DNA from: an uncultured Candidatus Rokubacteria bacterium | GTDB taxonomy: Bacteria > Methylomirabilota > Methylomirabilia > Rokubacteriales > DASRDR01 | Length of the DNA stretch: 64,000 bases | Direction of reading: 5' to 3' | Assembly: GCA_963708025.1 (NCBI GenBank) | Contig: CAVPSB010000014.1 | Span: forward strand, 384,001 to 448,000 | Part shown: piece after piece, positions 1 through 64,000 of the stretch | Numbering within the stretch: position 1 is the first letter of the stretch | Layout of the letters: every line of letters starts with the position of its first letter | The notes under the pieces: generated by a model | What the model was told of the DNA's origin: nothing | The model's database searches: none | What the model saw: only the letters and a program-made list of their open reading frames with translations | Program-made: the position numbers and the translations under genes

Positions 1-183
1 GCACGAGGGCTGGATCACGAAGACGTCCGCCTCACGAACGTTTTCATCGATCTGGACCAGCATGTTCTCATTGGAGAAGCGCACGACTGTCGTGGGGCAG
101 AGGTCGGTACCCAGACACTTGCAGATGTCCCGCGCCAGCTCTGGATGAGCGGTGCCGCTGATCACCTTGACGGCGCCGACCAT
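1..183 (-). CDS. prs: ribose-phosphate pyrophosphokinase, 5' part (runs off window)
   Basis: Manual translation MVGAVKVISGTAHPELARDICKCLGTDLCPTTVVRFSNENMLVQIDENVREADVFVIQPSC matches the PRPP synthase N-terminus; GGAGG SD upstream. Not in the ORF track. Confidence 0.9.
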   Translation of the reverse strand, partial: MVGAVKVISGTAHPELARDICKCLGTDLCPTTVVRFSNENMLVQIDENVREADVFVIQPSC

Positions 184-356
184 GCCCCCTCCCTGGGTGG
201 ACGAACCGCGCACGGACCCTTCCCAACCGAGCGGCCGTGATGTCCAGCGCCCGAACCCCAGCACCGACTCTTCAACGTCCTTGTGATTCCTCGAACCCCA
301 GCCTGGATGATACCAAGCCTTGTCCGGGAAGTGGCACGCCGACCGTTGGCATGTGC

Positions 357-428
357 GCCGAACGCCCGCGGGGAGCGGCCGCAGCGAGCGAATGCGAGCT
401 CGCGGTTCGCTCGACTGCGATGTTGGGC
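357..428 (-). mobile_element. attC-like integron cassette recombination site (isolated)
   Basis: Minus strand GCCCAAC (RYYYAAC) ... GTTCGGC (one mismatch to GTTRRRY), 72 bp, internal imperfect dyad (GAGCG/CGCTC, CCGC/GCGG, GCGAGC/GCTCGC). Confidence 0.6.
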
Positions 429-480
429 AGCCGTGAACAACACCGATCGCGCCACACCAGGAGTGCCAGATGCGCGCCGA

Positions 481-558
481 TCACCGAACCAGCTGATCTG
501 CCCGCAACAGCACCGACGGCGGGATCGTGAGGTCGAGGATCCTGGCGGTCTCGAGGTT
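481..558 (-). pseudogene. C-terminal remnant of an ABC substrate-binding protein (ABC_sub_bind type)
   Basis: Translates NLETARILDLTIPPSVLLRADQLVR*, matching the conserved NLKTAKALGLTIPPSLLLRADQVI tail; rest of gene absent. Confidence 0.65.
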
Positions 559-728
559 CCTCAGCACCGGGCTCTCCCAGGATCTGGGACGAGGCGGTCC
601 AGCATCGCCAGCGAGGGGCCGGAGCTCACCCAGCAGTTATGGCGTCACCGGAAGGGCGGGAGGAAGGCTCGGGGTCGGCGCCGGTTTTCCGATACACTGG
701 GAGCGGGGTGAAGTCGATGGACGTCGGG

Positions 729-1634
729 ATGCGCGTGCTGATCGGGACCGAGGACGGCCTTCACGAGCTGGGCGGGCGGGAGCGGCACGAGCTGGTCGGG
801 CGGCCGGTGACGGCCCTCGTCGGCGACCGCGGGCGCTGGTGGGCGATCCTCGACGGGCGGACGATCGCCGCCCGGGCCGGTGACGGCGCCTGGGACGAGC
901 TGGCCACCGTCGCCGAGGGGACGGCGACCTGCCTGGCGGTCTCACCGGATGGACTGCTGGTCGGGACTGCGGGCGCCCATCTCTTCCGGCTGGACGGCGA
1001 CGCGCTCTCCCGGCTCCCGGCCTTCGAGACAGTGGCCGGGCGCGAGGGGTGGTACACGCCCTGGGGCGATCCCCCCGACACGCGCTCCCTCGCGGTCGAT
1101 CGGGCGGGGACGATCTACGCGAACGTCCACGTCGGCGGCGTCGTGCGCTCCACGGACGGTGGGCGCTCCTGGCGGCCCACGCTCGACATCGAGGCCGACG
1201 TCCACCAGGTGCTGGCTCACCCGGATCGGCCGGGGCACGTCTTCGCCGCGAGCGCGGTCGGGCTCGAGACGACCGAGGACGGCGGGGAGACCTGGCGCAC
1301 CGTGACCGACGGCCTCCACGCGACCTACATGCGGGCGGTCGCTGTCATCGGCGACGGCGTCCTGGTCTCGGCGTCCACCGGCCCCGGAGGCCGGCGGTCG
1401 GCGCTGTATCGCCGGGCGCTCGCCGGCGGCGCCTTCGAGCGCTGCCGGAGCGGGTTGCCCGAATGGTTCGGGGACAACGTGGACACCCATTGCCTCGCTG
1501 CCCGGGGCCGCTCGGTCGTGCTCGGCACCGAGGACGGCCGGGTCTTCGCGTCCGCCGACGACGGCCGCGGCTTCGGGCTTCTGGCCAAGGGGTTGCCCCC
1601 GGTTCGCTGCGTGGCGCTGGCCGGCACCGACTGA
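729..1634 (+). CDS. BNR/Asp-box beta-propeller protein
   Basis: Repeated S/T-x-D-G-G-x-S/T-W boxes (RSTDGGRSW, TTEDGGETW, SADDGRGF); start at 717 or 729. Confidence 0.8.
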   Translation: MRVLIGTEDGLHELGGRERHELVGRPVTALVGDRGRWWAILDGRTIAARAGDGAWDELATVAEGTATCLAVSPDGLLVGTAGAHLFRLDGDALSRLPAFETVAGREGWYTPWGDPPDTRSLAVDRAGTIYANVHVGGVVRSTDGGRSWRPTLDIEADVHQVLAHPDRPGHVFAASAVGLETTEDGGETWRTVTDGLHATYMRAVAVIGDGVLVSASTGPGGRRSALYRRALAGGAFERCRSGLPEWFGDNVDTHCLAARGRSVVLGTEDGRVFASADDGRGFGLLAKGLPPVRCVALAGTD

Positions 1635-1647
1635 CCGACTGCACCGG

Positions 1648-2355
1648 GTGACCGCGTCGCTCCGGATCCTCACCGCCAACCTGCTGAACGGAGGCGCCGA
1701 CCCGCTGGCCTTCGCGCGGCTGGTCGAGGCGCTCGCCCCGGACGTCGTGGCGGTGCAGGAGCTGGCGCCCCCGCAGGCCGACGCGCTCACCGCGGTCCTG
1801 CCGTTCGGGAAGCTCGAGCCGTCCCGGGATCACATGGGGATGGGCATCGCGCTGCGGCGGCCGGGGGCGGTCTCCCGCGTCCCGCTGCCGCACCGGTCCG
1901 CGTACGCCGCCGAGGTCGAGCTCGAGGAGTGTCCGGGCCGCCCGATCGAGATCGTCAACGTCCACATCGCGGCGCCGCACCGGCCGCCGCCGTGGTGGGC
2001 GCTCCCCTATCGCCGCCGCCAGCTCCGTGCGCTGGAGGCGTACCTCGACGGGGCGGCGCGCCCGCACCGGGCCCTGACCGGGGACCTGAACTCCACGCCG
2101 ATGTGGCCGCTGTACCGGCGCCTGGCCCGCCGCTTCCGGGACGCCGCGCTCGAAGCCGCGGCGCGGGACGGCGGGCGGACGGCGCCGACCTGGGGCCCGT
2201 GGCCGGGCTCCCCGCGCCTGCTCCGCATCGACCACGTCCTGGTCGCCGGGCTCGATGTCCGCGGGGTCCGGGTGGTGCCGATCGCGGGAAGCGACCACAG
2301 CGCCCTCGTCGTGGACCTCGCGCTGCCCGGCGGAGCCGCGCATCCCGGCGACTGA
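1648..2355 (+). CDS. endonuclease/exonuclease/phosphatase family protein
   Basis: TANL, VAVQE, GDLN, RIDHV, SDH motifs. Confidence 0.85.
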   Translation: MTASLRILTANLLNGGADPLAFARLVEALAPDVVAVQELAPPQADALTAVLPFGKLEPSRDHMGMGIALRRPGAVSRVPLPHRSAYAAEVELEECPGRPIEIVNVHIAAPHRPPPWWALPYRRRQLRALEAYLDGAARPHRALTGDLNSTPMWPLYRRLARRFRDAALEAAARDGGRTAPTWGPWPGSPRLLRIDHVLVAGLDVRGVRVVPIAGSDHSALVVDLALPGGAAHPGD

Positions 2356-2365
2356 CGGCCGCGCT

Positions 2366-3049
2366 CTGGGCGCGCTGGCGCTGGCGTTCCGGCGCGTCTC
2401 CAAGGTGTACGCCTCGCCCGGCAACGAGGCGCGTGTGGCGCTCCACGAGGTGTCCTTCGAGCTGCCCGCCCGGCGCCGGATCGCCGTCGTCGGCCGGAGC
2501 GGCAGCGGCAAGTCCACGCTCCTCCACCTGGCCGCCGGCATCGATCGGCCCACCGGAGGCGAGGTCGAGATCGGCGGCCAGCGCCTCGGCGACCTCTCGG
2601 ATCGGGCGCGGACGCTGCTCCGGCGAGAGACGATCGGCCTCGTCTTCCAGTTCTTCCACCTGCTGCCCCAGCTCTCCGTCGCCGACAATGTCGCCCTGCC
2701 GGAGCTGATCGCCGGGGGGCGGCCGGCTGCGTTCGGGCCCCGGGTGCGCGAACTGCTGGGGCGCGTGGGGCTCGCCGACCGCGCCGCGGACCCGGTCCAG
2801 GCGCTCAGCGGCGGCGAGCAGCAGCGGGTCGCCATCTGCCGGGCGCTCGTCCGCCGGCCGCGCCTCCTGCTCGCCGACGAGCCGACCGGGAACCTCGACG
2901 ACGCGAGCGGCCGCCTGGTCATGGAGCTGATGCTCGCTCTCGTCGCGGAGGAGGGGAGCACGCTCCTCTACGTGACCCACAGCCGCGAGTTCGCCGCCCT
3001 CGCCGACGAGACCTGGCAGCTCCAGAGCGGGAGGCTGGCCCGGCCGTGA
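2366..3049 (+). CDS. ABC transporter ATP-binding protein (LolD/MacB-like)
   Basis: Walker A GRSGSGKST, LSGGEQQR, LLADEPTGNLD; start uncertain (no ATG/GTG near the expected start; CTG at 2366). Confidence 0.9.
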   Translation: MGALALAFRRVSKVYASPGNEARVALHEVSFELPARRRIAVVGRSGSGKSTLLHLAAGIDRPTGGEVEIGGQRLGDLSDRARTLLRRETIGLVFQFFHLLPQLSVADNVALPELIAGGRPAAFGPRVRELLGRVGLADRAADPVQALSGGEQQRVAICRALVRRPRLLLADEPTGNLDDASGRLVMELMLALVAEEGSTLLYVTHSREFAALADETWQLQSGRLARP

Positions 3050-5581
3050 TCCGCTACGCGCTCCGGACGCTCGCCGCCCACCTGCGGGCGAGCCCCAGCC
3101 TGTACCTGCTCACGGTGGTCGGCGCCGCGCTCGGGGTCGCGTCAGTGCTCTCGATCCAGATCATCACGCGGAACGCGATCGGCGCCTTCGCGGCCAGCGT
3201 CCAGGCCGTCAGCGGCGACGCCGACCTGAGCGTGCTCGGGCGGACCCCGGTGTTCCCGGAGCGGCTGTACCCGGAGGTCCTCGCCGAGGCCGGGGTGGCG
3301 GCGGCGTGGCCGCTCTACCGGGTCGACGTGGCCCTCGCGGGGGCGGACCGGGTGTTCCTCGAGGTCGTCGGGGTGGATCTGGTCGCGCCCCGGCGGGTGC
3401 CGTGGCGGGGCGAGGCGCCGCGGGCGGAGGCGCTCGCCGACGCCCTCGGCCGGCCGGGCTGGGTCGCCGTCACGCCGGCGCTCGCGTCGAGAATGGGCTG
3501 GCGGGTCGGCGACGCGTTCGAGGTGACGAGCGGCTCGCGGCGGGCCCGCCTGGTGGTGGGCGCGCTCGTGGACCTCCAGCAGCGGAGCCCCGGCGCCAGC
3601 GCGCGCCTCTGTCTCATGGACATCGCCCAGGCCCAGAGCCTGCTCGGCCGTCCGGGGTGGCTCCACCAGATCGACGTCCGGGCGGCCCCCGGCGCGGATG
3701 TCGCCGCGCTGGCCGGGCGGCTTCGCGCGCGGCTGGGTCCCGGGGTGCAGGTGGTCACCACGACCGAGCGCGAGGACCGGGTGGCGGGGCTGCTCGGCGC
3801 CTTCCGCCTCAACCTGACGGCGCTCAGCCTGGTCAGCCTGTTCGTCGGCCTGTTCCTCGTCCACGAGAGCACGCAGGCCTCGCTCGTCCGGCGCCGGGCC
3901 GAGTTCGGCCTGCTGCGCGCGCTGGGCGCCACCCGCGGCCAGGTCCTCGGGCTGATCCTGGCGGAGACGGTCCTGCTGGGTCTCGCCGGGGTCGCCCTCG
4001 GGCTGCCGCTCGGGTACCGGATCGCGGCGGCGAACGTCGACGTCGTGAGCGCGACGCTGACCAACCTCTACCTGCTCGAGGCGATCGAGACTCTCGATCT
4101 GCCCCTCTGGATGGTCGGGCTGGCCGCGCTCATCGGGGTCGGCGGGGCCCTGGCCGGTGGCCTGCTGCCGGCCCTCGACCTCGGACGGCGGTCGCCGACG
4201 GCGCTCCTGGCCGCGTTCACGCTGCACGCCGAGACGCGCTCGCTGGCCCGGCCGCTCTTCGGGGCGGGCTGGGGGGTGCTCGCCCTCGCCGGGCTCTGGT
4301 ACTGGTGGCTCGGTCGGACGTGGCAGCCGGCCGGGTTCGTCCTCGGGATCGCCCTCCTGGTCGCGATCCCGCTGCTCACCCCGTACGTGGTCGAGCGGGC
4401 GGCCGGCGGGATCCGCGTGCGGGGCTTCGGGCTCGGCTACAGCCTGAAGAGCCTGGCGACCCGGCTCCAGACCACCTCCTTCGCGGTCGCCTCCCTGGCC
4501 ATCGCGGTCAGCCTGCTGGTCGGCATCACGTTGATGATCGGGAGCTTCCGCCGCACCGTGGAGGTCTCGGTGGAGACCACGGTGCGGGCGGACGTCTACG
4601 TCACCACCCCCTCGTGGGCGCGGGCGGGATCGGAGGCGACGCTCGACCCGGCGCTCGTGGCGACGCTGAGCGGGCACCCGGGCGTGGCCTACGTCGACCG
4701 GCTCCGCCGGTTCGGCGGCCACGTCGGGGAGCGGCGGGTGGCGGTCGTCGGGGTCGACATGGCGCTGCCGGGGCGCGAGCGGCGCTTCACGCCTCCTCGG
4801 GGGCGACCCGCTGGAGGCGATCCGCCGGGTGCGGGAGGAGGGCGCCGTCCTGATCAGCGAGCCGCTGGCCCGCAAGGCCGGACTCGGCGCCGGCGATCGC
4901 CTGGAGATCGCGGGAGCGGCCGGCCCGGAAGCGTTCCGCGTCGCCGGCGTCTACTACGACTACAGCACCGAGGCCGGCGCGGTGGTCATGGACCTCGGGA
5001 CGCTGGGGGCCCGCTTCGGCGCCGGCGAGATCAACAGCCTCGCCCTGTACCTCGAGCCCGGCCGGGATCCCGAGCGCGTGATCGACGAGCTGCGCGCGCG
5101 CGTGGGCCCGGCGCCGCTGGTCTTCCGCCCGAACCGGCAGCTCCGCCGGGAGATCTTCGCGATCTTCGACCAGACCTTCGCCGTCACCCGCATCCTGCAG
5201 CTCATGAGCCTGCTGATCGCGGTGTCCGGCGTCACGCTGACGCTCCTCGTGCTCGCCCGCGAGCGCGTCTCCGAGCTGGCGCTCTACCGCTCGCTCGGCG
5301 CCTCGCGCCGGCAGATCTTCGGGCTCTTCGTCGGCAAGGGGCTCTCGATGGCGGCGCTCGCGCTGGCGCTGGGCCTGGCCGGCGGGATCGCGCTGGCCGG
5401 CATCCTGGTGTTCGTGATCAACCGGGCGTACTTCGGCTGGACGATCCAGGTGCACTGGGCCTGGCGGCCGGTCCTCCAGCAGGTGGGGACCATCGTGGCC
5501 GCGGCCGTCCTCGCCAGCGTCTACCCGGCGCTGCGCGCCAGCCGGACGCCGGCGACCGAGCTGAGCCGTGACGACCTGTAG
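3046..5581 (+). CDS. FtsX-like ABC permease (AttF/G-like), frameshift near 4792
   Basis: ORF 3046.. joins ORF 4829..5581 if one C is removed (RFTLLGGDPLEAIRRVREEG); two FtsX repeats (RRAEFGLLRALGA; RVSELALYRSLGA). Confidence 0.85.
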
Positions 5582-6722
5582 CCGCCTGGTGGTCGCCGCG
5601 GCGCTCCTGGTGGCCGGCCTCGCGGCCGGCGCCGAGGTCTGGGAGCCGGCGCGGCCGGATTACGGGTGGGCCTTCCCGCGGGACCACTGGGCGCGCCCCG
5701 GCTACCGCACCGAGTGGTGGTACCTCACCGGCCACCTCGCGGCGGCCGGCGACCCGGCCCGGCGCTTCGGCTACCAGTTCACGCTGTTCCGCGTCGGCGT
5801 GCGGCGCGAGCCGCCGGAGCTCGCCTCCGGGTGGGCGGCCCACAACCTGGTCATGGGCCACGCCGCCGTCACGGACCTCGAGGGGCGCCGCCACGTCTTC
5901 AGCGAGCTGCTCTATCGCGAGACGGCGCTCCTGGGCGGCTTCGGGCGCTACCCCGATTCGCGGCTGGCCTGGAGCCGGGCCCCGGCGGGGACGGACGGGG
6001 AGTGGACGCTTCGCTGGAACGGGCAGGCGTTCGACGTGACGATGGCCGACCGGGCGCGCGGGATCGCGTACACGCTCGTCACCCGGCCGCTCAAGCCGCT
6101 CGTCTTCCAGGGCCCGAACGGCTACAGCCGGAAGGGCGCCGCCTCGACGGCGGCCAGCCAGTACTACTCGTTCACGCGGCTCGGGACCGAGGGGACGCTC
6201 ACGCTCGACGGCCGGACGGTCGCGGTGCGGGGCGAGAGCTGGATGGACAAGGAGTTCGGCTCGAGCCAGCTCGGCGAGAGCCAGGTCGGCTGGGACTGGT
6301 TCAGCCTCCAGCTCGCCGACGGCCGGGAGCTGATGCTCTACCTCCTCCGCGACCGGGCCGGGCGGACGGACTTCGGGCACGGCACCCTGGTGTCGCGGGC
6401 GGGGGAGCCGCGCTACCTCGCCGCGGGAGAGTTCGCCGTGCGCGCGACGCGGAGCTGGACGAGTCGCGCGAGCGGCGCCGAGTACCCGGCGGGCTGGATC
6501 GTCGAGGTGGCGGGCGCGGGCCTTCGCCTCGAGGTGGCGCCGGAGCTGGACGACCAGGAGAACCGGAGCGAGCTGGTCCGCGACCTGGCCTACTGGGAGG
6601 GCGCGGTCACCGTGCGCGGCCCGGACGGCGCACCTGCCGGCCGCGGCTACGTCGAGCTGACCGGCTACGGGAGCACGCGCCGGCCGCCTTCCTTGACAAG
6701 GATGCCGTCCTTGCTAGAGTAA
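5568..6722 (+). CDS. AttH/CrtC-like lipocalin-fold secreted hydrolase/hydratase
   Basis: FPRDH, TEWWY, YYSFTRL, WMDKEF, GWDWF, YWEGAV, GYVELTGY motifs; signal peptide. Confidence 0.85.
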   Translation: MTTCSRLVVAAALLVAGLAAGAEVWEPARPDYGWAFPRDHWARPGYRTEWWYLTGHLAAAGDPARRFGYQFTLFRVGVRREPPELASGWAAHNLVMGHAAVTDLEGRRHVFSELLYRETALLGGFGRYPDSRLAWSRAPAGTDGEWTLRWNGQAFDVTMADRARGIAYTLVTRPLKPLVFQGPNGYSRKGAASTAASQYYSFTRLGTEGTLTLDGRTVAVRGESWMDKEFGSSQLGESQVGWDWFSLQLADGRELMLYLLRDRAGRTDFGHGTLVSRAGEPRYLAAGEFAVRATRSWTSRASGAEYPAGWIVEVAGAGLRLEVAPELDDQENRSELVRDLAYWEGAVTVRGPDGAPAGRGYVELTGYGSTRRPPSLTRMPSLLE

Positions 6723-6725
6723 GGA
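6690..6725 (+). promoter_or_regulatory. sigma70 promoter with two operator-like palindromes for the TA operon
   Basis: TTGACA 6693-6698, 16 nt spacer, TAGAGT 6715-6720; palindromes TCCTTGACAAGGA and TCCTT..AAGGA overlap -35 and -10. Confidence 0.65.
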
Positions 6726-6727
6726 CC

Positions 6728-7015
6728 ATGGCGAAGGTGACCAGCAAGCTCCAGGTCACGGTACCGAAGGCCCTGGCGGACCGGTACGGGATCCGACCCG
6801 GAGACGAGATCGAGTGGGTGGCGTCGGGAGCGACGATCCGCGTCGTGCCGCCGGGGCGGAAGATGCACGGGCTGACCGTCGAGGCCAGGCTCAAGCTGTT
6901 CGATGCCGCCACCGAGCGGCAGCGGCGACGGCAGTCGCGTGGTGGCCGGACGCGGACCGGGGCTGACCGGGGGTGGCGCCGGGAGGATCTCTACACCCGT
7001 GGCCGCCCTCGTTGA
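6728..7015 (+). CDS. AbrB/MazE/SpoVT antitoxin
   Basis: MAKVTSKLQVTVPKALADRYGIRPGDEIEW; overlaps the PIN gene. Confidence 0.85.
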   Translation: MAKVTSKLQVTVPKALADRYGIRPGDEIEWVASGATIRVVPPGRKMHGLTVEARLKLFDAATERQRRRQSRGGRTRTGADRGWRREDLYTRGRPR

Positions 7016-7427
7016 CACCAACGTCCTCGTCTACCGGTTCGACCCGCGGGTTCCTGCCAAGCAAGCGGCCGCGGCGGAGGTCCTGCGCCGGGGCCTCGTC
7101 GAAGACAGCGTGCGCATTCCCCACCAGGCGATCGTGGAGTTTGTCGCGGCGGTCACGCGGCCCTTGGGGCGCGGCCGAGCCCTACTGACCGCCGAGGAAG
7201 CCCGACACGAAGTCGAGGACATTCTGGCGCAGTTCGTCGTCATCTATCCGACCGAATCGCTGGTGCGGACGGCCGTGCGGGGGTGGGCGACGTACGGATT
7301 CGGCTGGTTCGACGCCAACCTCTGGGCCTACGCGGAGGAGCACGGACTCTCCGAGATCCTCTCGGAGGACTTCCAGCACGACCGGCTGTACGGGACCGTG
7401 CGGATCGTCAATCCCTTCCTCGGCTGA
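6999..7427 (+). CDS. PIN-domain (VapC) toxin
   Basis: ALVDTNVLVY, EF, FDA, LSEDF motifs. Confidence 0.9.
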   Translation: MAALVDTNVLVYRFDPRVPAKQAAAAEVLRRGLVEDSVRIPHQAIVEFVAAVTRPLGRGRALLTAEEARHEVEDILAQFVVIYPTESLVRTAVRGWATYGFGWFDANLWAYAEEHGLSEILSEDFQHDRLYGTVRIVNPFLG

Positions 7428-7683
7428 CTCCTCGGACGGCTCCCCCCAGCGGGCCGGTGCCGGAATTCCGCATCGACGATGCGCCGGCGGGCCGTGCTCA
7501 CCGCCTCGTCGCGAGGGCATGGTGGTCACGCGTGTCCCCGGGGCGCGTCGGGCCGGGCCGGCCAGGATCCCGCGCGTCAGAGGTGGGGGCCGAGCGAGCG
7601 CGCCGCGGCATCGGGTCGCGCATGTCCGGACGGAGGGCGCTATCGGCCCGGCAATGTTATGCTGCCCCGAGGGCGAGCATCGG

Positions 7684-8214
7684 GTGGACTTCGGCAAGGT
7701 CCTGAGCACCTTGGTGACATTCTTCGAGCGCGAGGGCTTCCGGTTTGCCGCCGTCGGGGCGTTTGCCATGCACGCCTACGGGCTCAGCCGCGCGACGATC
7801 GACCTGGACGTGGCGACCGAGGCGCAAGCGCAGCCGAAGCTCATCCCGTTCCTCGAGTCGCTCGGCTACGAGACGCTTCACCAGTCGCCGGGCTACTCCA
7901 ACCATCTCCACCCGCATCCGGACCTCGGGCGGGTCGACTTCGTGTATGTGAGCGGCGAGACGAGCCGTCTCCTGTTCGGCGGTGGCGGGACGATGCTGCG
8001 CCTGGGCGGGCAGAGCGTTCCGGTGCCACGTCCGGAACATATCGCCGCGATGAAGATCCACGCCATGAAGCATGATCCATCGCGCACTCTTCAGGAGATG
8101 GCCGACATTCAGTTCCTCCTGGGCCTGCCCGAGATCGATGAAGAGGCGATCCGCGCGTACTTCGAGCGCAGCGGGCTCTTGGAGCGGTATCTTGAGATCA
8201 AGCGGCTCCGCTGA
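7684..8214 (+). CDS. nucleotidyltransferase family protein (AbiEii/MNT-like)
   Basis: VGAFAMHAYG..RATIDLD, RVDF, IAAMK, MADI; extended -10 TGTTATGCT upstream. Confidence 0.75.
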   Translation: MDFGKVLSTLVTFFEREGFRFAAVGAFAMHAYGLSRATIDLDVATEAQAQPKLIPFLESLGYETLHQSPGYSNHLHPHPDLGRVDFVYVSGETSRLLFGGGGTMLRLGGQSVPVPRPEHIAAMKIHAMKHDPSRTLQEMADIQFLLGLPEIDEEAIRAYFERSGLLERYLEIKRLR

Positions 8215-8404
8215 CTACCTGGCGCTCGACCGCGATCTCCCGACCACGCCTGGTGACGTGGCAGCCCTGCGGCAGGCTCGGGCACGGAGGCAGGTCCCAC
8301 TCGACGAATACCTGGGCTTCCTCCGGCGCTTCGAGGCGCCTCCCTCGGCTCGCCTCCGATCGCGACGTGGACCGGTGGGCCCTCCCTTCGACCTCAGTCG
8401 GTGA
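8192..8404 (+). CDS. small hypothetical protein, probable partner of the nucleotidyltransferase
   Basis: TTG start overlapping the NTase end; DLPTTPGDVAALRQAR..LDEYLGFL..PPFDL. Confidence 0.5.
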   Translation: MRSSGSADYLALDRDLPTTPGDVAALRQARARRQVPLDEYLGFLRRFEAPPSARLRSRRGPVGPPFDLSR

Positions 8405-8419
8405 GCCGCGGCCGTCCTT

Positions 8420-8880
8420 GAGGGTACGAGTTCATGAGCGTTCGAGATCGTCGCGGTGGGCGCGGCGCCCGCGGAGCCGTCGAGCAAGGAGCGGTGAAGA
8501 TGCCGTGGCCGAGCTCGCGGAGCTCGATCGAGACCTCGGTCGGGCCGCGACGGCAGTGATGATCGCCCGCCCCTGGGACGCGCGTGAGACCGCTCGAGGA
8601 AGCGGTCGTCGAGCGAGCGCGGCCGCGTGGTCCGCTTGGACGGGAAGGTCCGGCCGCAGGCCGCGCCGCTGTAGCAGGCGTCGAGGAAGACCACCATCGC
8701 GCTCGGCCTCGATGCGCTCGAAGATGGTCTGCAGCTCGTCCATCGGCAGCGCGGTGGAGTACAGGTCGTCGAGGATCAGCGTCGGCGGGGACGAGGTACT
8801 TGGCGAGCCCGTCGCGCTCGACGCCGCGCGGCTCGTCCTCGAGGGCGCCGTGGCCGGCGAAGAAGATCGAGCGACGGTGT
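8420..8880 (-). pseudogene. caspase-family (peptidase C14) fragment, multiply frameshifted
   Basis: Pieces across frames: IFFAGHG (catalytic His), KYLVPADA, MDELQTIFERIEA, VVFLDACYSG (catalytic Cys), GRAIITA, ELGHGIFT. Confidence 0.7.
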
Positions 8881-9284
8881 CGTACTTCTTGGCGGAGCGG
8901 CGGAGGTGCGAGCAAGGATGCCGGCCTGCCTGGAGCCGGCGCGCTGGGCGATACGGTCTCGGCTCCGGCGACCGCAGGCCGACCGCGTTTCGAAGCGTTC
9001 CGAAGCTTCGAGCGCGTAGACGCGATTACCAGCTCGATCAGCAGTCAAGTGGCGATCCTTACGGCGCGGCGCGTTCTCCGAAGACGTTCGACATCCTGAT
9101 CCGGCCCACGATCGAGACGCGACCCGACTCCTCCGGGCCCTCGCCGTGCTAGGTCACCATTCTGCCGATCAGGGTTAGACGCTTCGCTGCCCAGAACGGC
9201 CGCGCCGGCGCCATCATCGTTTGGGCCCAGCGTGCGAGGAGAAGACGTTCCGTCGCCGCCGCCGATCGGAACCGCGACGTTCGC

Positions 9285-12200
9285 TCATGGGCGAGACAGT
9301 TCGTCCAGGAGTGCCCGGGCTTCTCTCAAGTCTTCGGCGTCGAACCCCTCGGTGAACCAGCTGTAGATCTCGGTCAGCCGGTCTCGAGCTTCTTCCGTCC
9401 TGCCCTGTCGCTGCAGCCATCGACCCAGACTCAGCGTCGCGCGCAGCTCCAGCAACTTCGCCCCCTGGCGCCGCGCGATCTCGACGGCCCGGTGAAAGGC
9501 ATCTCCGGCATCGCCCTGAGGGTCCTCCGACAGAGCCAGCCGGAGCTCTCCCTGGAGCCGATGCAGCTCCGCCTCGTAGTAGCGCTGGCCCGTGCGGTCC
9601 ACCTCCGTCAGCGCCCCGGCGAGGACATCCAGCCCTTCCCGGGCCTGGCCGAGCTCCAGATAACCTCGGGCCAGCGCCACGAGGCAGGCTGGCACGTCCA
9701 GCCCTGCCCCCATGGCGCGGTAGCCGGCCAGTCCATCGAGGAGTTGGGTCACGGCCGCCTCCACGCGGGCCCGCTCGCCGGATTGGATTGCCTCCTCCAC
9801 CAGCGCCGCACCCCGAAGCATTCGCGCCATTCCCAGCCAAAACAACAGGTCGTGTTCGGTCGCGACCGTGATGAGGGCGTCGGCTTGCTCCCGAGCCCGC
9901 TGGCCCTCCCGTTGGAGTAGGTAGGACACGATGACGTGAATCAGGGCGGCACCGACACTGTGTTGATGCGACAGCTCCCGAGCCATGGCCAGCAGCGCCT
10001 CGGCCCGCTCGAGCGCCCGACTGACGTAGCCGAGCAACGGCAACGTCCTGACCGCGTAGCCCAACGCCACGACCCCGGGGTCTTGCCCGTACACGAAGGC
10101 ATGCGCGCGGTGCTGTGGCGGGTCGTATAGCGCCAGGCTCTGTTCCGCATGGTCTTCGGCTGAGGCAAGCTCGCCTCGATAGAAGGCCGTGACCGCCAGG
10201 GCGCCGTGGGCTTCCACGCGAAACCCCCGGTCCTCCACGCTCTGGGCCAACCCGAGACACTGGACCGCCAGCTCGTGCGCCGTCTGCAGGTTGACCCCCA
10301 CGATGTAGAACACCCACAGTCCCCACATCACGGGGAACACGTGCGGCGTTTCACCGACCTGCCGACAGAGTTCCCGGGCGCGTGAGTAGACGGCGCCCAC
10401 TTCCGAGGCCGAGTAGCCTTTGGTGGCGATCAGTGGCGCGCCGAGCGTGACCTGGAGGGTCAGTTCCTGCTGGGCGCGCTCGGGCGTGTCGGGCAGCGTC
10501 TCGAGGAGCTCCAGACCCTTGGTGAGGTGGGCGATCGCCTCCAGGTTAGCCGAGCGCTCGACGGCGCGCTGCCCCGCCCGCTGCCAGTAGGGGATGGCCT
10601 GCTCCTTCAGGCCGGCCTCGGTGTAGTGATGCGCCAGGAGCTCGGGCTGCGTCTCCGCGGTCTCGGGGAAGCGTTCTGCGAGCGCCCGCGCGATCTGCGG
10701 GTGGTACTGCTGGCGCGTACTCTTGAGGAGCGACTGGTAGGCCGCGTCCTGGATCAGCGCGTGCTTGAAGACGTAGCGTGCGTGCGGCGGCGCGCCCCGC
10801 TGGGAGACCAGCTCGGCCTCGACGAGCCGGGCGAGCGCCCCCTGGAGGGTCGGCTCGTCCAGCGGCGAGACGGCGTGGAGCAGCTCATAGGAGAACTCGC
10901 GCCCGATGGTGGCGCCGAGCTGGGCGACCTCCTTGAGATTGGCCAGGCGATCGAGTCGGGCCATGAGGGAGTCCTGCAGGGTGGTGGGAATCGCCAGGGC
11001 CGACATGGGGCCGGCGAGCTCATAGTGGCCATTCGTCGGTCGGAGCGCCCCGGACTCGAGCAGCATCTTGGTCAATTCCTCGACGAAGAGGGGAATGCCA
11101 TCCGTCTTGAGCACGATCTGGCGGAGGATCTCGGTCGGCAAGGCCTTGTCGCCGGCGACTCGCCGGACCATGGCCTCCACCGCGGGGCGGTCGAGGCGGG
11201 CGAGTGGGAGAGACACGAGATGCGGGCGGGCCGCCCACGGCGGCGTGAAGTCGGGCCGGAACGTCAGCAGGGTCAAGAGGCCGGCCGGCGGCCGTTGGTC
11301 GATGAGCAGGGTGAGCAGCTCGAGGGTGGAGGGATCCGCCCAATGGAGGTCTTCGACGAGAAACAGCACCGGCTGCTGGATCGCCATCGCCTGGACCACG
11401 GCCAGGAGGGCGTCGAGCGTCTTCTGCCGCTGTCGTTGGGGCGGCAGGGCGACGGGGGCATACGGTGCGGCGAGCGGCACCGCAAGGAGGGACGCGAACA
11501 GCGGCACCACCGCCGGCAGGGCGACGCCGGATAGGCCCCCCAATCCCTCCTCCAGGCGGCGCAGCTTGTCGGCCGGGGCGTCCTCGCGGCGGAACTGGAG
11601 CCGGCGCTGGAGTGCGTCGATGACGGGATACAGGGCGCTGTTCCGGTAATACGGTGAGCAGCGCAACTCCAGCCAGGTATGGGGCGTGTCGGCCACCTGC
11701 TCTTTGAGGACCTGCACGAGCCGCGACTTGCCGATGCCCGCCTCCCCGCTCAGGAGCACCACCCGGCCCCGGCCGGCCCGGGTCTCGGTCCACCACTCCC
11801 GGAGCCGCCCGATCTCGTGCGCGCGGCCGAGCAGGGCGGTGAGCCCGGCGGGCGTGACGACATCGAGGCGGCCCCGGGCACCGGTTTCGTGGAGCACCCG
11901 ATAGAGCTCCATCGGCTGGGAGATGCCTCTCAGGGTGTGGGTGCCCAGCGGGTGACAGGCGAAGAACCCCTGCACCAGCCGGTATGTGGCGCGGCTGACC
12001 GCGATGGTATTCGGGGCGGCGAGGCTTTGCAGGCGGGCCGCGACGTTCGGGGTTTCGCCCACGGCGAGGGTCTCCCGCCATCCGCCGGCGCCCATCTCAC
12101 CGGCGACCACCAGGCCGGTGTGGATGCCCAGGCGGACCGCGAGGGCGACGCCCCGTTCCCGTTCGAGGCGCGCGGTGAGCCGCGCCATGTCCTCGACGAT

Positions 12201-12669
12201 CGTCAGTCCGGCCCGGACGGCCCGCTGCGCGTCGTCCTCGTGGGCCTCCGGATAGCCGAAGTACACCAGCACACCATCGCCGAGGTACTGGACGATGTGC
12301 CCGTCGAAGCGGCTGATGGCCGCCGCGCAGACGGCCTGGTACTCGCGCAGCAGCTCGCGCAGGTCCTCCGGGTCGAACTGCTCGGAGAGGGCCGTGGCGC
12401 CCACCAGATCGCAGAACATGACCGTGAGCTGGCGACGCTCCGCCTCGGCCGCGCTTCGCCCCGTCGCGGGTGCCCCGGCCGGGGTGGCCGCGGGTGGGGA
12501 TGGGCCGGGAGGCGCACGTGACGAGGGGCGTGGCACAGTGTCCGCAGAAGTTGAATCGCGACGGGTTCTCGGTGCCGCAGCTCGGACAGCGGACGAGGAG
12601 CGGAGCGGTGCACTCGCGACAGAGACTCAGCCCCTCGGGAGTCTCAGATCCACAGGCTGGGCAGCGCAT
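9285..12669 (-). CDS. double zinc ribbon + class III nucleotide cyclase + AAA/STAND ATPase + TPR protein, frameshift near 12510
   Basis: MRCPACG..CREC..CPSCG..CGHC; ERRQLTVMFCDLVG, YLGDG, GETPNVAARLQ; GEAGIGKS; VEDLHWAD. Confidence 0.9.
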
Positions 12670-13068
12670 TCGCCGCGCCTCCGGTGATCGGCGCCCTGTG
12701 AGCGAGGCCGCCAAGATGTCGGAATAGACGAGGTCCTGTCAAGAGGAACTCGTCCACAAGCCGGCGGCCGGCCTGGGGGCTGACGCGAGGAGGGGCCGGT
12801 GTCCCCGAGCGACGGCCAGCCGGCGAGATCCGCCCCGCATCCGCGGGTTTCGGCAGGCCCCGGGCCCCAGGTTTGTGCTCCACGGGTCATTGACCACCGT
12901 TGCGTACTCCACATGCAAGAGCCGACGGAACGGCGAAGCGGCCCAGGTTTCGATTTGCCCCCGCGCCGCCGACGGCCCTTCTGGGATCGCCAGAGGGCAG
13001 CCAGAGCCGGCCCGCGCTGGCTGCCCTCAACGAGACGCTCCGATTCTCGTCGTCGGTGCGTGGTATCC

Positions 13069-14194
13069 CTACGGGCAGACGGTGGTGCCTCGGCTCAGCA
13101 CGGTGCTGTCGCAGGTGATGGAGCCGATGGTGACGCCGTCGAAGGTGGCGCGGGTGCCGAACTTGAGATCCACGTCGAGAGTGTTCCCTGAGATGCTCGA
13201 GGGAGTCGCGGGCTCCGAGAGGATCGTCACCGTGCCCGCGCCGTCGGCCGAGAGCCCCACGTCGTTCCCGGTGACCGTCAGCTGCCCACCCTGGAACAGG
13301 ACGCCCGTGCCCTGCTCGACCTTGATCCCGACCCCATTGTTCGCGATGACGAACTTGGCGCCTCCTCAAAGGGAAGAGTCGTGACAAAGCCGCCACTGGA
13401 TAGGAGGAGTCCGAACTCGCCGTTGTTGGAGGCGGTGACCGTGGCGGCGGGGTAGACCGACAATTGCGACCCCTGGCGACGATGATCCCCGCGAAGCCGT
13501 TGCCGCTGGCGTTGAGCGTGCTGCCCGCCGATGCCGCGAACCCGAAGATGGCGAGCTGGCCACTCCCGACGACCACACCAGCGACCCCGTTGTCGCTCGC
13601 GTTCACGTTCGCGCCCCGGATCTCCACGACGGCCAGGCCGTTGATCGTGATCCCGGCGCCGTTCTGAGTGGCGGTGATGGCGCCCCGGAGGACGGCGCTG
13701 GAGCTCGTGAAGACGTCGAGGCCCCCGGCGTTCTGCTGGAGCGTCACGTCCGTGAGCTCGGCGGCCGAGTGATCCGCGACGGCGATCCCGGCGCCGTTCG
13801 GGTTGTTCTGAACAACGGTCTTCTCGACGAGGAAGGCCGCGCCGCGACGGCCGAGAATGCCCTCGCCGGGGCCGTTCTGGATGGTCAGGCCCACGAGCTT
13901 CACCCCCTGGACGCCGTCGATGGTGACCACCCCCGAGAACTCGATTGGGCTGCCGCCCCCACCGTCGATGACGGCGCTCCCCTGACCGTCGAGCGTGACG
14001 TCGTTCGTCTTGATCGTGATTCGCTCGTGGCAGACTCCCGTCACGCGGATCGTGTCGCCCGGGTCAGCCTGCTTCAATGCGTCCTTGATCGTCTTTCCCT
14101 TGTTGCAGTCGACCTTGATGACGTCTTTCGCCAGGGCGGGCCCGGCGACGAGCAGGGTGACGACGGCCGTGATCACAGCGCTGACTGTTCGCAT
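13069..14194 (-). CDS. secreted right-handed beta-helix protein, frameshifts near 13465 and 13370
   Basis: Signal peptide; VDCNKGKTIKDAL..GDTIRVTGVCHE; N/G-rich parallel beta-helix repeats continuing in ORFs 13278..13463 and 13069..13260. Confidence 0.7.
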
Positions 14195-14222
14195 GGTGGC
14201 TCCCTCCATCCTTCCTTCTGGG

Positions 14223-14375
14223 TTATCGAAGTGGCTTCGCCCCGGGTTCCTCCTCCGGCCGAGGCTCGTCGGGGCCGCGTTCGGTCATCCGGGCAATGAC
14301 GCCGGCGAGGGCCTCCAGTCCCCGAAGGCGCGCCTTCTCTCCCGTCCTGAGCCGCTCCACGACGATGAGGGTCCT
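14223..14375 (-). pseudogene. second, apparently truncated copy of the small VERxRTGEKAR protein
   Basis: VVERLRTGEKARLRGLEALAGVIARMT aligns with the protein at 14658..14864; N-terminus is not similar. Confidence 0.45.
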
Positions 14376-14657
14376 CCCCGCGCTCCGAGCAACGCGGGAA
14401 GGACTTTTGTCATGTCGCTCGACCGAGACGACCTTCGTCCATCCCACTCGAGACCGCAGATCCTCGAGTACCATGACGACGTCCCTCCATCGCGACGACA
14501 TAGGGGAGTTCACTGCGCACGCGCTTCCGGTCAGCACCGGGCTTCCCATTGGCCTTCTCCTGGGCCGTCCACCCCAAGCCCGCGCCGGCGGCAAAGTCGA
14601 GGAACTCCTGCAGGTTCGTCGGCTCTGCCGTCTTCTGCCGGGGCCCCCCTATCAAAG

Positions 14658-14864
14658 TCACTGAGCTGCTTGGCCCACCGATCCTTGTGTCCCCGGCGGG
14701 CCCTCGCCCGCGACCATGCGCGCGATGACCTCGCCGATCCCCTCGGCCGTCTCGAACCGTGCCTTCTCACCCGTGCGCACCCGCTCGACGATGCCGGCCA
14801 GCTGACCGGAATCGTCGGGAAACACCCGCACCACGAACGTGGCGTAGGCGGAGCCTGGCTCCAT
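14658..14864 (-). CDS. small hypothetical protein (68 aa) divergent from the SARP regulator
   Basis: MEPGSAYATFVVRVFPDDSGQLAGIVERVRTGEKARFETAEGIGEVIARMV; protein-like composition and a paralog next door. Confidence 0.65.
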   Translation of the reverse strand: MEPGSAYATFVVRVFPDDSGQLAGIVERVRTGEKARFETAEGIGEVIARMVAGEGPPGTQGSVGQAAQ

Positions 14865-15006
14865 CGATCCGTCCTGGCGTACGGTACCCGAGCGCGGCAT
14901 CAAGACTTCGTCAAGAGGACCATCAAAACGCGCGTCAACCGGCGCCGGTGGCGCCTCAGACCACGCCGTGCTATCGTGGCGCACGCTGTTTCCCGCGGAG
15001 GGCCGC

Positions 15007-18000
15007 GTGCCCCGATTGGTCCTCACGCTGCTCGGTGGCTTCGAAGCTCGACTGGCTGATGGGCCGGTTCTGACCTTTCCCACCCGGAAGGTCGAAGGGC
15101 TCCTGGCGTACCTCGCCCTGCCCCCGGGCCAGGCACATCCGCGTGACAAGCTGGCCGCGCTCCTGTGGGGCGAGGCCCCCCAGGTCCAGGCCCGGGCCAG
15201 CCTGCGCCAGGCCCTGTTCACCCTCCGGCGAGCCCTGGCCGCGTCCGAGCCGGCCCCACTCTGCTTGGACGGGCCGGCGGTCGCGCTGGACCTGGCCGCG
15301 GTCGAGGTGGACGTCGCGACCTTCGAGGCGCGGTCGAGCGAAGGCACGCCGGTGGGCCTGGAAGCGGCGGCCCGGCTCTACCGGGGCGACCTGCTCGCCG
15401 GGCTCGACGTCGGCGAGGCGCCGTTCGAGGAGTGGCTCCTGGCGGAGCGCGAGCGCGTGCGTGAGCTGGCACTGGAGGCGCTCGCGAAGCTCCTCAGCCA
15501 TCAGCGACGGGTGGGCGCCCTCGAGGCGGCCGTCCAGACCGGGCTCCGGCTCGTGGCGCTCGAGCCGCTCCAGGAGGCCGTGCACCGGACGCTGATGCGG
15601 CTGTACGCCGAGCTGGGGCGACGTGGCGCGGCGCTCCGGCAGTACCAGGCGTGCGTCGCGGCGCTCCAGCGGGAGCTGAGGGTGGAGCCGGAGGCGGAGA
15701 CCGAGGCGCTCCACCGGGAGATCCTCCACCGCCGCCCGGGTGCGGCTGCGGATGTCGCGACCGACCCGGCACCGGCTCCGGTATCGCTCCCGACCGGCGA
15801 CACCCCTCTGGTGGGCCGTCAGCTCGAGCGCGCGCGACTCGACGAGGCGCTGTCGGCCGCCTGGCAGGGTTCGGGGCAGGTGGTCGTGATCCGCGGAGAG
15901 GCGGGCATCGGGAAGACACGCCTCGTGACCCAGCTCCACGCGAGGGCCCTGGAGAAAGGCGCTCGTGTCCTGCTGGGCCGCGCGTACGAGACCGAGCAGA
16001 CGCTCCCGTTCGGGCCCTGGCTCGGCGCGCTGCGGGGCGCCGGCGTGGCGCGCGACGCGGCGCTCCTGGACACGGTCGGCCGGGTGTGGCGGGCGCAGCT
16101 GGCCCGTCTGCTTCCGGAGGTGGGCCCGGCGCCGCCGCCGGCCGCCACCGGGGCCGACACCCTGCACCTGTTCGAGTGCGTGGCGCGCCTGATCGCGGCC
16201 CTGGCCGCCCGACAGCCGCTGCTCCTGGTGCTGGAAGACCTTCACTGGGCGGACGACACGAGCCTCCGGCTGCTGGCGTTCGTCGCGCGGCGAGTGCCGG
16301 CGCGCGCCGTCCTCCTCGTGGCGACCGCGCGAGAGGAGGAGCCGGAGACGCCGGCCCTCGCGACGACGCTCCACGCGCTCGCGCGCGACGCCGCCCCGAT
16401 GACGCTCCGGCTCGGGCCGCTCTCACGCGAGGACACGCTCGAGCTGGTCGGGGCGTTGGCCGCCTCCGGGGTGCCGGCGTCCCCCGATCTCGGCGAGCGG
16501 GTCTGGGCCACCGCCACCGGGCACCCGCTGATGATCGTGGAGACGATGCGCGCGCTGGCGACGGGCGGCTGGCAGGCGGGCGCGCCCGGGCTGGCGCTGC
16601 CGGAGCGCGTGCGCGAGCTCATCGGGCGCCGCCTGAGCCGGCTCGGGGAGCAGGCCCGGCGTTTGGCCGCCGTCGCCGCCGTGATCGCCCGCGAGTTCGA
16701 CCCGGCACTCCTCCAGCGGGCTGCCGGAGTCGGCGCGCAGGAGGCTGCCGACGCGGTGGACGAGCTGCTCCGGCATCGCGTGCTCCACACGGCCGCTGAG
16801 CGACTCTCCTTTACCCACGACCGCATCCGCGACGTGGCGTTCGAGCAGCTCTCGCCGCCGCGCCGCCGCCTTCTCCATCGTCAGGTGGCCGAGGCCATCG
16901 AGGCGCGGTACGGGCCGCACCTCGAGCCGCACGCCCCCGCGCTCGGGCTCCACTACCGAGAAGCCGAGGCGTGGGAAGAAGCGGTCAGGTATCTCAGGCA
17001 GGCGGGCGGCGCGGCCGCGGCCCGGTCGGCGTATCGCGAGGCGATGACCTGCTTCGACCAGGCCCTGGCCGGCCTGGTCCACCTCTGCGAGAGACCGGAC
17101 ACCTCGGCGACGGCCATCGACCTCCGGCTCGATGCCAGCGCGGCGCTTCTGGCCCTGGGTGAGCTGACGCGGCTGGTTGAGACCCTGACGGTCGCCGAAG
17201 CGGACGCGCGAGGGATCGGGGACAAGGGACGTCTCGGGCGCGCGTGGTCTTGCCTGAGTCAGTACCACCGGCTGATCGGGGACCCCGAGCGCGCCATCGA
17301 CTTCGGGCGTCGCGCGCTCGGGGTGGCCGGGGCCGTGGGCGACCGCGCGCTCGAGGTGACCACGAACTACCGCCTCGGCCAGGCCTACCGGTCGCGCGGT
17401 GAGTACCGGCAGGCGGTGACCGTCCTCACGCGCAACGTCGTGCTGCTGGACGGCGAGCGGCCGGCCCCGGGGACGCCGTCGCGCCCCCTCGACGAGGCCG
17501 TGCTCTCCCGGTTCCAGTTGGCGATTGCTCGCGCCGAGCTGGGAGAGATGAGCCAGGCGGTGGCCGACGGCGAAGAGGCGCTTCGCCTCGCGGAGGCGAC
17601 CGAGCGGCCGGACCTGATCTCTGCGGCCCGGAACGGCCTGGGCTGCGCCCTCCTGGACAAGGGCGAGCTGGATTCGGCGATCGCGGCGCTCGAGGACGCA
17701 TGCCGTCTGGCGCGGCAATGGGAGCTGGGCGTCCTCCTCTACTGGAGCCAGGCGCCCCTGGCCCAGGCCTACGCCCTGGCCGGCCGCGTCGCCGAAGCGG
17801 TCCCCTTGCAGGAGAGCACCGTGGCTCAGGCGGAGTTCCTCCGGCACAGCCAGTCCCGGCGGGTCACCATGCTCGGGGAGGCGTACTTGCTGGCCGGTTC
17901 CCTCGTCCCGGCCCTCGACGCCGCCCGACGCGCGCTCGAGCTCGCCCGCCAGTACGGCGAGCGGGGACAGGAGGCGTGGGCGCTGCGTCTTCTCGGCGAG

Positions 18001-18243
18001 ATCGCCACGGAGAGCGCCCCGCCGGACTGCGAATCAGAGGGGTGGTATCGCCAGGCCCTGGCCCTCGCCGACGATTGCGGGATGCGGCCGCTCATTGCGC
18101 GGTGTCACCTGGGACTCGGTCAGCTCTTCCAGCGCGTGGGCGCGCGCTCGGAAGCCAAGGGGCACCTTGGGGTTGCGGCCACGATGTTCCGCGAGATGGA
18201 CATGCGCTTCTGGCTGGCGCGCGCGGAGGCCGCCGGCGGCTAG
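15007..18243 (+). CDS. SARP/BTAD transcriptional activator with AAA/STAND ATPase and TPRs
   Basis: LTLLGGFEAR, LAYLAL, ASLRQALFTLR, LYRGDLL, FEEWL, GEAGIGKT, LEDLHWAD; GGAGG SD before GTG. Confidence 0.9.
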   Translation: MPRLVLTLLGGFEARLADGPVLTFPTRKVEGLLAYLALPPGQAHPRDKLAALLWGEAPQVQARASLRQALFTLRRALAASEPAPLCLDGPAVALDLAAVEVDVATFEARSSEGTPVGLEAAARLYRGDLLAGLDVGEAPFEEWLLAERERVRELALEALAKLLSHQRRVGALEAAVQTGLRLVALEPLQEAVHRTLMRLYAELGRRGAALRQYQACVAALQRELRVEPEAETEALHREILHRRPGAAADVATDPAPAPVSLPTGDTPLVGRQLERARLDEALSAAWQGSGQVVVIRGEAGIGKTRLVTQLHARALEKGARVLLGRAYETEQTLPFGPWLGALRGAGVARDAALLDTVGRVWRAQLARLLPEVGPAPPPAATGADTLHLFECVARLIAALAARQPLLLVLEDLHWADDTSLRLLAFVARRVPARAVLLVATAREEEPETPALATTLHALARDAAPMTLRLGPLSREDTLELVGALAASGVPASPDLGERVWATATGHPLMIVETMRALATGGWQAGAPGLALPERVRELIGRRLSRLGEQARRLAAVAAVIAREFDPALLQRAAGVGAQEAADAVDELLRHRVLHTAAERLSFTHDRIRDVAFEQLSPPRRRLLHRQVAEAIEARYGPHLEPHAPALGLHYREAEAWEEAVRYLRQAGGAAAARSAYREAMTCFDQALAGLVHLCERPDTSATAIDLRLDASAALLALGELTRLVETLTVAEADARGIGDKGRLGRAWSCLSQYHRLIGDPERAIDFGRRALGVAGAVGDRALEVTTNYRLGQAYRSRGEYRQAVTVLTRNVVLLDGERPAPGTPSRPLDEAVLSRFQLAIARAELGEMSQAVADGEEALRLAEATERPDLISAARNGLGCALLDKGELDSAIAALEDACRLARQWELGVLLYWSQAPLAQAYALAGRVAEAVPLQESTVAQAEFLRHSQSRRVTMLGEAYLLAGSLVPALDAARRALELARQYGERGQEAWALRLLGEIATESAPPDCESEGWYRQALALADDCGMRPLIARCHLGLGQLFQRVGARSEAKGHLGVAATMFREMDMRFWLARAEAAGG

Positions 18244-18277
18244 CAGGCCTACGGACCGAACGCCCGGCGGTGGATCA

Positions 18278-18715
18278 ATGCTCGAGGACGCCGTGCGCCG
18301 CGAGGCGGCGCGTGAGTTCCCGCCGCACTACGGGCGCCGTGTCCGCCAGCTCGGCGAGGTCTACCTCCGGGCAGGGCGCCGTGCCGAAGCGCTCGACCGT
18401 GCGCGCCGGGCCGATCTCGATCGCGTCGAGAAGCTCGACGATCACACGGTCCGCGTGGTGTTTCGCGAGCCCACCCCGTTCTGGGCCGGCGTCTTCTGCG
18501 GGAGTCGGGGCATGCTCGTCCGGGTCGAAGCTGGATTCGGCGAGGCGGGCCGCGCTCATCATCCGGCTGAACGACCTGATCGTCCAGAACGTCGTCCTGA
18601 TCCCGGTCGTCAGCGCGACGGGTGGACGGCGTGAGGCACGGGCTCGACGTGGGTGAGCGCACCCCGTGGGACTCGGCCTCGGCGAATCCTGGCCTTCTGG
18701 AATCGCCGGCCCGCG
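18278..18715 (+). pseudogene. chimeric remnant: STAND-TPR fragment joined to an internally deleted peptide ABC substrate-binding protein
   Basis: RRVRQLGEVYLRAGRRAEALDRARRA, then RVEKLDDHTVRVVFREPTPFW, then LDSARRAALIIRLNDLIVQNVVLIPVV..TPWDS. Confidence 0.6.
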
Positions 18716-18834
18716 TGAGACCGAGGCCCAGACCGGCGTGGCGCGTGCTATCCTGCGCCCGGGCCTCTGCCAGTCCGGTGGAGCGGGGGTGGCCGGGCCC
18801 CGGACTGGAGCCCACGTGAGAAAGACACGTGGTC

Positions 18835-19242
18835 CTACGCCGGAATCGCCGTGATGCCGTGGACCCCCCGGAAGTCGTTGTCGAATGTGGCCACGATTCC
18901 GCCTGCCGACGTCCGCGCCACGGTCACGATGGCCGCATCCGTGAAGCTCAGGGCGCCAGTCCTCTGCGTGCGAAACGTCTCCAGCGCCGCCAGGAAGATG
19001 TCTGAGCACGGCACGAACTCGACCTCCCGGGCGTGAAGCAGGACGCTGCTGACCTTCGAGGCGACATCCAGCCCTCGGCGCGCCAATAGAACCGTCAAGA
19101 CCTCGAGAAACACGTACTCGAGGAGCAACGCCTGCCCCCACGCGCCGGCGGCAAGCCGGTCCATGACGTCAGCAGCCGCTGCATGGTGGATGTCGCGGCG
19201 GTTGTGGTAGGCGATCAGGAAGCTCGAATCCAGAACCACCAT
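18835..19242 (-). CDS. PIN-domain (VapC) toxin
   Basis: VVLDSSFLIA, VFLE, LSFTDA, ATFDNDF. Confidence 0.9.
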   Translation of the reverse strand: MVVLDSSFLIAYHNRRDIHHAAAADVMDRLAAGAWGQALLLEYVFLEVLTVLLARRGLDVASKVSSVLLHAREVEFVPCSDIFLAALETFRTQRTGALSFTDAAIVTVARTSAGGIVATFDNDFRGVHGITAIPA

Positions 19243-19265
19243 GGCCGGGTTGGGGCCTGGTTGGC

Positions 19266-19499
19266 TCAGGCCCCATAGAGGATCCGGTCGATCTCCTCAC
19301 TGAGGCGCTCGCTACCCTCCGGATAGTCCTCCGGGGCGAGCTCCCTCAACGTGCCAAGCCGGGTCGCCTCGCCGGGACGACCCAGGTAACTGCGAATCGC
19401 CTCGCTCAGGGCCTGACCGAGCGTCTTGCCCGAAAGCGCGGCGCGCGCCTTGAGCTGCCGGAAGGCCGCCTCATCGATGTTGCGAATCGTCGTGTCCAT
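19266..19499 (-). CDS. ribbon-helix-helix (FitA/VapB-like) antitoxin
   Basis: MDTTIRNIDEAAFRQLKARAALSGKTLGQALSEAI..LSEEIDRILYG, upstream of the PIN gene. Confidence 0.85.
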   Translation of the reverse strand: MDTTIRNIDEAAFRQLKARAALSGKTLGQALSEAIRSYLGRPGEATRLGTLRELAPEDYPEGSERLSEEIDRILYGA

Positions 19500-19526
19500 A
19501 CGGTGCATTGTAACACAACGGTGCGC
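19500..19526 (-). promoter_or_regulatory. extended -10 promoter (TGnTACAAT) with GCACCGT direct repeats
   Basis: TGTTACAAT ends 7 nt before the antitoxin ATG; two GCACCGT copies flank it. Confidence 0.6.
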
Positions 19527-19742
19527 ACACCTATTTTCGCGCACGACGCCGCAGGGGCCTCGCAAGAAGCTTGGGCGGTCGTGATCGGACGCAGGCCGCG
19601 GCCCATCTCGGCCTCGCGGCCGACGAGGGCGCTGCGTCGACATCCCGCGCCCAGAGCGGCGAATCGACGGATCGGGACGTGTTGACACGGGTGGGCGTTG
19701 ACCACCGGGGGTCGTCGCGACGGACGGCGGATCAGGCCGCTG

Positions 19743-20811
19743 TCAGACCTCCACGGTCCAGCCGTGGGTGTCGGGCACCCGCGCGTACTGGATGTCGACG
19801 ATGGCGTCGTAGAGGCGCTGGGTCAGCTCGCCGATCTTCCCGCCGCTGACGACGATGCGCTCGTCCTTGTAGGACAGCTCGCCCACCGGCGAGATGACGG
19901 CCGCGGTGCCGGTGCCCCAGGCCTCGCGGAGCGTCCCGCCGTGGGCCGCCGCGATCACCTCGTCGATCGGGATCTGGCGCTCGGTCGCCTTGAGGCCCCA
20001 CTCGCGCAGCAGGGTCAGGACCGAGTCGCGCGTGACGCCGGGGAGGATCGTGCCGGCCAGCGGCGGGGTGATGACCTCGTCGCCGATCCGGAACATGATG
20101 TTCATCGTCCCGACCTCGTCGACGTACTTCCGGTTGATCGGGCGTCGAGCCAGAGGACCTGGGTGAAGCCGGCGTGGTGCGCTTCCTCGGCCGGATAGAG
20201 GCTGGCCGCGTAGTTCCCGCCGGTCTTGGCGGCGCCCATCCCGGGGGTGGCGCGGACGTACTGGTCCTCGACCCGGATCTTCACCGGGTTCATGCCCTCG
20301 GCGTAGTAGGCGCCGACCGGGGAGAGGATCACGTAGTAGATGTAGGACTTGGCCGGCCGCACGCCGAGGAACGGCTCGGAGGCGATGATCACGGGGCGGA
20401 CGTAGAGCGCGGTGCCGACGCTCGACGGCACCCAGGCCTGCTCGAGGCCGACCAGCGTCACCAGCGACTGGAGGGCGAACTCGCGGGTCGAGGGGCGGGA
20501 TGCAGAGCCGCCGGGCCGAGTTGTTCATCCGCTCGATGTGCTTCTGGGGCCGGAACAGCCGGACCTTTCCGTCCTGGCCGCGGAAGGCCTTGAGCCCGTC
20601 GAAGATGGCCTGGGCGTAGTGGAGGACGGCCGCGGCGGGATCGAGCGGGATCGGGCCGTACGGCTCGATGCGCGGGTCGTACCAGCCCTTCTCCTCCTGG
20701 AAGTCGGCCACGAACATGTGGTCGGTGAAGACGGTCCCGAACCCGAGCTCGTGTGTCCTTGGGCTTGGGCTTCCGGGCGGTGGCGCGGGTGATGCGGATG
20801 GGGTCGCTCAT
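19743..20811 (-). CDS. ilvE: branched-chain amino acid aminotransferase, about three frameshifts (near 20755, 20485, 20140)
   Basis: LGFG..FTDHMF, LHYAQAIFDGLKAF, LYVRP, AKTGGNYAASL, EVGTMN, ILPGVTRDS, GTGTAAVISP. Confidence 0.9.
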
Positions 20812-21004
20812 CGTCGTCCCTCGCTGGGCTGTCGGACCGATCAGTCGCTGGCAGCTTCCGGGCGCCTGTTGCGGTACGAGTGTAGCACGGCGCGCGGGGT
20901 TCGCGAGAGTGGCCCCGTCCGCGCGTCGGAGAATTGGCCCTGGCCGGCCGGACCCGGAGGGCGATAGCCTGCTCGGTACCGACTCGCCCCAGGAGGAGAT
21001 TGCC

Positions 21005-22072
21005 ATGGCCGTCCCGACGACTGACTCCGCGATGTACCAGACGATGCATCGCCAGCCCGCCGATCTCCGGCGCCTCCTGGCGACGGGCTGGGCGCCGGCG
21101 CGCCAGGCGGCGGAGCGCCTCGCCGGCGCCGGCCGCCTCTTCGTCGTCGGCATCGGGACCAGCTACCACGCCGCCCTCGTCGGCGGCTGGCTGCTCCGAG
21201 CCGCCGGCGCCGACGCGCGCGCCGTCTCGTCCTTCGACCTGGCGCTCTATCCCGAGACGGCGACACTGCGTCCCGGCGACGGCGTGATCGTCATGGCCCA
21301 CACCGGGATCAAGCGCTTCTCGACGGAGGCGATAACCCGGGCGGCCGCCGCCGGGGCCACCGTGGTCTCGGTGGGCAGCCTGACCGCCGAGCATCCCGGC
21401 TCCCAGCTCGTCCTCCGCACCGTCGAGCGCGAGAAGTCGGCGGCGTTCACCGCCTCCCACCTCGCCGCGATGACGGTGCTGGCCCAGGTCGCGATCGAGC
21501 TGGGCGAGCGGCGCGGCGCCGCCGGCGTCCGCGGGCTCCGGGAGGCGCTCGGGCGGCTCCCCGACCAGGTGGTGGAGGTGCTGGCCCGGGAGGGCGAGGT
21601 GCTGCCGGTTGCCCGCGACGCGGCCGGCCACCGCGTCTACGCCGCCGGCGCCGGGCCGAACGAGGCGACCGCCCTCGAGGCCGTGATCAAGGTGCGGGAG
21701 GCGGCGCAGGGGTGGATCGACGCCCTGGCCCTCGAGCAGTTCCTCCACGGGCCGATCGTGTCCGTGAACGCCGGCGACGTCGCCGTCCTCGTCAACGTCC
21801 CCGGCGCGGCGGCCACGCGGGCCGCCGAGATCGCCGCCGTGCTCGACGCCATCGGGGCCCGGCTGTGGCTGGTCGGCCAGGGCGCCCCGACGGCGCCGGC
21901 CGCCGAGGTCTTCCGCCTGCCCGAGCTGCCGGAGCTGCTCTCGCCGCTCCTGGCCGTGGTGCCGATCCAGATCCTCGCCTACCACATGGCGGTGCTGCGG
22001 GGGATCGATCCCGACCGCTTCCGCCGCGACGACCCCCGCTACGCCGCCGCTTTCGGCCTCCTGAAGATCTGA
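21005..22072 (+). CDS. double SIS-domain sugar-phosphate isomerase/deaminase (GlmS C-terminal-like)
   Basis: GIGTSYHAA, ALEAVIKVRE, EQFLHGP, GIDPD; AGGAG SD. Confidence 0.85.
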   Translation: MAVPTTDSAMYQTMHRQPADLRRLLATGWAPARQAAERLAGAGRLFVVGIGTSYHAALVGGWLLRAAGADARAVSSFDLALYPETATLRPGDGVIVMAHTGIKRFSTEAITRAAAAGATVVSVGSLTAEHPGSQLVLRTVEREKSAAFTASHLAAMTVLAQVAIELGERRGAAGVRGLREALGRLPDQVVEVLAREGEVLPVARDAAGHRVYAAGAGPNEATALEAVIKVREAAQGWIDALALEQFLHGPIVSVNAGDVAVLVNVPGAAATRAAEIAAVLDAIGARLWLVGQGAPTAPAAEVFRLPELPELLSPLLAVVPIQILAYHMAVLRGIDPDRFRRDDPRYAAAFGLLKI

Positions 22073-22082
22073 CGCCCTTTTC

Positions 22083-22175
22083 GCCTCTCCCCCGTTGGGG
22101 AGAGGGTCAGGGTGAGGGGAGCCACGCCCCCCTGGAGACCCTCACCCCGACCCTCTCCCTGGCAGGGAGAGGGAG
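22083..22175. repeat. paired CCTCTCCC..GGGAGAGG palindromic REP-like element (family D) between convergent genes
   Basis: CCTCTCCCCCGTTGGGGAGAGGGTCAGGGTGAGGG and the inverted CCCTCACCCCGACCCTCTCCCTGGCAGGGAGAGGG. Confidence 0.75.
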
Positions 22176-22203
22176 CGGAGCAGGAGATGGGTCTCCTGGG
22201 CCG

Positions 22204-23505
22204 CTAGACGAACTTGGGCATCAGCAGGCGGGGGATGAACAGGATCAGCTCCGGGAACATGACGATCAGGACCAGGACCACCAGCATCGGCAGCAGGATG
22301 ATGGCGACGTCCTTGATGGCCTCCGAGACCTTGATGCCGGCGATGTGGCAGTCGATCAACAGGCAGAGCCCGTAGGGCGGGGTCACCAGACCGAACGCCA
22401 GCGAGACGACGCCGATGATGGCGAAGTGGATCGGGTGCATCCCCACGCTCTGGGCGACGGGAGCGAGCAGGGGACCGACGATGATGATGGCCGGCACCGC
22501 GTCGATGAAGCACCCGATGACCAGAAACACGCCCGCCTCGATGAGGCCGACCCCGGTCACGCTCACCCCGTAGGCGGCGAGCAGGCCGATGATCGCCTTC
22601 GGGATCTGGTAGTAGGCCAGGAGCCAGCCGAAGGCTGACGCCGTCCCGATGCAGAACAGCGAGATCGAGGCGAGGCGGACCGTCTGGTACAGCACCTTGC
22701 CCACGTCCCGGAGACCCAGTGAGCGGTGCACGAAGAGGCCGATGACGAGGCTGTAGAGCACGGCGATGACCGAGGCCTCGGTGGGGGTGAAGAATCCCCC
22801 GACCACGCCGCCGATGATGATCACCGGGGTCAGGATCGCGAACAAGGCCCGTCCGAAGGCCGTGAAGAACTCCGGCAGCGTGGCTCGGGCGTAGATCGGG
22901 TACCCCCGGGTCCGGGCGTAGGCGTACACTGCCGCCATCTGGGACAGCCCGACCAGCACGCCGGGGACGAAGCCGGCGAGGAACAAGGCCCCGATCGACG
23001 CGTTCATGACGCCGCCCCAGACCACCATCAGGATGCTGGGCGGGATGATGACGCCGATCACCGAGGAGCAGGCGGTGATGGCCACCGTGAAGCTGGCGTC
23101 GTAGCCCTGGCTCCGCATCGCCGGGATGATGATCGAGCCCTCGCCCGCCGCGTCGGCGGTGGAGGAGCCCGAGATGCCGGCGAAGATCATGCTCACCACG
23201 ACGTTGACCTGGGCGAGCCCGCCCCGGAACTGGCCGACCAGGCACCGGGTGAGATCCATGAGCCGCTCGGTGATCCCGGCCGAGTTCATCAGGTTGGCGG
23301 CCAGCACGAAGAACGGGACGGCCAGCAGGATGAACGAGTTGTAGGCCTTGGTCATCTCGCCGAGCATCAGCACCGGGGTCAGCCGGTCGTCGAGGGCGAA
23401 GATCGGGAGGCAGGCCAGCCCGAGGGCGAAGGCGACCGGCACCCGCAGCACGACCAGGACGCCGAAGACGCCGAACATGACGCCGGCGACCTCAGCGGGC
23501 GACAT
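22204..23505 (-). CDS. dctM: TRAP transporter large permease
   Basis: LLAVPFF, FAGISGSSTADAA, IIPPSI, GLVTPPYGLCL. Confidence 0.92.
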   Translation of the reverse strand: MSPAEVAGVMFGVFGVLVVLRVPVAFALGLACLPIFALDDRLTPVLMLGEMTKAYNSFILLAVPFFVLAANLMNSAGITERLMDLTRCLVGQFRGGLAQVNVVVSMIFAGISGSSTADAAGEGSIIIPAMRSQGYDASFTVAITACSSVIGVIIPPSILMVVWGGVMNASIGALFLAGFVPGVLVGLSQMAAVYAYARTRGYPIYARATLPEFFTAFGRALFAILTPVIIIGGVVGGFFTPTEASVIAVLYSLVIGLFVHRSLGLRDVGKVLYQTVRLASISLFCIGTASAFGWLLAYYQIPKAIIGLLAAYGVSVTGVGLIEAGVFLVIGCFIDAVPAIIIVGPLLAPVAQSVGMHPIHFAIIGVVSLAFGLVTPPYGLCLLIDCHIAGIKVSEAIKDVAIILLPMLVVLVLIVMFPELILFIPRLLMPKFV

Positions 23506-24025
23506 CGGGGTCTCCGCGCAGGGTGTCGAGCGCGGCCGTGTCGCCGCGCAGGACGGCGACGGCGGCCAGGATGCGCTCGGCGAGAAAGGCGACCCAGGTG
23601 AGCCCCGCCACCAGGTAGGCGCCGTGGATGGCGATCAGGTTGATCCCGGTCAGCTCGGAGGTCTGGGTGTAGCCGAACGCGGCGTAGCGCCAGCCGTAGG
23701 TCACGAACACCCCCGCGAAGACGAGCATGAGCAGGGAGACGAGGAGCCGCATGACCGCCTCGCCGCGGGCGCTCTTGGGGGTGGGAAGGAGGTCGACCTC
23801 GAAGTGGGTGCCCTCGCGCACCGCGATCATGGCGCCGAGCATGATGATCCAGATGAAGCAGAAGCGCGCGGCCTCCTCGGTCCAGATGTAGCGGGGGATC
23901 AGCCCGGTGTACCGGGAGACGATCTGGAGGGTGACGGGGACGATCATGAGTCCCATGAGCGCCGTGGCCAGGATCTGGAGCAGCCGGAAGTAGGCGCGCA
24001 GCACCGTGGTCAGGGTCTTGGGCAT
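23492..24025 (-). CDS. dctQ: TRAP transporter small permease
   Basis: QIVSRY, WTEEAAR, four TM segments; lies between dctP and dctM. Confidence 0.9.
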   Translation of the reverse strand: MPKTLTTVLRAYFRLLQILATALMGLMIVPVTLQIVSRYTGLIPRYIWTEEAARFCFIWIIMLGAMIAVREGTHFEVDLLPTPKSARGEAVMRLLVSLLMLVFAGVFVTYGWRYAAFGYTQTSELTGINLIAIHGAYLVAGLTWVAFLAERILAAVAVLRGDTAALDTLRGDPDVAR

Positions 24026-24107
24026 GGGGCTCCTCTACGGATGACGAGAAGGACCGGGGTCCCCGGGCTGGCGACCCGGGGACCCGATCGTCCGGCGGGA
24101 CCGGCGG

Positions 24108-25112
24108 CTACTTCACCGCGTTGATGTTCTCGAGGACCTTCTCCGCCCCACTCTCCTTGGCAAAGGCCACCTTGACCGGTGCCACCAGCTCGAGCAGCTT
24201 GGGGCGCTCGGTGAAGGGGTAGACGCGGACCTTGCCCTCGGCCTTCATCTTCTCCAGGATCTTCTCGTCCTCCCGGCGTTCCCAGTCCCGGCCGTAGGCC
24301 CCGGCCTCCATCCCGGCCTTGACGATCGCGTCCTGCAGCTCCTTGGGCAGCTTCCGGAAGGTCTTGGCCGAGAAGCAGAGCGGCCGGATGGTGATGGCGT
24401 GCTGGGTCAGGGAGACGTCCGGTGCCACCTCGTTCCACTTCATCTGAGCCCAGCCGGGGCTCTCGTTCTCGCCGGCCTGGATGACGCCGGTCTGGATCGC
24501 GTTGTAGACCTCGTCGTAGGCGATGACGGTCGGGGCGGCGGTGATGGCCTGGAAGATGCGGGTCTGGATGGGCGCGCCCATCACCCGGATCGGCAGGCTC
24601 TTCAGCTCCTCCATGTTCCGGACCGGCTTCTTGCCGACGATGTTCCGGACCCCACCGCCGCCATACCCGATCAGCATCACCTCCGCCTTGGCCACGACGT
24701 CGTCGGCGATCGGCTTGAGCGCGTCTCCGGTGGCCATGACCTTCCGCCAGTGGTCGAGGTCCCGGAACAGGAACGGCATGTCCATGAGCGTTGCCTGCTT
24801 CGAGAACGTCGCCATGTGGGAGGGGGCGACGATCGCGTAGTCAACGGACAGGCCCTGGCTCATGTAGCCGAAGTAGTCCTTCTCGAGGCCCAGCTCCCGA
24901 TTCCGGTGGAGGACGAAGTTGACGGGCTTCCCGTAGTACTTCTGGGTCAGCTCGGCGAACTTGAGCATGGTCTGGTTGAAGGAGTGGCTGTCGTCGAACT
25001 GGCTGGCGCCCTTCAGCGTGATCGTCTGGGCGCCGGCCGGGACGACGGCCAGCAGGGCGGCCAGGGTGACGACGGCGAGGCCGGTCAGCGGGCGAGCGTG
25101 GCGATGACTCAT
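24108..25112 (-). CDS. dctP: TRAP substrate-binding protein
   Basis: Signal peptide, MPFLFRD, IRVM, EVYNAIQTGVI. Confidence 0.9.
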   Translation of the reverse strand: MSHRHARPLTGLAVVTLAALLAVVPAGAQTITLKGASQFDDSHSFNQTMLKFAELTQKYYGKPVNFVLHRNRELGLEKDYFGYMSQGLSVDYAIVAPSHMATFSKQATLMDMPFLFRDLDHWRKVMATGDALKPIADDVVAKAEVMLIGYGGGGVRNIVGKKPVRNMEELKSLPIRVMGAPIQTRIFQAITAAPTVIAYDEVYNAIQTGVIQAGENESPGWAQMKWNEVAPDVSLTQHAITIRPLCFSAKTFRKLPKELQDAIVKAGMEAGAYGRDWERREDEKILEKMKAEGKVRVYPFTERPKLLELVAPVKVAFAKESGAEKVLENINAVK

Positions 25113-25359
25113 GCGTAGCTCCTCTCTCCGCGAGGGTTGCCGGTCAGGGGCGGGATCAGGGTTGCGCCATCATACATCACAACGCATTCGCTCGCGGTGA
25201 GGCCGAGGCGCCCCGTGGGAGAGGGCCTCCGAGTCCGGCAAGGGACCTGACAGGTGGTCGGAGCCTAGCGCACGATCAGGCCCATCGCGACGGCCGCGGG
25301 CCCCGAAGAGGTCGCAAGCTCGGCGGCGCCGAACGTCGGGAGCGCTTCCTGCGATGCCC

Positions 25360-25821
25360 TCACTCAGCCGCGGTGACAGCCTTCGCCGGCTGCTCGGCCA
25401 GCGACTCGTGCTCCCGGATGGCGGCGGTCCGGCCGACCAGGCGGGCCACGACCCTCGCCAGCTCGTCGGCGTCCACGGGCTTGGCGAGGTGGGCTTGGAA
25501 GCCGGCGGCCCGGGTCCGGCGGCGGTCTTCGGCACTCGTGCGGGCCGTCACGGCCGCCGCGGGGATACGGCCGCCCCTGTCCGGGGGCAGCGCGCGCACC
25601 TGCCGGATCAGGTCGTAGCCGTCTTCCCCCGGCATCGAGAGATCGCTGAGCAGGATGTCGGGCTGCAGGAGCACGAGCGCCCGCAGGCCCTCGCGCGCCG
25701 AGGCGGCCGCGGTGACCGAGGCGCCGAACTGCTGGAGCAGGAGCGCCAGGGCCTCGCGCGTGTCGGCATCGTCCTCGACGACGAGGACGTGCAACCCTTC
25801 GAGTTCAGAGTCAGACGGCAT
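25360..25821 (-). CDS. single-domain response regulator receiver
   Basis: VLVVEDDAD, PDILLSDLSMPGEDGY, GFQAHLAKP; resembles the receiver of hybrid kinases; start 25821 or 25851. Confidence 0.85.
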   Translation of the reverse strand: MPSDSELEGLHVLVVEDDADTREALALLLQQFGASVTAAASAREGLRALVLLQPDILLSDLSMPGEDGYDLIRQVRALPPDRGGRIPAAAVTARTSAEDRRRTRAAGFQAHLAKPVDADELARVVARLVGRTAAIREHESLAEQPAKAVTAAE

Positions 25822-26010
25822 GACGGGGGGCAGCGGTTGCAAGAACGGCACCCACCCCCGTTCCCGGGAGATCGGTACGACAGCATGCGCACCTGCGTGA
25901 CACGCGTCCCCACCCGGAGCGGGCGGAGGGGCCGCATTTCGGTCCTGGCCTGACGTTTTTCGTCACCAGGCCCGGAGGGCTCTCGGGCACCCTGCCGGCA
26001 CTCGCCGGGG

Positions 26011-26505
26011 TCAGAAGGGTAGGCGGTCGGCGTGCGGTCGGAGGGTCTTGGAGTACAGCGCCTCGTCCAGGCCCGGGCTGGCGAACCCCGGCAGGTCCCC
26101 GACGTGGCGGTAGCCGTGGCGCTCGTAGAAGCGGCGGGCGGCGGCGTTGTCGGTCGTGGCGAGCAGGACGAGGTGGTTGGCCCAGCCTCGTGCCTCGGCC
26201 TCGGCGGCGGCCAGGAGCCACGCGCCGAGCCCGTGCCCCTGGCGGCCTTCCGCGACCAGCAGGAGCCGGAGATAGGCGGCGCCGGTCAGGATCCGGCTGG
26301 CGATGAGCCAGGCCAGGCCGAGCGGCGCGCCGTCGGGAGCCCAGCCGACGAGCAGCCGGTCGCCCGCCCGGTGACCCGCCTCGAGCGCGGCGAGCGCCGC
26401 ATCGCGTGTGGTGCCGTACCGCCGGAGCAACGGTGAGCCTGCCATCAGCCCGGCGAGGGCGGGGAGGTCCTCCGCCCGGGCCGGGGTGATGCGCGGAGTC
26501 TCCAT
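26011..26505 (-). CDS. GNAT N-acetyltransferase
   Basis: QGHGLGAWLL, NAAARRFYERHGY. Confidence 0.85.
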   Translation of the reverse strand: METPRITPARAEDLPALAGLMAGSPLLRRYGTTRDAALAALEAGHRAGDRLLVGWAPDGAPLGLAWLIASRILTGAAYLRLLLVAEGRQGHGLGAWLLAAAEAEARGWANHLVLLATTDNAAARRFYERHGYRHVGDLPGFASPGLDEALYSKTLRPHADRLPF

Positions 26506-26507
26506 CG

Positions 26508-27347
26508 TCAGGCCCGCCCGCGCGGGTCGAGCCAGTCCCGGAGGCCGTCGCCGAGCAGGTTGAAGCCGAGGACGGCCAGCATGATGGCGAGCCCCGGGAA
26601 GATGGCCATGTGGGGCGCCAGCTCCAGGGCCTGGCGGCCCTCGTTGAGCATGGTGCCCCACGAGGGCGCGGGAGGCTGCGCCGACAGCCCCAGGAAGGAT
26701 AGCGACGCCTCGGTGAGCACCGCCCAGGAGAGCGCGATGCTCGTCTGGACCACCAGCACCGAGGTGAGGTTCGGCACGATGTGGCGGCCGACGATGAGCG
26801 CGGCGCCGGCGCCGAGGGCGCGGGCCGCCTCGACGAACTCCCGCTCCTTCAGCGCCAGCACGGGCCCCCGGACCACGCGGGCGAAGATCGGCGTGTAGAC
26901 CACCGCGATCGCGGTGACGACGTTGTTCGGGCTGGGGCCGAGCGCGGCGACGATGCCGAGGGCGAGCAGGATCGCCGGGAACGAGAAGAACACGTCCATG
27001 ACGCGCATGAGGAGCTGGTCCGTCCGTCCCCCCGCGTAGCCGGCGGTGAGTCCGAGCACGAGACCGGCCGCGAGCGCCAGGGCGACCGAGGCGCCGGCCA
27101 CCCGGAGGGACAGCCGGGCGCCGTGGACCGTCCGGCTCAGCAGGTCCCGGCCGAAGCCGTCGGCGCCGAACGGCATCGTCCAGCTCGGCCCGGCCATCCG
27201 GTGGGGACCCATCACGAGAGGACTCCGGAGCGGCAGCCAGTCGGCGGCGGCGGCGAGCAGGACGAAGGCGCCGACGATCACGACCCCCAGCCGGGCCGCG
27301 GTGTTGCGCGGCCTACTGGAACCGGATGCGAGGGTCGAGCCAGCCAT
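26508..27347 (-). CDS. peptide ABC permease (DppC-like)
   Basis: FGADGFGRDLLSR, EAARALGA, LSFLGL, PSWG. Confidence 0.9.
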   Translation of the reverse strand: MAGSTLASGSSRPRNTAARLGVVIVGAFVLLAAAADWLPLRSPLVMGPHRMAGPSWTMPFGADGFGRDLLSRTVHGARLSLRVAGASVALALAAGLVLGLTAGYAGGRTDQLLMRVMDVFFSFPAILLALGIVAALGPSPNNVVTAIAVVYTPIFARVVRGPVLALKEREFVEAARALGAGAALIVGRHIVPNLTSVLVVQTSIALSWAVLTEASLSFLGLSAQPPAPSWGTMLNEGRQALELAPHMAIFPGLAIMLAVLGFNLLGDGLRDWLDPRGRA

Positions 27348-28266
27348 AGACGAGGTTGACGAGCGTGTTCACGCTGACGAACAGGACTGCCACCACGAGC
27401 ACCGCGCCCTGCACCAGCGCGTAGTCCCGCTGGTGGATCGCGTTCAGCAGCATCCGCCCCACGCCGGGCACCGAGAAGATCTCCTCCACCACCACCGCCC
27501 CGCTCAGGAGGTAGCCGACCTGGATGCCGAGGATCGTCACCACGACGATCAGGCTGTTCTTCAGCGCGTGGCGGTTGACGACGGCGGCCGCCGAGAGCCC
27601 CTTGGCCCGGGCCGTCCGGATGTAGTCGGCGCCGAGGACGTCGAGCATCGCCGAGCGCGTGGTCCGCATGACCACGGCGGCCATCGCCACCCCCAGGGTG
27701 ATGGCGGGGAAGACGAGGAAGCGCAGGTTGGCGCCGGGATCCTGGCCCAGCCCGACGTAGCCCCCCGTGTTCGGCATCCAGCGGAGGTAGCGCGCGAAGA
27801 GGAGGACGAAGAGCGTGCCCAGCCAGAAGTTGGGCAGCGACAGCCCCAGGAGCCCGAAGGTCCGGGCCCCGAGGTCCAGCGGCGTGTTCGGCCGGAGCGC
27901 GGAGGCGAGGCCGAGCGGGAGGCCGACCAGGAGCGCGATCACGGCGGCCGCCACCGCCAGCTCGGCGGTGGCCGGGAGCCGGGCCGCGATCTCGGTCACC
28001 ACCGGCTGGCCGGTGCGGATGGAGTAGCCGGCGTCCCCGCGGAGGAGCGAGCCGAGCCAGGTCAGGTACTGGACGTGGAGGGGCTGGTCGAGCCCGAAGT
28101 AGGCGCGCAGCTCGGCGAGCTGCTCGGCGCTGAGCACGGTGGAGGTCCCGAGGCGCACGGCGATGGCATCGCCGGGGATGAGGCGCAGGAACAGGAAGGT
28201 GAGGACGGAAACCCCGAGCAGGGTCGGGGGCAGGCTCAGCAGCCGCTTCGCGAGATACCGACCCAG
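27313..28266 (-). CDS. peptide ABC permease (DppB-like); CTG start or indel-damaged ATG
   Basis: LGRYLAKRLL..LIPGDA, YIRTARAKGL, RDYALVQG; in-frame TAG six codons upstream of the CTG at 28266. Confidence 0.88.
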   Translation of the reverse strand: MGRYLAKRLLSLPPTLLGVSVLTFLFLRLIPGDAIAVRLGTSTVLSAEQLAELRAYFGLDQPLHVQYLTWLGSLLRGDAGYSIRTGQPVVTEIAARLPATAELAVAAAVIALLVGLPLGLASALRPNTPLDLGARTFGLLGLSLPNFWLGTLFVLLFARYLRWMPNTGGYVGLGQDPGANLRFLVFPAITLGVAMAAVVMRTTRSAMLDVLGADYIRTARAKGLSAAAVVNRHALKNSLIVVVTILGIQVGYLLSGAVVVEEIFSVPGVGRMLLNAIHQRDYALVQGAVLVVAVLFVSVNTLVNLVYGWLDPRIRFQ

Positions 28267-28330
28267 GCTATCAGGCCCCGCCTACGGCTGGTCCAACCGT
28301 CCTGTGCGCATCGTGCGGGGTGCTCCGCAC

Positions 28331-29887
28331 CTACTTGTCGAGCCAGGTCTGGCGCAGATAGAGGATCGACCCGTTGGGCAGGTGGACGAAGCCCTTCGTG
28401 GTCGGCAGGAGCCCGACGTAGTCGCGCCCGACGTACAGCCAGACGAAGGGGACGCCGTTGACCAGCTCCTTCTGGGCGACCGCGTAGAGCTCCTTGCGCC
28501 GGGCGGGGTCGGTGAGCGTGCGCGCCCGCTTGATGGCGTCGCTGGCGGCCTCGCTCTGGAAGGAGTGGACGAAGTTCAGGTTGCCGTCGTTGGTGAAGTA
28601 GCGGAAGAGGTAGAAGTCCGGATCGGGCTGGCCCGAGTTGAGCCCGGGGGCCATGTCGAAGTCCGCCTTGAGCCACCGCTGCACCCACTGGCCGAACTCC
28701 AGCAGCTCGATGTTCACCTTGATGCCGGCCTCGCCGAGCTGCTGCTGGACGATCTGGGCGATGTCCCGCGCGTAGACCGGCTCGGTGGTCTGGGTCAGGA
28801 TCGTCAGCTCGACGGCGCCGACCCCGGCCTCCTGCAGCAGCCGGCGGGCCCGCGCCACGTCCCGGGTGTAGAGCGGGTACTCGGCGGTCGGCAGCGCGTA
28901 GAGCGTGAGGGCCGGCGGGAGCGGCCCGGTCGGGTCGCCCGCGCCGAGCGCGATGGTGTCGATGATCTGCTTCCGGTCGATCGCCGAGGCGATGGCCTGG
29001 CGGACCTTCGGGTTGTCGAGCGGCTTGCGCTTGGTGTTGAGGAAGAGGAGGTGGTAGTTGAGGCTCGGCTTGGCGCTGACGGTGACCCCGGCCTCGCGCC
29101 CCAGCGTCTGGGCGACGCGGGCGTCCGCGATGAGCGCCAGGTCGGCGGCCTTGGTCCGGAGGGCGGCGGTGATGCCGGCCTCGTCCGGCACGATGTTGAT
29201 CCGCACGCCGTCCAGGTAGGGCTGCCCCTGGACGTAGAAGTCGCGGAAGGCCTCGAAGCGCATGAAGTTGTCGGGGACCCACTCGGCCAGCCGGAACGGG
29301 CCGGTGCCGATCGCGTGCTCCTTCTTGGAGAGGTCGTCGCCGGCGGCGCGGGCGACCTTCTCCGAGACGATGCTGGTGTTGGGGTGGGCCATGTAGATCA
29401 GGAGCGCCACGTTGGGCTGCTTCAGGTGGAGGACCACCGTCCGCGGGTCGGGCGCCTCCACCCGGTCCACGTCGGTGAAGAACGCGCGGGCCACCGCCTT
29501 GGTGTTGGCGTTGAGGATCCGCTCGTAGGTGAACTTGACGTCGGCGCCGGTGAGCGGGTCGCCGTTGTGGAACTTCGCCGCGCGGAGCCGGAGCGTGATC
29601 TGGCGGCCGTCGGGAGCGATCGTCCAGGACTCGGCGAGATCCGGCTGCACGGCGAGGTCGGGCCCGAGCCGGGTGAGCGTGGAGTACACGAGCTCGAAGA
29701 CCCGGTGGCTGGTGAAGGCCGGCACCTTGTGGGGGTCGAGGTTCGTCGCCTCGCCCTGGCGCGCGAGGACCAGGGTGCCGCCCCGCTTGCCCGGCGCCTG
29801 GGCGAGGGCGCCGTCCGGGGACCCGGCGGCGAGGGCGACGGCGAGCAGGCTGACGAGGGCCAGGAGACGGGGCAGGGGCTGGGTCAT
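28331..29887 (-). CDS. peptide ABC substrate-binding protein (family 5)
   Basis: Signal peptide, PDLAESW, FHNGDPLT, IGTGPF, VRQAIASAIDR. Confidence 0.92.
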   Translation of the reverse strand: MTQPLPRLLALVSLLAVALAAGSPDGALAQAPGKRGGTLVLARQGEATNLDPHKVPAFTSHRVFELVYSTLTRLGPDLAVQPDLAESWTIAPDGRQITLRLRAAKFHNGDPLTGADVKFTYERILNANTKAVARAFFTDVDRVEAPDPRTVVLHLKQPNVALLIYMAHPNTSIVSEKVARAAGDDLSKKEHAIGTGPFRLAEWVPDNFMRFEAFRDFYVQGQPYLDGVRINIVPDEAGITAALRTKAADLALIADARVAQTLGREAGVTVSAKPSLNYHLLFLNTKRKPLDNPKVRQAIASAIDRKQIIDTIALGAGDPTGPLPPALTLYALPTAEYPLYTRDVARARRLLQEAGVGAVELTILTQTTEPVYARDIAQIVQQQLGEAGIKVNIELLEFGQWVQRWLKADFDMAPGLNSGQPDPDFYLFRYFTNDGNLNFVHSFQSEAASDAIKRARTLTDPARRKELYAVAQKELVNGVPFVWLYVGRDYVGLLPTTKGFVHLPNGSILYLRQTWLDK

Positions 29888-29938
29888 CACGATGTCCTCC
29901 CGCGCGGGATTCTGAGGGAAGAGATGCTCCCCTGTCAA

Positions 29939-30012
29939 TTTGGAACCTCCCGCCTACCCCCCAGCCCCCCTCCCCCACCCACCGGGGGGAGGGGGGTGCC
30001 GGAGAGACGGGT
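29939..30012. repeat. family A palindromic repeat, copy 1
   Basis: TTTGGAACCTCCCGCCTACCCCCCAGCCCCCCTCCCCCACCCACCGGGGGGAGGGGGGTGCCGGA. Confidence 0.8.
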
Positions 30013-30321
30013 TCATTCACTTGCCTTCAGCTCGACGACGAGGCCGTCGCCCCAGCCGTGCTTCCGGGTGGACAGGTCCTGGACCGTCGCGCTGAGGGCG
30101 GGCTCCGCCGCCGCGTCCACGACCCGGGCGCGGCCGGTGAAGGTGGCGTCCCCGACGCGCCACCGGACCCGGGGATCGGCGAGGATGTTCCGGACCCAGT
30201 GGGTCCGCTCCCGGTGCTCGGCCACCAGGTAGTAAGCCCCCGCGTGCTCGGTGAACCAGATCTCGACCTCGCGCGGCTGGCCGCTCCGCCGGCCGGTGGT
30301 GGTGAGATAGAGGTAGCTCAC
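30013..30321 (-). CDS. deazaflavin (F420)-dependent nitroreductase-like split-barrel protein
   Basis: LYLTTTGRRSGQPR, WVRNILADPRV; GTGA overlap with the upstream gene. Confidence 0.8.
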   Translation of the reverse strand: MSYLYLTTTGRRSGQPREVEIWFTEHAGAYYLVAEHRERTHWVRNILADPRVRWRVGDATFTGRARVVDAAAEPALSATVQDLSTRKHGWGDGLVVELKASE

Positions 30322-31349
30322 GGCTCGGGTCTGCCGGACTCCGGCGCGGGAAGCCGCTCGAGCGCCTGGCCGGCGTGGGCCGGGTCTCCGGCCTGGTCGG
30401 ACTCGCGCTCGCCCGCCACGACACCGGGGGGAGCGCCGAAGACGTCCAGCTCCGTCAGGACGCCGTAGTGGTCGGACGGCCAGAGCACCGCCCCGTCCTC
30501 GAGCCGGCCGGGCGCGTCCAGGACCACCCGGCTGGCGACGACCCTGCCGGGCACCTCGCGGCCGGGAAGCACGAAGGCGTAGTCCACACGGGCGAACACC
30601 GTGGGCGCCGGCGCGCGCACGCGCTGCCACACCGTCAGGCCGGGAGCCGCAGGGTTCGCGACCCGGAAGGTGTCGATGAAGCCCGCCGCGAGCAGCCGGC
30701 GGATGGCCGGCGAGTCCTCGCGGCTGTTGAAGTCGCCCATCAGCACCAGGGGCAGCGCGCCGCGCCGGGCCTGCATCAGCTCGATGACGCGCTCCACCTC
30801 GCAGAAGCCCCGGGAGGTGTGGGTCGAGGCGACGCCCAGCTCGCCCCAGGGCGTGCGGACGCGGGCGTAGACGAGGGCGCGGGGGTCGGCGAAGCCGTTG
30901 CACCGGGGCAGGCCGTGGGCGTCCCAGTCCACGACCGGGAAGCGGCTCAGGATGGCCGGGCCTTCCTCGAAGTTCAGCAGCCAGCTCACCTGACGGTTGA
31001 TGAGCTGGAAGGGAAACAGCCGGAACAGCGCCGGCGTGTAGACGTGGTGCAGGCCGAGCGCCCGGCCCAGCCGCTCGGCGACGTTGCCCCGGCCGCGCGT
31101 CACCGACGCCTCCTGGACGCCCACGAAGTCCGGATCGAGGCGGCGCAGCTCCTCGACCGCGAGCCGGAAGCGCGCCTCCAGGTCCTCGCCGTTGCCGCTC
31201 CAGCCGGAGAGGACGCCACCGTGCAGGATGTTGTAGCTGAGGTACTTGAGCGTCGGCGCCGGCTGGGCCATGGTCTCGGTCACCCCCGGCCCCGCCTCCA
31301 ACGCAACGGCCACCGCCAGGAGGAGCGCCGAGCGGGCAACCCGGGTCAT
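30318..31349 (-). CDS. exported endonuclease/exonuclease/phosphatase family protein
   Basis: SYNI, VGVQE, AILSRFP, MGDFN, RVDY, PSDH. Confidence 0.85.
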   Translation of the reverse strand: MTRVARSALLLAVAVALEAGPGVTETMAQPAPTLKYLSYNILHGGVLSGWSGNGEDLEARFRLAVEELRRLDPDFVGVQEASVTRGRGNVAERLGRALGLHHVYTPALFRLFPFQLINRQVSWLLNFEEGPAILSRFPVVDWDAHGLPRCNGFADPRALVYARVRTPWGELGVASTHTSRGFCEVERVIELMQARRGALPLVLMGDFNSREDSPAIRRLLAAGFIDTFRVANPAAPGLTVWQRVRAPAPTVFARVDYAFVLPGREVPGRVVASRVVLDAPGRLEDGAVLWPSDHYGVLTELDVFGAPPGVVAGERESDQAGDPAHAGQALERLPAPESGRPEP

Positions 31350-31392
31350 CGCCCATCAATGTACAATGGGTCCGTCGAGGAGCGCAGCCAGC

Positions 31393-31743
31393 GTGGAGAG
31401 CAGTCCGATCGAGATCCGCCGGGTCGAGGGGCGCGAGGTGCACATCACCTGGGCCGACGGGCACCGGTCCGTCTACGGCAACAAGCAGCTCCGGGAAGCC
31501 TGTCCCTGCGCCGGGTGCGTCGACGAGCTCAGCGGGAAGCGGACGCTGGACCCGAGGTCCGTCCGGCCCGACATCCGTGCCGACGACATCGGCCTGGTCG
31601 GCCGCTACGCCGTCCGGTTCGGGTGGAGCGACGGCCACGGGACCGGGATCTACACCTTCCAGAAGCTGCGGGCGGGCTGCCCCTGCGAGGCCTGTCAAGG
31701 GGGGCCGGTGGGCGCCGGCGAGAGTCTCGATGAGCGCCGCTGA
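31393..31743 (+). CDS. DUF971/GBBH-like N-terminal domain protein
   Basis: ITWADGH, LREACPCAGC, VGRYAVRFGWSDGHGTGIY. Confidence 0.85.
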   Translation: MESSPIEIRRVEGREVHITWADGHRSVYGNKQLREACPCAGCVDELSGKRTLDPRSVRPDIRADDIGLVGRYAVRFGWSDGHGTGIYTFQKLRAGCPCEACQGGPVGAGESLDERR

Positions 31744-32770
31744 TCGCCGCCCGCCGCGCGACACCCTGGGGCGGCCGCTCCGCAACTTGCGGGTGTCCGT
31801 CACCGACCGGTGCAACCTGCGCTGCCAGTACTGCATGCCGGAAGAGGACTACGAGTGGCTGCCCCGTCAGGACCTCCTCACCTTCGAGGAGATGCGTGAG
31901 CTGGTCGGGATCTTCACCGGGCTGGGCGTGGACAAGGTCCGCCTGACCGGAGGCGAGCCCCTGCTCCGCCGCGACCTTCCGGCGCTGGTCCGGATGCTGG
32001 CGCGGACGCCGGGGGTGAAGGATCTGGCCATGACCACCAACGGGGTCCTGCTGGCCGAGCGAGCCCCGGCCTTGCACGAGGCGGGTCTCCACCGGGTGAC
32101 GGTGAGCCTCGACACGCTCCGGCCCGAGCGGTTCCGCGCGCTGACGCGGCGTGACGACCACGCCCGGGTGCTGGAGGGGATCGCGGCCGTCGACCGGGCC
32201 GGGTTCACCGGCCTCAAGCTGGACACGGTGATCATGCGCGGAACCAACGAGGACGAGCTGGCCGAGCTGATCGAGTTCGGGCGGGCGCACGACGCCGAGG
32301 TGCGCTTCATCGAGTACATGGACGTGGGGGGGGCGACGCTCTGGTCGATGGACCGCGTGGTCTCCCGGGCCGAGATGCTCGAGGTGCTGGGCCGGCGGTA
32401 CGGCCCCATCGAGCCGGTGATCGAGGACAGCTCGGCGCCCGCCGAGCGGTTCCGCCTCCCGGACGGCACGACCTTCGGGATCATCGCCTCCACCACGACC
32501 CCGTTCTGCCGCACCTGCGACCGGAGCCGCCTGACGGCCGACGGGGTCTGGTTCCTCTGCCTCTACGCTCAGCAGGGGGCCGATCTCCGGAGCCTCCTGC
32601 GGGGCGGCGCCTCCCGGGAGGCGATCGAGGCCGCCATCACCGGGGGCTGGGTCGCCCGCCGGGACCGCGGGGCCGAGGAGCGCAAGGAGCTGGGCATCCG
32701 GGGCCCCCTCCTGCAGATCGAGGGCCTCCGCCGCGACCCCCACCTGGAGATGCACACCCGGGGCGGCTGA
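31730..32770 (+). CDS. moaA: GTP 3',8-cyclase
   Basis: LRVSVTDRCNLRCQYC, RFIEYM, FCRTCDRSRLTADG, C-terminal GG. Confidence 0.95.
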   Translation: MSAADRRPPRDTLGRPLRNLRVSVTDRCNLRCQYCMPEEDYEWLPRQDLLTFEEMRELVGIFTGLGVDKVRLTGGEPLLRRDLPALVRMLARTPGVKDLAMTTNGVLLAERAPALHEAGLHRVTVSLDTLRPERFRALTRRDDHARVLEGIAAVDRAGFTGLKLDTVIMRGTNEDELAELIEFGRAHDAEVRFIEYMDVGGATLWSMDRVVSRAEMLEVLGRRYGPIEPVIEDSSAPAERFRLPDGTTFGIIASTTTPFCRTCDRSRLTADGVWFLCLYAQQGADLRSLLRGGASREAIEAAITGGWVARRDRGAEERKELGIRGPLLQIEGLRRDPHLEMHTRGG

Positions 32771-32774
32771 GATC

Positions 32775-32860
32775 TTCGGGACCTCCCTCCCCCCCCAGCC
32801 CCCCTCCCCCAGCCCCCCTCCCCCACCCACCGGGGGAGGGGGGAGCCGGAGGCCCCGATT
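32775..32860. repeat. family A repeat, copy 2 (internal tandem duplication)
   Basis: TTCGGGACCTCCC..CCCCCAGCCCCC twice..GGGGGAGGGGGGAGCCGGAGGCCCCGATT. Confidence 0.8.
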
Positions 32861-32880
32861 TCTTCACACCCTCTGAGAAC

Positions 32881-32970
32881 ATCGGGGGGTCTCGGAAGAC
32901 CCCCCCGAGACCCCCCCTTGAGGAGGCCGCGGCGAGCCGCGGCTCGAAGCGGAACGCCAGGACCGCGTGG
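32881..32970. repeat. family B palindromic repeat, copy 1
   Basis: ATCGGGGGGTCTCGGAAGACCCCCCCGAG..GGCCGCGGCGAGCCGCGGCTCGAAGCGGAACGCCA; near reverse complement of 61962..62059. Confidence 0.8.
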
Positions 32971-33153
32971 CCAGCGTCGGAGGGTTGCGAGCAGCCGACG
33001 GGCGGGGGAATCGGAGTGGCGGTACTGGGGCACGGGCGCTGAGCCCCGACTCCCGTTCGAGACGCCACCGCCGGCCCGGCCAGCCCACCAAAGCTAGGGC
33101 AGGTCAGCGCCCTCCCGTAGAATCAAAGGTGAATCGTCACGCGGGAGGGACTC

Positions 33154-33840
33154 ATGAGACGGCTCCTGACGCTCCCGATCGTGCTCCTCTGGATCCTGCC
33201 GCTTCACGCCTGGACCGAGCCGGACGGCTTCAACGGCCTCAAGTGGGGAGACGGCAGCAGCCGGCTGCGCTCCCGGGGCACCGTGCGCTTCTGCGAGCAG
33301 GTCCGGCCGTCCCAGCGCGAGCGCGGGGACGGCCGGTGCGTCGAGGAGTTCCGGTTCGAGGAAGGATCCCCGCCGTTCCTCGTCGAGGCGCACTACTTCA
33401 TGCGCGACGCGGACGGGTTCCGGTGGGTCCTGGTGAAGCTCGACGCGCGACACTTCGACGGCATGAAGCGGTGGCTGCTCGATCGCCACGGGCCCGCGGG
33501 CTTCGCGCGGAGCTTCACCGTCCAGGTGCAGGACAACTCCCTGGCGGGCTTCCTGGATCGGGAGATCCGCAAGCAGGACCCGAAGGCGGCCCCCCGGCCG
33601 GCGCCGACCGTCGAGAACGAGGTGCTGGAGTGGCGGGGCGGGAGGGCCAGCGTCGTGCTCCTCCGCTACGGCACCGTCACCCACTCGCTGGCGTACCTCG
33701 GCATGACCGACGAGGTCGACCGCGAGCTGGAGCGCCTCCGCAAGGACGGCCTGACGATCCCCCGCGCCGACCCACTGAGGGCGCCGGGGTCCTGGCGCCC
33801 GCGAGACGGTCAGGCCCCATGCGCGCCGTCACCCGCCTGA
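33154..33840 (+). CDS. exported hypothetical protein
   Basis: GGAGG SD, signal peptide, EPDGFNGLKWGD start, GC3-rich codons. Confidence 0.7.
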   Translation: MRRLLTLPIVLLWILPLHAWTEPDGFNGLKWGDGSSRLRSRGTVRFCEQVRPSQRERGDGRCVEEFRFEEGSPPFLVEAHYFMRDADGFRWVLVKLDARHFDGMKRWLLDRHGPAGFARSFTVQVQDNSLAGFLDREIRKQDPKAAPRPAPTVENEVLEWRGGRASVVLLRYGTVTHSLAYLGMTDEVDRELERLRKDGLTIPRADPLRAPGSWRPRDGQAPCAPSPA

Positions 33841-33859
33841 TCGGGGTCGGGTATGGCCT

Positions 33860-34120
33860 GTGACTCCGCTGGTCTTCTCGGAGGACACCGAGTACGCCCC
33901 CGGCTACTCGGCTGCCGCCTTCGAGCAGCTCCGCCCCGGGATGTCCGAGCATGAAGTCCTGGCCCTGGTCGGGCCGCCGCTGGAGAAATACTCGATCCCC
34001 CAGTCAGGCGATGTGTGGCAGTGGACGCGAAGCCCGGGAAGCAACAGCTACCGGGAGCGGGTCGTCGTCTTCACGAACGGACGGGTCTCGGCGACCCGCC
34101 ACGAGTTCTACATCGACTGA
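33860..34120 (+). CDS. small SmpA/OmlA(BamE)-like domain protein
   Basis: FEQLRPGMSEHEVLALVGPP..VVFTNGRV. Confidence 0.6.
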   Translation: MTPLVFSEDTEYAPGYSAAAFEQLRPGMSEHEVLALVGPPLEKYSIPQSGDVWQWTRSPGSNSYRERVVVFTNGRVSATRHEFYID

Positions 34121-34160
34121 GCCCGGACGAGCGCCGGTGGAGTCGTGAGGTCGCGTCCGG

Positions 34161-34886
34161 TCAGGCCGGCGCTCCGAGAGGGGCCGGCCGCGCCGCCGCC
34201 GGCCCGGTCGCGGCTTGCATCGCCCGGGTGACCTCGTCGGTGTCGGCGACGTAGATGTAGCCGTCGTCCATTCGTCGCAGCGCGTTCTCGTGGAGGAAGG
34301 GCGTGTGGGCGGCGCAGGCGTCACCCACCAGGACGACCCGGTAGCCCATGTCGGCGGCGACCCGGGCCGTCATCTCGACACAGCCGTTGGTGACGACGCC
34401 GACCATGATGACGGTGTCGATGCCCATCCAGGTCAGCACGCGGTCGATGTTGGTGCCGACGAAGGCACTCGATGTGGACTTGGAGAAGACGATCTCGTCC
34501 TGGACCGGCGCCACCTCCGGGACGATCTCCGCCTCGCGGGAGTTCCAGGGCTGGGCGATGCCGCGACTCTTGTTGCGCGCGCAGGCATCACGGCCGTCCC
34601 GGGTCAGCTCGGCCCAGCGGGTGTGCATCACCTCGATGCCGGTCGCGCGCGCCACGTCCTGGAGGTCCCGGATGCGCGGCACCACGGCCTTGACGGCGTC
34701 GTAGTACCAGGCCATTTCGTCGAACATCCCCTTGCGCCGGGCCAGGGCGCCGAGTCCGAAGTCGGGATGGACGTCGCCGTGGTCCATGTCGATGGTCAGG
34801 AGGCACGTCTTCTTTCGCTGGATGTCGGGCAGGCCCCGGCGGTTGACCAGCCGGGAGAGGGGATCGTACGCGATCGGGATCGACAT
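34161..34886 (-). CDS. isochorismatase-family cysteine hydrolase
   Basis: LLTIDM, FSKSTSSAFVGT, GVVTNGCVEMTAR (D-K-C triad). Confidence 0.88.
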   Translation of the reverse strand: MSIPIAYDPLSRLVNRRGLPDIQRKKTCLLTIDMDHGDVHPDFGLGALARRKGMFDEMAWYYDAVKAVVPRIRDLQDVARATGIEVMHTRWAELTRDGRDACARNKSRGIAQPWNSREAEIVPEVAPVQDEIVFSKSTSSAFVGTNIDRVLTWMGIDTVIMVGVVTNGCVEMTARVAADMGYRVVLVGDACAAHTPFLHENALRRMDDGYIYVADTDEVTRAMQAATGPAAARPAPLGAPA

Positions 34887-34889
34887 GTC

Positions 34890-35969
34890 TCACTCCTCCG
34901 GCTTCATGCCGGTGCGCGCCAGGACCGCCTCGAATCGGGCCGCGTACTTCTCCGGCGACATCCGCGCGTAGGCGAGGATGTCGTGCAGGGTGTCGATCAG
35001 GCGCCGGTTGTACTCGAATCGCACGCCGTCCGTCTCGGGCACCGCGTAGCCCGAGCCGTCGATGATGCCGCTGTCGATGGCGATCCAGAGCAGGTGCTCC
35101 AGGACCGTGGACGGCGCCAAGGCTCCCGGCTTGTCGGCGAGGAAGGCGACCGCCGCCGCCAGGCCGTAGCCGCCCCAGTCGGAGACAGCGGCGGTGAGGA
35201 CCGCGTCGGCCCCGACCGCGGCGGCGGTGCCCCCGCCGCACGGACAGACGCACCGGTGGCCGTTGGGAATGTCCCGGCGCACGGCGTCGGCGAGGCGGCC
35301 CAGGCCGAGCTCGTTGCCGTTGTCGCCGACGGCCACGGTTGTGATCCCCTGATCTTGCAACGCGAGGAACAGATGGTCCACCTTGGCCGCCAGGTCCGAG
35401 CACGGCTTGCCGGTGGCCAGGTGGTACTGGCCGTGGACGTTCATCCCCGGGCGCTCGATGGAGACCGCGGCGGCGGGGCGGCACCGCTGGATCAAGCGCT
35501 CCGCCTCGGCCCGGGCGGTGGCGGTGTCCTTGGTGAAGCCGGTCACCCACGCCGTGCGCGGCGCCGCGCACGCGGCTTCGAACGACGGCCGGGGAATCAG
35601 GCCGCCGGTTCTCAGCATCCGGGTCAGCGCCGGGACCAGCTCGTCCTCGACGACGACGACGGGCCGCGCCCCCAGGGCCATCTCGAGCGCGCGGGCCAGG
35701 ATCACCGTGCCGCCCAGGCCATCGTGCTCGCCCGTCTCCCAGGGGGGGAAGACGAAGCCGGTGCACAGCAGCACCGCATCCCCCGGCTTGATGGCCCCGA
35801 CCAGGCGCTCCCCGGCGTCGATCGAGAGGGGACGGTCCGTGAGGCGCCGCGCCGCCTCGTACAGGATCTGCGGGATCCGGTAGCCTCGCAGATCCACGCG
35901 GAGAAGCGAGTCGATGGTCTCCCCGACGCTGTACGCCAGGAGCGACCGGACGTCGGACGCCGGCTTCAC
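34890..35969 (-). CDS. D-glutamate cyclase-like (DUF4392) protein
   Basis: LCTGF, EHDGLGG, SIERPG, AVGDNGNELGLG, VSDWGGY; C-terminal part of ORF 34890..37532. Confidence 0.75.
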   Translation of the reverse strand: MKPASDVRSLLAYSVGETIDSLLRVDLRGYRIPQILYEAARRLTDRPLSIDAGERLVGAIKPGDAVLLCTGFVFPPWETGEHDGLGGTVILARALEMALGARPVVVVEDELVPALTRMLRTGGLIPRPSFEAACAAPRTAWVTGFTKDTATARAEAERLIQRCRPAAAVSIERPGMNVHGQYHLATGKPCSDLAAKVDHLFLALQDQGITTVAVGDNGNELGLGRLADAVRRDIPNGHRCVCPCGGGTAAAVGADAVLTAAVSDWGGYGLAAAVAFLADKPGALAPSTVLEHLLWIAIDSGIIDGSGYAVPETDGVRFEYNRRLIDTLHDILAYARMSPEKYAARFEAVLARTGMKPEE

Positions 35970-37555
35970 TGACGCAGGTCCACGTACTTGAGCCAGATCT
36001 CCATGTCGTCGGGGCTGGTCTTGAAGTTCTGGACCTCCTTGCGCATGACCCGCACCTGGGCGACGTGGACCGTGTAGATGTACCAGGCCTCGTCGATGAT
36101 CGTCTTCATCGCCTCGCGGTAGACCGCCTTCCGCTCCTCGGGCTTGAAGAGCTGGGCACCGGAGTCCAGCAGGTTGTCCAGCGGGGGGTTCGTGTACGAG
36201 CGAACCAGGCTGCCCGCCTTCGTGCGGTGGAACCAGTACACCGAGGTGTGGATGTCGGGCGCCATGATGGTGATGTCCTCGAGGTGGGCGTCGACCTCGC
36301 CGGGCTTCGAGATCACCCGCTGGGCCTTGTCGAAGGTGGCCATGTCGTAGAACTGGAGGTTGAGGCGGATGCCGATCTTCTTGAGTTGCTCCGCAACGAT
36401 CTCCGTTTCCCGGCGGAGGTTCGGCTTGTCGCTGGTGATGATGTTCAGGGGGGTGGGGTACCCGTTCGGGTAGCCGGCCTCGGCCAGGAGCGCCTTGGCC
36501 TTGTCCAGGTCGGCCTTGAACGGGTACTTCTGGAGCGACTGGTCGAAGAACTGGTACCCCCGGGGCTGCGGGCCGATGGCCGGGTAGGCGGCGCCGAAGT
36601 AGACGGCGTCGGCGATCTGCTGCCGGTCGATGGCGTAGGCGATCGCCTGCCGGAACGCCTTCTTGTCGAAGGGCTTCTCGAGGTGGCCGAAGGTGAAGTA
36701 GTCCCAGTTCCAGCCGGGCACCTCCTGGACCGTGAGGGTCGCGTCTTGCTTGAGCCGCGCGATGTCCTTGTACTCGGGGCGATCGATGAGGTGGACGGCG
36801 CCTGTCTTGAGCAGGTTCTGCTTCACCGTCGCATCCGGGACGAAGGTCCAGATGACCCGGTCGAGCAGGGGATACCCCTTGTGCCAGTAGTCCTTGAACT
36901 TCCGGATCGTGATGTGGTCGCCGGAGACCCACTCCTCGAACTCGAACGGGCCGGTGCCGATCGGCGCCCGGACGTACTTGTCCTGCCCCATCTCGGTGAA
37001 GGCCTTCTTGCAGATCACCCGGCCGGCGAGGCCGGCGAAGCCGGTGACCAGCGCCGGGGTGAAGGGGCGCTCCAGCTGGATCCGGGCCCGGTACTTGTCG
37101 ACGACCTCCGCGCCCTTGACGCCCGTGAAGAGGAACTTCATCGGGGTGTTGTCCTTCACGATGTGGTTGACCGTGAAGGCCACGTCCTCCGCGGTCAGCT
37201 CCCCGTAGCCCTTGTGCCACTGGATGCCCGGCCGCACCTCGATGAGCCAGGAGGTCGGGCTCTCGGCGGTGACGCTCTTGGCGAGCTCGGGCACCAGCTC
37301 CGACTTGTCGAAGTCCCACCGGAACAGCGAGTCGAAGAGGTTCCACATCACATGGTCGCCGGGCAGGTCGCCCCGCTGGTGGGCCGGGCTCAGGCCCATG
37401 GGCTCGCCAAAGACCGCCACCTTCAACACCTTCTCGGCGGCGGCGGCCTCGGGGCCGGAGAGGGTGGGGATCCCGACGGGGGCCAGCGCCACGACGAGGG
37501 CGACGGCTCCGGCCACCAGGGCACTCGACCATCCATTACGGGTCGGCATGTCCAT
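35966..37555 (-). CDS. peptide ABC substrate-binding protein (family 5)
   Basis: Signal peptide, PELAKS, WHKGYGELTAEDV, PIGTGPF, FRQAIAYAIDR. Confidence 0.9.
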   Translation of the reverse strand: MDMPTRNGWSSALVAGAVALVVALAPVGIPTLSGPEAAAAEKVLKVAVFGEPMGLSPAHQRGDLPGDHVMWNLFDSLFRWDFDKSELVPELAKSVTAESPTSWLIEVRPGIQWHKGYGELTAEDVAFTVNHIVKDNTPMKFLFTGVKGAEVVDKYRARIQLERPFTPALVTGFAGLAGRVICKKAFTEMGQDKYVRAPIGTGPFEFEEWVSGDHITIRKFKDYWHKGYPLLDRVIWTFVPDATVKQNLLKTGAVHLIDRPEYKDIARLKQDATLTVQEVPGWNWDYFTFGHLEKPFDKKAFRQAIAYAIDRQQIADAVYFGAAYPAIGPQPRGYQFFDQSLQKYPFKADLDKAKALLAEAGYPNGYPTPLNIITSDKPNLRRETEIVAEQLKKIGIRLNLQFYDMATFDKAQRVISKPGEVDAHLEDITIMAPDIHTSVYWFHRTKAGSLVRSYTNPPLDNLLDSGAQLFKPEERKAVYREAMKTIIDEAWYIYTVHVAQVRVMRKEVQNFKTSPDDMEIWLKYVDLRQ

Positions 37556-37635
37556 CGTTCTCCTTGCCGCGCTTCGGTAGCCGCGCGGGTTCGATGTGGT
37601 GTCCCTCGGAAACGCCGGTCCGGAGCCGGCGACGC

Positions 37636-39069
37636 TCACCGGGCCGCGTAGGTGTGGACGATGTCCACCTGAGACTTCTCGGACTCGGCCAGTCCCGCGA
37701 CCTTGCCATCGCCGTCGACGAGCAGGTACTCGTCACCGCGGTCCCGTCGGCCGCCGCCCCCCAGCCCGGCCTGGCGCACGATCGGCATGCCCAGCTCGCT
37801 CTTGAACAGCGACCAGGGCCCGCCTCCGCCCTGGTAGGGCCACACGGCCGGGTCGAGACCTCGCGAGCGATAGTACGCCAGGACCGCCTGGACGATCTCG
37901 GCGCCGACCGGGGTCCGGCTCCAGTCGGCGGCGGCCAGCACCCGGATCTCGACGTCGCCGAAGCCCCCGGCGTCCAGGTGGCGACGCAGGCAGTCGATGG
38001 CGTGCTGGCAGGCGACGCCGGGCGGGAGGCGGAGATCCAGGCGCGCCGTCGCCCGCTCCGGCACGGTGAAGACCTCGCTGCCCGGGCCGTGATATCCGGC
38101 GGAGATGCCGTTCACGTTCAGGCTCGGCGCGTACATGTAGCGCATGAGCAGCTCGCGGCCGGACAGCTCGCCGATCGTGTGCTCGAAGGCGCCCAGCCCC
38201 AGGGCCGTCTTGATGCCGCCCTCGCCGAAGCGGGCCACGAGCGCGTCGAGCAGGCTCACGTCCTCCTCGGTCGGGGCCGCCACCGATTCCTGGATGCCCG
38301 GGACCCGGATGGCCGCCCCCGTCTCGTCGGTCAGGGTGCCGAGGGCGTGCGCGAGCCGGCTCGCCGCATTGTGGACGCAGTTCTTCAGGCTGCTGTGGGC
38401 GGACATGCCGATCGGCCCGTGGCGCCACCGCTCGCCGGACACTACCAGGTCGAGATAGAGCAGACCCCGGTACCCGAGGTTCACGGAGACCCCCCCGTCG
38501 GGGCTCTGCGTCATGCCGCCGGCGAAGCAGGCGTCGGCCTTCCGGAGACGGTCCCGGTACCGTCGGAACATGGCCGGGAAGTCGGGGCTGCCTTCGATCT
38601 CGTCGCCCTCGATGAGGAGCATCACGTTGACCGGGAGACTGCCGGTCTTGATCATCGCCTCGAGCGCGTTCAGCCAGGCCACCAGCGGCCCCTTGGGCGA
38701 GCCGGCGCCGCGCCCGACGAGTATCCGGCCCTGCTGGGGATCCCGGACCACCGCCCCGCCGAACGGCTGGTACGTCCACGGGCGGCTGCCCACCGGGCGA
38801 GTGTCGAAGAACGCGTAGCTGACGATCGTCTTCCGTGCCCCAGTCTCCAGGGCGGCCCAGACCCCGGGATTCGGCCCCCCGACGTCCACCAGCTCCACCT
38901 CCGGAAAGCCGATCCCGCGGAGGACGCGCGTGAGCCAGTACGCGCCCTCGACGATGCCGATGCCCTGGGTGCTGACGGTCGGCAGCTTGACGAACTGCTG
39001 GATGCGGCCGAGGTGCTCCTCCAGGTGCTGATCGATGTACGCGTGAGCCTTCTGGGCGCTCGACACCAC
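37636..39069 (-). CDS. M20/M25/M40 peptidase-fold protein with degenerate metal ligands
   Basis: W..QPFGG, GRGAGSPKGPL, LIEGDEIEGSP, LGYRGLLY, AHSS, PSLNVNGI; start 39069 or 39078. Confidence 0.8.
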   Translation of the reverse strand: MVSSAQKAHAYIDQHLEEHLGRIQQFVKLPTVSTQGIGIVEGAYWLTRVLRGIGFPEVELVDVGGPNPGVWAALETGARKTIVSYAFFDTRPVGSRPWTYQPFGGAVVRDPQQGRILVGRGAGSPKGPLVAWLNALEAMIKTGSLPVNVMLLIEGDEIEGSPDFPAMFRRYRDRLRKADACFAGGMTQSPDGGVSVNLGYRGLLYLDLVVSGERWRHGPIGMSAHSSLKNCVHNAASRLAHALGTLTDETGAAIRVPGIQESVAAPTEEDVSLLDALVARFGEGGIKTALGLGAFEHTIGELSGRELLMRYMYAPSLNVNGISAGYHGPGSEVFTVPERATARLDLRLPPGVACQHAIDCLRRHLDAGGFGDVEIRVLAAADWSRTPVGAEIVQAVLAYYRSRGLDPAVWPYQGGGGPWSLFKSELGMPIVRQAGLGGGGRRDRGDEYLLVDGDGKVAGLAESEKSQVDIVHTYAAR

Positions 39070-39086
39070 TCCCGCCACCTCTCTCT

Positions 39087-39917
39087 CTAGCGTTGTCCGG
39101 GGTCCAGCACCTGCCTCAGGCGGTCGCCGAGCAGCGTGATGCCGACGACCGATGTGGAGAGCACGACACACGGAATGGCCGCGTACCAGGCATCCGTCTC
39201 CAGGTACCGGCGGGCGTCGGCCAGCATGCTACCCCAGCTCGGGGTGGGCGGCTGCGTGCCCAGACCGAGGAAGCTCATGCCGGCTTCGGCGATGATCGCG
39301 TAGGCATAGGAGGCGGTCGCCTGCACGATGATGGGGCCGGCCACGTTCCGGAGGACGTGGCCGAACATGATCGTCGGCGCGCTGGCCCCGATGGCCCGCG
39401 CGGCCTGGATGTACTCGAGCTCGGTGACGCCGAGAACCGAGGCCCGCGTGATCCGCGTGAACCGGGGGGAATACACGATGGCCAGCGCGATCGCGACGTT
39501 GCGCGCGCTCGGCCCCAGGGCGCCGACCAGCGCGATCGCCAGCAGGACGGGCGGGAACGACATGACGCCGTCCATGAGGCGCGAGACCACCGTGTCCACC
39601 ATGCCGCGATAGTACCCGACCGCCAGCCCCGCGGTGGTGCCGACCACGACGGCGACGCCCACCGCGACCGTGGCCACCCCCACCGACACGCGCGTCCCGT
39701 ACACGATGCGGCTGAGGATGTCGCGGCCGAACGAGTCGGTCCCCAGCCAGTGCCGCGCCGATGGTCCCGACAGCGGCCGGTCGAGGTTCATGTCCTCGTA
39801 GCTCGGGAGGGGCAGCAGGGGCGCGGCGGCGGCCAGGACCACCAGACCGGTCCACACGGCGAGCCCGAACAGGGCGACCCTGTCGGTGCCGAGACGTCGC
39901 CAGGCACTCCGGCGCAT
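39087..39917 (-). CDS. peptide ABC permease (DppC-like)
   Basis: LGTDSFGRDILSR, YIQAARAIGA, SFLGLG, PSWG. Confidence 0.9.
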   Translation of the reverse strand: MRRSAWRRLGTDRVALFGLAVWTGLVVLAAAAPLLPLPSYEDMNLDRPLSGPSARHWLGTDSFGRDILSRIVYGTRVSVGVATVAVGVAVVVGTTAGLAVGYYRGMVDTVVSRLMDGVMSFPPVLLAIALVGALGPSARNVAIALAIVYSPRFTRITRASVLGVTELEYIQAARAIGASAPTIMFGHVLRNVAGPIIVQATASYAYAIIAEAGMSFLGLGTQPPTPSWGSMLADARRYLETDAWYAAIPCVVLSTSVVGITLLGDRLRQVLDPGQR

Positions 39918-39929
39918 GAGGTGTCCGGC

Positions 39930-40880
39930 CTACCGGTGGCGGATGCGCGGGTCGATGATGGCGAGGAACACGTCGGTGACCAGGCTCGAGAGGATGAATC
40001 CGAGGCCGACGAAGAGCGTCGCCCCCTGGATCACCGGGAAGTCGCGCGTCAGCACGCCCCGCACCATCAGCCGGCCCAGCCCGGGCAGCGCGAAGATCTC
40101 CTCGATCACGATGGTGCCGCCGAGCATGTTGGCGAAGTTCAGGCTCACCAGGGCGACGGACGGGATCAGGGCGTTGCGCAGCCCATGCGTGAGGACGACG
40201 ACCTTTTCCCCCAGCCCCTTGGCGCGGGCGGTACGGATGTACTCGGTCCCCAGCACGTCCAGCATGCTGGAGCGCACCATCCGGCTGAGCAGACCCAGGT
40301 AGATCAGCCCGAGCGCGGTGGCGGGCATTACCATGTGGCGCACGAACTCCACGGGGTCCGCGAAGGGGGACACGTAGCCGACCATCGGAAGGATCCGCAG
40401 GGTGACGCCCCCGACGAGCACCAGCGCCGTCGCCGCCACGAAGTCGGGGATCGAGAGGAAGAGGGCCGTGACGCCGATGGTGGCCGTGTCGAGTGGCCGT
40501 CCGGCGTGCACCGCGGCGGCCACCCCGGCCGGCACCGAGATCAGGCAGGAGAAGACCGTGGCCCACAGGGCCAGCGAGAGCGTGACCGGGAGCCGGTCGG
40601 CGATCATCCTGGCGACCGGCTCCCGGCTCTGGATCGACTTGCCGAGATCGCCCTGGACCACCTTGCCGAGCCACCGGGCGTACTGGGTGGGCAACGGCTT
40701 GTCCAGGTCGTACTGCGCCCGGGTGGCGTCGATGAGCTGCTGGGACGCGTAGGGCCCCAGCATGGTCGTGATCGGGTCCCCCGGCGTGAGGTGGACGAGG
40801 GTGAAGACGAGCAGGGACACCAGGACGAGCGCGGGGACCATCTCGACCAGCTTCCGGGCGATGTAGCGGCCGAGGCTCAT
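39930..40880 (-). CDS. peptide ABC permease (DppB-like)
   Basis: PGDP, GDLGKS, YIRTARAKGL, RDFPVIQG. Confidence 0.9.
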   Translation of the reverse strand: MSLGRYIARKLVEMVPALVLVSLLVFTLVHLTPGDPITTMLGPYASQQLIDATRAQYDLDKPLPTQYARWLGKVVQGDLGKSIQSREPVARMIADRLPVTLSLALWATVFSCLISVPAGVAAAVHAGRPLDTATIGVTALFLSIPDFVAATALVLVGGVTLRILPMVGYVSPFADPVEFVRHMVMPATALGLIYLGLLSRMVRSSMLDVLGTEYIRTARAKGLGEKVVVLTHGLRNALIPSVALVSLNFANMLGGTIVIEEIFALPGLGRLMVRGVLTRDFPVIQGATLFVGLGFILSSLVTDVFLAIIDPRIRHR

Positions 40881-40956
40881 GGGCCCACCGGGCGGTCGCC
40901 GACGAGCGAATAGCGAGCCGGAGTCCGCAGGACCGCGTGATCCACCGTCCGGGAGC

Positions 40957-42048
40957 CTAGAACACGATCAGGCCGCGGGCGACCTCGCCGGCCGCCAGGG
41001 CCCGGAAGCCCTCGTTGGCCTCGTCGAGCGAGTAGCGGCGGGTGATCAACTCGTCGATCCGGAGCTTCCCGGCCAGGTAGAGGTCGACCATCCGGGGCAG
41101 GTCTTCCCGCGTCCGCGCGCTCCCGTAGCTCGAGCCGCGGAGGGTTCGCTCGCCCGACACGAGCGGCCGGACGTCGAGGGGCACGGTGGCGCCGGTGGCC
41201 GGTACGCCGATCAGCACGCAGGTGCCGCCGGGCGCCAGGCACTCCGCGGCCTGGGCGACCGCGCGCGTGTCCCCGACGGCGACGAAGGTGTAGTCGGCGC
41301 CGCGCCGGGTGACGGTCTTGACCGCGGCCACCGGGTCCTCGCGGGAGGCGTCCACCCCGTGGGTCGCCCCCAGCCGCCGGGCGTGCTCGAGCTTGGCTGG
41401 GTTGACGTCCACGGCGATGATCGGATGAGCGGCGACCAGCGCGCCGCCCTGGACGACGTTCAAGCCGACGCCCCCGACCCCGAACACGGCCATGCTGGCC
41501 CCGGCCGGGACCGCCGCGGTGTTGATCACGGCGCCCACGCCCGTCATCACCGAGCAGCCGATGAGGGCCGCCTTGTCGAGCGGCATCTCCCGGCGGATCG
41601 GGATGGCGCACGACTCGTGGACGACGGCCCGGGAGGCATACGTGCCCACGTGGCCGTACTGGTAGACGGGCCGGCCACGGAGCGAGAGGCGGGTGGTGCC
41701 GTCGAGAAGGACGCCGCGGCCGGGGAGCCGGCGCTCGCAGAGGTTCGGCCGTCCGATGACGCAGTAGTGGCAACGGCCGCAGGTCGGGCTCCAGGACAGG
41801 ATGACGGGATCGCCCGGCGCGAGGTCACGCACGCCCGGCCCGATCTCCTCCACGACCCCGGACCCCTCATCGCCGAGCACGATGGGCAGCGGGATCCCGG
41901 TCCAGCTCCCGTCCGCCGCGTGGAGGCAGCTGTGGCAGACGCCGCTGGCGACCATCCGCACCCGGACCTCGCCGTCGCGGGGCGGCGCCAGGTCGAGGTC
42001 CTCCACCGTGAGCGGCTTGCCCTGCTCGAAGAGAACCGACGCGCGCAT
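40957..42048 (-). CDS. Zn-dependent alcohol dehydrogenase (class III-like)
   Basis: GVCHS, LGDEGSG, CGRCHYC..C, LIGCSVMTGVGA, GVGGVG. Confidence 0.9.
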   Translation of the reverse strand: MRASVLFEQGKPLTVEDLDLAPPRDGEVRVRMVASGVCHSCLHAADGSWTGIPLPIVLGDEGSGVVEEIGPGVRDLAPGDPVILSWSPTCGRCHYCVIGRPNLCERRLPGRGVLLDGTTRLSLRGRPVYQYGHVGTYASRAVVHESCAIPIRREMPLDKAALIGCSVMTGVGAVINTAAVPAGASMAVFGVGGVGLNVVQGGALVAAHPIIAVDVNPAKLEHARRLGATHGVDASREDPVAAVKTVTRRGADYTFVAVGDTRAVAQAAECLAPGGTCVLIGVPATGATVPLDVRPLVSGERTLRGSSYGSARTREDLPRMVDLYLAGKLRIDELITRRYSLDEANEGFRALAAGEVARGLIVF

Positions 42049-42124
42049 GGATCCTCCTGTGCGATGACCGGACCGTATCTTACCCCACTGGCCAGCGAGT
42101 CGGGCCGTCGGCTATAGTGCGCGC

Positions 42125-42928
42125 GTGCTCACGCGTCCGTTCGGCTCGACCGGCGTCCATGTTCCCGTCATCGGCCAGGGTACCTGGCGGATGGGGGAGG
42201 ACCGCGCTGCCGAGAAGGACGAGCTGGCCGCGCTCCGCCTGGGCCTGGACCTCGGGCTGACCCACATCGATACCGCCGAGATGTATGGCGACGGCGGCGC
42301 CGAGAAGCTGGTGGGCAAGGCGGTGGCCGGCCGGCGCGACCGGGTCTTCATCGCGACGAAGGTGCTGCCGTCCAATGCCTCCCGGGCCGGGACGATCCGG
42401 GCGTGCGAGGCCTCGCTGCGCCGGCTCCGGACCGACTACGTCGACCTGTACCTCCTCCACTGGTGGAGCGGCGCCCATCCGATCGGCGAGACGATGTGGG
42501 CGATGGAGGAGCTGGTCGGGCGCGGCCTCGTCCGGTTCGTCGGCGTCAGCAACCTCGACGTCGCGCAGCTCAGGGCGGCCCAGGCCGCGCTCACGCGGGC
42601 GCGGCTCGCCTGCAACCAGGTCATCTACCACCTGCGCGACCGGGCGATCGAGTCGGAGCTGCTGCCCTACTGCGAGGCGGAGGAGATCGCGGTCGTCGGC
42701 TACACGCCGCTCGCCCGGGGCGGCTTCATGCGCGGCGTCGTCGCCGACCTCGCGAAGGCGCACGGCCGGACGCCGCGACAGGTGACGCTGAACTTCCTGA
42801 CCCGCCGCGCGGCGCTCTTCACCATTCCCAAGGCGAGCCGGCCGGACCACGTCCGGGAGAACGCCGGGGCGCTCGACTTCACGCTGCGCCCCGACGAGCT
42901 GGCGTCCATCGACGCCGCCTTCAAGTGA
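42125..42928 (+). CDS. aldo/keto reductase
   Basis: IGQGTW, IDTAEMYG, DLYLLHW, GVSN, IPKA. Confidence 0.92.
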   Translation: MLTRPFGSTGVHVPVIGQGTWRMGEDRAAEKDELAALRLGLDLGLTHIDTAEMYGDGGAEKLVGKAVAGRRDRVFIATKVLPSNASRAGTIRACEASLRRLRTDYVDLYLLHWWSGAHPIGETMWAMEELVGRGLVRFVGVSNLDVAQLRAAQAALTRARLACNQVIYHLRDRAIESELLPYCEAEEIAVVGYTPLARGGFMRGVVADLAKAHGRTPRQVTLNFLTRRAALFTIPKASRPDHVRENAGALDFTLRPDELASIDAAFK

Positions 42929-44176
42929 CGCCGGCGCGCGACCTCGACGCCCGGGACGAGCTGGCGCGCTTCCGCGCCGAGTTCGTCGTGGACGATCCCG
43001 ATCTCATCTACCTGGACGGGAACTCGCTGGGCCGGCTGCCCCGCCGGAGCGCCGCCCGCCTGCGGGAGGTGGTGGAGGCGGAGTGGGGGGGCCGGCTGAT
43101 CCGGGGCTGGGGCGAGGGCTGGATGGAGCGCGCCGCGCCGGGTCGGGGCGAAGCTCGCCGGCCTGCTGGGGGCGGGGCCCGACGACCTGCTGGTCGCCGA
43201 CTCCACCTCGGTCAACCTCTTCAAGCTCGTCGTGGCCGCGCTCCGGGCCCGTCCGGAGCGCCACGCGATCGTCACCGACGACCTGAACTTTCCCTCCGAC
43301 CTCTACGTCCTGCAGGGGGCGCTCGACCTCCTGGGAGGCGGGCGGCGGCTCGCGGTGGTGCGCTCGGCGGACGGCCTGACGGTGCCGGCCGAGGCGCTGG
43401 CGGCGGCCATCGACGGCGACACCGCGCTGGTCGCCCTCAGCCACGCGGCCTTCAAGTCGAGCTTCGTCTACGACCTCCCGGCGGTGACGGCGCTGGCCCA
43501 CCGGGCCGGGGCGTGGATGCTGTGGGATCTCAGTCACTCGGTGGGCGCGCTGCCGGTCGGGCTCGGGGCGGCCGGCGTGGACCTCGCGGTGGGCTGCACC
43601 TACAAGTACGTGAACGGCGGCCCCGGGGCCCCGGCCTTCCTCTACGTGCGGCCGGAGCTGCAGGAGCGGCTGGTGAGCCCGATCTGGGGCTGGCTCGGTC
43701 ACGGCGCGCCGTTCGACTTCGAGCCGGCCTACGTGCCGGCGCCGGGGATCAAGCGATTCCTGGCCGGCACCCCGCCCGTCCTGTCGCTGGCCGCCATCGA
43801 GCCCGCCCTCGACCTCTTGCTGGAGGCCGGGATCGACCGGATTCGCGCCAAGTCGATGCGGCAGACGGAGTACCTGATCGCGCTCTGGGAGGCCGAGCTG
43901 GCGCCGCTCGGGTTCCGGCTCAACACTCCTCGCGACCCCGCCCGCCGGGGCTCCCACGTCTCGCTGGGGCATCCGGAAGGGCTCCGGATCAACCGGGCGC
44001 TGATCGACGAGATGCGCGTCATCGGCGACTTCCGGTATCCGGACAACATCCGCTTCGGCGTCGTGCCGCTCTACACGACGTTCGCGGAGATTCACGAAGC
44101 GGTGGCACGGCTCCGCCGCGTGGTCACCGACCGCATGTACGAGAAGTACCCGACCGACCGCCCCGCCATCACCTAG
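42925..44176 (+). CDS. kynU: kynureninase, frameshift near 43129
   Basis: IYLDGNSLG, DSTSVNLFK, NFPSDLY, WDLSHSVG, GCTYKYVNGGPG, RGSHVS, GDFR. Confidence 0.9.
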
Positions 44177-44186
44177 GGGGCGGGGC

Positions 44187-44390
44187 CGATGAGCGTCGCC
44201 ACGTCGATCTCGGTCGTGACGCGCTCGGCCTACGGCCTCGCGTCCGTCTCGACCTATGGTCGTCCTCGGTCGTCGCCGATCCTCGGCGTACTCGGAGTAC
44301 GCCTGCGGTCGGCGACTCCCTGCGTCCATTGGACGGCCTTCGGCCTGTGGGCGGTGCTCGCTCCTCGGCCCCGCCCCCGGGAAATTGATT
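44187..44390. repeat. family C ~200-bp palindromic repeat, copy 1
   Basis: Near reverse complement of 59280..59485; central hairpin GTCGCCGA..GGCGTACTCGGAGTACGCC..TCGGCGAC (44272-44316). Confidence 0.85.
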
Positions 44391-44637
44391 CCTCTGCCAT
44401 GAGCTTGGGGATTCAAGGATACTAGCGATTCGGTCTCCGAAGACCTCACGGGTTCGCCCCCGCTGGACGCCTCTGAGAACTGCCGCGCCGACTCAGTGAG
44501 GGCAGTGGTGCCGGGTTGGCGAGGACCCGGCTGGTCGGGGTCGGGGCTCGGCGGCGGAGGCATTTCTTGGTGGCGGGGCGCCCCGGGTGGTAGCGTCAAC
44601 GTCGATTCGGGGCGGGTCCTGGAGGTCGGGAGACCTG

Positions 44638-45576
44638 ATGACACTTCGCCGGCAGGCGCTGCTCTCCGTCGGGGCGACGTTCCTCGCGTTGTTCCTCGGC
44701 CTCTATCTGGTCGCCCGGGGCCTGCTGGCAGTGGAGTTCCTCATGGTGGCGCTGCCGGTGATCGCGATCGGGCTCGGCCTCCTGGTCGTCCGGCTCGTGG
44801 GGCGAGTGGAGGCGGAGCGCGGGCGGGCGGAAGCGGCGCGACCGGATCTGGAGGCCCGCCCCCGGAACATCGGGACGCCGGAAGCGGGCGGGCGGCTCGC
44901 CGAAAACGTCGCGCGGGAACTCAACAACGTGCTTTTCGTCATCACCGGTCGCCTCGCGCTGCTGTCCCGGACCATCGGCCCCGCCAGCCCGCTGACGTTT
45001 CAGATCGGGCTGATCCGGAAGGCGGCGGAGCGCGCGGTCAGCCTGACGCCCGAGCTCCTGACCTCCGAGCGTGAGCAGACGCTCGACGGCAAGGAGCTCG
45101 ATCTGAACGCGCTGGTGACGTCGATGCGCGAGCGGCTCGGACAGCTCCTCGGCCCGCGGATCGCCGTGCGGCTGGTCCTGGATCCGGGCCTCGGCCGTAT
45201 CGGGGCCGATCCGCTCCAGCTCGAGCAGGTGCTGCTGAACGCGGCGACCAACGCGGGGGACGCCATGCCGCAGGGCGGGAGTCTGACGGTCGAGACGAGG
45301 AACGTGGACCTGGACGACGGATTCGTCGCCGGTCACCTCGGCGCGCACGCCGGGCCACACGTGATGCTGAGCATCACCGACACCGGCGTGGGAATGGACG
45401 CCGCGACTTGCGCCCGGGCCTTCGAGCCGTTCTTCACCACGCGGGGGCTCGGCCGGGGAGCCGGGCTGGGGCTGGCCGCCGTCTACAGCATCGTCAAGCA
45501 CTTTCAGGGCTACACCGCGCTCGAGAGCGCCCCGGGGCGGGGGACCACGCTCGCCATCTACCTGCCGCGCCTTTGA
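44638..45576 (+). CDS. membrane histidine-kinase-like protein lacking the phosphoacceptor His
   Basis: Two TM segments, H-box reads LAENVARELNN; intact N/G1/F/G2 boxes (NAGDAM, DTGVGM, FEPFFTT, GAGLGL). Confidence 0.8.
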   Translation: MTLRRQALLSVGATFLALFLGLYLVARGLLAVEFLMVALPVIAIGLGLLVVRLVGRVEAERGRAEAARPDLEARPRNIGTPEAGGRLAENVARELNNVLFVITGRLALLSRTIGPASPLTFQIGLIRKAAERAVSLTPELLTSEREQTLDGKELDLNALVTSMRERLGQLLGPRIAVRLVLDPGLGRIGADPLQLEQVLLNAATNAGDAMPQGGSLTVETRNVDLDDGFVAGHLGAHAGPHVMLSITDTGVGMDAATCARAFEPFFTTRGLGRGAGLGLAAVYSIVKHFQGYTALESAPGRGTTLAIYLPRL

Positions 45577-45579
45577 GAT

Positions 45580-45655
45580 GCCCGGGAGGGGCCGTTCGAC
45601 GCCCCCCTCCCGGACCTCCCCCCGGAGCGGAGGGCCGCGGCGCGGCGCGGAGCTC
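45580..45655. repeat. divergent family B-like palindromic repeat between convergent genes
   Basis: CCGGGAGGGG..CCCCTCCCGG hairpin, then a C-run, then GGCCGCGGCG, the same layout as family B. Confidence 0.5.
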
Positions 45656-45859
45656 TTCGACCGCGAGACCGGGAACCGACGCGCTGCGCATCCTCGCCTT
45701 CCGGCGCTCCGCGTCCGCTCGCGCAGCCGCACGACCCCCTGGTCGCGACCGTGCGCAGACCGACCAACATGCACATTCGATCCGGTTTGGACCCTGCCCA
45801 CCCGCCACTGGTGCGGCTCGGTGGGGTCATTTCCGCACCGGAGAGTCGCTAGGAGGGTC

Positions 45860-47221
45860 TCAGAAGCTCCATTCCACGCCGATCGTCGGCTGGATGTCGT
45901 CGCGCAAGCCCGTATCGTTGAGCGGGACGAGGAAGTTCAGGAACACGATCAACGTGCCAAACGGGTTTGCCTTCAGCCCGAACGACCCCGTGAGGGTGTC
46001 CGGGTCGGCCTTTTCCCCGCTGAGCGGCAGCCGTAGGCGATCCTGGGAGAACGCGTGGCGGCCCAGGAGATCGGCCACGAGGGTGACTCGCCCGAAAAGC
46101 GTGTAGTCGACACCGACCGCGTAGACGAGGTCGTTCGTCACTCCCTCGGTGGTACCCAGCTCGACACCCACGTTGACGTGAGGCGAGAAGCCGAACCAGG
46201 AGCCCGAGGCGACGAGCTGAGGCTTGACACGCACGATCCCGAGCCCGAGCGGCGGATCGTTCACCTCGTATCGTACATCGGTGACGGTCACATTGCTCCC
46301 CGCGAGACGGGTCTGATGGTTTTGCTTGGAGCCTTCGTCCCCGGTGGGCAGCTTCACATCTAGAATCGCGGCCATTCCGAACCGTCCCCCGGCGAGATCC
46401 GGCACCCGCCAGAAATTGTACTTGCCGCGAAGGCTGATGTCGCCGATGCCGGTGGACTCTGCCGAGCTCACGCCTAGGTCCTGGGTGTTCGTATCCACGA
46501 AATCGCAATTTGCCGCGTTGATCACCTGAGTACCGGGCCGGCAGAGCACCCGCCCGCGACGGGTGACGCGCTCCTTCACACTGACACTCAAGATCGGAAC
46601 GGTGATGCCGACATCGATGGTATCAGTCACCCCGTACAGGAAGGTAAGGACGCCCACGTCTGCGTCGATTTCGTCACGAACCGAAAAGATATCGAGGAAT
46701 GGGGTTGCGACGGGGGTCTGACTGAAGCGCGACGAAATCACGTTGCAACCGGCGAACGCTACGGCCGTCAGGTCGCCGTTGCGCGCGTCGACGCCGTCCA
46801 CGCTGTCGAACGTCAGCCGGCTGTAGCTGGCCGTGAACGTGAACTTGCCTCGTCCGGTCGTCTCCGCCCGGTCCGAGAAGATCGGGCCCAAGCTCTCCGT
46901 GGTCCGGTCGAATACACCAAGGCTGGGATCCAATTGGTAGGTGAAGGCGCCCCCGCTGGGGGCGGGAAGGAAACTAAGGGTGTTCGCGATGGACGAACTG
47001 ATCGCCGACTGCATCGCATCCTGGACCTGCGTGAGGTTCGCGGCCAGGAGGTTGATGTTGTTCGCGTATGATGGAAATATGTTCTCCAGACCGAAGCAAG
47101 CCCGGGTGCCGGGAGCCTGCGCGATGGCCGGCGGGGCAATCGAAAGGAGGATGGCGAGGGTGACTGTGAGACTCCCCCAGGTGTGCCAGGAGTTGCGGAG
47201 CCATCGACCCATGGGATACAT
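45860..47221 (-). CDS. exported, probable outer-membrane beta-barrel protein (phenol MetA-pathway/transporter-like)
   Basis: Signal peptide, GIGDISLRGKY, DVKLPTGD, alternating beta strands, C-terminal VEWSF. Confidence 0.7.
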   Translation of the reverse strand: MYPMGRWLRNSWHTWGSLTVTLAILLSIAPPAIAQAPGTRACFGLENIFPSYANNINLLAANLTQVQDAMQSAISSSIANTLSFLPAPSGGAFTYQLDPSLGVFDRTTESLGPIFSDRAETTGRGKFTFTASYSRLTFDSVDGVDARNGDLTAVAFAGCNVISSRFSQTPVATPFLDIFSVRDEIDADVGVLTFLYGVTDTIDVGITVPILSVSVKERVTRRGRVLCRPGTQVINAANCDFVDTNTQDLGVSSAESTGIGDISLRGKYNFWRVPDLAGGRFGMAAILDVKLPTGDEGSKQNHQTRLAGSNVTVTDVRYEVNDPPLGLGIVRVKPQLVASGSWFGFSPHVNVGVELGTTEGVTNDLVYAVGVDYTLFGRVTLVADLLGRHAFSQDRLRLPLSGEKADPDTLTGSFGLKANPFGTLIVFLNFLVPLNDTGLRDDIQPTIGVEWSF

Positions 47222-47586
47222 TCTTCCCTCCTGTCTCGGGTCGTTCACCGACCCAACGGGCTCCCTCTCCACGCTCGGCAGCGAACCGGGCAGGCCGAGA
47301 TCGTTCCACCATGTCAAACCTGCCGATGTCCTGTCAAGAGATGTGTAGGTGATTCCGGCTACCCTGGTTGACGCCCCGGCCGACCCACGGCACCATGAGA
47401 GCCGCTCCGAGCGGGCCGTCGTCATCGTGACGACGAGGACGATGCCGACGCCCGGTGGAATCGGGTGGTGGCCCTGTTGCTGGAGGCTGGGAGCGACTCG
47501 ACGAGATCGTCGTGGCCGGCCCCGCGGTGGTCATTCTCGGGGCGCTGCCGAACCCGCAGCAAACCGCCTACGGAGAGGAGCAGACT

Positions 47587-47772
47587 GTGCCGAACATCAC
47601 GATCCAGTGGTATGCCGGCCGGACCGACCAGCAGCGTCGGGAGATCGTCAAGGCGATCACCGAGGCGATGGTGACGATCGGGAAGACCACGCCCGACCAG
47701 GTTCACGTCGTCTTCCAGGACGTGGAGAAGGCGTACTGGGGCGTTAACGGGAAGCTGGCGAGCGACCCGTGA
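47587..47772 (+). CDS. 4-oxalocrotonate tautomerase family protein
   Basis: Pro after the start, GRTDQQRREIV..WGVNGK; GAGGAG SD. Confidence 0.88.
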   Translation: MPNITIQWYAGRTDQQRREIVKAITEAMVTIGKTTPDQVHVVFQDVEKAYWGVNGKLASDP

Positions 47773-47800
47773 GAGCGTCCCGGCCCGGGGCCCGCGAGCC

Positions 47801-48823
47801 GTGACCGGCTCCCGCAACCGCCAGGTCGTCCTCGCCGCGCGTCCGGTCGGCCTCCCGAAGCCGAGCGACTTCCGGCTCGTCGAGACCCCGGTCCCGGAGC
47901 CGGGGCCCGGCGAGATGCTGGTCCGCGCGCTCTACCTCTCGCTCGACCCGTACATGCGCGGCCGCATGTCCGACGCCCGCTCGTACGCCCGGCCGGTGGC
48001 GATCGGTGAGGTCATGGTCGGCGCGGCGGTCGGCGAGGTCGTCCGCTCGAGCCATCCCGACTTCACGGAGGGCGACGTCGTCGAGGAGCGGCTCGGGTGG
48101 CAGGAGTACGGGCTGTCGCGGGGCCGGGAGGCGCGGAAGATCGATCCGTCGCTGGGGCCCATCTCCACGGCCCTCGGCGTCCTGGGCATGCCGGGCCTGA
48201 CCGCCTACTTCGGGCTGCTCGAGGTGGGTCAGCCCCGGCCGGGCGAGACGGTCGTCGTCTCCGCCGCCAGTGGTGCCGTCGGGGCGGTCGTCGGCCAGAT
48301 CGCGAAGATCGCCGGCTGCCGGGTGGTGGGGCTGGCCGGCTCGAAGGCGAAGGTGGACTACCTGGTGAGCGAGCTTCGCTTCGACGCCGGCGTCGACTAC
48401 AAGACCGCCGATCTCGACGCCGCGCTGGCCGACGCCTGTCCCGGGGGCGTCAACGTCTACTTCGACAACGTCGGCGGCCGCATCACCGAGGCGGTCTCCC
48501 GCCACGTCAACCCCTTCGCCCGGATCGCGGTCTGCGGCCTGGTCTCCCAGTACAACCTGGAGAAGCCGGAGCTGGCGCCGCGGAACGAACGCTTCGTCCT
48601 GGTGAACCGGGTCCGCGTCCAGGGCTTCATCGTGTCCGACTTCTACGCCCGCCGGGACGAGGCGCTCCGTCACCTGGCCGAGTGGGTGCGCCAGGGGCGG
48701 CTCCTGTACCGCGAGGACGTCGTGGACGGGCTGGAGAACGCGACCGCCGCCTTCATCGGGATGCTGCAGGGGAAGAACTTCGGCAAGCAGCTCGTCCGGC
48801 TGGCCGCGCCGCGCAACCCCTGA
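47801..48823 (+). CDS. NADP-dependent oxidoreductase (CurA/prostaglandin reductase-like)
   Basis: LSLDPYMRGRM, LGMPGLTAYFGL, ASGAVG, YFDNVGG, GKNFGK. Confidence 0.92.
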   Translation: MTGSRNRQVVLAARPVGLPKPSDFRLVETPVPEPGPGEMLVRALYLSLDPYMRGRMSDARSYARPVAIGEVMVGAAVGEVVRSSHPDFTEGDVVEERLGWQEYGLSRGREARKIDPSLGPISTALGVLGMPGLTAYFGLLEVGQPRPGETVVVSAASGAVGAVVGQIAKIAGCRVVGLAGSKAKVDYLVSELRFDAGVDYKTADLDAALADACPGGVNVYFDNVGGRITEAVSRHVNPFARIAVCGLVSQYNLEKPELAPRNERFVLVNRVRVQGFIVSDFYARRDEALRHLAEWVRQGRLLYREDVVDGLENATAAFIGMLQGKNFGKQLVRLAAPRNP

Positions 48824-48836
48824 CAGCGCGGGAGAG

Positions 48837-48932
48837 AATCGGATCTTCCGGCCCCCCCTCCCCCCGGCCACAGGCCGAAGGCCGTCCAACAGTGGGGGAG
48901 GGGGGCTGGGGGGGTAGGCGGGAGGTCCCGAA
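48837..48932. repeat. family A repeat, copy 3 (inverted, with GGCCGAAGGCC module)
   Basis: AATCGGATCTTCCGGCCCCCCCTCCCCCC..GGGGGTAGGCGGGAGGTCCCGAA. Confidence 0.8.
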
Positions 48933-48947
48933 AAAAGGAGACAGTCC

Positions 48948-49304
48948 ATGGAGCCGCCGACGATCACCACGCCCTCCGGCCTCCGCTACGCGGACCTCGT
49001 CGAGGGCACCGGCGCCAGCCCGGCCGCGGGCGACCGGGTCGAGGTGCACTACACCGGCTGGCTCGAGAACGGGACCAAGTTCGACAGCTCGCTGGACCGG
49101 AAGGAGCCCTTCGTGTTTCCGCTCGGCTTGAGCCGCGTGATCAAGGGCTGGGACGAGGGAGTGGAGAGCATGAAGGTCGGCGGCAAGCGCCGGCTGGTCA
49201 TCCCGGCGCACCTGGGGTACGGCGACCGCGGGGCCGGACGGGTGATCCCACCGGGGGCGACGCTCGTCTTCGAGGTGGAGCTCCTCCGGATCAATCCGGG
49301 CTGA
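48948..49304 (+). CDS. FKBP-type peptidyl-prolyl isomerase
   Basis: [36 protein letters not shown]. Confidence 0.95.
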
Positions 49305-49325
49305 GCTCGGGGGGCCGGGGGCCGG

Positions 49326-49862
49326 TCATTTCCGGGCGGGCACCGCCTCGTAGAGCCGGAAGCTGTCGGCACGGGCGACGATGCGGAAGCCGGCCAGCTT
49401 CCACCACTTGCGCTCCTCGCCCGTCAGCGGGCGCCGTCGCGGCTGCTTCCGCCGGTCGGCGGGGCTCAGCTTGGCGCTGTCGCGGCGCCGCTCGGCCTGT
49501 CGCCGGTCGAGGATCACCTCCACGCTTCGCATGGCCTGGAAGCGCCGGCGCAGGAACTCGTAGAGGTCCGGCTCGTCCGACCGCACCACGATCATCCAGC
49601 GGGTCGGGGCGCCCCGGCCCGGCTTGCCGTCACCGGAGGACCGGGGCCGCCGCGACGGGGAGTGGCGGTCGAGCCATCGCGCGGCCGCGCCGGTCTCGAT
49701 GCGGAGGCCGCCGGACCAGGGACGGGTCTGGGTCGCCTGGAGCGGGACCAGCCAGACGGCGAGCGGGAAGGTCTTGTTGCGCCCACAGGCCGGGCACTGC
49801 TCGCTGTCGGTGACGATGTCGCAATCGAGACAGATCCGGGCGTCGTCCACCGAGATGATCAT
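49326..49862 (-). CDS. hypothetical protein: zinc ribbon + VILDRR/ERR domain
   Basis: CLDC..CPAC; LYEFLRRRF..VEVILDRRQAERRR; GAGGA SD. Confidence 0.7.
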   Translation of the reverse strand: MIISVDDARICLDCDIVTDSEQCPACGRNKTFPLAVWLVPLQATQTRPWSGGLRIETGAAARWLDRHSPSRRPRSSGDGKPGRGAPTRWMIVVRSDEPDLYEFLRRRFQAMRSVEVILDRRQAERRRDSAKLSPADRRKQPRRRPLTGEERKWWKLAGFRIVARADSFRLYEAVPARK

Positions 49863-49972
49863 GGCCGTCCTCGTCGCGGATGGTTCTTGTCGCAGATGAT
49901 CGCGGGACGACTCTATCGCGGGTCGCGGGGTTCGCGCGCAGGAATTCCGGCGTCGATGAAACGCGCGAAAGT

Positions 49973-51412
49973 TTAGAGAAGATTCGGTGAGGTCAGGGCC
50001 AACTGGCCCTGGGTGGGCTCCGCTCAGCAGAACCAGGGCTCGGTGAGGCGGGGCGCGCGCGGGCGATCGGCCCGGGGGAGCGTGGGCGCGGGCGCCGGGG
50101 TCAGGCCGGCGGCCTCGTCCGCGAAGCAGCGGATCGCGTGGAACGTCACCGCCGGATCCTCGCCGCGAGCGGTGGCGTCGCCGACGCCGGCCGCCACGGC
50201 GCCCTGGAGCGCCTCCATCCGCCGGTCGGGGTGGGTCCAGCGGTAGTAGAAGTCGGCCTCGACCAGCTCGCCCAGGTGGGGCCGCATCGCCGCGGTCTCG
50301 ACAAGCAGCGAGCCCGGCGGGACCAGGAGCCGGATCGAGTACTGGACGGGATCCACCTGATCGATCAGTCCCTCGCGCTCCACGAAGTCCAGCATCTCCC
50401 GGTAGTCCGCCAGCGTCGTCCACGGGGTGAAGGCGACCCAGGTGGGTCGGAGCGCGATCCCGGCGGCCCGGACGGCGGCGAGCGCCTCGACCACGTCCGC
50501 CCGCGTGTGCCCCTTGTCGAGGTGGGCGAGGACCGTGTCGCTCAGCGACTCGACGGCCGAGACGACGAACAGGCACCCGAGCGCCGCCAGCTCGGCCAGG
50601 TGCCGGCGCTGGCGGAGCAGGTGCTCGACCTTGGCGGTGAAGTCGAAGCTGACCGACGGGAACTCCGCGTGGAGCGCCCGGGCCACTCCGAGGGCGTGGC
50701 CGGGCCCGTTCAGGAAGTCGGGGTCGCCGAAGGTGACGTGGGTCGCGCCGGCCTCCACGAGCTGCCGGACGTCCGCCAGCACGACGTCCCGCGGGACGAC
50801 GAAGAAGCGGCCGTCGTAGACGGGCGGGATCGGGCAGTGGCGGCAGCGATGCTTGCAGCCGCGGCTCGCCTCCACGTACCCGGCCAGCTCCAGGCGGCCG
50901 TCCCGCTCGAGGTGGGCGTACTTCTCGAGGGACGGCAGGGCTTTCCGGCTCGGGACCGGGAACGCGACCTTCGCGAGGTGCGGGCGGGCGGGAGCCCCAG
51001 TCCGGCTCACCCCGGGGACTGAGGGATGAGGGCCCGCCTCGAGCGCGCGGCACAGCTCGACCAGGAGCGGCTCGGCCTCGCCGCCGATCACCGAGTCGCC
51101 CCCGTGGGCCAGGAGCCAGTCGGCGTTGAGGCTCGCGTAGAGGCCGTAGAAGACGACGTGACAGGCCGGGTTGATCGCGCGCACCTGGGCGGCCACCGAC
51201 ACGCCGAGGCGCAGCGCGGTGTGCATCGGCACCGAGATGGCCACGAGGCGGGCGCGGGCGACCCGCTCGGGGTCGAAGGGCTCGACGGCGACGTCCAGCA
51301 CGGCCGGGGCGTAGCCGTGGGCCTCCAGGAACGCCGCAGGCCAGGCGACCGCGAGCGGCTGGTGGCCCAGCTCGTAGCAGGCGACGAGGAGCACCGCCCC
51401 GGGGTCTTTCAG
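49973..51412 (-). CDS. CUAEP-tail B12-binding-type radical SAM selenoprotein (UGA=Sec at 50024-50026)
   Basis: CYELGHQP, SRGCKHRCRHC (CxxxCxxC); read-through gives EPWFC-U-AEPTQGQLALTSPNLL*; start CTG 51412 or GTG 51394. Confidence 0.85.
49994..50011 (-). promoter_or_regulatory. bacterial SECIS-like hairpin
   Basis: CAGGGCC-AGTT-GGCCCTG perfect 7-bp stem, 12 nt after the UGA, with G in the apical loop. Confidence 0.75.
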
Positions 51413-51530
51413 TTCGGGACCTCCTGCCCACCCGATTCTTCGACGGCCTTCGGCCTTTGGCCCCCCTCCCCGATCGTCCGACGGCCTTCGGCCTTTGGCC
51501 GGGGGGAGGGGGGGGCCGGAGAGTCCGATT
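51413..51530. repeat. family A repeat, copy 4 (two GGCCTTCGGCC modules)
   Basis: TTCGGGACCTCCTGCCCACC..GGGGGGAGGGGGGGGCCGGAGAGTCCGATT. Confidence 0.8.
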
Positions 51531-51550
51531 GCGCCAGATGCATCACGCAG

Positions 51551-52405
51551 TCAGTGTACGCCAGCCAGGCGGCGGAAGGCCGGCGGAGCGGGGCTCGTGA
51601 AGGTGACCGCGATGCCTGTCTCCGGGTGGAGGAAGCCGAGCTGGGTTGCGTGGAGGCAGAGCCGGCGAAGGGGGTTGCGCGTGCTCCCGTGGAGGCGGTC
51701 CCCGACGATCGGGTGACCGAGCTCGGCGAGCTGGACCCGGAGCTGGTGGCGCCGGCCGGTCCCCAGGCGGAGCTCGAGAAGAGTCGCGTCGGACCCTCGC
51801 GCCGCCACGCGGTAGTGCGTGATGGCCGCCCGACCCGCCTCGCGGCCCGGCCGGACCCGGAGCCCGCGATCCTGGACCAGCCGGCTCGTCAGTGTGCCGG
51901 CGTCGTCGCGGACTCGCCCCTCGACGACCGCGACGTAGAGCCGCCGGGCGCTCCGCTGCTCGAACTGCGCCTGCAGGTGACGCTTGGCCCCCGGCGTGGT
52001 GGCGAAGACAAGGAGCCCCGAGGTCTCCCGGTCGAGACGGTGGACGACGAACGGGCGGCGCGGCGGTCGCCGCGTCGCCAGGTACTCCCAGAGGAGATGG
52101 TTGACCGTGCGCTCCCGCTCGCGCTCGGTCGCGATGGTGAGGAGGCCGGGCGGCTTGTCGACGACGAGGAAGACGTCGTCCTCGTGCACGCGTCCCAGCT
52201 CGGGCGGGAAGGTGGTCTTCGCCGGCGGACCGAGGTCGAGCGCGTCCACGATCCGGACCGGGGCCCGGGGATCGCGCACGACGGCGCCGTTGACGCGGAC
52301 GCGGCCCTCGGCGAGCCACGTCTTGAGGCGGCGCGCCGAGGAGTCGGGAAACTCGCCCCGGAGCCGGGCCAGCAGGGGAGCCGTCGCCGGGGCGGGGCCC
52401 GTCAC
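51551..52405 (-). CDS. RluA-family pseudouridine synthase with S4-like N-terminus
   Basis: VDKPPGL, VHRLDRETSGL, GRAAITHY, TGRRHQLRV, GDRLHG, LCLHA. Confidence 0.92.
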   Translation of the reverse strand: MTGPAPATAPLLARLRGEFPDSSARRLKTWLAEGRVRVNGAVVRDPRAPVRIVDALDLGPPAKTTFPPELGRVHEDDVFLVVDKPPGLLTIATERERERTVNHLLWEYLATRRPPRRPFVVHRLDRETSGLLVFATTPGAKRHLQAQFEQRSARRLYVAVVEGRVRDDAGTLTSRLVQDRGLRVRPGREAGRAAITHYRVAARGSDATLLELRLGTGRRHQLRVQLAELGHPIVGDRLHGSTRNPLRRLCLHATQLGFLHPETGIAVTFTSPAPPAFRRLAGVH

Positions 52406-52698
52406 GAGGGCGCGGCGCGGACGGCGTCGGCCACCTGGCGCTGAGCCGCCTGGAGCGCGGCGTCGGCATTGCCGAAGACCGCGAGGGCGATGCCATCGGG
52501 CTGGCGGCGGAGCGTGACCATGCCGGCCGGGGTCCGGAGGCGGACCTCGGTCCACTCGGTCGGCGGCGGCGCCGACGGCGGAACGAGGGCGTTGTTGACC
52601 ATGGCGATCGTGCTCGGCAGGCCGGCCGCCGCCAGGCGTTCGAGGACGGGGCCGAGCGGGCAGCCGCCGCTCCGCGGGACGACGATTTCCAGGCCGAT
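52402..52698 (-). CDS. hypothetical protein (non-canonical start)
   Basis: GLEIVVPR..WTEVRLRTPAGMVTLRR..VFGNAD; stop overlaps the RluA GTG; only ATC/CTG candidates follow the repeat-borne SD. Confidence 0.6.
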   Translation of the reverse strand: MGLEIVVPRSGGCPLGPVLERLAAAGLPSTIAMVNNALVPPSAPPPTEWTEVRLRTPAGMVTLRRQPDGIALAVFGNADAALQAAQRQVADAVRAAPS

Positions 52699-52700
52699 TT

Positions 52701-52791
52701 TTCGGGACCTCCCGCCCACCCCCCAGCCCCCTCCCCCACTGTCCGATGGCCTTCGGCCTTTGGCTGGGGGGAGGGGGGGCCGGAAGGGCTT
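52701..52791. repeat. family A repeat, copy 5
   Basis: TTCGGGACCTCCCGCCCACCCCCCAGCCCCCTCCCCCAC..GGCCTTCGGCC..GGGGGGAGGGGGGGCCGGA. Confidence 0.8.
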
Positions 52792-52800
52792 CACACGGTG

Positions 52801-53346
52801 TCAGTCGGGGGTCGGAGCGCTCATCGCTCCCTGGGCATCCGATCGCTTTGCCGGCTCCGGGACCAGCTGATGAAAGAGGCTCGACTCGCGCTTGTAGAAG
52901 CCTTCGGTGTGGAAGGAATCGGCCAGGCGCAGGTGCTGGTAGTCGAGGTGGTGGCCCAGCTCGTGGAGGAGCGTGCGGAGGAACGTGCGGAATGCCACCA
53001 CGCGTCGCTGGCGGGCGGTTCGCATCCAGAGGGTGACCTTGGCCGGCCGGCCGCGCTCGGCGGTCTCGTAGAGGCCCTGCAGCTCGCCCCACTGGCCGTG
53101 CGGCCGCGCCGCCAGCACATCGACCCGGCAAGGCGGCGTCCCGAACGCGCGGGCCAGCGTGTTGAAGATCCGGTCGGTGGCGACCTGGATCGCCGCCCGC
53201 TCCTCGCGGGCCAGCGCCGCCGCGAGCGCCTCCACCAGCGGCCACAGTGTCGCCGGGTGAGCCAGGCGCAGGCTGGTGATCTCGTCGCTCTGCCGGTAGA
53301 TCCGCTGCTGGGAGCGGGTCAGGCGGTCGTAGTACGAGAACGGCAC
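52801..53346 (-). CDS. putative zinc metalloprotease-like (HExxH) protein
   Basis: TLLHELGHH plus downstream HTEGF, SprT/WLM-like layout. Confidence 0.7.
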   Translation of the reverse strand: MPFSYYDRLTRSQQRIYRQSDEITSLRLAHPATLWPLVEALAAALAREERAAIQVATDRIFNTLARAFGTPPCRVDVLAARPHGQWGELQGLYETAERGRPAKVTLWMRTARQRRVVAFRTFLRTLLHELGHHLDYQHLRLADSFHTEGFYKRESSLFHQLVPEPAKRSDAQGAMSAPTPD

Positions 53347-53353
53347 GACGCCG

Positions 53354-54610
53354 CTACCGGCCGCCGACCACCGGACTCAGGGCCGGTGAGCAGCGCGCCC
53401 GCTCGTCGATGGCGACGCTGGCGATCGCGCCGGCGAGGAGCTGGGTGCAGGCGATCCCGATCGGAAGGCCGTAGCCGCCCGACAGATCGAAGAGGAACCC
53501 GCCGAGCCAGGAGCCGGTCGCGGCGCCCACCTGGTGGACCAGGAAGATGCTGCCGAAGATCGAGCCGACCGAGAAGCGCCCGAAGATGTCGGCGGTCAGC
53601 GCGGAGGTCATCGCCAGGCTCCCCGACATGCTGGCACCGCCCAGCGCCGCGATGAGGACGAGAGCGCCGGGGCGGTCGTGGACGAGGAACAGGGCGGCGA
53701 ACAGGAGCGCGCGCGTCGCGTAGAGCCAGGCGAGGACCGGCCGGCGACCCAGGCGGTCGGCGATCGCGCCAAGGAGCATCGCGCCGACCATGCTGGAGGC
53801 GCCCAGGACGCCGAGCGCCCACGAAGCGGTCATCGGGTGGTAGCCGTGGTCGGTCAGCATGGGAACGCCGTGGGCCGCCAGCAGGCTCATCGAGAAGCCG
53901 CAGGTGTACATGCCGCCACAGAGCTGCCAGAAGGGGAGCGTCTGGACAGCGGCGCCGACCGGGGTCTGCTCCGCGTCGGCGCCGAGGCCGCGGGGGCCGG
54001 CGGGCGCGCCGTCGGGGGTCAGCCCCATCGACTCCGGCGACTCCCGCACGACCCAGAGGACCAGCGGGACGATCACGACCAGGATGGCGACGGCCATGAC
54101 GCCGTAGGTGGCGCGCCAGCCGACCGTCAGGATGAGCCACATCGCCACCGGCACCAGCAGGCTCATGCCGGCCATGGAGGCGCCGCCGACCATCGAGAGG
54201 GCGGTCGCGCGGCGCCGGATGAACCAGCGCGAGATGACCGCGGAGGCCACGACGTGACCGGTGGCGGCCAGGCCGAGCGCCACGCCGATCCCGTAGACCA
54301 GGTAGAGCTGCCAGAGGCGGGTCACGAGGCCGGTTCCCGCCACCGCGGCGGCCAGCAGGACGGTGCCGGCGACGGTGACCAGCCGGGCGCCCAGTTGGTC
54401 GGCGAGTCGCCCCACCAGTGGCATGAAGACGCCGTAGAGGAGCAGGCTGAGCGCGATGACGAGGGAGAAGCTCGCCCGGTCGATGCCGAGGTCGGCGACG
54501 ATGGGCTTGAGGAACGGGCCGACCGCGAAGCGGATCCCGGTGGAGAGGAAGACCGCCACCGAGAGGGCCAGCGTGACCCACCAGCCGTAGAACAGACGGC
54601 GTTGCCTCAT
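53354..54610 (-). CDS. MFS transporter
   Basis: FYGWWV, GRLADQLGAR, WFIRRRATA, ADRLGRR; about 12 TM segments. Confidence 0.9.
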   Translation of the reverse strand: MRQRRLFYGWWVTLALSVAVFLSTGIRFAVGPFLKPIVADLGIDRASFSLVIALSLLLYGVFMPLVGRLADQLGARLVTVAGTVLLAAAVAGTGLVTRLWQLYLVYGIGVALGLAATGHVVASAVISRWFIRRRATALSMVGGASMAGMSLLVPVAMWLILTVGWRATYGVMAVAILVVIVPLVLWVVRESPESMGLTPDGAPAGPRGLGADAEQTPVGAAVQTLPFWQLCGGMYTCGFSMSLLAAHGVPMLTDHGYHPMTASWALGVLGASSMVGAMLLGAIADRLGRRPVLAWLYATRALLFAALFLVHDRPGALVLIAALGGASMSGSLAMTSALTADIFGRFSVGSIFGSIFLVHQVGAATGSWLGGFLFDLSGGYGLPIGIACTQLLAGAIASVAIDERARCSPALSPVVGGR

Positions 54611-54689
54611 GCTCGGCAGGCCCCCCTCCGATGGTCGGGAAGCATGTCGAAGTATCGGAAGGTCTCCGGCCAGCCGTGCTCGGCCGGGA

Positions 54690-54765
54690 GCGGCTTCCGA
54701 GCGGCGGCTTTGCCGCCGCAACCGAGGGGGGGAATCGGGGGGGTCTTCCGAGACCCCCCCGAAGG
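54690..54765. repeat. family B repeat, copy 2
   Basis: GCGGCGGCTTTGCCGCCGC..TCGGGGGGGTCTTCCGAGACCCCCCCGA. Confidence 0.75.
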
Positions 54766-54767
54766 AA

Positions 54768-55898
54768 CTAGTACGTCTGGCGGCCGATGAACTGCCACTT
54801 ACCATCCTTCACCACCAGGTAGACCTGGTCCTTCGCCTCGCGCTCGCGGCTGTCGTTGAACGAGAAGGTGCCGGTGACACCCCCGAAGCTCCGCGTCGCG
54901 GCCACCGCGTCCCGGATGGCGTCGCGGTCGGCCCCCGCCTTCTCGATCGCGGTCAAGATGATCCGGGCGGCGTCGTAGGTGGTGGCGTGGTAGGGCTCCG
55001 GCTTCTCGTTGGGGTGGAGCTTCTGGTACATGGCGACGAAGTTCTTCACGACCGGCGCCGGGTCGTCGGCGTTGAACTCGGTGTTGACGGCGAGCCCCTC
55101 GGCGTTCCCCTTGCCGGCGATCTCGAGGAACTTGTCCTCGTAGAGGGTCCCGGTGCCCACCAGGGGGGCCGTGATCCCCAGGTTCCGGGCCTGGAGCACG
55201 ACGAGCGCGCCGGTCGTGTAGTAGGTCAGGATGGCGAGCGCGTCCGGGTTGGCCGCCTTGATCTTGGTGAGCTGCGCCTTGAAGTCGGTGTCCTTGTCGT
55301 ACACGACCTCGGTGGCCACCGCCTTGGCCCCGAGCTTCTCGAGCTCCTTCAGGAAGTAATCCTTGGTCTGGATGCCCCAGTCGTTCTGGACGTAGACGAC
55401 CGCGACGTTCTTCTTGCCGAGCTTCTTGACCGTGTACTGGGCCAGGTCCGGCACGTAGACCGAGATGGGCGACCACATCCGGAACATGTACTTGCCGCCC
55501 TGCTTGGTGAGGTCGGTGTGGGACGCCGACGGCGTGATCGTCGCGAGGTGGGCCTTGGTGTAGATCGGGATGGCCGCGAAGCACGCCGAGGAGGAGTAGT
55601 GACCCAGCACGGCGAGGATCCGGTCGTCGGCGGCGAACTTCTGGGCGACGGTGGCGGCCTCCTTGGGATCGCCCTTGTCGTCCTCGACCCGGATGACCAC
55701 CTTCCGGCCCTTGATGCCGCCCTTGGCGTTCACCTCGTCGGCGGCGAGCTGGGCTCCCTCGGCGAACTGCTTGCCGATCTGGGCCAGGTTGCCGGTCATC
55801 GGGGCGGCGACCCCGATGACCAGGTCCTGGGCCGCGGCCGGACCGGCGTCGAGACCCAGGGTCAGGAGGAGGACGGCCACGAACCATAGGGTGCGCAT
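54768..55898 (-). CDS. branched-chain amino acid ABC substrate-binding protein (LivJ/K-like)
   Basis: IGVAAPMTG, NAKGGIKG, DDKGDPKEA, LGHYSS, DFKAQLTKIK, TYDA. Confidence 0.9.
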   Translation of the reverse strand: MRTLWFVAVLLLTLGLDAGPAAAQDLVIGVAAPMTGNLAQIGKQFAEGAQLAADEVNAKGGIKGRKVVIRVEDDKGDPKEAATVAQKFAADDRILAVLGHYSSSACFAAIPIYTKAHLATITPSASHTDLTKQGGKYMFRMWSPISVYVPDLAQYTVKKLGKKNVAVVYVQNDWGIQTKDYFLKELEKLGAKAVATEVVYDKDTDFKAQLTKIKAANPDALAILTYYTTGALVVLQARNLGITAPLVGTGTLYEDKFLEIAGKGNAEGLAVNTEFNADDPAPVVKNFVAMYQKLHPNEKPEPYHATTYDAARIILTAIEKAGADRDAIRDAVAATRSFGGVTGTFSFNDSREREAKDQVYLVVKDGKWQFIGRQTY

Positions 55899-55953
55899 CG
55901 ACGGTCTCCTCGTGCTAGGGGTTGGGTCGAGCGGGACTGAGGGCGCGCGAACG

Positions 55954-56039
55954 AATCGGTCCTCGCCCCCCTCCCCCCGGTGGGTGGGGGAGGGGGCAAA
56001 GGCCGAAGGGGGTTGGGGGGGTAGGCGGGAGGTTCCGAA
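55954..56039. repeat. family A repeat, copy 6 (inverted)
   Basis: AATCGGTCCTCGCCCCCCTCCCCCCGGTGGGTGGGGGAGGGGG..GGCCGAAGG..GGTAGGCGGGAGGTTCCGAA. Confidence 0.8.
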
Positions 56040-56047
56040 CACAATTC

Positions 56048-56428
56048 TCAACTCGTCGAGTAGGCGGCGCGGCCGATCGCCACCACCGCGCCCTTGGCGT
56101 CGCGCAGCTCCACGTCGGCGACCCCGACGGTGCGGCCGACCTTCACGGCGCGGGCCACCGCGGTCAGGTCGCCCTTGAGGGCCGGGCGCAGGTAGTCCAC
56201 GCGCAGGTCGATCGTGGCCACCCAGCGCTCCAGGCGGGAGGCGATCGCGTAGTCGCCGGCGATGTCGACCAGGGCCGCGAGGACGCCGCCGTGGTACCAG
56301 TCGGAGTCGTCGTCACGGCCGAACTCCTCGCGCCAGGGGAGCCGCATCTCGGCCTCCCCGGCTTCGGCGCGGATCAGCTCGAGGCCGATGAGGCGATGGA
56401 AGGGCGAGTGCTCGACCGTGAGCTTCAT
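56048..56428 (-). CDS. PaaI-family thioesterase
   Basis: YHGGVLAALVD, TIDLRVDYLRPA, VGRTVGVADV. Confidence 0.9.
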   Translation of the reverse strand: MKLTVEHSPFHRLIGLELIRAEAGEAEMRLPWREEFGRDDDSDWYHGGVLAALVDIAGDYAIASRLERWVATIDLRVDYLRPALKGDLTAVARAVKVGRTVGVADVELRDAKGAVVAIGRAAYSTS

Positions 56429-58092
56429 CGGGTGGACTCGAGGGGGCCGGCTTCGGCGGCCAGCCGCTTGAGGGCCGTCCGGTCGAGCTTCCCGGTGCCG
56501 CCGAGGGGAAGCCGGTCGAGGAAGACCACACGGCGCGGATGGGCATAGGGAGCGCCGCGCTCGAGGAAGAAGCGCTTGACCTCCTCCTCGCCCGGGGGCC
56601 CGGCCGTGTCGCGGGCCACGACGTAGGCCACCGGCACCCAGCCCTTCGTCCGGTGCGGCGCCGGCACCACGCAGGCGTCCTTGAGACCCGGGTGGCGGAG
56701 GAGGAGGTCCTCGACCTCCTTCGGGTACACGTTCTCCCCCGCCACGTTGATCATGTCGTCCTTGCGCCCGATGAAGTAATAGTAGCCGTCCCGGTCGCGG
56801 CGCATGAGGTCGCCGGTGGCGAGCCACCCGTCGTGGAGCTTCCGGGTCGTCACCTCGGGCAGCTTCCAGTAGCCCTTGGCGATCCCGGGGTTCCGGCACA
56901 CCAGCTCGCCCACCTCGTCCACCGCGCAGTCGCTCCCGTCGGCGCGGACGATCCGGTTCTCGGCCTGGGCGACGTCAACGCCGCAGGAGCCGAGCTTCTT
57001 GAGGCCGTAGCGGGGATTGGCACAGGGGACGGGCCCGCCCTCGGTGAGCCCGTACGACTCGGCGATCGGCGCCCCGAAGACCCGCTGGAACTCGGCGAGC
57101 AGCTCTTCCGGCACCTCGGCCGAGCCGCACAGCGCGTAGCGGATCGAGCGGACGTCGTGGCGGGCCAGGGTCTCCTTCTCGGCGAGCATCATCTTGTACA
57201 TCGCCGGCACGCCGGTCATGTAGGTGACCCGGTGGCGGTCGATGGCGCGGATCACGGCCACGGGATCGAAGCCGGGCAGGATCACGAGCGAGCCGCCGCA
57301 GAGCAGGAACGGCTTCACGGCGCCGATCATCGCGTTCTTGTGGTAGAGGGGGACCGCCACCAGGGCGCGCTCGGTGTGGTCGAGGCACGCCATCTTGCGG
57401 ATCACGTCGGCGTTCCAGATCTGGCCGCGGTGGGCGAGCAGCACCCCCTTCGGCTTCCCGGTGGAGCCCGAGGTGTAGGGCTGCATGCAGATCGCTTCGG
57501 GGTCGATGCGGCGGCGTCGGAACCGCGGCGAGGCCGCGTCCATGAGCGCGCGGTAGTTGAGGACCGGCACACCCGTGGAGCGTCCACCCCCAGGTGGGGG
57601 GGTCCAGGGGGGGACCACCGGACGGGCGGGAGGCCCCGAGCGCCGCAGGCGCGAGGCGTCCCGGTGACCGGATGGTTGGGACTCCCCCCCTGATGGACAA
57701 TCGGCGAGCAGGTGGCCGAGCGACTTGATGCCGCCGGCCAGGCCCCGCGCGCGCTCGGCCTGGTCGCCGCCGGCGATCAGGACCTTCGCCTCGGCGTCCT
57801 CCAGCACGTAGGCGAGCGACTCGTCACCCATCCGGATGTTCAGCGGCACCGCGACGGCGCCCAGCCGCATGGGGGCGAAGAACGCCTCGAGGAAGCGCCA
57901 GTCGTTGCCGAACATGAGGCCGACGCGGTCGCCGGGGCCGACCCCGAGGCCGGCCAGGACGTTCGCCATCCGGCAGACGCGCCCCTCGAGCTCCCGGTAG
58001 GTGAGGGTGGTGTCGTCCTGGATGACCGCGACCGCGCCGGGCGTGAGGCGGAGCGGCCCGTCGAAGACGTGGCCCAGGTTCTCGGGGAGCAT
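56425..58092 (-). CDS. acyl-CoA ligase (class I adenylate-forming) with a 39-aa in-frame insertion
   Basis: YTSGSTGKPKG, ESYGLTE, WLATGD, GRKDDMI, GTGK. Confidence 0.92.
   Translation of the reverse strand: MLPENLGHVFDGPLRLTPGAVAVIQDDTTLTYRELEGRVCRMANVLAGLGVGPGDRVGLMFGNDWRFLEAFFAPMRLGAVAVPLNIRMGDESLAYVLEDAEAKVLIAGGDQAERARGLAGGIKSLGHLLADCPSGGESQPSGHRDASRLRRSGPPARPVVPPWTPPPGGGRSTGVPVLNYRALMDAASPRFRRRRIDPEAICMQPYTSGSTGKPKGVLLAHRGQIWNADVIRKMACLDHTERALVAVPLYHKNAMIGAVKPFLLCGGSLVILPGFDPVAVIRAIDRHRVTYMTGVPAMYKMMLAEKETLARHDVRSIRYALCGSAEVPEELLAEFQRVFGAPIAESYGLTEGGPVPCANPRYGLKKLGSCGVDVAQAENRIVRADGSDCAVDEVGELVCRNPGIAKGYWKLPEVTTRKLHDGWLATGDLMRRDRDGYYYFIGRKDDMINVAGENVYPKEVEDLLLRHPGLKDACVVPAPHRTKGWVPVAYVVARDTAGPPGEEEVKRFFLERGAPYAHPRRVVFLDRLPLGGTGKLDRTALKRLAAEAGPLESTR
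57582..57698. mobile_element. 117-bp palindromic MITE/REP-like element inserted in frame
   Basis: Ends GTCCA..TGGAC, G-run/C-run dyad, internal GCGCCGCAGGCGC hairpin; encodes a low-complexity peptide. Confidence 0.7.
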
Positions 58093-58194
58093 CAGGCTTT
58101 CGGGGAGGTGCGGGTCTTCAAGTGGCGGCGATCATGGGGGTGATAGACCCGGACATGTCCCGAGTCTACTGGCTCCGGTAGCCGAAGGGAAGGG

Positions 58195-59238
58195 CTACGG
58201 CCGGATGACGACCTTGCCGAAGACCTCGCGCAACGCGAGCGCCCGCTCGCCCTCGGCGGCCCGATCGAGGGGGAGGACGCGGTCGACGACGGGGCGGAGC
58301 CGCCCCTCGAAGGCCAGGCGCGTGATCGTGAGGAGGTCGTTGTGGGTCCAGCCGTTGGAGCCGAGGATGGCCTGCTCCCGCCGGAAGAGGTAGCGGATGT
58401 CGGTCGGCCCGATCGGCCCGGACGTCGCGCCGCTGGTGACGAGGCGGCCGCCCTTGCCGAGCGCGCGGATCGAGCGCTCCCAGGTGGCCGCCCCGACGGT
58501 CTCGACGATGACGTCGAGGCCGCGCTTGCCGGTGAGCCGGCGCACCGTCACGTCCCAGTCGCGGTCCTCGACGTAGTTGACGAGCACGTCGGCGCCCAGC
58601 GCTTCGAGGCGCTCCAGCTTCCCGGGGGTGGAGGCGGTCGCGAACACCCGGGCGCCGGCCAGCTTGGCGATCTGGACGGCGGCGATGCCGACCCCGCCCC
58701 CGGCGCCGTGGACGAGGACGTCGTCCCCCGGCCGGACGCGGGCGTGGGTGACGAGCATGCGCCAGGCCGTGCCGAACGTGATCGGCAGGCAGGCGGCCTC
58801 CTCGAACGGGTAGCCGTCGGCGATCGGGATCGCCTGGGGCGCCGGCGCCTTCACGTACTCGGCCAGGCCGCCGGGGTCCATCTCGCCCAGCATGTGGACG
58901 CGGAGGCATTTGGGCACCTCGCCGGCCCGGCAGTACTCGCAGCGCCCGCAGCCCCACGACGGGTTCAGGACCACGCGATCGCCGACCTTCGGCGCCGCCG
59001 CCCTGCCGACCTCCGGACCGACGGCCGCGACGACTCCGGCGACGTCGCCGCCGGTGATGTGCGGGAGTGGCGTCGGCTCGCCGGGCATGCCCTCGCGGGT
59101 GAAGATGTCCAGGAAGTTGAGCGCGCACGCGTGAACGCGGACCACGATCTCGCCGGGCCCCGCGACCGGATCCGGCCAGGCCGGCTCGAGCGTGAGGACC
59201 TCCGGCCCCCCGTGCCGATGGATGACGATCGCGCGCAC
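58195..59238 (-). CDS. zinc-binding MDR dehydrogenase
   Basis: HGGPEVL, CALNFLD, CGRCEYC, GAGGGVG, FGKVV. Confidence 0.9.
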   Translation of the reverse strand: MRAIVIHRHGGPEVLTLEPAWPDPVAGPGEIVVRVHACALNFLDIFTREGMPGEPTPLPHITGGDVAGVVAAVGPEVGRAAAPKVGDRVVLNPSWGCGRCEYCRAGEVPKCLRVHMLGEMDPGGLAEYVKAPAPQAIPIADGYPFEEAACLPITFGTAWRMLVTHARVRPGDDVLVHGAGGGVGIAAVQIAKLAGARVFATASTPGKLERLEALGADVLVNYVEDRDWDVTVRRLTGKRGLDVIVETVGAATWERSIRALGKGGRLVTSGATSGPIGPTDIRYLFRREQAILGSNGWTHNDLLTITRLAFEGRLRPVVDRVLPLDRAAEGERALALREVFGKVVIRP

Positions 59239-59279
59239 GCGTCCTCCGCTGAAGTTGTCGGCTCGTCAACGCTACAGGG

Positions 59280-59485
59280 ACGGGTCAAGCTCTCGCGGGC
59301 GGGGCCGAGGAGCGAGCAGCGCCCCCAGGCCGAAGGCCGTCCGAAGGACGCAGGGAGTCGCCGACCGCAGGCGTACTCCTAGTACGCCGAGGATCGGCGA
59401 CGACCGAGGACGACCATAGGTCGGGACGGACGGGAGGCCGCAGGCCGAGCGCGTCCCGACCGACATGGAGGTTGCGACGCTCATC
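59280..59485. repeat. family C repeat, copy 2 (inverted relative to copy 1)
   Basis: Hairpin GTCGCCGA..GGCGTACTCCTAGTACGCC..TCGGCGAC at 59357-59401. Confidence 0.85.
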
Positions 59486-59496
59486 GGGCCCGCCCG

Positions 59497-60576
59497 CTAC
59501 AGCGCGGAGGCGACGGCGTCGCCGACCGCCGCCGTCGTTGCGCCGCCGCCCAGATCGGGAGTCAGCAGGCGCCCGCCGCTCAGCACCGACGCGACCGCGG
59601 CATCGATCCTCCGCGCTCCCGCCTGCGCCGCCTCGTCGGACTCCCGGCGTCCGAGCCAGTCGAGCATCAGGCCGGCCGACAGGATGGTCGCCAGAGGGTT
59701 GGCGATGCCCTTGCCGGCGATGTCGGGCGCGGTGCCGTGAGACGGCTGGAAGAGGGCCGCGTGGTCACCGATGTCGCCGGACGGGGCGAGGCCGAGGCCC
59801 CCGATGGTCGCCGCCGCTAGGTCCGACAGGATGTCGCCGAACATGTTCTCGGCGACGATGACGTCGTAGCGGTCCGGCACCTGGACGAGATAGGCGGTCA
59901 TGGCGTCGACGTAGGCGTGGCTCGCCTCGACTTCCGGGTAGTCGGTCGCCACCTCGTCGAACACCTCCCGGAAGAAGGCGTAGCTCTTCAGCACGTTGGC
60001 CTTGTCCACGCAGGTGACCCGCCGCCGGCCGTCCCGGGGAGCGCCCCCCCGGCGGCGGGCCAGCTCGAACGCCGCCCGGCAGATGCGCGCCGTACCGGGG
60101 CGCGTCACCACCAGGGTATCGGTCACCACGTGAACCCCGACGCGCACCCCCGCGCCGCGGGACGCGTAGAGGCCCTCCGTGTTCTCGCGGAGGATCACGT
60201 AGTCGATGGCCGTTCCCGGCGCGAGGCGGAGGGGGCCGGCGACGCCGGGGTAGAGCTTGATCGGCCGGAGCCCGATGTAGAGGTCGAGGCGGATGCGCAG
60301 GGTGAGTTGGGGCGCGATCTCGGTGCCGTCGGGAAGGCGGACGTCGGGGAGGCCCGCCGACCCGAACAGGATCGCGTCGGCGGCCTGGCAGGCCTCGAGG
60401 GTCTCCCGCGGCAGGTCCTCGCCGGTTCGCCGGTAGCAGCCGGCCCCGGCCTCGACCTCCTCGAGCTCGAAGGCGAGCTCGGAACCCTCGAGGACCCCGA
60501 GCACCTTCAGGGCCTCGGCCATCACCTCGGGCCCGATCCCGTCCCCGGCGATGACGGCGATCCGGTAGCGCCCCAT
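59497..60576 (-). CDS. isocitrate/isopropylmalate/tartrate dehydrogenase family protein
   Basis: GDGIGPEV, RENTEGLY, VDKANVL, ENMFGDILSD, HGTAPDIAGKGIANP. Confidence 0.9.
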   Translation of the reverse strand: MGRYRIAVIAGDGIGPEVMAEALKVLGVLEGSELAFELEEVEAGAGCYRRTGEDLPRETLEACQAADAILFGSAGLPDVRLPDGTEIAPQLTLRIRLDLYIGLRPIKLYPGVAGPLRLAPGTAIDYVILRENTEGLYASRGAGVRVGVHVVTDTLVVTRPGTARICRAAFELARRRGGAPRDGRRRVTCVDKANVLKSYAFFREVFDEVATDYPEVEASHAYVDAMTAYLVQVPDRYDVIVAENMFGDILSDLAAATIGGLGLAPSGDIGDHAALFQPSHGTAPDIAGKGIANPLATILSAGLMLDWLGRRESDEAAQAGARRIDAAVASVLSGGRLLTPDLGGGATTAAVGDAVASAL

Positions 60577-60614
60577 GGTTCAGTCTTGTAGCGCCGTGGC
60601 CGAGAACCGAGCAG

Positions 60615-60865
60615 CCCGAGGACGCAGGGAGGAGGCGGGCCGAAGCGTATGCCGCGACTGGCCATCTGGTCGCGACGCCTCGGGCCTGCGGCCCTCGGGA
60701 CGTCGCTCCCTTCTGGGAGGCCCGCCGACGACCCCCGAGGTCGGGACGGACGCGAGGCCGTAGGCCGAGCGCGTCACGGCCGGGATGAAGGACGACCATA
60801 GGCCGGGACGGACGCGAGGCCGCAGGCCGAGCGCGTCACGGCCGGGATCGATGTTGCGAAGGTTA
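60615..60865. repeat. family C variant, copy 3, with a 62-bp-period tandem duplication
   Basis: GGACGCAGGGAG start; AGGYCGGGACGGACGCGAGGCCGYAGGCCGAGCGCGTCACGGCCGGGAT at 60738 and 60800. Confidence 0.75.
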
Positions 60866-61894
60866 TCGGCCACGGCGCGTCGCCATCTCGGCGGCGACCA
60901 TGATCGCCTCCACCATGCTCTCCGGGTTGGCCGTGCCCTGGCCCGCGCGGTCGAACGCGGTGCCGTGGTCCACCGAGACGCGCAGGATCGGCAGCCCGAC
61001 CGTCACGTTCACCCCGCTCATCCCCGTCCAGGCTTTCTTCGCCTCGTCGTAGCGGAAGCCGACCGTCTTGACCGGCGTGTGACCCTGGTCGTGGTACATC
61101 GCGACCACGCAGTCGAACTCACCGCCCCGGGCGCGGCTCATGAGCGTGTCGGCGGGGTAGGGCCCGGTGGCCTCGATCCCTTCCGCGCGGGCGTCGGCGA
61201 TCGCGGGCGCGATGGCCACCCGCTCCTCGTCGCCGAAGAGGCCGCCCTCGCCGGCGTGCGGGTTCAGCCCGCAGACCGCGATCCGAGGCCCGGTCAGGCC
61301 GAGCTGCCGCATGGCGTCGTGGCCGAGGCGGATCGTTCGGAGCACGCGCTCCCGGGTCACCAGCTCGGGCACCCGCCGCAGGGCGACGTGGGTGGTGACG
61401 TGGATCACCCGCAGGTCACGTCCCATGAGCAGCATCGCGTACGCCCGCGTGTTCGTGAGCTCGGCCAGGATCTCGGTGTGGCCCGAGTGGGTCATGCCGG
61501 CCGCCGCCAGCGCCTCCTTGCTGATGGGCGCCGTGACGATGCCGTCGATCTCGCCGGCCACCGCCAGGCGCACCCCGCGCTCGATGTACTCGTAGGCGGC
61601 CCGACCACAGAGCGCGCTCACGCGGCCGACCGGGAAGGCGGCGGGGTCCGCGTTGGCCAGGTCCAGCACCTCGACGGCGTCCGGGTCCCAGGTCGCGTCG
61701 GCCACGCGGGCGAGGGGGCGGACCGTCAGGTCGCGCCCCGACAGCCCGACGGCAGCCGCCATGACCCGGGCGTCGCCGATGACGAGGGCGCGGCCGGCTT
61801 TACGGACCGCGGGATCGCCGAGGGCCTTGGCGGCGATCTCCGGCCCGATGCCGGCGGGGTCGCCCATGGTGATGCCGAGAACGGGAATGCTCAG
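60863..61894 (-). CDS. pdxA: PdxA-family dehydrogenase (PdxA2-like, D-threonate/erythronate 4-phosphate)
   Basis: ITMGDPAGIGPE, TAPISKE, GHTE, NPHAGE, MYHDQG, VSVDHGTAFD; CTG start. Confidence 0.9.
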   Translation of the reverse strand: MSIPVLGITMGDPAGIGPEIAAKALGDPAVRKAGRALVIGDARVMAAAVGLSGRDLTVRPLARVADATWDPDAVEVLDLANADPAAFPVGRVSALCGRAAYEYIERGVRLAVAGEIDGIVTAPISKEALAAAGMTHSGHTEILAELTNTRAYAMLLMGRDLRVIHVTTHVALRRVPELVTRERVLRTIRLGHDAMRQLGLTGPRIAVCGLNPHAGEGGLFGDEERVAIAPAIADARAEGIEATGPYPADTLMSRARGGEFDCVVAMYHDQGHTPVKTVGFRYDEAKKAWTGMSGVNVTVGLPILRVSVDHGTAFDRAGQGTANPESMVEAIMVAAEMATRRGR

Positions 61895-62059
61895 TTCGGG
61901 ACCTCCCGCCCACCAGCGGCTCCCATTCCTAACCACACATCCGCTTCTCGCGAGCCCCATGGCTTTCGCCGCGCGGCCGTGGCGTTCCGCTTCGAGCCGC
62001 GGCTTCGCCGCGGCCTCCGCGGGGGGGCCTCGGAGGGGTCTTCCGAGACCCCCCCGATG
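61895..62059. repeat. truncated family A copy 7 plus family B copy 3
   Basis: TTCGGGACCTCCCGCCCACC (61895-61914); GGCGTTCCGCTTCGAGCCGCGGCTTCGCCGCGGCC..GGGGTCTTCCGAGACCCCCCCGAT. Confidence 0.75.
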
Positions 62060-62062
62060 TCC

Positions 62063-63166
62063 TCATGTGCATGCCTCGTGGAGTCGCACCAGCGTCTCGG
62101 GGTCGCCGAAGCCGCCGGCCTTCGTCACGACGGTCAGGCCCGCGAACGGCCCACCGAGCAGCCGGCCCGCGGCCAGGCCCGGCTCGACCTCGCCGTCGAG
62201 CGCGATGCCGGTCGCCTCGATCGCCCGACACACGCTATAGGCCGTCTCGCCGCCGGTCAAGAGCAGAGTGCCGGGCGCACCGCGCGCGAGGCGCTCTCGC
62301 GTCGCCTCGGCGAGCGTGCGGACCATCGCCTCCCGGTCGCCATCCCGCGCGCCCCCGGGGTCCAGGGGCCAGATCCCGGAGACGCCGCGCGCCTCGAGCC
62401 GGGCGAGCTGGGCCCGCGTCATCGGATGGGCGCTACCCGCCACCACCAGCAAGGGTGACCGCGGCGCCGGGACCGACCGGGGCGTCGTCGGAGACAGGCG
62501 GGCCGCGACGGCGGCGGCGAGCCCGGCCGACCCGGCGAGCACCACCGGCAGGTCTCCGGCCGCCGCGGCCAAGATGGCGAGGTCGGCCTCGGTCTCGGCG
62601 TCGCAGACGAGGGAGCCGGCGTGCCGCGCGATCCGGGCGGCCACGGCGGACGCGCCCCGCCGCACGGTCGCCAGAGGGAGGAGCGCGGTCGGGTGCGGCC
62701 CGGCGACCCCGAGGAGGGCCAGGACCGAATCGCCGGTCGGGGGAAACGCGGGGTCGCGGGCGACGGGCGTTGCCCCGGCCGGCCGCTGGCCGATGCGGAG
62801 GCGTCCGTCGACGACGGTGCGACGCTGACCGGGAAAGGCCGGGGCCACCACCGCCCGGACGGCGCCGGCGCCCTCGAGGACTCCCGCCAGCTCCGCCGCG
62901 ATCGGACCCCGGAGCGTGGAGTCCAGCTTCTTGTAGACGAGCCCCGGGTCGCAGGCTGCCAGCCGGGTCACCGCCGCGCGGGCGCGCTCCCGCGCCTCGA
63001 GCCGATCGCAGTGGCGGCTCTCGGTGTCGAGAACCAGGACCGTCGGCGCTGGCGCGGGGAGCGTGGCTTCCGGGAGCAGCACCAGCGTCTCGAGCCCGCG
63101 GGCGGCGAACACGCAGCCGGTGTCACACGCTCCCGTGAGATCGTCGGCCTGGATGCCGACCCGCAT
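62063..63166 (-). CDS. four-carbon acid sugar kinase family (DUF1537)
   Basis: ADDLTGACDTG, DTESR, YKKLDSTLRG, PAFPGQRR, TGGETA, TKAGGFG. Confidence 0.92.
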   Translation of the reverse strand: MRVGIQADDLTGACDTGCVFAARGLETLVLLPEATLPAPAPTVLVLDTESRHCDRLEARERARAAVTRLAACDPGLVYKKLDSTLRGPIAAELAGVLEGAGAVRAVVAPAFPGQRRTVVDGRLRIGQRPAGATPVARDPAFPPTGDSVLALLGVAGPHPTALLPLATVRRGASAVAARIARHAGSLVCDAETEADLAILAAAAGDLPVVLAGSAGLAAAVAARLSPTTPRSVPAPRSPLLVVAGSAHPMTRAQLARLEARGVSGIWPLDPGGARDGDREAMVRTLAEATRERLARGAPGTLLLTGGETAYSVCRAIEATGIALDGEVEPGLAAGRLLGGPFAGLTVVTKAGGFGDPETLVRLHEACT

Positions 63167-63261
63167 GACGCCGCCACTCTGACCGCCGGCCGCCGAGCCT
63201 GTCAAGAGCAGCCGGCACGCGCCCGCTGTTCGAGCGTGGGACCGCCGAGAAAGGAGCCGGT

Positions 63262-64000
63262 CTAGGCCGCTGGGTGGGGATCGGGCGCGTCGGGCGCGCC
63301 GCTGACCGGCAGCTCCATGATGATCGCGACCCCGTGCGGCAGGTTCTCGGCGACGATGCGGCCGCCGTGGGCCGTGACGATCCCGTGGCAGACCGACAAG
63401 CCGAGTCCGGCGCCCTGGCCCACCGCCTTGGTGGTGAAGAAGGGGTCGAAGATCCGGGGCAAGCTCTCGTCGGCGATCGGCGACCCCGAGTTGTCGATCC
63501 GGAGGCGAAGCCGGCCGTGCTGGAAGGATGATGAGAGCCGGATGATCCGGCCCTGTTCGGGCGGCAGTGCCCGGGCCGCGTCCAGGGCGTTGTCGAGGAT
63601 GTTGGCGAACACCTCAGCGAGCTGGCGCGCGTCGGCCTGGACGACGGGCAGGCGCTCCAGCTCGTCGATCAGCCGCACGCCGTCCAGCTCGAGATCCCGG
63701 GCCCCGGCGGCGACCTCGTCACGCAGCAGCGCCACCACGTCGGTTGGCGCCCGGTCGGGCGGGTGGGCCCGGACGAAGAGGAGGATCTGGCGGACGACCC
63801 GCGCCACGCGGTAGCCAGCCTGGAGGATCCGCTCGACCCGCTCCGTGGCGTCCGGCGTCTGCGGCTCGCGACGGAGGAGCAGCTCGGCGTTGCCGACGAT
63901 CACGGCCAGCGGGTTGTTGATCTCGTGGGCGGCGCCGGCGCCGAGCCGGGCGAGGGCCGCCACCTTTTCCGCCTGGACCAGCCGGGACTGGCTCTCGCGC
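63262..64000 (-). CDS. NtrB-type sensor histidine kinase, 3' part (start outside window)
   Basis: LVQAEK..GAAHEINNPL, NILDNA, IFDPFFTTK, GAGLGL. Confidence 0.9.
   Translation of the reverse strand, partial: RESQSRLVQAEKVAALARLGAGAAHEINNPLAVIVGNAELLLRREPQTPDATERVERILQAGYRVARVVRQILLFVRAHPPDRAPTDVVALLRDEVAAGARDLELDGVRLIDELERLPVVQADARQLAEVFANILDNALDAARALPPEQGRIIRLSSSFQHGRLRLRIDNSGSPIADESLPRIFDPFFTTKAVGQGAGLGLSVCHGIVTAHGGRIVAENLPHGVAIIMELPVSGAPDAPDPHPAA

Follow-up and report, generated by a model that had tools for sequence, protein, structure and literature searches.

The window analysed here, the whole stretch of 64,000 nucleotides of DNA from an uncultured Candidatus Rokubacteria bacterium, carries on its minus strand a gene for a radical SAM protein whose frame contains a TGA and continues beyond it to a TAA located at 49975-49973. 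In the mechanical ORF list (translation table 11) the gene extends from a GTG at 51394 to this TGA and hence ends at Cys-TGA, but translation of the minus strand bore out the claim of the initial annotation that the frame runs on past ...EPWFC-TGA to the TAA. The features of the locus are as follows.

49973..51412, minus strand: predicted CUAEP-tail radical SAM selenoprotein, whole gene (translation with TGA read as U; match to NF040546)
51420..51425, minus strand: Shine-Dalgarno-like AGGAGG, read from the sequence, 7 nt upstream of the CTG
51410..51412, minus strand: candidate CTG start, aligning exactly with the ATG/GTG starts of close Rokubacteria homologues (M-K/R-E-P-G-A-I-L-L-...-A-C-Y-E)
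51394-51392, minus strand: alternative GTG start, the one in the mechanical ORF list
51053..51391, minus strand: B12-binding-like domain, residues 8-120 (Pfam PF02310, E 4.3e-10)
50453..50872, minus strand: radical SAM core, residues 181-320 (Pfam PF04055, E 2.6e-14)
50857-50834, minus strand: cluster motif CKHRCRHC (CxxxCxxC), residues 186-193, placed by its position in the translation
50024..50029, minus strand: codons of the putative Cys-Sec dipeptide, TGC 50029-50027 and TGA 50026-50024
49976..50023, minus strand: post-Sec tail AEPTQGQLALTSPNLL, with AEPT..Q conserved at the protein level
49994..50011, minus strand: bacterial SECIS-type hairpin (stem of 7 bp, loop AGUU), 12 nt after the UGA

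The extent 49973..51412 first ascribed to the gene is retained here, with the qualification that the codon at 51412 is a CTG and the start in the ORF list is the GTG at 51394. With the TGA read as U, the product has 479 residues counted from the CTG and 473 from the GTG, and its C-terminus reads ...PRLTEPWF-C-U-AEPTQGQLALTSPNLL, followed by the TAA. The protein is made up of the B12-binding-like domain, the radical SAM core, a variable Pro/Arg-rich linker and the conserved tail PRLTEPWF-C-U-AEPT, in this order, and the codons for GQLAL within the post-Sec tail double as hairpin sequence. Ordinary gene callers cut the protein 17 residues short, at the residue that is probably doing the chemistry. 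The fold of the 5' leader (51405-51555, minus strand) was not distinctive (z = -1.39), and a search of the whole window against Rfam at gathering thresholds rendered no matches.

Family assignment and distribution of the Sec and Cys forms

The protein matched NF040546, the NCBIfam equivalog model for the "CUAEP/CCAEP-tail radical SAM (seleno)protein", scoring 696 bits where the cut-off is 500 (E 2.2e-209) and covering model positions 1-467 of 468, and a six-frame search of the genome with the same model rendered 689.5 bits with one TGA within the match. The next-best family was ArsL (NF040542), with 329.3 bits for a cut-off of 450, which was not reached, over model positions 1-406 of 423, and all other NCBIfam families gave 53 bits or less. 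ArsL is the only close characterised relative. With its full-length score above the cut-off, the gene is a plain member of NF040546, with which it shares the domain order, the C-(U/C)-A-E-P motif (here ...EPWF-C-U-A-E-P-T...) and a tail whose U is encoded by UGA. The product had been described beforehand as a radical SAM enzyme, in agreement with the Pfam Radical_SAM match and the CKHRCRHC motif, and as belonging to a CUAEP/CCAEP-tail family, in agreement with the NF040546 score. That this family was without an assigned reaction, as had also been said, is in line with a passage of a preprint by Haft (2022, 10.1101/2022.07.06.499078), in which the CUAEP/CCAEP family is called uncharacterised and is listed among the few CU-motif selenoproteins; this preprint was the sole relevant paper found in a full-text literature search on CUAEP/CCAEP. 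The identification of a hidden selenoprotein is thus correct but already known, NF040546 being curated under a name that describes exactly the Cys-Sec tail.

A search for relatives, with one genome per species, rendered 551, of which the best 80 were taken, so that 81 genes including that of the window were examined. As three loci stop short of the tail, the codon count is based on 78 genes (the window and 77 loci). Among these, drawn from the best 80 of 551 relatives plus the window, the Sec position is occupied by TGA in 70, by TGC in six and by TGT in two, and in the alignment the codon is followed by AEPT..Q in both the Sec and the Cys forms. The initial annotation had expected a Cys opposite the UGA and conservation of AEP past it in homologues, and both were found, the former in 8 of the 78 tail-bearing genes. 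The eight Cys forms are from Nitrospirota (four), Bacteroidota/Ignavibacteriales (two), Blastocatellia (one) and Gemmatimonadales (one).

Within the same phylum, a match of the NF040546 type at E <= 1e-60 was present in 114 of 151 sampled genomes (G000 included) and in 76 of the 98 high-quality ones. Every match in this sample that reaches model position 466 or 467 has exactly one TGA, and the six TGA-free matches all end at or before position 455. These tallies include two unpublished genomes, G111 (one match, with one TGA) and G068 (one match, ending at position 431), and the conclusions are independent of both. The family is unusually dominated by Sec forms and is close to being a core gene in its phylum.

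The UGA codon and the downstream hairpin

Bacterial selenoprotein genes carry a SECIS-type stem-loop shortly downstream of the UGA. The perfect hairpin that had been noticed 12 nt past the UGA is present in the window with the same letters (CAGGGCC-AGTT-GGCCCTG in DNA), its parts being CAGGGCC (50011-50005), AGUU (50004-50001) and GGCCCUG (50000-49994), with seven perfect pairs. A 71-nt fold has a free energy of -26.8 kcal/mol (z = -2.61), a stability reached by 4 of 200 shuffled sequences. In 67 of 68 TGA genes, a stem of 5 bp or more begins 11-14 nt past the UGA; 10 of these stems are of 5 bp, 21 of 6 bp, 32 of 7 bp and four of 8 bp, and the loops are AGUU, AGUUC, AGUUG or GUU. These hairpins amount to 44 distinct sequences, in which alternative pairs occur at each depth of the stem, and compensation can be followed in, for example, the change from GGC-CAG-TTG-GCC to GGT-CAG-TTG-GAC, where the 5' arm changes synonymously and the 3' arm makes up for it with a replacement of Ala by Asp.

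When the codons were resampled synonymously, drawing them according to each gene's own usage, the mean stem of the TGA forms was 6.56 observed versus 4.89 resampled (n=68), even though only 16 of the 68 genes were individually extreme, whereas the Cys forms presented no stem excess (4.12 observed versus 4.11 resampled, n=8). The mean free energy was -17.3 kcal/mol for the TGA forms (n=67) versus -8.3 kcal/mol for the Cys forms (n=8), a contrast that is partly an effect of composition, since the Cys forms include low-GC genomes (0.27-0.65 GC). A column-wise count of pairing, carried out after realignment with a covariance model, rendered 70.2% of cells paired versus 67.7 +/- 0.9 in shuffled alignments (1 of 500 reached the observed value) and 75.8% when the partners were slid by +1, reflecting mixed loop registers. 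Because loops of 4 and 5 nt lie in different registers that neither MAFFT nor the model separated, this count was not used as support; the realignment also took in three additional weak matches (L035 10423-10496, minus strand; L063; L065 12855-12900). Support for the hairpin rests instead on the per-sequence analyses, namely the stem scan and the synonymous resampling, which are fitted to the hairpin.

The genome encodes the machinery that would be needed for recoding. The genes selA (597.8 bits) and selB (371.9 bits) and the tRNA-Sec (76.2 bits) lie together on contig C32, within about 5 kb, and selD (398.4 bits), which itself contains one in-frame TGA, is located on contig C7, all of them above their cut-offs; the supposition that the Sec machinery would be found elsewhere in the genome was thus confirmed. 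Moreover, selA was found in five of five Sec-form genomes versus one of five Cys-form genomes tested (completeness of these genomes not given).

With regard to the letters themselves, four metagenome runs, drawn from as many studies, have contigs with no alternative letter at 50024-50026. A TGC or TGT at the codon, which the initial annotation had considered fatal to its proposal, was accordingly absent from the four runs, the contigs being those of relatives and not raw reads from the source. All the runs are represented by contigs and not by raw reads, the share of the sampled words that they contain is below one half in every case (0.40 at best), and they cannot show the source's own reads, expression or habitat. 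The summed contig depth was 240-2059 at 50024-50026 versus 0-18 at 49800-49988, a peak at the TGA that arises because homologues from many organisms match an island of about 60 nt at 90% identity or more.

It could be argued that the TGA is a real stop: translation would then finish at ...EPWFC, and the hairpin would serve to terminate transcription or to stabilise the mRNA. The table 11 ORF does end at the TGA, and a hairpin rich in GC that directly follows a stop codon has the look of a terminator, but no U-run follows the hairpin. In addition, AEPT..Q past the TGA is conserved as protein in Sec and Cys forms alike, eight homologues read on through a Cys codon, the match to NF040546 runs through the tail as far as model position 467 of 468, the genome encodes the Sec machinery, and selA tracks the TGA form in the genomes tested (five of five versus one of five). 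With these points against it, a real stop is extremely improbable. By every mark that can be read in a sequence, this is a predicted bacterial selenoprotein gene, and we infer that selenocysteine is inserted at the UGA, the reading of this codon as a stop being very unlikely. The gene is almost certainly an intact, selenocysteine-containing member of NF040546, in which SelB and tRNA-Sec, directed by the hairpin, would recode the UGA at 50026-50024 to Sec.

Comparison with ArsL and possible chemistry of the Cys-Sec tail

ArsL splits SAM into methylthioadenosine and a 3-amino-3-carboxypropyl radical and adds this radical to As(III), which is bound by the CCxxC of its C-terminal RCCLKC tail; when this tail is removed, SAM cleavage is kept but product formation is abolished, and the reconstituted reaction mix contained no cobalamin (10.1101/2024.02.01.577332). 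The window protein shares with ArsL the B12-binding-like domain, the CxxxCxxC core and, after a linker, a C-terminal tail that is short, conserved and rich in chalcogens, and it matches the ArsL model across the whole core, so that only the tail departs. The tail, however, is FCUAEPT and not RCCLKC, the match to the ArsL model reaching position 406 of 423 and so stopping short of the motif, and it offers two chalcogen ligands where ArsL uses three Cys. The partners are also different: those of ArsL are ArsM and ArsQ, whereas CUAEP proteins in other genomes are accompanied by Nfu, IscA and an ATP-grasp ligase. The gene thus falls outside ArsL by its score, its tail and its context, though its product may still work like ArsL.

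The role that the initial annotation had proposed for the Cys-Sec tail, that of a redox or metal/metalloid-binding arm, is made plausible by analogy with ArsL, a sister family with an arsenite-binding tail. It is possible, although somewhat short of probable, that the enzyme works like ArsL with another soft atom bound to its tail. A flexible C-terminal arm would hold the soft substrate atom, which might be a metalloid, a chalcogen or a species of the persulfide/selenide type, on the Cys-Sec pair and present it to the cluster-SAM site, where a radical derived from SAM would form a carbon-heteroatom bond. The points that count against such an ArsL-like mechanism are the ArsL score (329 versus 450), the lack of RCCLKC, the absence of ars and methyltransferase genes from the six neighbouring ORFs scanned and a module context that is borrowed from other genomes. 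Taken as a whole, the explanation offered here, a selenoprotein of NF040546 with an ArsL-like mechanism as the best guess for its function, is very probable.

Vicinal Cys-Sec pairs are classic redox centres. It can also be the case that the protein is a canonical 5'-deoxyadenosyl radical enzyme, possibly dependent on cobalamin like the class B radical SAM methylases and acting on a small molecule or a protein, in which the Cys-Sec pair, instead of holding the substrate, would deliver or resolve electrons as a redox couple. Such an assignment would account for the B12-binding Pfam domain and for weak matches to class B enzymes (HpnR, the PhpK family and MCR glutamine C-methyltransferase), and the nearest solved structure by sequence, AprD4 (PDB 6fd2; E 2.4e-11, residues 111-368), is that of a 5'-deoxyadenosyl enzyme. 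AprD4, a radical SAM diol dehydratase, has the same architecture of a B12-binding-like domain and a radical SAM core, but it is a distant relative that lacks a Cys-Sec tail and carries out another reaction; besides AprD4, a search of the PDB by sequence rendered a single further radical SAM protein, likewise distant, and no ArsL structure has been solved. The class B matches are of 35-53 bits as compared to 329 bits for ArsL, and ArsL itself has the same N-terminal domain and yet was reconstituted without cobalamin. We consider the 5'-deoxyadenosyl alternative unlikely, if by no means negligible.

Gene neighbourhood in the window and in other genomes

The ORFs located within 6 kb of the 78 genes (the window and 77 loci) were clustered, and the clusters were named by means of Pfam and NCBIfam. 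The clusters found were the following.

32/78 loci: ATP-grasp ligase (LAL_C2), on either side and either strand, in several gene orders and in at least eight labelled groups
29/78 loci: Nfu-type carrier, directly downstream on the same strand at <600 nt in 25/66 loci whose flank is 1.5 kb or longer
14/78 loci: IscA/ErpA-type carrier, directly upstream in 12/70 loci with enough flank
11/78 loci: DUF169
10/78 loci: DnaK
8/78 loci: small ArsC-family protein
7/78 loci: CDGSH protein

Besides the Pfam LAL_C2 domain, the neighbouring ATP-grasp ligase has weak, sub-threshold matches to the BacD/DdaF models (L-amino-acid-ligase type). At a low-GC locus (L064), the gene forms part of a same-strand run consisting of sufC, sufBD, sufS, sufU, sufT, iscA, the radical SAM gene, nfu, a dehydrogenase gene and an ATP-grasp gene.

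In its neighbourhood the gene of the window differs from most members of the family, none of the neighbour clusters conserved elsewhere occurring within 8 kb of it. A pseudouridine synthase gene lies upstream and a 178-residue, Cys-rich ORF without family lies downstream; the six neighbouring ORFs scanned correspond to a quinone-oxidoreductase-like dehydrogenase, an FKBP isomerase, a pseudouridine synthase, an MFS transporter and two proteins without family, with no ars gene or methyltransferase among them. Genes for Nfu and ATP-grasp proteins are found side by side, preceded by an amidohydrolase gene, on another contig of the same genome (C2:100907-102476). As the window shares no conserved neighbours, the module context used here is borrowed from other genomes.

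The neighbour links support two readings, a small-molecule pathway made up of the enzyme, the ligase and a dedicated cluster donor, or a role in Fe-S metabolism. According to the second, the enzyme would act in the biogenesis or repair of iron-sulfur clusters, and its Cys-Sec tail would carry a persulfide or selenide, or act as a ligand of a cluster handed on between A-type carriers and Nfu. The adjacency of Nfu and IscA in other loci, the position of the L064 gene between iscA and nfu in the suf run, the presence of CDGSH, DnaK and ClpB genes nearby in some lineages and the near-core status of the gene in the phylum would all fit a function of this kind. However, a dedicated carrier beside a cluster-dependent enzyme is also to be expected if the carrier merely matures that enzyme, and the link to the ATP-grasp ligase is left unexplained; moreover, to our knowledge, no Fe-S assembly step needs a radical SAM enzyme. 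A role in Fe-S biogenesis or repair thus appears quite unlikely. The near-core status of the gene and the place that it can take inside a SUF operon agree better with a housekeeping function than with a specialised natural product, and count against the ArsL-like mechanism.

If the enzyme works like ArsL as part of a small-molecule pathway, its amino-acid-like product would pass, in most other genomes, to the adjacent ATP-grasp enzyme of the L-amino-acid-ligase type, and the adjacent Nfu or IscA carrier would supply the cluster, while in the genome of the window the enzyme gene is separated from the Nfu and ATP-grasp pair. As a tentative and rather doubtful proposal, the CUAEP family might be a second type of aminocarboxypropyl-radical enzyme after ArsL, which would be almost universal among Rokubacteria/Methylomirabilota and frequent in soil Acidobacteriota, Planctomycetota and Nitrospinota. 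The Cys-Sec arm would bind a soft atom that is not arsenic (e.g. selenium, sulfur, antimony or tellurium), and the enzyme would make from it a new amino acid with a carbon-heteroatom bond, from which the ATP-grasp ligase would build a dipeptide-like metabolite. If true, this would mean a widespread and unrecognised organo-chalcogen or organo-metalloid pathway. The sisterhood with ArsL suggests a concrete assay, and the recurring Nfu, IscA and ATP-grasp neighbours a concrete set of partners.

The Cys-Sec (CU) pair is not confined to this family, a passage of the preprint by Haft (2022, 10.1101/2022.07.06.499078) naming HgcA, SAO-locus proteins, some MerT proteins and KCU-star as other selenoproteins of the kind. 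The window protein has the vicinal pair in common with them, but the folds are unrelated and the comparison is one of motif only.

Conservation of the tail and SECIS-type hairpin

Contigs from four soil/bog metagenome runs reached a summed depth of 240-2059 over window positions 49989-50051, versus 0-18 at 49800-49988:

49989-50051, about 60 nt: high-depth island encoding WFC-UGA-AEPT and the hairpin

Near-identical DNA at these positions is common to many different organisms, and conservation of the tail and SECIS at the nucleotide level far exceeds that of the remainder of the radical SAM gene. In one genome of the phylum sample (G094), a second, weaker match to NF040546, the family of this gene, was found at C14:59465-60676 (314 bits, model positions 1-398), which has no TGA and is possibly a tail-less or ArsL-like paralogue.

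Sequences flanking the radical SAM gene in the window

51441-51462 and 51479-51500: a 22-nt sequence, + strand CGACGGCCTTCGGCCTTTGGCC, present twice as exact direct copies in the 5' leader of the radical SAM gene
49326-49862, minus strand: 178-residue ORF directly downstream of the gene

Both copies are flanked by runs of C and runs of G that are mutually complementary. The fold of the leader (window 51405-51555, minus strand) was not distinctive (z = -1.39), and a search of the whole window against Rfam at gathering thresholds rendered no matches, either to the leader or elsewhere. The product of the downstream ORF begins with a CxxC...CxxC arrangement (MIISVDDARICLDCD...CPAC), matched no Pfam or NCBIfam family and did not cluster with ORFs located within 6 kb of the radical SAM gene in the 77 related tail-bearing loci.

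Neighbouring genes in related loci and selD in the source genome

L097:9435-9665, minus strand: small ArsC-family ORF, convergent with the radical SAM gene and about 55 nt from it

The same placement of this ORF was observed in seven further loci. At L097 it covers only positions 42-107 of the NF041106 model, 'ArsC family (seleno)protein', and probably represents another selenoprotein, truncated at a UGA of its own.

The genes encoding Nfu and the ATP-grasp ligase, both of which flank the radical SAM gene in many related genomes, adjoin each other in the source genome on a different contig from it (C2:100907-102476, L111-L113), behind an amidohydrolase gene. In an Ignavibacteriales MAG (L064:1951-10947), the Cys form of the gene lies within a SUF operon, with iscA and nfu on either side.

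Since the best selD match in the source genome (C7:91381-92304, L011) holds one in-frame TGA, its SelD is probably itself Sec-containing. A second selD-like match (C23:88505-89419, L012; 270 bits) lies within an open frame of 833 residues, which is perhaps a fusion protein.
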